Below, one piece after another: positions 1-32,000 of a DNA stretch of 32,000 bases; position 1 is the stretch's first letter, and the number at the start of each line of letters is the position of its first letter. A program made the translations under genes and the position numbers. Below the pieces are notes generated by a model. That model was given only the letters and a program-made list of their open reading frames with translations, searched no databases and had not been told where the DNA came from. This DNA comes from Bigelowiella natans nucleomorph (taxonomy: Eukaryota; Protista; Cercozoa). The stretch spans positions 90,001 to 122,000 of the forward strand of contig DQ158856.1 of assembly GCA_000002455.1 (NCBI GenBank), in the 5' to 3' direction.

Positions 1-1550
1 AGGCCTTCTTTAGTAACGCATACTAATTTATAACCTTCGAACTCTTTCAATTGCTGCATACAGTATTCATCCATCGGATCTATCATATAAATAACCTCTA
101 TATCATTGTAAAGTAGTTTCTCTATGAAAGGCGACTTTTTCAATACCTCTGTACTTTCTCCAATAATGTAATAAATTTTTTTTTGTTTAGGTAAACATCG
201 AGCGATATAATCCTTAAAGCTTACTGTCTCCTCATCAACTTTAGATGAGCGAAATCTTAAGAGTTCAGCTAGTTTAGATCTATTCTGAGAGTCTTCATGT
301 ACTCCTAATTTGATGTTTTTACTGAAAGCTTCATAGAATTTCGAGTAATCATCACAATCATTGCTAATCTCAATGAACATCTCTAAACATTTTTTCACCA
401 AGTTTTTCTTAATTACTTTCAAGATTTTGTTTTGTTGGAGAGCTTCTCTCGATATATTTAGAGGTAAATCTTCCGAATCAACGATTCCTTTGATAAAATT
501 TAAGTATTCAGGTATTAGATCTTGACAGTTATCCATAATAAATACTCTACGAACGTACAGTTTGATATTGTTAGATTTTTTTCTGGAATCAAAAAGATCA
601 AAAGGAGCTCTACGTGGAACATAAAGTATTGCCTTAAAATCAACTTGTCCTTCTACTGAAAAATGTTTTTTAGCTAAATGATCTTCCCAATCATTAGTAA
701 TCGACTTATAGAATGAGGAATATTCTTCTTCACTAATATCCTGAGATCTTTTCATCCATATAGGTTTTTGTTTATTCAGAACAATCAGTTCTTTTTTTAC
801 TTCCTTAACTTTTTGAACGTCTGCAGAATTTTCATTTTTTTCTGACGACTGTTCATTTACTACATCTTTTTCAACTATCTTCTCAACTTCTAAAGCGATT
901 GGATAACTAATGAACTCACTATGTTTCTTAATGATTTCTTTAAGACGTCTTTCTTCTAAAAACTCTAGCTGGTCATCTTTAAGGTATAAAACAACTCTAG
1001 TTCCTCTACCAAAGTTCACGATTGGCTGAATTTTTCTTATACTAAAAGAACCACCTGCTAATGATTCCCATGAATAGTAATCATCAAGATTATGCTTAGT
1101 AAAAATTATGACTTTTTTTGAAACTAAATAAGAAGCATAAAAACCAACTCCAAATTGACCAATCAATGATAAATCAGTTCCTTGTTTTAAAGCTTCAACA
1201 AATCTTTTAGTTCCCGATCTAGCAATTGTTCCAATATTATTGATAAGATCGTTTTTAGTCATACCTATTCCAGAATCTGCAATTGTTAAAGTATTGTTAG
1301 CTTTATTGGGTATGATATGAATGTATAAATCTGCTTCAGCATCAAGTATGCTTGGCTCACTTATAGACTGGTATCTCACTTTATCTAAGGCATCAGAAGA
1401 GTTAGAAATTAGTTCACGTAAAAATATTTCTTTTTTTTTATAAAAAGTATTAACAATTAAAGATAGTAGTTGATTTACTTCGGTTTGAAAATAAAATATT
1501 TGACCTTTTTCTAAAAGCACATATTCTTGATTATTTGGTGCACACATCAT
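1..1550 (-). CDS. hsp90: Cytosolic-type Hsp90, 3' end beyond the window
   Basis: ATG at 1550 reads [57 protein letters not shown]. Later motifs [20 protein letters not shown] and [15 protein letters not shown]. No introns seen. Missing from the ORF track because there is no stop inside the window. Confidence 0.98.
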
Positions 1551-1751
1551 AATCTTTCATTTAGTATATAGTCGGTAGGTTAATTCTATAATACTCATTA
1601 TACCCAAACTATAATTTTACTTGGTTTTTTCATTTATATTATGAAAATTAAAATATATTAGATTTAAATCCGCAAACATAAATTTTAGACAAAAATAATT
1701 TATTATACGACAATCATAATATTCACAAAAAAAGATTTATACAAGTTTTTT

Positions 1752-2243
1752 ATGATAAGTAATGATACATTTATCAGTAGATATATAAGTTTCAGATATC
1801 AAAATAACGAAAAATATAATAAGACGCGCCTGACAAATTTCGAACCAGCTAGAATATTAAAATATAATATGAATAATTTTTTTACTTTAAAGAATAAATA
1901 TACCAGTAATTTTTCAGCTACGAAAAATAAATCAGCTGTTAGATCAAGATTTTTCTTAAATTATTTATGTTTTTATTTAAGCATTATATATATGAATAGT
2001 CCATTCTCAATAGTTTACAAAATAATTTATAAACAACTATACTTATCCAAACATGTATCATCATATTTAACAATAAAACTAAGTAAATTTCAAGGGAATT
2101 TCTATTATTTCAATCAAATATTAAATTTTTATATCAATAATTTTCTCAATTTTAATAAAACTTGTTCAATAAATGTTTTATCTTTTAATCATATCAAGAA
2201 AATAAACTTTATATTAAAAACCGAGCTACTAAATTTTCTTTGA
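1752..2243 (+). CDS. Hypothetical 163-aa orphan protein
   Basis: Open 163-codon frame filling the gap between hsp90 and BUD31. Rich in N/K/I/F/Y, with no motif recognised. Confidence 0.5.
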   Translation: MISNDTFISRYISFRYQNNEKYNKTRLTNFEPARILKYNMNNFFTLKNKYTSNFSATKNKSAVRSRFFLNYLCFYLSIIYMNSPFSIVYKIIYKQLYLSKHVSSYLTIKLSKFQGNFYYFNQILNFYINNFLNFNKTCSINVLSFNHIKKINFILKTELLNFL

Positions 2244-2278
2244 TAAATGTATTAGTTAACAAATAATGCAATTGAGAT

Positions 2279-2780
2279 ATGCAGTTGTCTTCAATTAATC
2301 CAATAGAAACTAAAATAATAAATAAAGTTTTACACATTTTTAATTTACATTATAAAAAAATAATGTTATCTGAAAATAGAGAAAATAACACAAAAATAAA
2401 CTTCTGGAAAATATATCGTCTTCATTGGGAAAAGAATAGATTTATTTTTGACTTATTTTATAAAAAAAGAATATTATCCACAAAAATAGTTAAATTATGA
2501 ATATTAGATGAAATCTCTTATATCCAATGAACTAATTGATAAAGAATTATTAAAGATTTGGACTTTAAAAGGATATGAGATTGTTTGTTCAACCAATGCC
2601 TTAAAGATTGCCGGTGAAGCCCCTATTAATACATCTATTTGTAGAGTACCATTAACAATTAGATCACGAAAAACCTATTTATTTCCAGATTCTAAGATTG
2701 GCTGTATCTCTTGTTCTTCAGGTGATGGAATAAAGGGCAAACCCATCTGGTGGAATACAAAAATAATTAGAAGTAAATAA
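2279..2780 (+). CDS. bud31: BUD31/G10 spliceosomal protein
   Basis: FWKIYRLHWEKNRFIFDLFYKKRILS joins LIDKELLKIWTLKGYE..ICRVP..GCISCS through a 19-nt intron at 2489-2507 (gttaaattatgaatattag). This parallels G10 [40 protein letters not shown]. Confidence 0.9.
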
Positions 2781-2781
2781 T

Positions 2782-3417
2782 CTAAGAGTAATTAAATTGA
2801 TTTTCCTCATTATACATATCAAAAAATTGTTTATATTCTGACAAATACCTTATTAATGTGAAAATTACATTCCTATAGAATTTTTTTTAAAAATTCTATG
2901 TTTGAATCCTATTTTGGATCTTGCTCTTTTTTTAACTTTATTCGATAACCTCTTCTACTTAAATCCCCGATAATATTTATACCTATAATTATTTGAATTA
3001 CCATGAATGCCAATTTTCTGATCAAAATTGTAACCTAGTTCAAGATGATCACTAATACCAATACCTTTAAATATTAATAAAACCAAAAGTAGATGTTAAG
3101 GAAAAATTGCTTTCATTAATAGTAAAGGTCTTTAGCTTTAACATTTTATACTATTACTTTAATAAATACTAAAAATAATATACCCTTTTTTTTTGATAGA
3201 GAACAAAAGCAAGAAATATACTCTCCTCGTCTAATAGAGAAAGTTTTGATCGTTCTTTTTGCCATTCCAAAACTAGGAAACTGAAGACTTATTTTTTTTA
3301 AAAGCTTACTAGATTTATATAGGTTAGATCCCGAAGAACCTACGTCAATACTTAATATTAGCTTATTTAAAAAAATTTGTTTCATTGGGTTCTTTAAAAA
3401 ATATTAGTTACTTTCAT
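2782..3417 (-). CDS. rpl11: 60S ribosomal protein L11 (uL5), with a 1-nt frame break near 2920-2940
   Basis: MK|NPMKQIFLNKLILSIDVG..AKRTIKTFSIRRGE..GISDHLELGYNFDQKIGIHG..RRGYR..KKRARSKIGFKHRI. Introns at 3392-3411 (20), 3151-3169, 3065-3083, 2983-3001 (19 each), and probably 2849-2868 (20). The 3' end depends on that last intron. Confidence 0.92.
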
Positions 3418-3474
3418 TATTTACGGTTAATTATTCTTTTTATAGTTTTTATATAAGTGTAATTATTAACTTAA

Positions 3475-5242
3475 CTAGTGGCTTAAGATAATTATGATTT
3501 TTAAAATAATTGTATTCATTCTTATTAGTAATTTTTTTGATCTAGAGTAATACTTAATCAACCGATTATCAGTAATACTTATTTGATTGCTAAAAAAACT
3601 CTTACTATTCTTTAATCTCTGCCTCTTGTTTCCTTTATAAAGCTCTAGATATGAAAAAAGATGCTTTTCTAAATTTTAAAATAGTACTCTTCAATGAGCT
3701 ATAAACTTTAAGTTCAGTTCGAAAATTGTACTGGATATACACAATACCATACATTTCTTTTTGAAAAATCTGATTTTCTATTTATAACTTGTATAGCTTT
3801 TTTACTTTTATTACAAAAGAAGTATTCAACACAAGTAAAGTTTCTTCGACGATTCTTAAGCAAATTAAATAGCCTTTGGGCACCTTTTTGAGTGATATGA
3901 ACAAAATTTACGATTTTTAGATTTAATTTAATCAGATCTTCAATTATCTGATTCTTAGATGGGTGACAATAAAAAAATACTTTGGAAGCTTTGATTTTAT
4001 TTTTATTTCCTGAAGATTTTCCGAAAATTACAATAGGTTTCATGTTGATAATACTACTAACCGTAAACTAAAAAACTCATTTTAACTTTTTGATAGAACT
4101 CTGTCAAAATGAATAAATATTTATTCCTATTAGAAGCTAGCAAAGATGGAAGTTGTGATTTAAGATTAAAAAAATCAGGACTTGTGATTATAACGTGAGA
4201 ATCTGTGTGTAAAGTGTCCACAAGAGATTTTGAAGTCTTAACAATTTGATATATATTTTCATCAAAACCATAGTTTTTCTATTTTAAAATTAATAAACAT
4301 TTATAATTTCTGAATTGAAATAATTTATTAACTTTCTTGAATTATTTTTTAAATCATTTAATTTGTGATTGATTATTATTACTTTAACTTTTTTTTTATT
4401 AATTGACATGAATTTGAACAGTATCAATAAAATGTTCTAATATTTTTATATTTACCAACAAATTAATAAAGGAGGATACAGGAAATACTATCGTACATTT
4501 TTTTTTATAAACAGAGTTCGAAATTTTTCTATACAAAAATCTTTCATTTCGTTTACCATCTAAATAATTTTTTGCTCCTATGGTATCTTCAATAATCAAC
4601 AGATCAAAATTAAAGTCATAATAGGAAACTCCTTTTAAAACTAAACTATCATTTTTTGAATAATCCCCTGTATATAACAAACTAAAAGATAAGGAATTGA
4701 GATTAATGCAGCTAGATCCTAATGAATGGCCAGAGTTAAAAAACGTAGCTATCTATTTTTCATTAAAATACGTTATTGCCACGCAGCATTTTTACAGTAT
4801 TTTCTTTTACAGATATTATTAATTCCATGACCATTTCAATATCATCTTGATTAAAGCTTTTAATTTTTAATTTATCAGTAAAGTTCAGAAATTCTTTAGA
4901 ATTATAAAAGAATAATAGCTTGGTCAAATAAGTCGAATAAGATAAGTTCTTTAATAAAAAAAATACCTTGTCACTGCCATAATTTAAAATTAAAGGTAAG
5001 CTTCCAATATGATCTAAATGATAATGACTAATTAGAAAATTTAATGGTTTAGTTATCTTTTTTAAGAAATTTATGCTCTCTAAATGCATCCAATACTTAT
5101 CGCTTCTAATAATACCAATATCAAGAATAAATATTGTATTTCTTTTTTAATTTATCAACTTTATCATTACATAAATACACGAATTTCCAATTTGAAAAGT
5201 TCCGCCCAGTTGTAGTATCTTAACAATTGAATCACTAACCAT
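3475..5242 (-). CDS. cpsf73: CPSF73/Ysh1-like metallo-beta-lactamase/beta-CASP 3'-end endonuclease
   Basis: LGGTFQIGNSC, ISHYHLDHIGSLP (HxHxDH), FNSGHSLGS, LYTGDYS, FYCHPS..FVHITQKGAQRL (compare FSAHTD..LVHGEQNEMARL). Several 19-nt introns. Stop traced to 3475. IntS11 is less likely. Confidence 0.82.
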
Positions 5243-5508
5243 ACTTTGAATTAATCTTAAAAAACTTATTTGCTAGTTATTAAAAAAGAGGATTAATCAA
5301 CTAAAAATAAATACTTTAAAATGATAATAAATAGAAATCAAAAATACTAGAGACAATAAAAATATTATATTATACTCGACCATTTTTAAATAAAATTTGT
5401 AATTGAATTTTTAAATTATATTTTATAATTTAAAATTACGACAATATTTTTGTAATACTAAGCTAAGATTCCACAGGGTTTAATAAGGATTATTTATTAA
5501 ATACTTAT

Positions 5509-7848
5509 ATGATATTAAATACTCCAAAAAAACTTAACATTACTAATAGAAACTCAATTGATACGGCTTATTGCTTTTCACTCTTATCTAATTATACATA
5601 TACCAAAAAATATTATTTATTATTTGAAAATAAATTTATTAAAAGCAATGAGATAGAACTCAATTTATTTATAAGAAATTATTCCTTAAACTATTTTTCA
5701 AAAAACTCAGAAATGAAAGTAAAAATTGAATATTTTAGAATAATATTCTTATATTTAAAAATAAATTAATAGAACTATCGAAAATAAGACTAATATCCGG
5801 CTATTCAGATACAGTTTCATCTCTTTTTTATTATCATTATAAGATAGGAAAAGACTCAAATTTGATTTTGCTTTATTATTTGAAACATCTTTCTCTTGAT
5901 AAATTAAGTTTACTATGTTTTAAAACAAAATTTCTTAAAAATTCCACCAACTATTTTATCACCATGATAATTGCTAACTATAAACAAGTTTGCACCTAAT
6001 TAATAGTACAGTTGCAGGTATTCGATTGGAAGAATAAAAAATACTTTAGAAAATATATCATTACATATGCTTACATGCTACAAAACATTCAGCAAATCAA
6101 AATTTTTTTATATGCATTTGGTAAATAATTTTATACTAGCTTACTAATCTTTTCAAACCCCATTTAATTGGTAAATTATCTAAAAAAAAATACAATAGGA
6201 TTAATGCTAAATTTATTCATTCCTCGGAAAGCACAAATTTAGCTTTTATTGTTGTTCTATTTAAAATATGTTGTTCATTTAGAAATAATATTGAAAATAG
6301 AATATATCTTATACAAAAAATTTTTCTAGTAATAGAACTAATGAGTAATAAAACCAATTACCATGTGGGTAAAAAAATCCTTAAGTTTTCTTCTTTTGGG
6401 TACCAGACTACACAATTGTTGTTACGCATTTTTGAACTGTTCCTTTTAAACAAAAGTAATAAAAATTTAAAATATTTTAGCAATCATTTAGGTTTGTTTT
6501 AAATTTATAGACTATTTAAGTCGTATTTTTCTTTATAAAAAAAGAGAAATTTATTATAAAAAATACTATTCTTATTTACAATCAGAAAAAAATATTAATA
6601 CATTCTTCCTCTGGACATTTAGAAAAGAAAAATTTTCTACTGCCAACAGATCTAAATTATTTTTTGATTTTATTGATTACAATAACTCCAATACTCTACA
6701 AAAAAATAGATTATACAAAATATTATTACTAGAAGCTGTTGATGAATACAAAAGCTATGAAAAAAGCATCAGAATAAAAATTATTTTAGACTTTTTAAAA
6801 GTAGTTTATTTATTATTAGAACATCAACCTTAAAGAGAATTTTTTATTCATGTTTATCGAACTAAGCCTAATTTATCTACAGATCAATAAAAAAAATACA
6901 ATATTAAAAATAGTTCTATTAATTTCAAAAATGCTTAAGTCAAGCTTTAGAATTAATACTTTTGATATACATAAAAATTTTAAGCATCAATATTTTTTAA
7001 GACAGTTTAATTTAGAAAAGTACTTTTTAAATGCAAAATTTTTCAATATAATTTTAGACTTGTTAGAGGATATATATGATCATAAGAAACTCATTCTATT
7101 TTATGAAAGTATTCTGAACAGCAAATATTTTACGATCGAATTACTTTTTTCTTACTCAAATATACTTAAGGTATATTTTATTGTTATAGCGATCTAATCA
7201 GCTTGATCAAAGTATTAAAATTAGATTTATACATCGCTCTAAAATTCCTGAAAACAGAAGAATAGATTTCTGGTTTTCCTTTTTAATGGATATGTCTTTA
7301 ATGACGATTAAAAAGCAGGAACTTAACGAATATCTTATTTCAAATGTTTTATTTTCACTATTAGATTCTAGAAGAAAATAATAAAACTATAATAGAATTT
7401 TTGTTCATAGTTTGTAACTCTCTTATATTTAATATTTATACCAAAAGGATAAATATCAAAATTTATTCTATACTCAAGGATATACCTACTAATAAAAAAA
7501 TTGATTTTCATATTTTTCTATATTCTTTATCGAATATTGGAAAAAAATTAGGCATTATTGAAGTTTTTTTTAATAAAATAGCTGTTAAGTTTGGTCAATA
7601 CGTACTGGAAGTCAAAAAATATACAAATTATAAAAGAAAAAGAATTTATTAAGCTATCATTATTAACCATTTTTATTAAAGAAAGCCTAGGAAATTACTC
7701 ACATTGTAAAAAGTTGTATAAACAATTAATAAATAATATATCAGAAAAATATAAGTGTATTGTACTATCATCCTATAAAAATTTTGAAGTATCTCTCAAT
7801 TTTTTTAGATTTTACACGGGAATGAAGAATCTTATAGAGATTTTCTAA
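5509..7848 (+). CDS. HAT/TPR-repeat protein, probably SYF1/XAB2 (NTC splicing factor); multi-intron, start uncertain (about 5320-5509)
   Basis: LLEDIYDHKKLILFYESILNSKYFTIELLFSYSNIL resembles XAB2 DLEESLGTFQSTKAVYDRILDLRIATPQIVINYAMFL. The C-terminal ESLGNYSHCKKLY..SSYKNFE resembles ECKLGEIDRARAIY..QTWKDFE. Very divergent. Confidence 0.55.
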
Positions 7849-7925
7849 ATCTTTACACTACTTAACTATTAAATATTAATAAATTAACTTTTTAATTTAA
7901 TTATAATATTAAATAAAAATAATAG

Positions 7926-8438
7926 ATGGTTTAAATAATTTATAAAGATATTATCTAAAAAAGCAATTAAAGATAAAATAATTAACAGCGAAAAAACTAA
8001 ATACTATAAAGGTATAAACGTGAAAAAATATGATTTAAGCGATGAAAAATTTATACTATCTACTATGAATAATAGATCAAAAAGAAAGTATTTTGTTCTA
8101 GAATAGATTATATAGATATATGAAAACCAAAAAAAATCTAAAATCTAATCAGCATTTATTGCTCAACTTTTTTGATAAATTATTTAATAGGAAAACAAAT
8201 GACAAACTAAAAACTCATGTTAGAAATTGTATAATTACTCCTTCGATGATAAATAAAAAAATTTATGTATATAATGGAAATTCTTATAGCTACATTGAAC
8301 TTCAAGTTTATGATAGAATTTTAGACGCTAATGCTTGGCAAATTTCTAGGTGAATTTTCTTTAACTTACAAACCTGTAAAACATGGCAATCCAGGAATAG
8401 GTGCTACACATTCTTCAAGATTTATTCCTTTAAGATGA
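7926..8438 (+). CDS. rps15: 40S ribosomal protein S15 (uS19)
   Basis: [53 protein letters not shown]. 19-nt introns at 7929-7947, 8088-8106 and 8306-8324. Confidence 0.97.
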
Positions 8439-8488
8439 TGATCTAAGTATTAAACTTAATATTAATTACAATAAAATAATAAATATTG

Positions 8489-8990
8489 TTAGTATAACTC
8501 ATCTAATTGCCTTAACCAAGTTTTTCTTCGAGCTATATTTTCATTTCTAATATTATTTAAGTAAGGCTTTAGCACAAATTCCTTTTTAATTTTCGTTAAA
8601 ACTTGAACTATATAGAAAAATATTACCTTCTGGGGTTCTTATGCAATTAATAAGACATCTAACATTTTTTACAGGTATCCAATTATCTAATCCTGGGCCC
8701 CAAATAAAAGTATTCTGATCTATTATACCATTGATCCAGCAAATTCTCAACGTTTTTAAATCACAAGGTCCTCTTGATGTACTTAATCGATCTTTATAGT
8801 ACCAAATATTATCCTTTGAAATTGTTTTTATATACTGAAACTGTGACTTTTGATTTAAAGTAATTTTTTTATCAAACATTGTATTAATTTTATCTAAATA
8901 TATTTTTGTTCTCTCATCTTGATTTATTTTTTCTAAATATTCAATTACATTATGTTTTATAGTTTCCGTGATTTGATTGATATGATTCAT
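8489..8990 (-). CDS. tic56: GYF_2 (DUF4339) domain protein, Tic56-like plastid translocon subunit, 160 aa
   Basis: WYYKDRLSTSRGPCDLKTLRICWINGIIDQNTFIWGPGLDNWIPVKNV..IRTPE, then a 19-nt intron at 8608-8626, then VQVLTKIKKEFVLKPYLNNIRNE..*. Matches my recollection of the green-lineage Tic56 core (WYYKDRLGRTRGPC..GIIDKDTFIWGEDMDEW). Confidence 0.8.
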
Positions 8991-9026
8991 TAATTTGCGT
9001 AAAAATAAGTTTATTTTAAATAACTA

Positions 9027-10578
9027 CTAAATTACATCCATAGTCCTAGTTAGGTGTAAATTATATCTAAACATGTAGTCCCAAAGATCTGATGAGATTT
9101 TATCTTTTGATGAATTAATTAGAGTAATCGCTGTTCCTTTCTTGTTTAACCTACCAGTTCTACCTATACGGTTTATGTATTCTTCTAGAGAAGAAGGAAT
9201 ATCAAAGTTAATTACTAAATTAACATTTTTGAAATCTAGACCTCTACTAGCTAATGATGTCGAAACCAAAATAGAATTATTTTCGTTTCTAAAACTATAT
9301 AATGTTATCATTCTTTCTATTTGAGATTGGGTCCCAAATAAACTTTTTGATTTGTAACCTGCTTCAATAAGTAACTTATTAACTAATTGTGCGCTTTTTA
9401 TAGTATTCACAAAGACGATTACACTTCCTTTAACGTACCAGTAACTAATTATTTCTAGTAATCTTTGCTTTTTGAAAATTTCTATATATTCGAAAAATTG
9501 AGAAATATTTGAATTTATTTTTGATCTTTCACCCATATTAAAACGAATAGGATACTTTAGGAAAACTGAAAGGTTTATGATTTGCGATATCTATAAGGAT
9601 TTAAGATACTTTTAATCCCATACAAGAAGCAAAAAGCAGTAATTGTTTATCTCTACGAACGTTTTTTAATATCCTTTTTATTGATATTTCAAAATCAATA
9701 TCTAATATTTTATCAGCTTCGTCCATAATAATTTTTTTTATGTTCCATAAAGGTTTTTTTTTTATTAAAAGTATTAAATCTATTAATCTACCTGGAGTTG
9801 TAACTATAATATTATTTTCCTTAAATAGTGAATTAATTGAATTAGCTAAATTCGAACCTCCATAAAAACAAAAGGTTCTAATGTTTGAATGTTTGGTCAA
9901 ATAATATGATTCTCTGCCTATTTGTAATACCAATTCTCTTGTTGGAGCAATGACAATATTTCTAACATTTTTTAATCTATTCAAGCCTACTATAAGAGGA
10001 ATTAAATAACAAAGAGTTTTACCTGAGCCAGTTTTGGCTAAACAAAAAATATCTTTCCCAAACAATATTTTTGGAATCACAAGTGATTGTATTGGAAGTG
10101 GATATAGCCTACGTGTGTTTTTAAGATAGCTTAATACACTTTTGTGAATTTTTATAAAATTCCAATGCTGAAATAAATTAAAAAAAGAATTATTACTTGA
10201 AAGAATACGTTTATCCTCTGTTTCTATTTTTGTTATTTTTAAATTTTTACATATCTTACTAAATGTATCGTATCCATTTAAAAATTTATGTATCAAACCG
10301 ATTAATACAAGAGGCTTTTTTTTTTCAATACTCTTATTAAAGATATATTTAACTTTGTCAGGATAAACAGTTTTAGTCTTGTGATTGGTATTAAAATTAT
10401 TATAAAATTGTGAAATGTTTGCTATAATTTTTGCTTTTTTTATTTTTTTAAACACTTTGTAATCATATTTATTCTTATTATTGGTTTCACTCGACAAAAT
10501 TTTATTATTCGAATCGAATTTATTAATTGGTCTATCAAAATTATTATTATATGACTTAGAATGTAACATATCAGTCAT
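9027..10578 (-). CDS. prp5: DEAD-box helicase PRP5/DDX46-like
   Basis: AKTGSGKT, PTRELVLQ, TPGRLID, DEAD, NVRRDKQ, GERSKINSNISQ and RLLEIISYWYVKGSVIVFV (typical of DDX46/RH42), RGLD, NRIGRTGR. A 19-nt intron at 9591-9609 joins the two ORFs in frame. Confidence 0.8.
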
Positions 10579-10621
10579 TTATTGGCTGCATTTAGACTAT
10601 CAGAGAAGTATAGTATATTGA

Positions 10622-11036
10622 TCAATTAAGTTTATTTACATCGTCAATAATATCTATACTTTTAAGGTCACCTGATGCAATTAATGAATTAATTTGATCA
10701 AGAGTATATCTACATAATACATCTCCTTTGAAATCATCATACTCTCTAAGACTAACTAGTATTATGTCGCCCTTTATGAATTTTAAAATACTTCTCTTAT
10801 CCAAACAGTTTTTCTTAATTTTCCTCGAATAGTACAAACTCTGCTTTTACCATCTTCACAAAGAACCTTTAACCTACAGTCTCCTAAAGAGACTATTACT
10901 TTTCCATACACTATGAATATAATCAAACTTTGATCTACATCTTTTTTTATTAAATCAGCTTTTTTCATTTTTTGCACTTTACTTAATTTTGTTACTGTTA
11001 TTTTCTAATTTGTTAAAAAGTACTTTTATTCTTCAT
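10622..11036 (-). CDS. eif1A: Translation initiation factor eIF1A
   Basis: [45 protein letters not shown]. Introns at 11005-11023, 10977-10995, 10911-10928 (18) and 10772-10791 (20). Confidence 0.95.
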
Positions 11037-11081
11037 TATCAATCTAATTAGCATTATTAAAACTTTGATTTAGGACTCTCA

Positions 11082-11654
11082 ATGAAACACGTTCTAGTGC
11101 AATCAATAATTAATGTTCCCAAAGACGTAAAAATACGGATTAAGGAAAAAACCATTTATACTAAAGGTATAAATGGAGAACTATCTAAAAAATTTAATAA
11201 TAAAAATGTAAATATTATTTATAAAAAAAATGATAGTAATTCTCTGATCGTGAGATGCTATTACAATAATAAAAGCTCATCAGCAATAGTCAGAACAATC
11301 ACAAGCATTATTTATAATATGATAATTGGCGTTTCAAAAGGTTTTACATATTTATTAAAAATAGTATATTCACATTTTCCCATCAGTGTTAAATATATAC
11401 AAAATGAAAATACTTTAGAAATAACTAATCTATTTGGATTAAAAAGAATAGATAGCTTTTTTATACCATCAAGTGTACAAGTTTGTACAAATAACTTAAA
11501 CAAAAAAGAAATTATACTATTATCTAAGGATATAGAAACTTTGGGAATATTATCAAGTCTAATTCAAAATAAATGTAGTATCAACAACAAAGATTGTCGA
11601 GTATTCATTGATGGTATTTATTTAGCTAGTAAAGAAGTTAATTCGTTAATTTAG
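11082..11654 (+). CDS. rpl9: 60S ribosomal protein L9 (uL6)
   Basis: GINGELSKKF, NMIIGVSKGFTY..VYSHFPI, KDCRVFIDGIY. Uninterrupted. Confidence 0.95.
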   Translation: MKHVLVQSIINVPKDVKIRIKEKTIYTKGINGELSKKFNNKNVNIIYKKNDSNSLIVRCYYNNKSSSAIVRTITSIIYNMIIGVSKGFTYLLKIVYSHFPISVKYIQNENTLEITNLFGLKRIDSFFIPSSVQVCTNNLNKKEIILLSKDIETLGILSSLIQNKCSINNKDCRVFIDGIYLASKEVNSLI

Positions 11655-12399
11655 TAAATCTTGTCAGTTGGTTAAATAAAAAAACCGGGTCACTTAATTT
11701 TCCTCTTATTAACATATGATTTCTTTCATAAGGTTCCAGAGTTATTTGCTCAAAAAGAGAAAAACCAAATTTTCTAAGTTTGTCAACTTGTTTAGCAAAC
11801 AAAATTTCGGGAGATATTGCATCGATTGAATCAGATTTAAGGGTAACAATAACATTTCCCCCGTTTTTCAAAAAGAACAAACTATTTATTGCTAATATTT
11901 CTATTTGATCTTTTTGGGATACATCAATTATTATTACATCTACCATTGGAATTAACATTTTATATCTCAGCGGGTATCGGGCATCTTCTATAATTGGTAT
12001 AACGTTTGTTCTATAGCTACTTAAATGAAATAACTGATAAGCACAGGAACTAGAATATTCTATACCATATATACACCCTTTAGTACCTACTATATCAGAT
12101 ATGTGAGAGATAGTAGTACCGGTTGAAGCTCCTAAATAAAGAACTTTATTGCCGGGTAATAATCCAATTGAATCTATACCGTTTAAAACAGCAGCTGCTA
12201 ATTTTGAGCGGAAAGGATTCCAAACTCTCAATTCATAAATTCTATCATTAAAAAAAGATTTTAATAGAAGTTCTCCACAGAATATCTTACCGGGAGTAAT
12301 ATTAATCGTAGCAATGCAATCTTCTATACCTCTAATTACATAAACATTAGCATGTCTATGAGTTTCGATTGAAAAAATTTTGTTTTGCTTGACAACCAT
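11638..12399 (-). CDS. nop1: Fibrillarin/Nop1 lacking the N-terminal GAR domain
   Basis: RVWNPFRSKLAAA, KVLYLGASTGTTISHISDIVG, RTNVIPIIEDARYP, EQITLEPYERNH. Confidence 0.97.
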   Translation of the reverse strand: MVVKQNKIFSIETHRHANVYVIRGIEDCIATINITPGKIFCGELLLKSFFNDRIYELRVWNPFRSKLAAAVLNGIDSIGLLPGNKVLYLGASTGTTISHISDIVGTKGCIYGIEYSSSCAYQLFHLSSYRTNVIPIIEDARYPLRYKMLIPMVDVIIIDVSQKDQIEILAINSLFFLKNGGNVIVTLKSDSIDAISPEILFAKQVDKLRKFGFSLFEQITLEPYERNHMLIRGKLSDPVFLFNQLTRFTKLTN

Positions 12400-12433
12400 A
12401 AATTATTACATTTTACTTTATAATAACAATTAA

Positions 12434-13235
12434 TTAAAATAGACTCTTTTTAGGCTTAGGACTAGCCAAATAAGTCAACTCAAAGTCAAAAAAATCAATG
12501 GTTTCAACTAAATTAAAAGATTTCCACTCATAAGATACATTTGATTCTTTAAGAAAATAAGTTCTTTTGGGATCGAATAGATTTTTATATCTTTCAACAT
12601 TTTTTCTTATGTAATCGTTATCAATTATATCATTCCTAGATAATAAAATTATACATATGAAAGTATATTTGTAAGAAAGATACTAAAAAATCATCGATAT
12701 TTTTTATTATTTGGAAAAAAATACTTTGTACGACGTATAGATTTTTTAAAATAAACGAAAAATCTTTCGAGTTATCGTTAATCAAAAATTCTTTTATCAA
12801 GCTTCTAATTATTTTTAAATCATTATAATTAATAAAATGTGCTGATAAAATAAGTTTTTTCCTATAAATACTAGATTTATTTATGTTGGATGTCTTTATT
12901 AATCAATAAAACTTTTAATTTTTTAATTTTCATGACATTATTGAATAAATTGATCTTTTTTCTTGAAGGTATATTTTCTTTTGATTTTACTTTAGTGATT
13001 TTTTTTTGTAATATGGAATTAAGCTAATTAATTGAAAATTACTCGATAAATAAAATAACCGTAAAAAATATTGTTTTTCTCTAAGAAATCAAAAATCTTA
13101 TTTTTATCGTATTTTTTTTTAATTAATGTCATAAAATTTCTTCCTGGTTAATTTTTTTCTACCATGTTTTATAATGAATTCAGCAGTATTGTCAATTATT
13201 TTTTTAAGATACGGAGAAGGTATTAACAGTTTCAT
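12434..13235 (-). CDS. prp21: Splicing factor SF3a120/PRP21 (two SURP domains), about 241 aa; absent from the ORF track
   Basis: LIPSPYLKKIIDNTAEFIIKHGRNF..FDFLEKNNIFYGYF (SURP1), KLILSAHFINYN..DFSFI (SURP2), YEWKSFNLVETIDF (compare IDWHDFVVVETVDF). Four 19-nt introns (13144-13162, 13024-13042, 12894-12912, 12636-12654) give a continuous 242-codon frame. Confidence 0.87.
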
Positions 13236-15815
13236 GTAGTAAAAATATAGTAAATAAAAGTAAAGTAATTAAAAAGCTTTATATCTTATTCATGACTGTT
13301 TTTAATTTGTAAAAGAAGTTAATTAAATAAAAGTTAACCATTATTAACAACTCACAATTTTCTCTAATTATACTAGTAGTTCTTATCAATGTACTGGTCA
13401 CGAAAGAAGTAAAGTTAATAATGAAAAAAAACTAATTATCAAGTTTATACTTTATAAAAAGTTACAATACAGTATAGAAGAAATCGTAAAAAGTTTTTTC
13501 TCAATTTCGTTTTCATACTTTTTATTGTATAGAGAAAACATTTTGTAGTAATTCCAGAACTCATCAGAAGAATTAATTTTTGTAGAACCTTTTTAGAACT
13601 TTGAATATTTGACTTTCTTTCAGCTCTAATTTTGATCAATTTGCTAATTACATCAAAAATTTTGACGAAAGATGATTGACAAAGTTTATCTTGATTAAAG
13701 TTGATGGGGGTTTTATTTAGTTTCACCTTTCTTGGTGTTGATAAATCGGTCAGTCTACTTAAATTTTTAAAACTTTATGAGTGTTGATTCGAAAGATACT
13801 AAAATTATAAAATTATATTTTTCTGATAAAAGCATACTAGAAATTCCAGTAGTATTAATGAATATTTTACTGCTTACATCAAAATTTTTGTAGTTTAGAA
13901 AAATGATTTTATCAGAAATACCCGCACATATTAGTAAGTTTTTAGCAATAATACATTCTAAGCACAAAATCGGCGTTTTAGACAATACTGAACTCTTTAA
14001 AATGCTGCCAGATACTATTTCGCAAACGTAAATTTTTCCATTTATTGATCCTCCTACCAATACATTCTTATCAGAACAAGTAGTCGCACAAATTAAAAAG
14101 TCGTCTTTAACCCTTAAAGTTGAGATAAATACAAAATTATTAAAATTATACACTTTTATCATCCCACTAGAGAAAATAACAGCTATAATATTTAAATCAC
14201 CCTTGAAAAGAACGCCAATGATTGAATTTAAATATTTTACGCCATATAAAAGTAAAAACTTTATTTTCAAATTATATCTTGATATCAATTTAAATACTTT
14301 ACTGATAAAATACACTGCCACATTTTTAGTTCACCCCCATCAGAAGTAGATATAATTATACCGTTTTTAGGAAAAACCTTTAAAAAATTAACTTTTTTTT
14401 TATGTATACAACTAAGCTTTCTACTCTTGTACGAATTTAAATTTAGTAAATACAATATACCTATCTTTTAAAAAATCTAAAACCTCATTAACAAAAAGTA
14501 CTAATCTTTTATGCATAAAGAAAGAACAACAGTTCAAAATACCTCTATAAAAAGTTAGTTCTAGAAATAATGGATTCATATGCCATATTTTAAAACAATA
14601 TTTTGAAAATGACAATATTAACCTGTTATCAGCATCCATATCCAAACCTTCTATTCTTTTTTTGTGAAATATATTCGTATGAATTTCAAGATATACCATG
14701 AATCTTAAAAATATAACATTGATCATAAAATTCATTTTATCTGTGATAAAAACTAAAAGAATAATTTTTTCACCATTTAGAACTTTTTCATTTAGATGAA
14801 AATCTACCAATGTCAAAGAATTCATTAAATATTTCTATTTCTCGTAATTATACTTGTTTTAGCCAGATCGATAAAAAGTCTTTATTCTCATTTCTCAGTA
14901 TTAATTTTTTTTTAGCATAACAATTTAATGATAGATAATTTAGCGATAATTTGAATAGTAAAACTTTTGCTTTGCCTGTAAGTACACATAATAGGTTTTT
15001 AAACTTATTGAAATTAATTTTCTTGATTCTTTCTTCTTTTTGCGTTTTTGATTATTAAATTTTCTCTATAAAAAGAAGAAACTAAAGTACCTCTTTTCAT
15101 ATACACAAATAACGTGTAACAACTCTTATAATCTACGTCTAATAATAATAAATAAACTTATAATAAAAAGATTCAATAAGGGATGTTTAGATACTACCAG
15201 TTTTCTACTATAATTGTATACCAATCGAAATAAACAGATTTTTTCACTGATACACCATGCAACAATTCCAGTATCTAGAGTAATAAGAAGTATTTTTTTT
15301 TTTGTATCTATAATATTCTATGAATAAGTATTATACGATTTTATTGATTTTACTATTATGTTTATACATTGTAAAATAATAATTTTGCTTTAAGATACCA
15401 GCACAATATAGAATCCCGTTTTTTGTACCAATAAAAATAGATCGAGACTTAAGATCATAATAAACAGTAGATATATTGGTAATACTCGTCATAAGACTAA
15501 ACTTACATTTATTTGAAAGAATATTCCAAAAAAATAGCTATTTTTTCAGTAGATACTTCTCCATTTGCGTATGAAATTATTATTTCATAACTGTTCTCTA
15601 AAAGATGAAAAGAAGTTAATAAAGAGATTCTAATAGTATTGTTTCTAATAGATGGAGAAAATTTTTTAATCTTTTTTTTTTATTAATACTATCTTATTAA
15701 ATCCTATATGAAATACTATCAAATATTGCTTGTTTGTACAAATATATAACATACTATTTTTTATAGGCACAAAACTTAAATTATCCGAAAATAGGCTAAA
15801 AGTGCTAAGTTTCAT
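13232..15815 (-). CDS. utp12: WD40 protein UTP12/DIP2/WDR3 (SSU processome); multi-intron, ends approximate
   Basis: HKKRIEGLDMDADNRLILSFSKYCFKIWHMNPLFLELTFYRGILNCCSFF resembles WDR3 HRSDVRTLSFSSDNIAVLSAAADSIKIWNRSTLQCIRTMTCEYALCSFF. The following blades (NIIAVIFSSGMIKVY, LVGGSINGKIYV, LLICAGISDKI) are colinear with it. Confidence 0.68.
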
Positions 15816-15834
15816 AATACATTTGTGGCTTATA

Positions 15835-15863
15835 TACAACAGTTAATTCTATTTCCTGTTGTA
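15835..15863. repeat. Perfect 8-bp inverted repeat (TACAACAG-N13-CTGTTGTA) in the utp12/rpb1 divergent spacer
   Basis: Arms at 15835-15842 and 15856-15863, centred in the 67-nt gap between the two ATGs. Confidence 0.5.
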
Positions 15864-15882
15864 AAATAAAATAATACGGTAA

Positions 15883-18800
15883 ATGGACTTCAAAAGATAC
15901 ACTAAATCCAAGGCGAAAATTAAAAAGCCCATTGCAATTGTATATGGCATTTTAAATTCTGATGAGATAAAAAGATATTCAATTCACTGTTTTAATAATA
16001 AAGAAACTTTAGATATATCTAGAACTCTAGAAAATTTAGATATTCCAAAAATGGGAACAATCGAAAATACTTCAATCTGCCCACTTGATAGTAATACAGG
16101 AAAAGATTGCCCTGGTTATTTCGGCCATATTGAATTATTTTTGCCAGTCTTCAACTGTAATTATCTTGGGTTAATCCTAAAAATTTTAAAATCAGTAAAT
16201 TATTATACGTCTGCCTTATTAATTGAAAAGACCAGAACGAATATTCAAGAGCTATTAAAACACAATATATCAGATAGAATATCCATTATCTCGAAAGAAG
16301 CTGATCGGGTAAAAACTGATCTTCTAAGCGGAGATTTTTTACCAGAATACGAATCTTTAAAAGGAATACAAATTTGGATGAGGTTTCCTCTATGTGTTAA
16401 ACAGGGTAAATTTAATCCGAACATACTTGTAAAAAGAAAGCTTTTTCCCGAACAAGCTTATAGTATTCTTAAAAATATATCTAAATTTGACTGTAACATC
16501 CTAGGATTCGATTTCAAAAATTCAAGACCTAACTGGCTGATACTTTATAATTTACCTATCCCTCCCATCAATATCAGACCCTACTCGAAAAAGAACCTGT
16601 TTATCAAATACGAAGATGATTTAACGTATAAACTTCATGATATAATTAAAGCAAACGATCGATTACAAAGATCAAAGAATAGTAGAAAGTCTTCGGAACT
16701 ATTAGAAAATTATAGAGAACTTTTATCCTACCATATTTTTACTTATTTTGACAATTCATCTACAAAAGTTAAATTATCCACACATGTCTCAGGAAAACCT
16801 ATCAAAAGCATTTCACAGAGACTAAAAGGAAAATTTGGTAGATTTAGAAGAAATTTAGTAGGAAAAAGAGTTGATTTCACAGGTAGAACTGTAATAACCG
16901 GTGATTCTTATATTCATTTAGAAGAATTAGGAATACCTATGCTAATAGCCAAAAAACTAACACTTCCTGAAGTTGTCAATAAATTTAATATTGATCGTCT
17001 ATCTTACATAATTGACTCCACCGGAAATGAGTTAAAAGCTAATTATATTATCAAAGGCTACAATAAAGTCATCGATTTGAGATATAAATCTTCAAATTCA
17101 ATAATTTTACTAAAATACGGTTTTATAATTGAACGTCATATTCAAAGCGGGGACATTGTGATTTTAAATCGACAACCCTCATTGCATAAAATGTCTATGA
17201 TGGGTCATCGCGTAAAAATATTTCCTAAACTCACTTTCAGATTAAATTTATCAGTCACTACACCCTATAATGCTGATTTTGACGGTGATGAAATGAATAT
17301 TCATATTCCACAATCAGAATTAACAAGATCAGAAAGCACTTTTATTATGAATGTCATCAATAACATTATGTCACCACAAGCTAACAAACCAGTTATAGGA
17401 TTGGTACAAGATACTTTAAGCACTTGCTACACTCTGTCTTCAAGAGATTCTTTTTTAAACAGCCTAGAAAAAGACTATTTAAAAAACAACTATAAAAACT
17501 TTTCTACACAACCATCAATAATCAAGCCCTTAAAAAAATGGACAGGAAAGCAATTATTATCAAGCTTTTTACCCCATCTGACCTTTCTTCACCGAGAAAG
17601 TCGTAAAACATTCCATTTTGAAGATTCAAATAATTATAATGATTCCTCTATGTATATACAAGATGGTAAAATAATGATGGGGTTATTTAATAAGAAAACA
17701 ATAGGTGCATCTTATAATAGTATAATACAAAACATATGGCTAGAATACGATCATTTTTCATGCAGAAATTTTATCGATTTGTGCCAAACAACAGCTAGAC
17801 ATACTAATATAAAAAACGGTTTCACAGTATCTTTGTGGGATGTCTTTCTTGAAAAAAAACTATTTAACATATTTTACAATATAAAAAAATTCTATATTCA
17901 TAATTGGATAAAGCTCATGGAGACAAAGAAACAAATAAAGATGACGCAAATAAAGAATTTTAAATTTAACACAATTACCAAAATAAACAATCTATCAACA
18001 ACTAAAAAATATTTCTCTTCTTTGATAAATTTATTCTTGAATTTAACACATAATCAAAATAATAACATGAATATTATGTTAAATAGTGGATCTAAAGGTT
18101 CTTTAATTAATTTAATACAAATCGTTGGATTATTAGGTAAACAAAGCTCTATAAAAATTAATAACATGAACCATTTTCACGGTAGGTTATTTTGTCACAA
18201 TATTATCGGTCATATTCCTATTGAAAGTACAGGTTTCATTTTGAGTAACTTTTTTTATGGGTTAAACCCTCATGAATATTTTTGTCACGCGATATCAGGC
18301 AGAGAAGGTATTATCGACACCTCAATAAAAACAGCAGAAACGGGTTATATACAAAGGAAGTTTTCTAAATCTATGGAAAATTTAATTTGCTATTATGATG
18401 GCACTGTCAGAAATTCTAGTCAAAGTATCATACAATTTTTGTATGGTGAAGATGGTTTAGATCCTACATTTTTAGAAAAAATTACATTGTCAAAAAATCA
18501 TAAAAAACAGACAAATAAAAACTTACAAAGCAATTTGAAATTGAAGACTTACGATACAAAAGATATTGGTTTTTCTAACAACTTTAGTCATATCCACTTC
18601 TTGAATACTAATTTTAAAAAATACTATACACAGGATAAGATCTTAAACAAAATCATAAAACAATTCACAATGTTGAAACGTTTAAAAACATGTTATATTC
18701 CAGTGAATATTATCAGAATCATTGCTCATACTAAAAGCTCTTTACAAAGATATGGCAAAATTCAAAAGAACTGTACTTGCCCTAATCTTTTGAGTATTTA

Positions 18801-20415
18801 TCTAGGAAAACTCTATAACTCATTATCATTATCAAGAAAGACATGTTATTTCAAGGCCTTGTTTAATAAAATAATAAATCCGTCCATAGTACTAATCATA
18901 AAAAACATTTTTACTGTAAAACTTATTAAATCACTCAAAATAAACTTATTTCAATTAAAATGGATTTTTAAACAAATTGAGAATAAATATAACAAATCTT
19001 TGACAACTCCCGGAGAGTGCGTTGGCGTCATAGGGGCTCAATCCATCGGAGAACCTACAACTCAGATGACCTTGAATACTTTCCATTACGCAGGAATTGC
19101 AGAAAAGGATGTTACTACAGGAGTGCCGAGATTCAACGAATTAATTAATGCAACAAAAAAGCCAAAAACAAAATGCTCTTATCTAAGTTTAATACATAAC
19201 TCTAAGTTAGAAATAGAATCTACCGATTTCATAATATCAAGATTAGAGGAAACCAAATTGGAATTTTTTGTTGAAAAACTCTATTTACTAAAAGTTTTTG
19301 ACTCTCAATATACTAGGATTGATTTTATTTCATCAATTTTAAAAAATTCTTTGGAATCGATTAATCCATCCTCTAAATCTGATCAAAATCCTAGATGGAT
19401 ATTAAAACTCATAATATCGAGATGGAGGCTTTTTGAAAAAAAAATATCCATCGTTAAATTATTTAAAAAACTTTCTGACAAATTAAAAAATTATGGAAAT
19501 ATTCAGATTAGTTTTGCTGATAAAAAATTTATTGAAATAGCAATAATTATAAGCAATACCCTTTTTGCTCCATATTCTATAAAATTATTAGATGTTGATC
19601 CTAAGAAAAAAACCCCTCATATCAAAGAAAGGTGCAAACTAGGAGTCAGAAAATCCAAATTTCTGTACATCCTAGAAAAATTTAAATCCGAAATTCTCAA
19701 TATTCCAATACTCGGTATTCCAGACATAGTTCATTGTAGAGTTAGTAATAAAGTCAGGACTTTTATAAACAATTTAAACTATGACTTAAATAGTCTTGAA
19801 AACTTTATATTACTCGATTGTATTGGTATTAATTTGGTAAAAACTTTGACTCACCCTTGGATAGACTCCAGCCTGACATACTGTAATGATGTTAACTGCT
19901 TTTATGACAATTTTGGCATCGAAGCTGCCCGACTCTTGTTCATTAAAGAATTAAAAAAAATTCTAGAATTTGATAATTCTTACATTAATCAACATCACAT
20001 TAGCTGCTTAGCCGATTATTCTACTAATACTGGTCGTCCCAATGCCATTAACCGTTACGGGTTAAAGGTACAATCTCTATCTACATTACAGGAATGTTCA
20101 TTCGAAGAAACAATGAAAACTCTACTTAAAGCATCTGTTGAAACCAAAGTTGATCGATTCAGCAGTATTACCGAAACAATTATCTTTGGTAAAGAATCTA
20201 ATTTTGGTACAGGTTTTTCTAATATGAAGAAAACTAAATTTCAAGAGGTACAAATATCGAAAAATTCTTTTAAACGAAGCCCGCTAATTATCCCGAGTTT
20301 CAATCAATCAAAAAGTTCCTACAAATTGGTATCATATTATAAACCATTAATAAAAAATAAGAAATTACAATATAATCCATATCATCAAAAAAAATTTTTA
20401 GAATGGGAATACTAG
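15883..20415 (+). CDS. rpb1: RNA polymerase II largest subunit, no heptad CTD, intronless
   Basis: RLKGKFGRFRRNLVGKRVDF, NRQPSLHKMSMMGHRVK, TFRLNLSVTTPYNADFDGDEMN, SPQANKPVIGLVQD, GAQSIGEPTTQMTLNTFHYAG, CSFEET. Confidence 0.98.
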   Translation: MDFKRYTKSKAKIKKPIAIVYGILNSDEIKRYSIHCFNNKETLDISRTLENLDIPKMGTIENTSICPLDSNTGKDCPGYFGHIELFLPVFNCNYLGLILKILKSVNYYTSALLIEKTRTNIQELLKHNISDRISIISKEADRVKTDLLSGDFLPEYESLKGIQIWMRFPLCVKQGKFNPNILVKRKLFPEQAYSILKNISKFDCNILGFDFKNSRPNWLILYNLPIPPINIRPYSKKNLFIKYEDDLTYKLHDIIKANDRLQRSKNSRKSSELLENYRELLSYHIFTYFDNSSTKVKLSTHVSGKPIKSISQRLKGKFGRFRRNLVGKRVDFTGRTVITGDSYIHLEELGIPMLIAKKLTLPEVVNKFNIDRLSYIIDSTGNELKANYIIKGYNKVIDLRYKSSNSIILLKYGFIIERHIQSGDIVILNRQPSLHKMSMMGHRVKIFPKLTFRLNLSVTTPYNADFDGDEMNIHIPQSELTRSESTFIMNVINNIMSPQANKPVIGLVQDTLSTCYTLSSRDSFLNSLEKDYLKNNYKNFSTQPSIIKPLKKWTGKQLLSSFLPHLTFLHRESRKTFHFEDSNNYNDSSMYIQDGKIMMGLFNKKTIGASYNSIIQNIWLEYDHFSCRNFIDLCQTTARHTNIKNGFTVSLWDVFLEKKLFNIFYNIKKFYIHNWIKLMETKKQIKMTQIKNFKFNTITKINNLSTTKKYFSSLINLFLNLTHNQNNNMNIMLNSGSKGSLINLIQIVGLLGKQSSIKINNMNHFHGRLFCHNIIGHIPIESTGFILSNFFYGLNPHEYFCHAISGREGIIDTSIKTAETGYIQRKFSKSMENLICYYDGTVRNSSQSIIQFLYGEDGLDPTFLEKITLSKNHKKQTNKNLQSNLKLKTYDTKDIGFSNNFSHIHFLNTNFKKYYTQDKILNKIIKQFTMLKRLKTCYIPVNIIRIIAHTKSSLQRYGKIQKNCTCPNLLSIYLGKLYNSLSLSRKTCYFKALFNKIINPSIVLIIKNIFTVKLIKSLKINLFQLKWIFKQIENKYNKSLTTPGECVGVIGAQSIGEPTTQMTLNTFHYAGIAEKDVTTGVPRFNELINATKKPKTKCSYLSLIHNSKLEIESTDFIISRLEETKLEFFVEKLYLLKVFDSQYTRIDFISSILKNSLESINPSSKSDQNPRWILKLIISRWRLFEKKISIVKLFKKLSDKLKNYGNIQISFADKKFIEIAIIISNTLFAPYSIKLLDVDPKKKTPHIKERCKLGVRKSKFLYILEKFKSEILNIPILGIPDIVHCRVSNKVRTFINNLNYDLNSLENFILLDCIGINLVKTLTHPWIDSSLTYCNDVNCFYDNFGIEAARLLFIKELKKILEFDNSYINQHHISCLADYSTNTGRPNAINRYGLKVQSLSTLQECSFEETMKTLLKASVETKVDRFSSITETIIFGKESNFGTGFSNMKKTKFQEVQISKNSFKRSPLIIPSFNQSKSSYKLVSYYKPLIKNKKLQYNPYHQKKFLEWEY

Positions 20416-20418
20416 AAT

Positions 20419-21041
20419 CTACCATTCACCACATGGTCTTATGTCGACCAACTGCATTAAAAGAAACCATACCATTATGGTAATAATCAATGATGGATCT
20501 AACACTCCAAAAATAGGAGGTATCCAACCTCTAAAAAAATAAATTAGATTATCAACCGGCTTATTATTTATAATCATTACCACTAGTAGCGGATTAGACT
20601 TTTTCTTTTTTTTCCAAGAAGATGATTGAGTTTCGCGAACTTCCACTAAATATAACCAATAGTTTCTGGTTAATATAATACAATAAGATAACTATTTATA
20701 TTAAATTTTACAGTCAACATTCTATAAATAAACATTATGATTAATCTATAAAAAGCTGAAAGATAATATGATAAGTAAGGTGACAAATCATGAAAAGCTT
20801 TCATGATATCTAATGACGAGTGCTTACCTAAAACAGTCAGCAGTGACAAGTCAGATATTGCAAAAAACAATGAAGATCTACTACATGATGACGTTCTTTG
20901 GAATTGAATTATTTTTTTTGAAAATTTTTTATTGAATTTTGTTGTTTTTAATTTAGTCAAGCATTTTTTTCTATTGAATAACGCTTTTGACTCGTGAGAG
21001 AGTAATTTGTGTTGTTGTTTTATTAATTGTGAGTAAACCAT
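20419..21041 (-). CDS. YGGT-family (YlmG/Ycf19/CCB3-like) membrane protein with a basic transit-peptide-like N-terminus
   Basis: A 20-nt intron at 20692-20711 joins the two ORFs in frame. The C-terminal FFRGWIPPIFGVLDPSLIITIMVWFLL matches the YGGT signature FRxxIPPxxxxLDxSP plus a hydrophobic helix. The first ~60 aa are K/S/Q-rich. Confidence 0.7.
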
Positions 21042-21123
21042 AACTTAACATGTGATATGAACTTAGTTTTATATATCATGTGCAGGTAAATAAACTAATT
21101 ACGAATAATACTTTTTGTTTCTA

Positions 21124-22373
21124 ATGTCCAATTTAAATGAAATAAGAGTCAAATCATTCTTTGATTTAAAATTAAAGAATAGTATCAAAAAAGGTGTCTT
21201 TATAAATGCAATGTACTACTGCTCTAAAATCCAATCTATTACACTTATTCCATTATTAAAAGGTAGAGATATAATCTATCAATCACCCTCAGGAACTGGG
21301 AAAACTACTTGTTATATAATCGGCACAAGTAATCAATTATGTCAATCCATAAATTCGTATAAAATTTTAAACTAGGCCTCAATGTCTAATTTTAGTTCCA
21401 ACGAGAGAATTAAGCATTCAGATAAGAAACGTATTTAATGTTCTTAACATTTATACTAAAAACTCGATTACTTCGTGTCACGGGGGAAGATGGCTCGGAG
21501 AAGATCTCAAAAATCTTAAAAAAAATTTCCATGGAATTGTAGGAACACCAGGAAGAGTCTTGCATCTATTGCAAATTGGTAGCTTAGCTATTACTAAAAT
21601 TCGAACTTTCGTTTTAGACGAAGCTGACATTCTAATGAATAAGAATTTCAAAATAGATATTTTTAATATTTATAGATATTTAAACTCTAAAGTTCAAATA
21701 ATAATCTGCTCTGCTACTATACCCTTATATACACTTCAAGCAGCGAGCAAGTTTTTACTTGATCCAGTAATGATATTAATGAGAAAAGAAGAAATAAATA
21801 TCGACGTAATCAATATTGTCATAGAAAATAAAGCAATTTTACATTTCCGTTTTTATTGAAGAAAATAAACTGTTAGCTCTTTTAGACATTTTTGAAACTC
21901 TATTAGTCGGGCAAGTTCTTATTTTCTGTAACACAATAAGAAAAGCTAATTGGATTCACAATAAATTACTTGCTAATAATTTTAATGTTGGCCTAATACA
22001 TGGAAGAGTTATCCAAAAAGAGAGAACTAATATTTTTAAAAATTTCAGAGATGGTAAAACCAGAGCATTAGTTACAACGGATGTCTCATCAAGAGGTCTC
22101 AATATTCCTGAGGTTAAAAATATATTTATAGGTATCACTTGTTATAAATTATGATATTCCAACTTTCAAGGATGTTTATTTGCATCGTATAGGAAGGACA
22201 GGTAGATTCGGTAGACAGGTCTCTTTTTGATTTATAGGGTGTTGCAATAAATTTTGCTAAATTAAGGGATCTTCATAATATAAAAAATTTAGAAGTACAT
22301 TTTTCTATAACAATAGAAGAATTGGTAAAATTTTAGAAAAAAGAAATCGGAGTTATTAAATTACAAATACTAG
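21124..22373 (+). CDS. eif4A: eIF4A-family DEAD-box helicase, closer to eIF4AIII/Fal1
   Basis: [54 protein letters not shown]. 19-nt introns at 21357-21375, 21806-21824, 22113-22131, 22219-22237 and possibly 22325-22343 (otherwise the stop is at 22336). Confidence 0.9.
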
Positions 22374-22378
22374 AAGTT

Positions 22379-23235
22379 TTAAATGTCATAGTTGTTTTTA
22401 AGTTTAGGGGCCAAAAAGTATTGAATTTTTGAGTTACCGTCAAAATTAACAGCCAATTTCATTGGATAACTCGTTTTAAATTCCAGAGTGACATTTTCTG
22501 ATAACAGAGCCAACTTTGAGAAATGTATAATATATTTTAATGAAATACTTTGAGTGATTTGATTCTGACAATTAACTGTAACTTTTCTTTTCTACTTTTA
22601 ATCATTTTACTGTTAGATTGTTAGTATTCTTATAAATTATAATAGCTCTTCCACTTGTACCTTTAGCTGTAAATACAACTACACCAGGGTGAATATTTAT
22701 AACAACTAAAATATTTAATCATACCTATGTCACCCACATTTATAAGATCTTTTGCTAGTTTAGTTAACTCCAAAGAATTCATCGAAATAGTGGCATCATA
22801 TTTATCAACAGGAACTGTAATCTTTTCCTTAATACTTTTGAATAAATTCAATTCATATTCAGCTATCCTACTATCTATACAATATAAAATAAACCTTTGT
22901 TCTCAAAAACTAAACTAAAAAAATTTGTAGTTTCGTCGTATTTCATCATAACCGAGTCTTCATTTGTAGATGTTTTCAAAGCTTTTATTAAGCCTTGAAA
23001 ATTTATCTCTATTTATTATTAACTTACTAAATTTTGTGCCTACAAATTCCTTGAAATTTTCAAAATAATCTGCCTGAATATCAACTTCAAGTAATGTTAT
23101 GTGCGAATGATCAATTGACTGAATTGTTAGAAAGTTTTCTTTGAATTCAAATGTTGATTCACTGAGTAAATCTTTCATTGATTCAAATAATTTAATAATT
23201 TTATTTGGATTTAAAAAAATTATTTTTCTCATCAT
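22379..23235 (-). CDS. pcna: Proliferating cell nuclear antigen
   Basis: LTIQSIDHSHITLL, YDATISMNSLELTKLAKDL..VGD, C-terminal YFLAPK. Several tiny introns, for example 23009-23027. Confidence 0.93.
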
Positions 23236-23269
23236 CTAATTACTCGTAATAATAAAAATTGACATTAAT

Positions 23270-23886
23270 TTAAGAAAAACAGACATTATATTTAAACAAA
23301 AAATCACTCACTGATAGGTATTCTCTGTATGGAAAATAACCGTTGTAACAAAACTTACCAGCTAACTGATACCTAATAGTCTCTAGAAACTCTAGCTCTT
23401 TCTTTATATTGTATTTATTTATTTTATTATTTTTTAATAACCTATAATCAGAAAGCTAACCTAGTGATAAGATTAATAATTAGTTCTGGGAAATTTAAAG
23501 AAACGAATATAGAATCTTGATATGAGAAAGAACTAATACGAAAACCTTTTTTATTTGAGTTTATCAAAGAATTAAATTTTAAAAACTTAAAAATTTTCGG
23601 ATCTAAGTATTTTATAAAAAGTTGAGAATTTAATTGCTTCAAATTAAGTTTGTAAGGTATAAAAAATCTATTAATTGAGCCAGAAGAATTAATTTTCTTT
23701 CCTTAATAAAAATACTTCAAAAAAAATACCGTTTTGTTTAACATAAATTTTAGAAAAATATAACTTATTTATTAGTAGATTATATAAAAAACTCTTTAAA
23801 TACTTTTTTTTTGTCAAAAATAATTTAATGTCTTTTGGTAAACTAATAAAAAATAATATATATTTGAATAAGACTATATCTAGCAT
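23270..23886 (-). CDS. Hypothetical ~192-aa orphan protein with two introns
   Basis: 19-nt GT-AG introns at 23697-23715 and 23442-23460 give a continuous frame ending LETIRYQLAGKFCYNGYFPYREYLSVSDFLFKYNVCFS*. Confidence 0.65.
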
Positions 23887-23923
23887 GAACGGAGAGTGCG
23901 TTAGACCTCAGGCATCCCCTTTA

Positions 23924-24221
23924 ATGATTAACATCCGCTTTTTCAAGAGAGGCTCAGTTGTTTATTTACGTAAAGGAAAAAATATTGGACGTATAGGCAT
24001 AATATATGATATAGTTAACCAAAAAAAGGTACTTTATATAATAATAGGTAATAGTTTACTTGTTAAATAAAAAAATTCTAAACACGAGAATAGAATCATT
24101 ATTTATGAGTAAATATTCAATCGCATTGCCTTCGTCCTCTCATAATACTCCTTTAGTTAGTAAATTAATAGACTCAAAAATAAAAGAAATTCGAAATCTA
24201 ATTTCTTTCAAAAATATTTGA
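23924..24221 (+). CDS. rpl14: 60S ribosomal protein L14 (eL14), shortened
   Basis: RFFKRGSVVYLRKGKNIGRIGIIYDIVNQKKV is a KOW motif resembling RFVEVGRVAY..GKLVAIVDVIDQNRAL. Intron at 24029-24047. An in-frame upstream ATG at 23885 is possible. Confidence 0.72.
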
Positions 24222-24299
24222 TTCATATCTTAAATAATTAAGCTCATAAATTTCTTTGATTCATTTTAACAATTTATTTTTTTTAAATTTATAGCATTA

Positions 24300-26189
24300 A
24301 TAATTAAATTATCCAAAATCTAGCTTACCCTATAGTTTCGATAAATTTTATAAGATTATGAACTAAAGATCAAATATCCTATTTTAAAGATTATAGTCTA
24401 TTTAATGACTGATTACTAAGAGAAAATTAAACCACAAGTCTAAGAGTCAAATTTACTAAACTACATGTTACTTTTAAAACTTTTTAATTCTAGACTAAAA
24501 TTTATCTATGAATCATTCGTACTCAAATAAACCTGTATTATTTAATTTAGATTGTTTCAAAAAATTAATTGATTCTAAAATAATGGTTATTTTATCTTAA
24601 AACAGAAAATTATTTCTAATAATCTAGGACAAGTTAATAACAAATTCTATATTTTAATTAAACAGAAAAGTATTTTTAAAAATATAGAAATCTTACTTAG
24701 TCAAAATATACTTTCAATACTAATGGAATTAAACAAATTTCTCCCTTTCACTAAAGTAAAAAATAAAGCAAAGTTAATAAATAAAAAATTAACGTTATCT
24801 ATTCAACAATCTAACTTGAATATAGCTTACTTATTAATATTTGGTATACTAATTTGTATTTAGTTTCAAAAATGTCTTTGCTTTTTAGATCTAAATCACT
24901 TTTGTCACAAAAGAAAATACTTAACCCTTTAAGAAAAAGTATAATTCTAATTACAATAAATATGAGACTTATTAGTTTAAAACTAAAATTTATTGATAAA
25001 GATTTCATCATAAAATTAATTAAAACTTCTCTAATTGGAAAACTTTCTCAAAATCATAATTTTATTAGCAACTCTGTATCATTTTCATAGAATAGTTAAA
25101 ATTAATTGACTTCATAATAAATCGTATTAAGTATTACAAAAACAAAACTAACATTAAAAATATTTTTAGGAATGTCTTTTTTTCAAAATATAAAAACTGG
25201 TATTCTCATAATAGCTTTTTTATTTCTAAAGGATTATTATTTCAAAAGTATTCGAATCATATTAATTTCAAAAGGACTAGCAAGTCTAATCCTAGTATAA
25301 TTATTATACCTACCTCGTTGATCAACAAAAAGGACTCTAAATTTAAAGATTCATCCATAAAATATTGCAACAAGTATAAGATAAATCAAAAAGGCAATTT
25401 TACCACAGACTAGAAACAAGATACCAGTTTATATTACAAACGATTAAAAATACTAATGCTGATCTTATACTACTTGATCAAAAAGACACTATAATTACTG
25501 ATCTAATGAATAAATATACTAAATCAACAATAATAAACAATTTTTATTCATCAGAACTTTTCAATATAATCAATAACCTAGGCTTTGAAAAAAATAAAAG
25601 CTCCTATTTTTATCATAATTTTAACTCTTCAAAATATTTTAGATTAAATGTTTTTAAGATTTGAATAAGATTTGTAATTCCAATTTTATTAGCTGGTTAT
25701 TAATCACAAACAAATCAACAAAAAGAAGATGCTTGTCGATTATTTGCACCTTTACTGATTATCAATTCGAAAAAGATCTACTAAATGATACGAGAAATTT
25801 AATAGTTTTAATAATTCAAATATTGATTGATGGAAGAGTTCTACCTTCGGATAACTCAGTCGAATTCTTGATAACGAAGATGATCAAATATAAAATTCAA
25901 CTTACCGAATGTACTATTTTTGCAATTAGTAAGAGATATTATAGTTAAATCTTTCTACTATTTAATTTATATTATGAATCACAAAAAAAAAGTAATATCT
26001 TTTCCTAACAATAATTCCATTTTAAAAATAAACTTTGAACGAGATAAAACAATAGATTTGCGGAATTTGAAAGATCACCATAAAAACATTAATTATATTC
26101 ATTTAAATTATAAAGTATGTAGTACTTAAAATTAGATGAATTTAATCTTATCAAGCTTTTTACTTTTTCACGATATTTCAAATATGTAA
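24300..26189 (+). CDS. Highly divergent CCT/TCP-1 chaperonin subunit, most like gamma; boundaries approximate
   Basis: NPSIIIIPTSLINKK resembles NPRIVLLDSSLEYKK. RNLIVLIIQILIDGRVLPSDNSVEF resembles RNLQDAMQVCRNVLLDPQLVPGGGASEM. The length fits a CCT subunit. Confidence 0.55.
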
Positions 26190-26218
26190 AACATTGTCTG
26201 TAATGAATAAAGGGTTGG

Positions 26219-28735
26219 CTAGTAATAAAACATAATCTGCCTAATAACCTCTAAATAGATTTTTAAATAAACCGAATTAAGAAACAAAATCTCATTTTTA
26301 AATGTTCTTTTAGATTTTATAAATGATAAGTACTTTTCTGTAAATAAATTTTTGATTTCGCAATAATTTTTGTCGTTTATCAATAAAATGTTTAAAATCT
26401 TACCAGCTATTAAGATTGTAATACTTTTTAGTGATATTTTTTTTTCATCTATAACTTTATTCAAAAAGTATAAAGATTTTCTTAATAGAAATAGATTGAA
26501 TGTGGTTTTCTTAAAATCCCTATAGCAATATTTTTTCTTATCATTTTTATAATTATAAGTTTTTATCCGTAACCTTCCCATCTATAACTATTTGCTACAG
26601 TAATTATTATTAAAAAGTTGAAATCTAGAACATCTTTATTTTAAGTTAACTATTAATTATTATTATTCTTTTAAAAAAACTAACCACTCTTTTAAAAATG
26701 GAGATAAAACTGAAATAATAGGAATAGCATCCCCTAATAATTTATCAAAAACTAAATATTTTATTTGATTGCTATTATTTTAGTTTATACTTCCTAAGAG
26801 TAGAATATCTATGAACCTTGACTAACAAGCATCCAAAAACCGTACAATACAATGTTTTTATTCTGAGTGCGGTAAATATAAAAGATGCCAAGAAAATAGT
26901 AAAGTTGAATATTGAAACATTATTCGTATAATGGAGAGTAATATTGTTTTTTGTTAAAACTGATTTTACTAATTTAAATAATTTGAATTGTTCTCTATAA
27001 TGTCTATTCTATTATTCAAAAACTTTATTGAAATACCAATTTTTTGTAGAAAATAATATTTGATTGTTAATGGCATTCTCATAAGGTATAAATTTAATTT
27101 TTGAATAAGGTAAGGATCACCGTAGATACAGTTATTTTTTCCTGAAATACATTTTTTAATTCTACTCATACTTTATTATTAAATCATACTTTATTATTGT
27201 ATTTTTAGATATTACAGAGACAAAAGATATGTAAGAAATACAGTTATACGAGCATCTATTATACAATGCTTCAATGATTATTTTTCCATACTTTAAATCA
27301 ACAGGTAAAAACAAAATAACTTTACCAAGATTCGTAATTTCTAAAGAATTTACATCGATACAATTATAATAATATAAAATTTCTAGACTTCTAGTTTTTA
27401 GAATTTATACCTTCTTAGTTTTTCTTTATCTAAATAAAATCCCAGCTCGATACTTCCAATAAAATTAGATCCAATCAGCTTAATAAATAAAATGAAGGAA
27501 TTTATATTTTCAGTAACAATATTAGGAATCAATTGTAATCCATTACACAGGTGGCTTCGTTTATCAAAAAGTCTAAATATAACACCTTTTCCAATTCTAC
27601 CTGTCAATAGTTAAATTACCGATTCTACCTAACCTTTGAACAGACTGTAATTTGGAACACGTTATTATTCTTAGCGTATTCGTTTGATATCGATCATTAT
27701 AAATATTTAATTTACTATATCCCGGATCAACCACAAATTTAAGATTTTTAATTGTTAAAGAAGTTTCAGAAATATTAGTACTCAAGTATAATTTTCTGTC
27801 GGGAGACAGAGAAGAATTTAAATTAATTTTATTGCTTTTGATTGTGCTATTATCATTATAACTTAGTATTTCGGAATATAATGACACGAGTTTGAGACTA
27901 GATTTTGTACGTCTAAAAATATTTAACGATTTAATAAATAATTTGAGCAGGATAATTTCATTTTTTCCAGTTAAAAATAACAATATATCCCCAGCAATAG
28001 TCTTTGTATTGATCTTTTTATAAACTTTTACCTTAAAAATAGTAATTAATGCAGCTATTAGATAATTTGAAATATTTTTATTTAAGAAAAAAATTTTTCT
28101 ATCATAAAATAACCCTTTTATAAAAATTATATTCGAATAAAATTGCTTTTTCAATAAATTTGGTTTGCTAAAAGTAGCGGTCATTATGAGAAACTTTAGT
28201 CCCTTTTTTTTTTTTACCTTTGTAATATAAAATTACTTGTAAAATATGGCATATTCCTATTATTATATCTGAATAAACTGATCTTTCATGAAATTCATCA
28301 ATAATCACGATCTATCTAGGATAATAAAACCATTTTCCCGAGAGTGTTATTCATAGTCAATAACATATTTAACAATATACCTTCTGTTAATAACATAATA
28401 TCTGATTTATTTGACGCTAAACTAAAGAAACGCATTTTCATACCAACCTGTTTAATTANNCATACTTTATGACCCAGCCTAGTTTTAAGAATAGTTGATA
28501 TTCTGAGGGCTACATTCAACACAGCTAATCTCCTAGGTTGCGTGATGAAAAGTTTATATTTTTTTTTACTAAAAAAAAAATATAAAATAATCGGAATAAT
28601 AGTTGATTTACCACAACCAGTTTCTCCTACAATTACAGAAAAGTCATTAAACAAAATTTTCCTTAGTATTATTTCTTTAAAGTAGACTAAGCTATTTTTA
28701 GGATTAATTATAGAAAAAAGTAAAACCGATCTCAT
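26219..28735 (-). CDS. DEAH-box splicing helicase (Prp2/16/22/43 family), multi-intron
   Basis: VGETGCGKST, TQPRRLAV, IIDEFHERS, MTAT, STNISETSLTI, VVDPG, QRLGRIGR. Two Ns at 28459-28460 fall in a probable intron. Confidence 0.9.
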
Positions 28736-28782
28736 TTCCTTAAAATATAATTACGTGTTGCTAACTTCTTTTTAAATTAATA

Positions 28783-31700
28783 ATGGAAGTATCTACTATA
28801 AAAACTCATATTAATGTCAAAAAAAGTGCAATCTATACTAAAAAAATGTATTCTGCCCTTAATTAGGTCTTTATTCCGCATTGGGATATTTTCTCAAGAA
28901 GAGTTAATAAAATATTCAATCATAACTCACCTTTATTCAAAATTTAAATCCAATCATAAAAGCTTATCCAATAATTATTTACAGAGAGTATAAACTAGCT
29001 TTATAGATGTTTAGTAATAAGAATTTCTGCAGCATTTGCTTTAAACCCATTTTTGAATGCTTTGGACATACTGGTACATCTTAGAATATTAGGAATACTA
29101 AAGCTAGAAATTCCCTTTTTACATTGCTTATTCTATAAGAAAGTAATAAAAATTATTGAAACAATATGTTTAAATTGTAACAGTCCACACAATTTAAAAA
29201 AATCTAGCTCATTATTGTACAAGTATCTTATTTTATACTAGGTTTCTAAAAAATCATTCTTCGAGTAGCTATGTCAAAAAGATAGCTTTTACTTTTTTAA
29301 TATTAAATTTAATCGAAAATGAATACTGTGACAATTGCTCCATGTTCATCAAAAAGATAAAGTTAATATAATAATAAAGATATTTCAACGATAGTTGTAG
29401 ATTTTTATACTTTTATCAGAACAAATTAGTTTCGAATCAACGTAATGTTTTATTTAGTTATTTAGAAAGCTGCTTTTTTTTTATCAAATGAAGAATTCAC
29501 TACTTATAATATTTTCCTAATCTCTCAAAAGGTCAAAAAGAGTTACTATAAAAGCCTTCAAATATCAAGCAGTTTAGAAAATCTATTTTTCCTGAATTTA
29601 CCAATAATACCAAACATTCTAAGACTAGATTTTATTACTGAAAGTACATTTTCTAAATAATAGACAAAAAAGACCTCCGTAACCCCTTAAATACTTTATA
29701 TCTAACTCTAATAAAATGGAACCGATCTCTTTATCTTTTAATTGTTCAAAATAAATTTTCTTTAAATTTAATGGATTTACATGTATCTCAATTAAACAAG
29801 GTAATTCAAAAAATCATAATTGATACTAGTATCACTAGTAATAATTATTTACAGAATTCTATTCCACGTTTTCGGTATGCTATTTTCTAATAGTGGTATA
29901 ATGACGAGAATGAGAGGCAAAAAGGGTAGAATCCGTAAAAATATTCTAGGTAAAAGGGTAGATTTCATTTTTAGATCTGTTATTTCACCTAACATTAACT
30001 TGCCCATCGGTTTTTGCTCTCTTCCGTATAATTCTAGAATTATTCTTACTATCACTGAAAAACTGATAAATTTAAATAGAAGCATACATAGTTTGAAAAG
30101 CAATGTCATGCTAGATTTTTTATGTAACGTTAGCTTCATCCTTAAAAAAAACGATAAAAGAAAAATAAACTTTAAAAAAATTAAAAAAAATTTAACATCA
30201 AAATATATTATCAAAGTTACTCTATAATATGTAGAACGGTGATTTTGTTGAGAGGAAAATAAATCATCTAGATTTTTCACTTTTAAATAGACAACCTTCA
30301 TTACACAAATTTTCAATATTAGGACACCTCTTGCATTTTGGATTTTCAAAATCATTGAATATCAATCCATCAGTTTGCTTTCCATACAATGCAGATTTTG
30401 ACGGTGACGAAATGAATCTTCATTTATGTCAAAATTATTACGCTAAAGCAGAAATACTGGAATTGATGCTTCCAATCGAAAATTTAAGTTCATCGAATGA
30501 TTCCAGATTAATAATAAATTCAATTCAAGTATACTCGATACTAATAGGATCTTAATTATTATAACTACCTTAAGGAAAGTAAAACATACCATAAAATAAC
30601 TAATACCCCTATTTTAAAAGCAGAAAATCTTAAAAAAAAAAAAAGTTTTAATTCAGTACCGTTTAAGTATTTTACAAAAGTACTAGATTATTTTTAGGTT
30701 TTCAGCAATAATTTATATATCAATTATTCCTTAGAAAGTATGAATTTTTTGAAATCTAATTACTTTAAAAAAACCACTTTAAATATGGCCTATGGGTCCT
30801 ACTATTATAATTCAATAGATTACAGTACAGACGGTAAAATCCAGGTTCTATTATATGATTTTAGACTAATGTACCAAGTTCTAGAGTAGGTAAATCAGAA
30901 CTTTTGAATTTAATTAAGGGTAAAACAGCCATACTAGACCTATTGTGTAAACAAAATCAAAATTTGTTCACATTTAGTAATTCAGCTCTCACACTGAGTA
31001 TTAAAGATCTATTAAAATTTCATAAAACACTTAATAAAGCTTGTAATCCTATAGCGAAATTTAATCAAACCATCACAAACACTTATTCATTTCAACAAGA
31101 AATAATAAATTATCACTACAAAAAAAATTTGGATAAAAATACACTAGAAAATTCAAAAAGAAAATTAATCACAAATATGTTGACCTCTTTAACAAAAACT
31201 TTAAAATATTTTGGATCTTTATTAAACATCTTCGAAATGTTCGATAATAATTTTAACATCATGATACAAAGTAAGACAAAAGGGAAAATTAATAATTTTA
31301 TTAAAATGTTAGAACTTATTGGTCAACAAAAAATATTTTTGAATTCATTATTTAGTCCTTTTAAAAATTCATTATTTAACAAAAATCTTTACAACATTCC
31401 ATCATTTAACAGTTATAACATTTATAATAGATAATGAGGTCTATTTCGATTCTCTTTTCACTGGACTGTCTATGCTTTCTTTCGTGAGTAACTTATTTAC
31501 TGGAAGGGAAAGCCTTGTCGTATCAGCGATTAGAACCTCTGATACAGGCTATTTATCTAGAAAATTACAACTTTCGCTGACAGATATCAGTATTTTTAAT
31601 GATTTTTCTATCAGAAACTCAGAAGGATGTGTTTTAATACTGAGGTTAGACAAATATTTTAAGATACGTTTCCGATTGTATCAGGTATTGTTCAGAAAAG

Positions 31701-32000
31701 AAAAATTCAATATCCGTACATAGGATTTTGGACGGATACCAAAAAATTAAGCAATTAAAGCTTATCACAAATTCCGTTCACACAAAAAATGTTCCATTTA
31801 ATCAGATAGAAATTTTACGATCAAATTATTGACAATAATGGAATTATTAATATACTAAATATTTATAGAAATAAAAAAATTCGCAATTGTCAATTACACG
31901 ACGTTAGCCGTTTACTTTCACAAAGTGTTATACAAGCCCTACAGGAAGGATTTAATATTGAAGTATTCTATTAGCAAAAAGAACTTATACTACAAAAATA
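28783..32000 (+). CDS. rpc1: RNA polymerase III largest subunit, multi-intron, 3' end beyond the window
   Basis: GKRVDF..RSVISPN, NRQPSLHK, SVCFPYNADFDGDEMNLHLCQNYYAKAE (RPC1-type VCxPYNADFDGDEMNLH..AKAE), TGRESLV..TSDTGYLSRKL. Confidence 0.85.

What the first reader, a model, noticed from the sequence alone, without database searches (positions are those of the whole stretch)
8489..8990. Probable Tic56 in a nucleomorph: a green Ycf1/Tic214-type TIC translocon may persist in a secondary plastid
Seen: after splicing one 19-nt intron, a 160-aa protein that is unusually well conserved for this genome, with WYYKDR..RGPC..GIID.NTFIWG.GL..W.P.KNV..RTPEV..LKP.LN.IR. Known: this GYF_2 core characterises Tic56 of the 1-MDa TIC complex (Tic20, Tic56, Tic100, Tic214/Ycf1). 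Chlorarachniophyte nucleomorphs encode Toc75 and Tic20, and their plastids carry ycf1. Inference: the green TOC-TIC supercomplex is still partly encoded by the relic endosymbiont nucleus, in a minimal form. As far as I recall, Tic56 is not in the usual list of nucleomorph plastid-protein genes, so it may be annotated as hypothetical. The charged N-terminus does not look like a stromal transit peptide, which fits an intermembrane-space subunit.
Basis: partly seen in the sequence, partly recalled or inferred. Interest (0 to 1): 0.9.

Follow-up and report, generated by a model that had tools for sequence, protein, structure and literature searches.

The report
Mislabelled Tic56 gene in a nucleomorph
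A gene in the leftover nucleus of an engulfed green alga, catalogued for years as an 'RNA binding protein', is the chloroplast import subunit Tic56, which suggests that this borrowed chloroplast still uses the green-plant type of protein import gate.

Summary
Confirmed. The window is Bigelowiella natans nucleomorph DNA. The minus-strand gene (two exons, 19-nt GT-AG intron, 160 aa) equals GenBank ABA27214.1, annotated 'RNA binding protein', not hypothetical. It is a Tic56 ortholog. Exon 1 hits only Chlamydomonas and Arabidopsis Tic56 strongly in the PDB (1e-22, 2e-15), and exon 2 follows in register. The Lotharella ortholog aligns ungapped over 110 residues (1e-35) and folds like Tic56 (TM 0.75). 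The intron position is shared with green algal Tic56 genes. Orthologs occur in all four species with sequenced nucleomorphs, under purifying selection where tested. Tic56 is absent from the published list of 17 plastid genes, so it would be the eighteenth; no paper in the library reports it. With nucleomorph Tic20 and Toc75 and plastid Ycf1 (literature), a Ycf1/Tic214-type TIC is the best explanation, but this is inferred. Tic100 was not found, Toc34/Toc159 are reported missing, and localisation is untested. The short form is mostly inherited, since many free-living chlorophytes have equally short Tic56. Verdict: new member of a known family, a useful re-annotation.

The parts
8627..8990 (-). 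Exon 1 of tic56 (residues 1-121 plus first base of codon 122)
   Evidence: ORF list; identical to ABA27214.1 residues 1-121; PDB hit to Chlamydomonas Tic56 129-203, E 1.2e-22
8608..8626 (-). 19-nt phase-1 GT-AG spliceosomal intron, at a position shared with green algal Tic56 genes
   Evidence: Absent from transcript L012; same codon and phase in L. oceanica (20 nt), L004 (20 nt), L077 (19 nt), Haematococcus (301 nt), Prototheca (113 nt)
8489..8607 (-). Exon 2 (rest of codon 122, residues 123-160, stop TAA): C-terminal helix of the Tic56 domain
   Evidence: Identical to ABA27214.1 residues 123-160; weak but exactly in-register match to Chlamydomonas Tic56 208-230, E 0.45; green-alga-only profile positions 90-124
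8658..8804 (-). Pfam GYF_2 core (residues 63-111) inside the Tic56 domain
   Evidence: PF14237 E 9.6e-12, 44.9 bits against cut-off 25.8
8492..8858 (-). Region equivalent to the carboxy-proximal globular domain of Chlamydomonas Tic56 (P127-R244), residues 45-160, intron included in the span
   Evidence: Constant offset of 82 residues; domain definition from bioRxiv 10.1101/2022.11.20.517165
8871..8990 (-). Lineage-specific N-terminal extension (residues 1-40), predicted as two helices; not transit-peptide-like
   Evidence: S+T 0.10, D+E 0.17; most orthologs have only 4-10 residues here; helices 2-21 and 26-39 at pLDDT 60-80

Best explanation
The gene is the endosymbiont's own tic56, kept in the nucleomorph since the green algal nucleus was captured (shown by sequence, fold, tree, intron position and synteny). 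Inferred mechanism: the mRNA is spliced and translated in the periplastid compartment. The soluble protein, which has no cleavable transit peptide and no transmembrane segment, crosses only the third membrane (former chloroplast outer envelope, nucleomorph-encoded Toc75) and stays in the space between the two inner membranes. There its globular domain wedges against the membrane domain of plastid-encoded Ycf1/Tic214, as in the Chlamydomonas structure, and stabilises a Tic20-Ycf1 import channel in the innermost membrane. It is a structural subunit, not the pore. The complex is probably reduced relative to Chlamydomonas: the helix that binds the Tic100 C-terminus has no counterpart, and no Tic100 was identified here. 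Orthology about 0.98; function as a TIC subunit about 0.8.
For: PDB sequence search: exon 1 vs Chlamydomonas Tic56 E 1.2e-22, Arabidopsis TIC56 2.3e-15, next hit 0.039. L. oceanica ortholog ungapped 6-115 vs 123-232, E 1.5e-35. Fold: ortholog model pLDDT 90, Foldseek 7vcf_Q E 3.6e-13, TM 0.75, 46% identity; other GYF folds E above 1e-3, 11-24% identity; exon 1 model gives the same top three. A profile without chlorarachniophyte rows scores them 126-151 bits against at most 49 for other GYF_2 domains; in the tree they form a 100/98 clade within the Tic56 group. Distance from the WYY motif to the C-terminus is 94-98 aa, against 97-100 in nearly all chlorophyte Tic56. Shared intron. Orthologs in B. 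natans, L. oceanica, L. vacuolata, A. amoebiformis; synteny sf3a1-nop1-rpl9-eif1A-helicase-tic56 in the window, L003 and L078; pN/pS 0.17-0.39 uncorrected. [quoted passage not shown] Binding site of the domain: bioRxiv 10.1101/2022.11.20.517165.
Against: [quoted passage not shown] No Tic100, Tic12/13/35 or YlmG found among the ORFan exons that could be scanned (only a small part of the genome). B. natans YCF1 was called unalignable, so its Tic56-binding surface is unverified. Toc159 and Toc34 reported missing. No targeting signal, which equally allows residence in the periplastid compartment. A tree rooted on streptophyte TIC56 put the root inside the chlorarachniophytes, so the donor lineage is unresolved.
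Confidence: 0.8

Rival explanations
1. It is a true Tic56 ortholog but no longer works in a Ycf1-type channel; it is kept for a second role, such as plastid rRNA processing or ribosome assembly, while import runs through another Tic20 arrangement.
For: Arabidopsis tic56-1 has a 23S rRNA processing defect and a dual role has been proposed (PMC9790281); no Tic100 found; Ycf1 very divergent; plastid ftsH lost in chlorarachniophytes (PMC8763093).
Against: No stromal transit peptide: most orthologs start 4-10 residues before the domain. The translation defect was read as indirect in Chlamydomonas work (bioRxiv 10.1101/2020.07.04.188128). The part retained is exactly the domain that contacts Tic214, and ycf1 is still in the plastid genome.
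Confidence: 0.12
2. The current annotation is functionally right: the protein was repurposed as a GYF adaptor or RNA-binding factor of the nucleomorph or periplastid cytosol (splicing or RNA metabolism).
For: GenBank/UniRef name 'RNA binding protein' in four species; rnabp1 and rnabp2 are filed under RNA metabolism; GYF folds occur in Smy2, GIGYF and U5-52K; no targeting peptide; neighbours are housekeeping genes.
Against: No RRM, KH or other RNA-binding family in Pfam. Only 11-22% identity to those GYF proteins against 46% to Tic56. The Tic56-specific flanking helices and C-terminal end are conserved too, which a repurposed GYF core would not need. Gene neighbourhood carries no functional meaning in nucleomorphs (own knowledge).
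Confidence: 0.05
3. It is not Tic56 but another GYF_2 protein (RME-8/DNAJC13-like, ATXR3-like or bacterial GltJ-like) that resembles it.
For: Pfam names only GYF_2 and, below cut-off, GYF_ATXR3; multi-repeat GYF_2 proteins appear in the hit list.
Against: Bimodal scores (126-151 against at most 49 bits), tree separation of the other GYF_2 rows at 100/98, ungapped 110-residue alignment to Tic56, shared intron. RME-8 itself was not among the identified hits, so it was not compared directly.
Confidence: 0.02

Closest known systems
Chlamydomonas reinhardtii Tic56 (Cre17.g727100; PDB 7VCF chain Q, 7XZI chain F)
   Same: Whole carboxy-proximal globular domain in register without gaps, about 46% identity, same fold (TM 0.75), same end point; same intron position as chlorophyte genes (shown for Haematococcus and Prototheca).
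   Different: Lacks residues 1-122 including the helix 78-93 that binds Tic100; encoded in a nucleomorph and translated in the periplastid compartment of a four-membrane plastid.
Short Tic56 of core chlorophytes (Tetraselmis 150-154 aa, Coccomyxa 159-162, Trebouxia 165, Bryopsis 165, Myrmecia 128; unnamed in databases)
   Same: Same architecture and length: short N-terminal piece plus the domain, C-terminus 98-100 residues after the WYY motif.
   Different: Their N-terminal pieces are mostly 30-50 residues longer than those of Lotharella or Amorphochlora; none has been studied as far as I found.
Arabidopsis TIC56 (PDB 8Z9Y chain E)
   Same: Core motifs and fold; E 2.3e-15 by sequence, 2.1e-06 by Foldseek for exon 1.
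   Different: 527 aa with large N- and C-terminal additions; long branch in trees.
B. natans ABA27214.1 / XP_001712826.1 'RNA binding protein' and its orthologs AIB09996.1, BAS01609.1, A0A0H5BHL9
   Same: It is this gene; the exon structure was already annotated correctly.
   Different: The name is unsupported: no RNA-binding family is detected, and it is not counted among the 17 plastid-associated genes. That it is rnabp1 or rnabp2 of that list is my inference.
Other GYF and GYF_2 domains (Myxococcus GltJ/AgmX, Smy2, GIGYF1/2, CD2BP2)
   Same: Small shared GYF-type core of about 50 residues.
   Different: 11-24% identity, no flanking helices, E-values 9 or more orders weaker than Chlamydomonas Tic56 for the full-length ortholog.

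Membership tests
Tic56 | Best sequence match to characterised Tic56 proteins, beyond the generic GYF_2 core | tested here: met
   green-alga-only profile gives exon 1 E 1.5e-39 among 1830 nucleomorph segments, with exon 2 segments next
Tic56 | Full carboxy-proximal globular domain: N-helix, GYF_2 core, long C-terminal helix | tested here: met
   Model of ortholog P0007, pLDDT 90; Foldseek TM 0.75-0.76 to 7vcf_Q and 7xzi_F; exon 1 model
Tic56 | Groups with green Tic56 and apart from other GYF_2 proteins in a tree | tested here: met
   The sister lineage within green algae is unresolved
Tic56 | Soluble, without transmembrane segment | tested here: met
   Highest Kyte-Doolittle 19-residue mean 0.65 for exon 1 and 1.4-1.6 for orthologs
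Tic56 | Located in the envelope intermembrane space and bound to Tic214, Tic100 and Tic20 | not testable with these tools
   Needs localisation and co-purification; no multimer prediction and no Ycf1 sequence available
1-MDa TIC complex (Tic20, Tic56, Tic100, Tic214) | Tic20 and Tic214/Ycf1 genes present in the same organism | not tested
   Taken from papers only: tic20 and toc75, plastid YCF1; their sequences were not examined
1-MDa TIC complex (Tic20, Tic56, Tic100, Tic214) | Tic100 present | tested here: inconclusive
   No MORN or other TIC family among about 30 ORFan exons of the window, L001 and L003; most of the nucleomorph and the host nucleus were not searched
Long Chlamydomonas-type Tic56 | N-terminal helix 78-93 that binds the Tic100 C-terminal helix | tested here: not met
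   Alignment starts at Chlamydomonas residue 123; also absent or unalignable in many free-living chlorophytes, so it does not define the family
RNA-binding protein (current annotation) | A recognised RNA-binding domain (RRM, KH, zinc finger or similar) | tested here: not met
   Pfam scan of exon 1 gives only GYF_2; precomputed Pfam for full-length orthologs gives only PF14237

The most novel reading that the evidence does not exclude
Chlorarachniophyte plastids import proteins through a stripped green translocon of Toc75, Tic20, Tic56 and Ycf1, without Tic100, Toc34/Toc159 or a plastid-encoded Ycf2/FtsH motor. Envelope subunits such as Tic56 that lack a cleavable targeting peptide may be hard to re-route from the host nucleus, which would be one reason the nucleomorph persists. 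This would define the minimal working core of the disputed 1-MDa TIC.
Probability: 0.2. Interest if true: 0.82.

Novelty: new member of a known kind. Interest (0 to 1): 0.6.

Why it matters
The figure of 17 nucleomorph-encoded plastid proteins is repeated for all four sequenced chlorarachniophytes and is used to explain why the nucleomorph persists. This adds an eighteenth, and a third translocon subunit. It is, as far as the searched library shows, the first sign of a Tic214-type TIC component in a secondary plastid; in Euglena only three divergent Tic21 homologs were found. It gives the plastid ycf1 of these algae a likely partner and turns the open question of how proteins cross their inner two membranes into a testable pull-down. 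It remains a re-annotation that any current profile or fold search would deliver.

Tried and rejected
Each exon was searched by reference; the database copy P0008 served only as the target of two exon-wise comparisons, and full-length evidence comes from database proteins of other species or strains (P0007, P0003, P0001 and others). 2) Exon 2 alone is uninformative: best PDB hits are chance matches to cytochrome b5 reductase, and BLASTP against Haematococcus Tic56 found nothing. 3) The unspliced 134-aa ORF and the 25-nt alternative acceptor were rejected: transcript L012 and the annotated protein support 19 nt. 4) Pfam scans of ORFan exons for Tic100 and small subunits found nothing. 5) NCBIfam: only sub-threshold GltJ. 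6) Tree to find the green donor lineage failed: a very long streptophyte outgroup branch joined inside the chlorarachniophytes, which I take for an artefact. 7) No route to the chlorarachniophyte Ycf1 or to a Tic100 query sequence was available. 8) Three look-ups for key papers (Hirakawa 2012, and ids I recalled for de Vries 2015 and Gilson 2006) returned nothing. 9) InterPro/PANTHER tags could not be checked; an automatic TIC56 tag may already exist on the UniProt entries. No contig taken for human was met.

Full report
Observation. The region 8489-8990 holds a minus-strand gene: exon 1 from ATG 8990 to 8627, a 19-nt GT-AG intron 8626-8608, exon 2 from 8607 to the stop at 8489; 483 coding bases give 160 residues. 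It lies 36 nt downstream of a DEAD-box helicase gene and tail to tail with rps15, 50 nt away.

Identity of the source. A search with exon 1 returned seven close relatives. Their clusters hold ABA27214.1 / XP_001712826.1, 'RNA binding protein (nucleomorph) [Bigelowiella natans]', 160 aa, seen on a 140,590-bp contig. Exon 1 and exon 2 match it at 121/121 and 38/38. So the gene model is long known; only its name is at issue.

The splice is real. A short GT-AG pair is common by chance here (21% of GT sites), so independent evidence matters. Transcript contig L012 is 97-98% identical to the window and lacks exactly 19 nt at this point. The intron recurs at the same codon and phase in L. oceanica (20 nt), L004 (20 nt) and L077 (19 nt), and in the nuclear genes of Haematococcus (301 nt) and Prototheca (113 nt). 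Many other GC-rich, green-alga-like loci show the same G/GT donor after the matching motif. A shared intron position is evidence of orthology and of descent from the endosymbiont nucleus that does not depend on protein similarity.

It is Tic56. Against the PDB, exon 1 hits Chlamydomonas Tic56 (E 1.2e-22, residues 47-121 on 129-203) and Arabidopsis TIC56 (2.3e-15); the only other hit is the bacterial GltJ GYF domain at 0.039. Exon 2 alone is weak (E 0.45) but falls on 208-230, in exact register. The full-length L. oceanica ortholog aligns without gaps over residues 6-115 to 123-232 (E 1.5e-35). Its model (pLDDT 90) matches 7vcf_Q and 7xzi_F at TM 0.75-0.76 and 44-46% identity, with Smy2, GIGYF and GltJ at E above 1e-3; the exon 1 model gives the same top three. 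A profile built without chlorarachniophyte rows scores them 126-151 bits and other GYF_2 domains at most 49; in the tree they form a 100/98 clade inside the Tic56 group. Pfam GYF_2 alone would not have sufficed, since it also marks unrelated repeat proteins. A second tree meant to find the donor lineage failed: the long streptophyte branch joined inside the chlorarachniophytes.

Conservation. Orthologs named 'RNA binding protein' exist in L. oceanica, L. vacuolata and A. amoebiformis, that is, in all four species with sequenced nucleomorphs, and at least six further transcriptome or environmental relatives are known. Gene order sf3a1-nop1-rpl9-eif1A-helicase-tic56 is shared by the window, L003 and the A. 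amoebiformis transcript contig L078; Lotharella has rearranged it. The core is 73% identical to the L003 ortholog, more than fibrillarin or rpl9, with pN/pS 0.17-0.39 uncorrected and synonymous sites near saturation.

Anatomy. The conserved part equals the carboxy-proximal globular domain of Chlamydomonas Tic56 (P127-R244), which sits in the cleft between the Tic214 membrane domain and the Tic100 C-terminal domain; the helix 78-93 that binds Tic100 (bioRxiv 10.1101/2022.11.20.517165) has no counterpart. The 40 extra N-terminal residues of B. natans are acidic, poor in Ser/Thr and absent from most orthologs, which start 4-10 residues before the domain; there is no transmembrane segment. Shortness is not a nucleomorph invention: Tetraselmis, Coccomyxa, Trebouxia, Bryopsis and Myrmecia have 128-165 aa versions.

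Mechanism. Shown: an expressed, spliced, conserved Tic56 ortholog. [quoted passage not shown] Inferred: the protein is made in the periplastid compartment, crosses the third membrane only, and stabilises a Tic20-Ycf1 channel at the innermost membrane (confidence 0.8). Against a full Chlamydomonas-like supercomplex: Toc34 and Toc159 were not found in B. natans (PMC3542566 citing Hirakawa 2012), plastid ftsH was lost (PMC8763093; that green algal plastid ftsH is the Ycf2-like motor gene is my own knowledge), and my partial scan found no Tic100. Nucleomorph-encoded ClpC and DnaK are candidates for the motor (inference). Rivals are a Tic56 kept for a second role in rRNA processing (PMC9790281; 0.12), a repurposed GYF adaptor in the periplastid compartment (0.05) and a non-Tic56 paralog (0.02).

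Novelty. The published list has 17 plastid-associated genes without tic56, and files rnabp1 and rnabp2 under RNA metabolism; the same 17 are reported for four species (PMC4494063). Full-text searches pairing Tic56 with chlorarachniophyte, nucleomorph, Bigelowiella or secondary plastid returned only papers that mention the terms apart in the passages read; two listed reviews were not opened. The library omits most subscription journals, and automatic InterPro/PANTHER tags could not be checked, so novelty is probable, not certain.

Verdict. Observation confirmed; Tic56 identity secure; the translocon inference plausible but untested. New member of a known kind, interest 0.6.

Noticed in passing
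L012:1-1331 (window 8313-9681, minus strand): One spliced transcript spans the 3' part of the DEAD helicase gene and all of tic56 and runs on antisense into the 3' end of rps15; it also confirms a 19-nt intron in the helicase at window 9591-9609. L003 and L078 are multigene spliced contigs of 7-8 kb.
   Followed up: partly
proteins P0027, P0035, P0037 (marine metatranscriptome catalogue, no contig on record for P0037): Lys/Asn/Ile-rich Tic56 sequences that form their own 100/99 clade apart from the chlorarachniophytes. They might come from another reduced green nucleus, such as a dinoflagellate endosymbiont; source unknown.
   Followed up: partly
L006:1001-2768 and L008-L011: Tic56 lies tail to tail with lepA in Prototheca and in an unnamed compact green algal genome; a Tetraselmis Tic56 (P0294) is misnamed 'GTP-binding protein lepA' in UniRef.
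   Followed up: no
L001:8814-9911 (-) and L001:11008-11455 (+): ORFs of 333 and 136 aa flank tic56 in L. oceanica; their sizes match orf333 and orf136, listed as shared with B. natans. Exons scanned had no Pfam hit; they remain candidates for fold searches against small TOC-TIC subunits.
   Followed up: partly
window 6850-7848 (+): Intron-broken ORFan-like gene whose syntenic ortholog L003:5357-7402 has a weak HAT-repeat hit (PF23231, E 0.008): probably a prp6- or clf1-type splicing factor.
   Followed up: partly
window 1752-2243 (+), 3714-4043 (-), 24579-26126 (+), 26219-27598 (-): Nucleomorph ORFs without a convincing Pfam match; not identified.
   Followed up: partly
window 28316-28735 (-): The ORF of a DEAH-type helicase translates with two X residues, so the window holds ambiguous bases there; the stretch I read (28540-28660) did not include them.
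   Followed up: partly
databases: Most green algal Tic56 orthologs seen are named 'hypothetical' or 'GYF domain-containing protein'; among the algal rows only a Scenedesmus entry was called TIC56, which helps explain why the nucleomorph gene was missed.
   Followed up: no

What the first reader, a model, noticed from the sequence alone, without database searches (positions are those of the whole stretch)
20419..21041. Intron-split YGGT/YlmG-like plastid membrane protein, possibly a second TIC-associated subunit
Seen: the two ORFs fuse through a 20-nt intron into a basic leader, hydrophobic helices and a FRGWIPPIFGVLDPS signature. A 21-nt in-frame intron (VMIINNK) may also be present. Known: YGGT proteins include YlmG/Ycf19 and CCB3, and a YlmG protein was modelled in Chlamydomonas TOC-TIC cryo-EM structures. 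Inference: together with Tic56, this suggests the nucleomorph keeps an unrecognised set of TIC subunits among its orphans, which bears on why the nucleomorph is retained.
Basis: partly seen in the sequence, partly recalled or inferred. Interest (0 to 1): 0.78.

Follow-up and report, generated by a model that had tools for sequence, protein, structure and literature searches.

The report
Hidden spliced YlmG-like nucleomorph gene
A small three-exon gene in the relict nucleus (nucleomorph) of a chlorarachniophyte alga encodes a very divergent YGGT/YlmG-type two-helix chloroplast membrane protein, which would add one gene to the supposedly fixed list of 17 chloroplast genes that this relict nucleus keeps.

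Summary
On the minus strand, 21041-20419 is one gene of three exons (110 + 37 + 46 codons, 193 aa). A 20-nt intron (20711-20692) and a 21-nt intron (20580-20560) are both exactly missing from a near-identical metatranscriptome mRNA (P0002/L002). A sister-species transcript (L001) lacks the first intron. It carries the second as a 19-nt, frame-breaking insert, so that insert must be spliced out there.

The C-terminal domain is under strong purifying selection (dN/dS 0.03). The basic N-terminal 80 aa evolves fast, as a transit peptide would.

The YGGT call is only partly met. Pfam PF02325 gives no hit, even on the spliced protein. Against that:
- A profile of the four known orthologues matches cyanobacterial YGGT over the whole domain (hhalign Prob 79-80%, E 1e-5; 0 of 270 shuffles reach it).
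- Its only PDB hit is Chlamydomonas TIC-bound YlmG (7vcf_H, E 0.4).
- It matches Group I (YlmG) far better than Group II (CCB3).
- It shares two motif features with CrYlmG that all 40 cyanobacterial Group I and II sequences lack.

The tree is inconclusive. Plastid targeting and TIC association are inferred, not tested. The scan noted the same stretch once before (s1-534086). Verdict: a new, divergent member of a known family, of moderate interest.

The parts
20712..21041 (-). Exon 1, 110 codons from the ATG at 21041. It covers the leader plus the start of transmembrane helix 1.
   Evidence: ORF list. Collinear with P0002 and P0001. 96% aa identity to P0002.
20802..21041 (-). Basic, Ser/Thr-rich N-terminal leader (aa 1-80), read as a transit-peptide-like presequence. 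This is an inference.
   Evidence: K+R 16, D+E 4, S+T 18. 47% aa identity and dN/dS 0.31 against L001, compared with 0.03 for the domain.
20692..20711 (-). Intron 1, 20 nt, GT..AG.
   Evidence: Exactly absent from transcripts L002 and L001. Sequence checked.
20581..20691 (-). Exon 2, 37 codons. It covers the rest of helix 1 and a Lys-rich loop.
   Evidence: 100% identical to P0002 residues 111-147. dN/dS 0.03 against L001.
20560..20580 (-). Intron 2, 21 nt, GT..AG. It is in frame here (it would read VMIINNK) and is 19 nt in the sister species.
   Evidence: Absent from L002. Retained in L001 as a 19-nt frame-breaking insert (L001:511-529). Three spliced raw reads (table 7).
20419..20559 (-). 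Exon 3, 46 codons plus a TAG stop. It covers the loop helix, the conserved motif and transmembrane helix 2.
   Evidence: 46/46 aa identical to L001:530-667 despite pS 0.66. Best-conserved part among the four orthologues (A4).
20491..20535 (-). Signature FRGWIPPIFGVLDPS (aa 156-170). This is the YGGT-type R..PP..G..D motif just before helix 2.
   Evidence: G158, P161, P162, F164, G165, D168 and P169 are invariant in A4. It aligns to CrYlmG YRGILPPLFGQLDFT and to the cyanobacterial FRxxIPPxGGxDFSP.
20665..20750 (-). Hydrophobic segment 1 (aa about 98-119), interrupted by intron 1.
   Evidence: Kyte-Doolittle 19-residue window peak of 1.97. Helix in both AF2 models.
20440..20499 (-). Hydrophobic segment 2 (aa about 168-187).
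   Evidence: Kyte-Doolittle peak of 2.17. Helix 90-106 of model ma2c0e52ac91e.
20416..21131 (+). Antisense overlap. The 3' UTR of the convergent RPB1 mRNA runs through the whole gene to a poly(A) site after 21131.
   Evidence: Contig X3 ends in A21 after 21131. Contig X1 spans 19800-22219 with only the plus-strand eIF4A-like introns removed.

Best explanation
This is a real, expressed, single-copy nucleomorph gene of three exons. Its 193-aa product has a basic, fast-evolving N-terminal presequence of about 80 aa and a strongly conserved C-terminal domain of about 110 aa with two transmembrane helices.

The domain is a very divergent member of the YGGT family. It is closest to Group I (the YlmG/Ycf19 type) and, within what could be compared, to the green-algal YlmG that sits on Tic20 in the Chlamydomonas TOC-TIC structure.

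The most likely working is as follows, and these steps are inferred. The protein is made in the periplastidial compartment. Its presequence takes it across the two inner plastid membranes through Toc75 and Tic20, both of which are also nucleomorph-encoded. It then inserts as a helical hairpin in the inner envelope. There it docks on Tic20 and helps to shape or gate the lateral side of the import cavity, as proposed for Arabidopsis YlmG1.

Shown here: the gene model, splicing, purifying selection, conservation and synteny across chlorarachniophytes, and statistical similarity to YGGT Group I and to CrYlmG. Inferred: plastid targeting, inner-envelope location and Tic20 binding.
For: Gene and splicing:
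- L002/P0002 lack both introns, L001 lacks intron 1, and there are spliced raw reads.
- The neighbouring eIF4A-like gene shows three verified 19-nt introns, so the intron size class fits.

Selection: dN/dS is 0.03 for the domain and 0.31 for the leader, with exon 3 identical at 46/46 residues at saturated dS.

Family:
- An exhaustive phmmer search of 1.84 billion representatives finds only chlorarachniophyte-type orthologues: P0001, P0003 (Amorphochlora amoebiformis, annotated 'Uncharacterized protein') and P0004.
- P0004 lies convergent to RPB1, as in the window.

YGGT kinship:
- hhalign of A5 against 39 cyanobacterial YGGT gives Prob 78.6, E 1.7e-5, score 33 over 80 columns.
- Controls: reversed 11.6; 150 column shuffles max 20.7; 120 local-block shuffles max 27.1.
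- An HMM of cyanobacterial YGGT aligns P0002, P0003 and P0004 in the same register.

Subtype:
- A5 against Group I gives Prob 80.5, against Group II gives Prob 5.9.
- The A5 HMM scores CrYlmG at 14.3 bits. Cyanobacterial Group I reaches at most 10.4 and Group II at most 2.9.
- CrYlmG itself is Group I: 78.5 bits against Group I, 40 bits against Group II.
- [RK]-G-x-x-P-P (in P0002 and P0004; P0003 has Ile in place of R/K) and the PP-x5-D spacing occur in CrYlmG and the chlorarachniophyte proteins. Neither occurs in any of the 40 Group I and II cyanobacterial sequences.

Other pointers:
- The only PDB hit of A5 is 7vcf_H YlmG.
- Foldseek rank 2 is 7xzi_D.
- The first Atlas shape match is a chlorophyte YGGT cluster of 196 aa.
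- The top cluster by protein-language-model features is Ycf19.

Function model: YlmG binds Tic20 TM3 in 7vcf, and AtYlmG1 is envelope-localised and recruited to translocation intermediates (PMC13399175).
Against: - Pfam PF02325 gives no hit at all.
- Single-sequence phmmer against PDB and against 1.84 billion proteins finds no YGGT protein.
- The PDB profile hit has E 0.4, which is not significant on its own.
- hhalign probability is about 80%, not above 95%.
- The register of helix 1 is ambiguous, and the R-x-LLSWFP motif of helix 1 is not recognisable.
- The nearly invariant Pro of D-x-S-P is lost.
- AF2 models are of low confidence (pLDDT 59-65), and helical-hairpin matches are not discriminating (VIA Z 5.1 for 7xzi_D, rank 4 of 9).
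- A protein-language-model search with P0004 gave nothing.
- The ML tree puts the family on a stem of 3.75 substitutions per site, and AU does not reject a sister relation to Group II (p 0.34).
- No eukaryotic YLMG1, YLMG2 or CCB3 sequences could be compared, apart from CrYlmG through the PDB.
- In Arabidopsis, YlmG1 is not a stable TIC subunit.
- No localisation or interaction data exist for this protein.
Confidence: 0.6

Rival explanations
1. It is a YGGT protein that does not work at the translocon. It would be a Group I YlmG/Ycf19-type protein of thylakoid or inner membranes, acting in nucleoid distribution, plastid division or photosystem biogenesis. Those were the older roles proposed for YlmG and Ycf19.
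For: The homology evidence is the same as for the best explanation. Kabeya et al. 2010 tie Group I YlmG to nucleoid distribution in chloroplasts and cyanobacteria (PMC2923531). AtYlmG1 is not a stable TIC component. A YGGT protein of Toxoplasma is needed for apicoplast inheritance (PMC12358420).
Against: Li, Zhao and Nakai 2026 place AtYlmG1 exclusively in the envelope and explain the nucleoid phenotype as secondary. The derived motif features are shared with the TIC-bound CrYlmG and not with the cyanobacterial Group I proteins.
Confidence: 0.17
2. It is a Group II YGGT, that is a CCB3 orthologue, working in haem attachment to cytochrome b6.
For: The AU test does not reject a clade with cyanobacterial Group II (delta lnL 2.9, p 0.34). 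hhalign against Group II still gives E 0.006 over the motif.
Against: hhalign gives Prob 5.9 over 28 columns against Group II, compared with 80.5 over 80 columns against Group I. A5 HMM bits for Group II are at most 2.9. The Group II hallmarks TWYPQ, GGVDITPIIW and LLGQQG are absent. The Group II clade (100/99) excludes the family in the free tree.
Confidence: 0.05
3. It is a lineage-specific two-helix nucleomorph ORFan that is not homologous to YGGT. The PP..G..D motif and the hairpin would then be convergent or chance resemblance, and the protein might work in the periplastidial compartment or the nucleomorph envelope.
For: There is no Pfam hit. Only four relatives are found among 1.84 billion proteins. 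The fold models are poor and the structural matches are non-discriminating. About 40% of nucleomorph genes are ORFans (PMC4494063).
Against: The profile-profile score is 6-8 SD above composition-preserving and hydrophobicity-preserving shuffles. Five different methods independently point to YGGT/YlmG. The match is collinear over both helices and the loop.
Confidence: 0.15

Closest known systems
Chlamydomonas reinhardtii YlmG (Simp3), chain H of the TOC-TIC supercomplex, PDB 7vcf and 7xzi, with its Arabidopsis homologue YlmG1
   Same: Both have a presequence and a single two-helix YGGT-type domain, at similar length (187 against 193 aa). The motifs YRGILPPLFGQLD and FRGWIPPIFGVLD share the Gly after Arg and the one-residue-longer PP-to-D spacing. 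CrYlmG is the only PDB hit of the family profile and Foldseek rank 2. Both are of green-lineage origin.
   Different: The helix-1 motif RVLLSWFP and the D-F-T-P turn are not conserved. The loop between the helices is longer and Lys-rich. Similarity is below the Pfam threshold. The gene is encoded in a nucleomorph and has two pygmy introns. Binding to Tic20 was not tested.
Cyanobacterial Group I YGGT (YlmG/Ycf19 type, such as the S. elongatus SylmG1 class), alignment A8
   Same: The whole domain is collinear (hhalign 80 columns, Prob 80.5). Both have two helices, a loop helix, and an R..IPP..G..D motif.
   Different: Identity is 19-20%. Cyanobacterial proteins have PP-x4-D and no Gly after Arg (0 of 25). 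They have no N-terminal leader.
CCB3 / AtYLMG3 / cyanobacterial Group II YGGT, alignment A9
   Same: Same superfamily and the same PP..GG.D core.
   Different: Only 28 columns align (Prob 5.9). The Group II signatures are missing. Its function, cytochrome b6 haem attachment, is not indicated here.
Syntenic and shared nucleomorph ORFans of chlorarachniophytes (Suzuki et al. 2015, PMC4494063)
   Same: It is annotated as uncharacterised in A. amoebiformis (P0003), is fast-evolving and AT-biased, and keeps its position next to RPB1.
   Different: Here a known family and a plausible function can be assigned. It is not on the published list of 17 plastid-associated genes.

Membership tests
YGGT (Pfam PF02325, CCB3_YggT) | Match to the Pfam HMM at or above the gathering score (27 bits) | tested here: not met
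   There is no PF02325 hit at E<=10 on the single exons, on the natural spliced protein P0002 or its domain, or on P0001, P0003 and P0004. A six-frame scan of the genome gives 0 hits.
YGGT (Pfam PF02325, CCB3_YggT) | Profile-level similarity over the whole domain of about 80 residues | tested here: met
   hhalign of A5 against A7 gives Prob 78.6, E 1.7e-5, score 33.0 over 80 columns. Controls: reversed 11.6; 0 of 150 column shuffles and 0 of 120 local-block shuffles reach 33.
YGGT (Pfam PF02325, CCB3_YggT) | Two transmembrane helices joined by a loop, with the R-x-x-I-P-P-x-G-G-x-D-x-S-P motif before helix 2 | tested here: inconclusive
   Two hydrophobic segments are present. The two invariant YGGT columns, the first Pro and the Asp, are kept in all orthologues. 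The Arg is kept in P0002 only (Lys in P0004, Ile in P0003). The nearly invariant Pro of S-P is lost, and the family has D-P-S/G-L instead.
YGGT (Pfam PF02325, CCB3_YggT) | Helix-1 motif (R-x-L-L-S-W-F/Y-P) | tested here: inconclusive
   The aligned Arg is not invariant in the family, and three alternative registers exist (R99, R107, R119). No S-W-F-P motif is present.
YGGT (Pfam PF02325, CCB3_YggT) | YGGT fold | tested here: inconclusive
   The AF2 models have pLDDT 59.3 and 64.5. The first Atlas shape match is a chlorophyte YGGT cluster (TM 0.53, 87 residues). Foldseek gives 7xzi_D at rank 2 with E 3.9. VIA gives Z 5.1, no better than unrelated hairpins.
Group I YlmG (the type found on TIC in Chlamydomonas) | Closer to Group I than to Group II (CCB3) | tested here: met
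   hhalign gives Prob 80.5 against Group I and 5.9 against Group II. A5 HMM median bits are 7.4 for Group I and 1.5 for Group II, with CrYlmG at 14.3. The tree alone is not decisive: Group I side 53/79, AU p 0.34 for Group II.
Group I YlmG (the type found on TIC in Chlamydomonas) | Derived motif features of green-lineage YlmG ([RK]-G-x-x-P-P and PP-x5-D) | tested here: met
   PP-x5-D is present in CrYlmG and in P0002, P0003 and P0004. [RK]-G-x-x-P-P is present in CrYlmG, P0002 and P0004; P0003 keeps the Gly but has Ile in place of R/K. Both are absent from all 40 cyanobacterial Group I and II sequences, and PP-x5-D occurs in 3 of 9 other Cyanobacteriota YGGT. It could not be checked in plant YLMG1 and YLMG2.
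Group I YlmG (the type found on TIC in Chlamydomonas) | Inner-envelope location and contact with Tic20 TM3 | not testable with these tools
CCB3 (Group II YGGT) | Group II signature (TWYPQ ... GGVDITPIIW ... LLGQQG) | tested here: not met
   These columns are invariant in A9 and absent from all chlorarachniophyte members. hhalign covers only 28 columns, Prob 5.9.

The most novel reading that the evidence does not exclude
The chlorarachniophyte nucleomorph may encode a coherent membrane core of the green-type plastid import gate. That core would be Toc75, Tic20, this YlmG-type Tic20 partner and, if the scan's other note holds, Tic56. On this reading the relict nucleus is retained largely because these hydrophobic or co-assembling translocon parts must be made inside the periplastidial compartment. 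The canonical count of 17 plastid-associated genes would then be an undercount hidden among the ORFans.
Probability: 0.25. Interest if true: 0.75.

Novelty: new member of a known kind. Interest (0 to 1): 0.55.

Why it matters
[quoted passage not shown] It contains no YGGT gene, and the Amorphochlora orthologue is filed as an uncharacterised protein.

A conserved, strongly constrained YlmG-type gene would extend that set. It would also put a second or third inner-envelope import-related membrane protein next to Tic20. That makes testable whether a secondary green plastid still uses the Tic20/Tic214-type translocon with its YlmG accessory.

The case also shows that nucleomorph ORFans can be extremely diverged known families. 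Profile-profile methods can recover them, but only once the pygmy introns have been removed correctly.

Tried and rejected
- **Pfam scans.** Every exon, P0002, and P0001, P0003 and P0004 gave no YGGT hit. The WLS-like_TM hit (24 bits) vanished once intron 2 was removed, so it came from translating the intron. The Cap4_nuclease hit (20 bits) falls in the Lys/Asn-rich leader and the Strabismus hit (about 10 bits) in the C-terminal domain; both are below cut-off and were discarded.
- **18-nt GT..AG candidate in exon 1.** This is not an intron.
- **phmmer against PDB.** Exon 3 and the P0002 domain gave nothing relevant.
- **Word-based homologue searches (3) and the exhaustive search (1).** These found only P0001 to P0004. 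P0005 is a spurious repeat protein.
- **The search for related loci in metagenomes.** This returned only the L002 contig again.
- **RNA reads.** The one read-laying run shows no joint for intron 1. The abundant RNA over the gene is the antisense RPB1 read-through, and minus-strand depth at intron 1 is only about 2. This neither supports nor refutes intron 1 in this strain; the support comes from L002.
- **Protein-language-model search with P0004.** No usable hit.
- **ML tree and AU test.** Not decisive.
- **Structure searches.** Not discriminating for a helical hairpin.
- **Complex prediction with Tic20.** Not run, because the nucleomorph Tic20 exists here only as several tiny exons.
- Exons were searched by reference, dN/dS was summed exon by exon, and the natural transcript product P0002 served as the full-length stand-in. 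P0002 differs from the window by 4 residues, all in exon 1.

Full report
**Setting.** The window is C1:90001-122000 of a 372,870-base genome in three contigs with about 25% G+C. Its neighbours carry 19-nt introns. This is a chlorarachniophyte nucleomorph. By size it fits Bigelowiella natans, which is my inference. It is not Amorphochlora, whose orthologue is only 27% identical.

**The observation.**
- On the minus strand there are two ORFs, 21041-20670 and 20646-20419.
- A 20-nt GT..AG stretch (20711-20692) separates 110 codons of exon 1 from the frame of the second ORF.
- A word search with the second ORF found P0001, an MMETSP transcript product that reads straight across the predicted junction.
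- A search with P0001 found P0002, a 193-aa product of a JGI metatranscriptome contig (L002) about 98% identical to the window.
- L001, the sister-species transcript, lacks intron 1 but retains intron 2. There the intron is 19 nt and shifts the frame into a stop. The 46 codons behind it encode a peptide identical to the window's exon 3, so removal of that intron is obligatory.
- In the single read-laying run, three raw RNA reads of the same species label stop at 20560 and continue with the letters found at 20582 onward. That is the intron-2-spliced form (table 7).
- An 18-nt GT..AG candidate in exon 1 is not an intron.
- The model is therefore exon 1 21041-20712, exon 2 20691-20581, and exon 3 20559-20422 plus TAG, giving 193 aa.

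Exons were used by reference, and P0002 was the natural full-length stand-in.

**Is it a real gene?**
- Per-exon Nei-Gojobori counts against L001 give dN/dS 0.03 for residues 81-193. Exon 3 has 46/46 identical residues at pS 0.66. The first 80 residues give dN/dS 0.31.
- The leader is basic and hydroxylated (K+R 16, D+E 4, S+T 18). Two hydrophobic segments follow.
- The gene is single-copy in the genome.
- An exhaustive phmmer search of 1.84 billion representatives finds only three relatives: P0001, P0003 (Amorphochlora amoebiformis, 'Uncharacterized protein') and P0004.
- P0004's transcript shows the same convergent arrangement with the 3' end of RPB1, with 46% identity in the RPB1 tail.
- The gene is therefore conserved in sequence and position across chlorarachniophyte genera.

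**Transcription context.**
- The RPB1 stop (20413-20415) and this gene's stop (20421-20419) are 3 nt apart.
- RNA contigs of the species run in the RPB1 sense through the whole gene to a poly(A) site after 21131, or on into the eIF4A-like gene. Only the plus-strand introns are removed in them.
- This explains why those contigs keep both minus-strand introns. The reads could not test intron 1 in this strain.

PF02325 gives no hit at E<=10 on any exon, on P0002, on the orthologues, or in a six-frame scan of the genome. A WLS-like_TM hit came from translating intron 2.

I then built an independent YGGT reference.
- A cyanobacterial 16S primer scan gave genome handles.
- PF02325 searches in 35 cyanobacterial genomes gave 51 loci.
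- I aligned them as A7 (all 39 of the first batch), A8 (25 Group-I-type) and A9 (14 Group-II-type).
- The two types match the Group I (YlmG) and Group II (CCB3) of Kabeya et al. 2010 (PMC2923531).
- CrYlmG scores 78.5 bits on A8 and 40 bits on A9.

The profile of the chlorarachniophyte family (A5) gave these results.
- It aligns to A7 over 80 columns spanning both helices and the loop (Prob 78.6, E 1.7e-5, score 33.0).
- The reversed profile scores 11.6. 150 column shuffles average 11.9 with a maximum of 20.7. 120 shuffles that keep the local hydrophobicity pattern average 13.0 with a maximum of 27.1.
- Against the whole PDB, the A5 profile has a single hit at E<=10: 7vcf_H/7xzi, 'YlmG | Simp3' of the Chlamydomonas TOC-TIC supercomplex. 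The E-value is 0.4 and the motif region aligns without gaps.
- Foldseek ranks the same entry second, though not significantly.
- The first Atlas shape match is a chlorophyte cluster of 196-aa proteins, 100% PF02325 (TM 0.53).
- The nearest cluster by protein-language-model features for P0002 is 'Ycf19' (0.81, a lead only). P0004 gave nothing.
- The AF2 models are poor (pLDDT 59-65) but show the expected order of long helix, short loop helix, Pro-rich turn and helix.

I read this as probable but not proven distant homology, at about 0.8.

**Which YGGT?**
- A5 matches Group I with Prob 80.5 over 80 columns. It matches Group II with Prob 5.9 over 28 columns.
- With the A5 HMM, CrYlmG scores 14.3 bits. 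Cyanobacterial Group I scores at most 10.4 (median 7.4), other Cyanobacteriota YGGT at most 6.9, and Group II at most 2.9.
- Two features are shared by CrYlmG and the chlorarachniophyte proteins: a Gly in the R/K-G-x-x-P-P context (P0003 has Ile in place of R/K), and one extra residue (Phe) between PP and the Asp. Both are absent from all 40 Group I and II cyanobacterial sequences.
- The ML tree keeps the family on the Group I side, but with weak support (53/79), on a stem of 3.75 substitutions per site.
- The AU test does not reject a union with Group II (p 0.34).
- I could not obtain plant or algal YLMG1, YLMG2 or CCB3 sequences, so placement within the green lineage is open.

**Function.**
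- In 7vcf, YlmG packs both helices on Tic20 TM3 at the rim of the Tic20/Tic12/Tic214 cavity.
- AtYlmG1 is essential and confined to the envelope. It joins translocation intermediates without being a stable subunit, and it is proposed to be a lateral gatekeeper (PMC13399175).
- The nucleomorph also encodes tic20 and toc75.
I did not test that.
- The most economical reading is that this protein is the endosymbiont's own YlmG, still imported into the plastid and working beside Tic20. That step is inference. Tic20 occurs here only as tiny exons, so no complex prediction was run.

**Novelty.** The published list of 17 plastid-associated nucleomorph genes has no YGGT member. Full-text searches found no paper linking chlorarachniophyte nucleomorphs with YlmG, YGGT or Ycf19. 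This is a new, highly divergent member of a known family rather than a new kind of system. The scan had noted the same stretch once before (s1-534086).

Noticed in passing
window 20416-21131 (+): The RPB1 mRNA has a 3' UTR of about 716 nt that runs antisense through the entire YlmG-like gene. It ends in a poly(A) tail after 21131, which is already inside the first codons of the eIF4A-like gene (ATG 21124). Another RNA contig reads on from RPB1 through eIF4A. The two convergent stop codons are 3 nt apart.
   Followed up: partly
window 21357, 21806 and 22111 (+): Three 19-nt introns of the eIF4A-like gene are removed in an 8.8-kb RNA contig (X1). This served as a positive control for the intron size class.
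   Followed up: partly
L001:1-720: The sister-species MMETSP contig looks like an RPB1-sense mRNA, because it ends in a poly(A) complement. Yet it lacks the minus-strand intron 1 while keeping intron 2. Either intron 1 is absent from that genome, which would be an intron presence/absence difference between close relatives, or the unstranded assembly mixed the two strands.
   Followed up: no
L001:511-529 against window 20560-20580: The same intron is 19 nt in one Bigelowiella lineage and 21 nt in the other. A 21-nt in-frame, stop-free intron could yield a 7-aa longer protein if retained. The 19-nt version gives a truncated 155-aa product (P0001), which was called as a 'complete' ORF.
   Followed up: partly
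G000:C3:82270-82494 (-), locus L163: The nucleomorph tic20 is so diverged and so cut up by pygmy introns that the Pfam TIC20 model reaches only 16 bits on one exon, with several stops inside the match.
   Followed up: no
window 20605: Ten RNA reads show one or two extra T in the T-run at 20605 (6 with +T, 4 with +TT, depth 62). This is probably polymerase or sequencing slippage in a homopolymer, the Lys run of the protein on the other strand.
   Followed up: no
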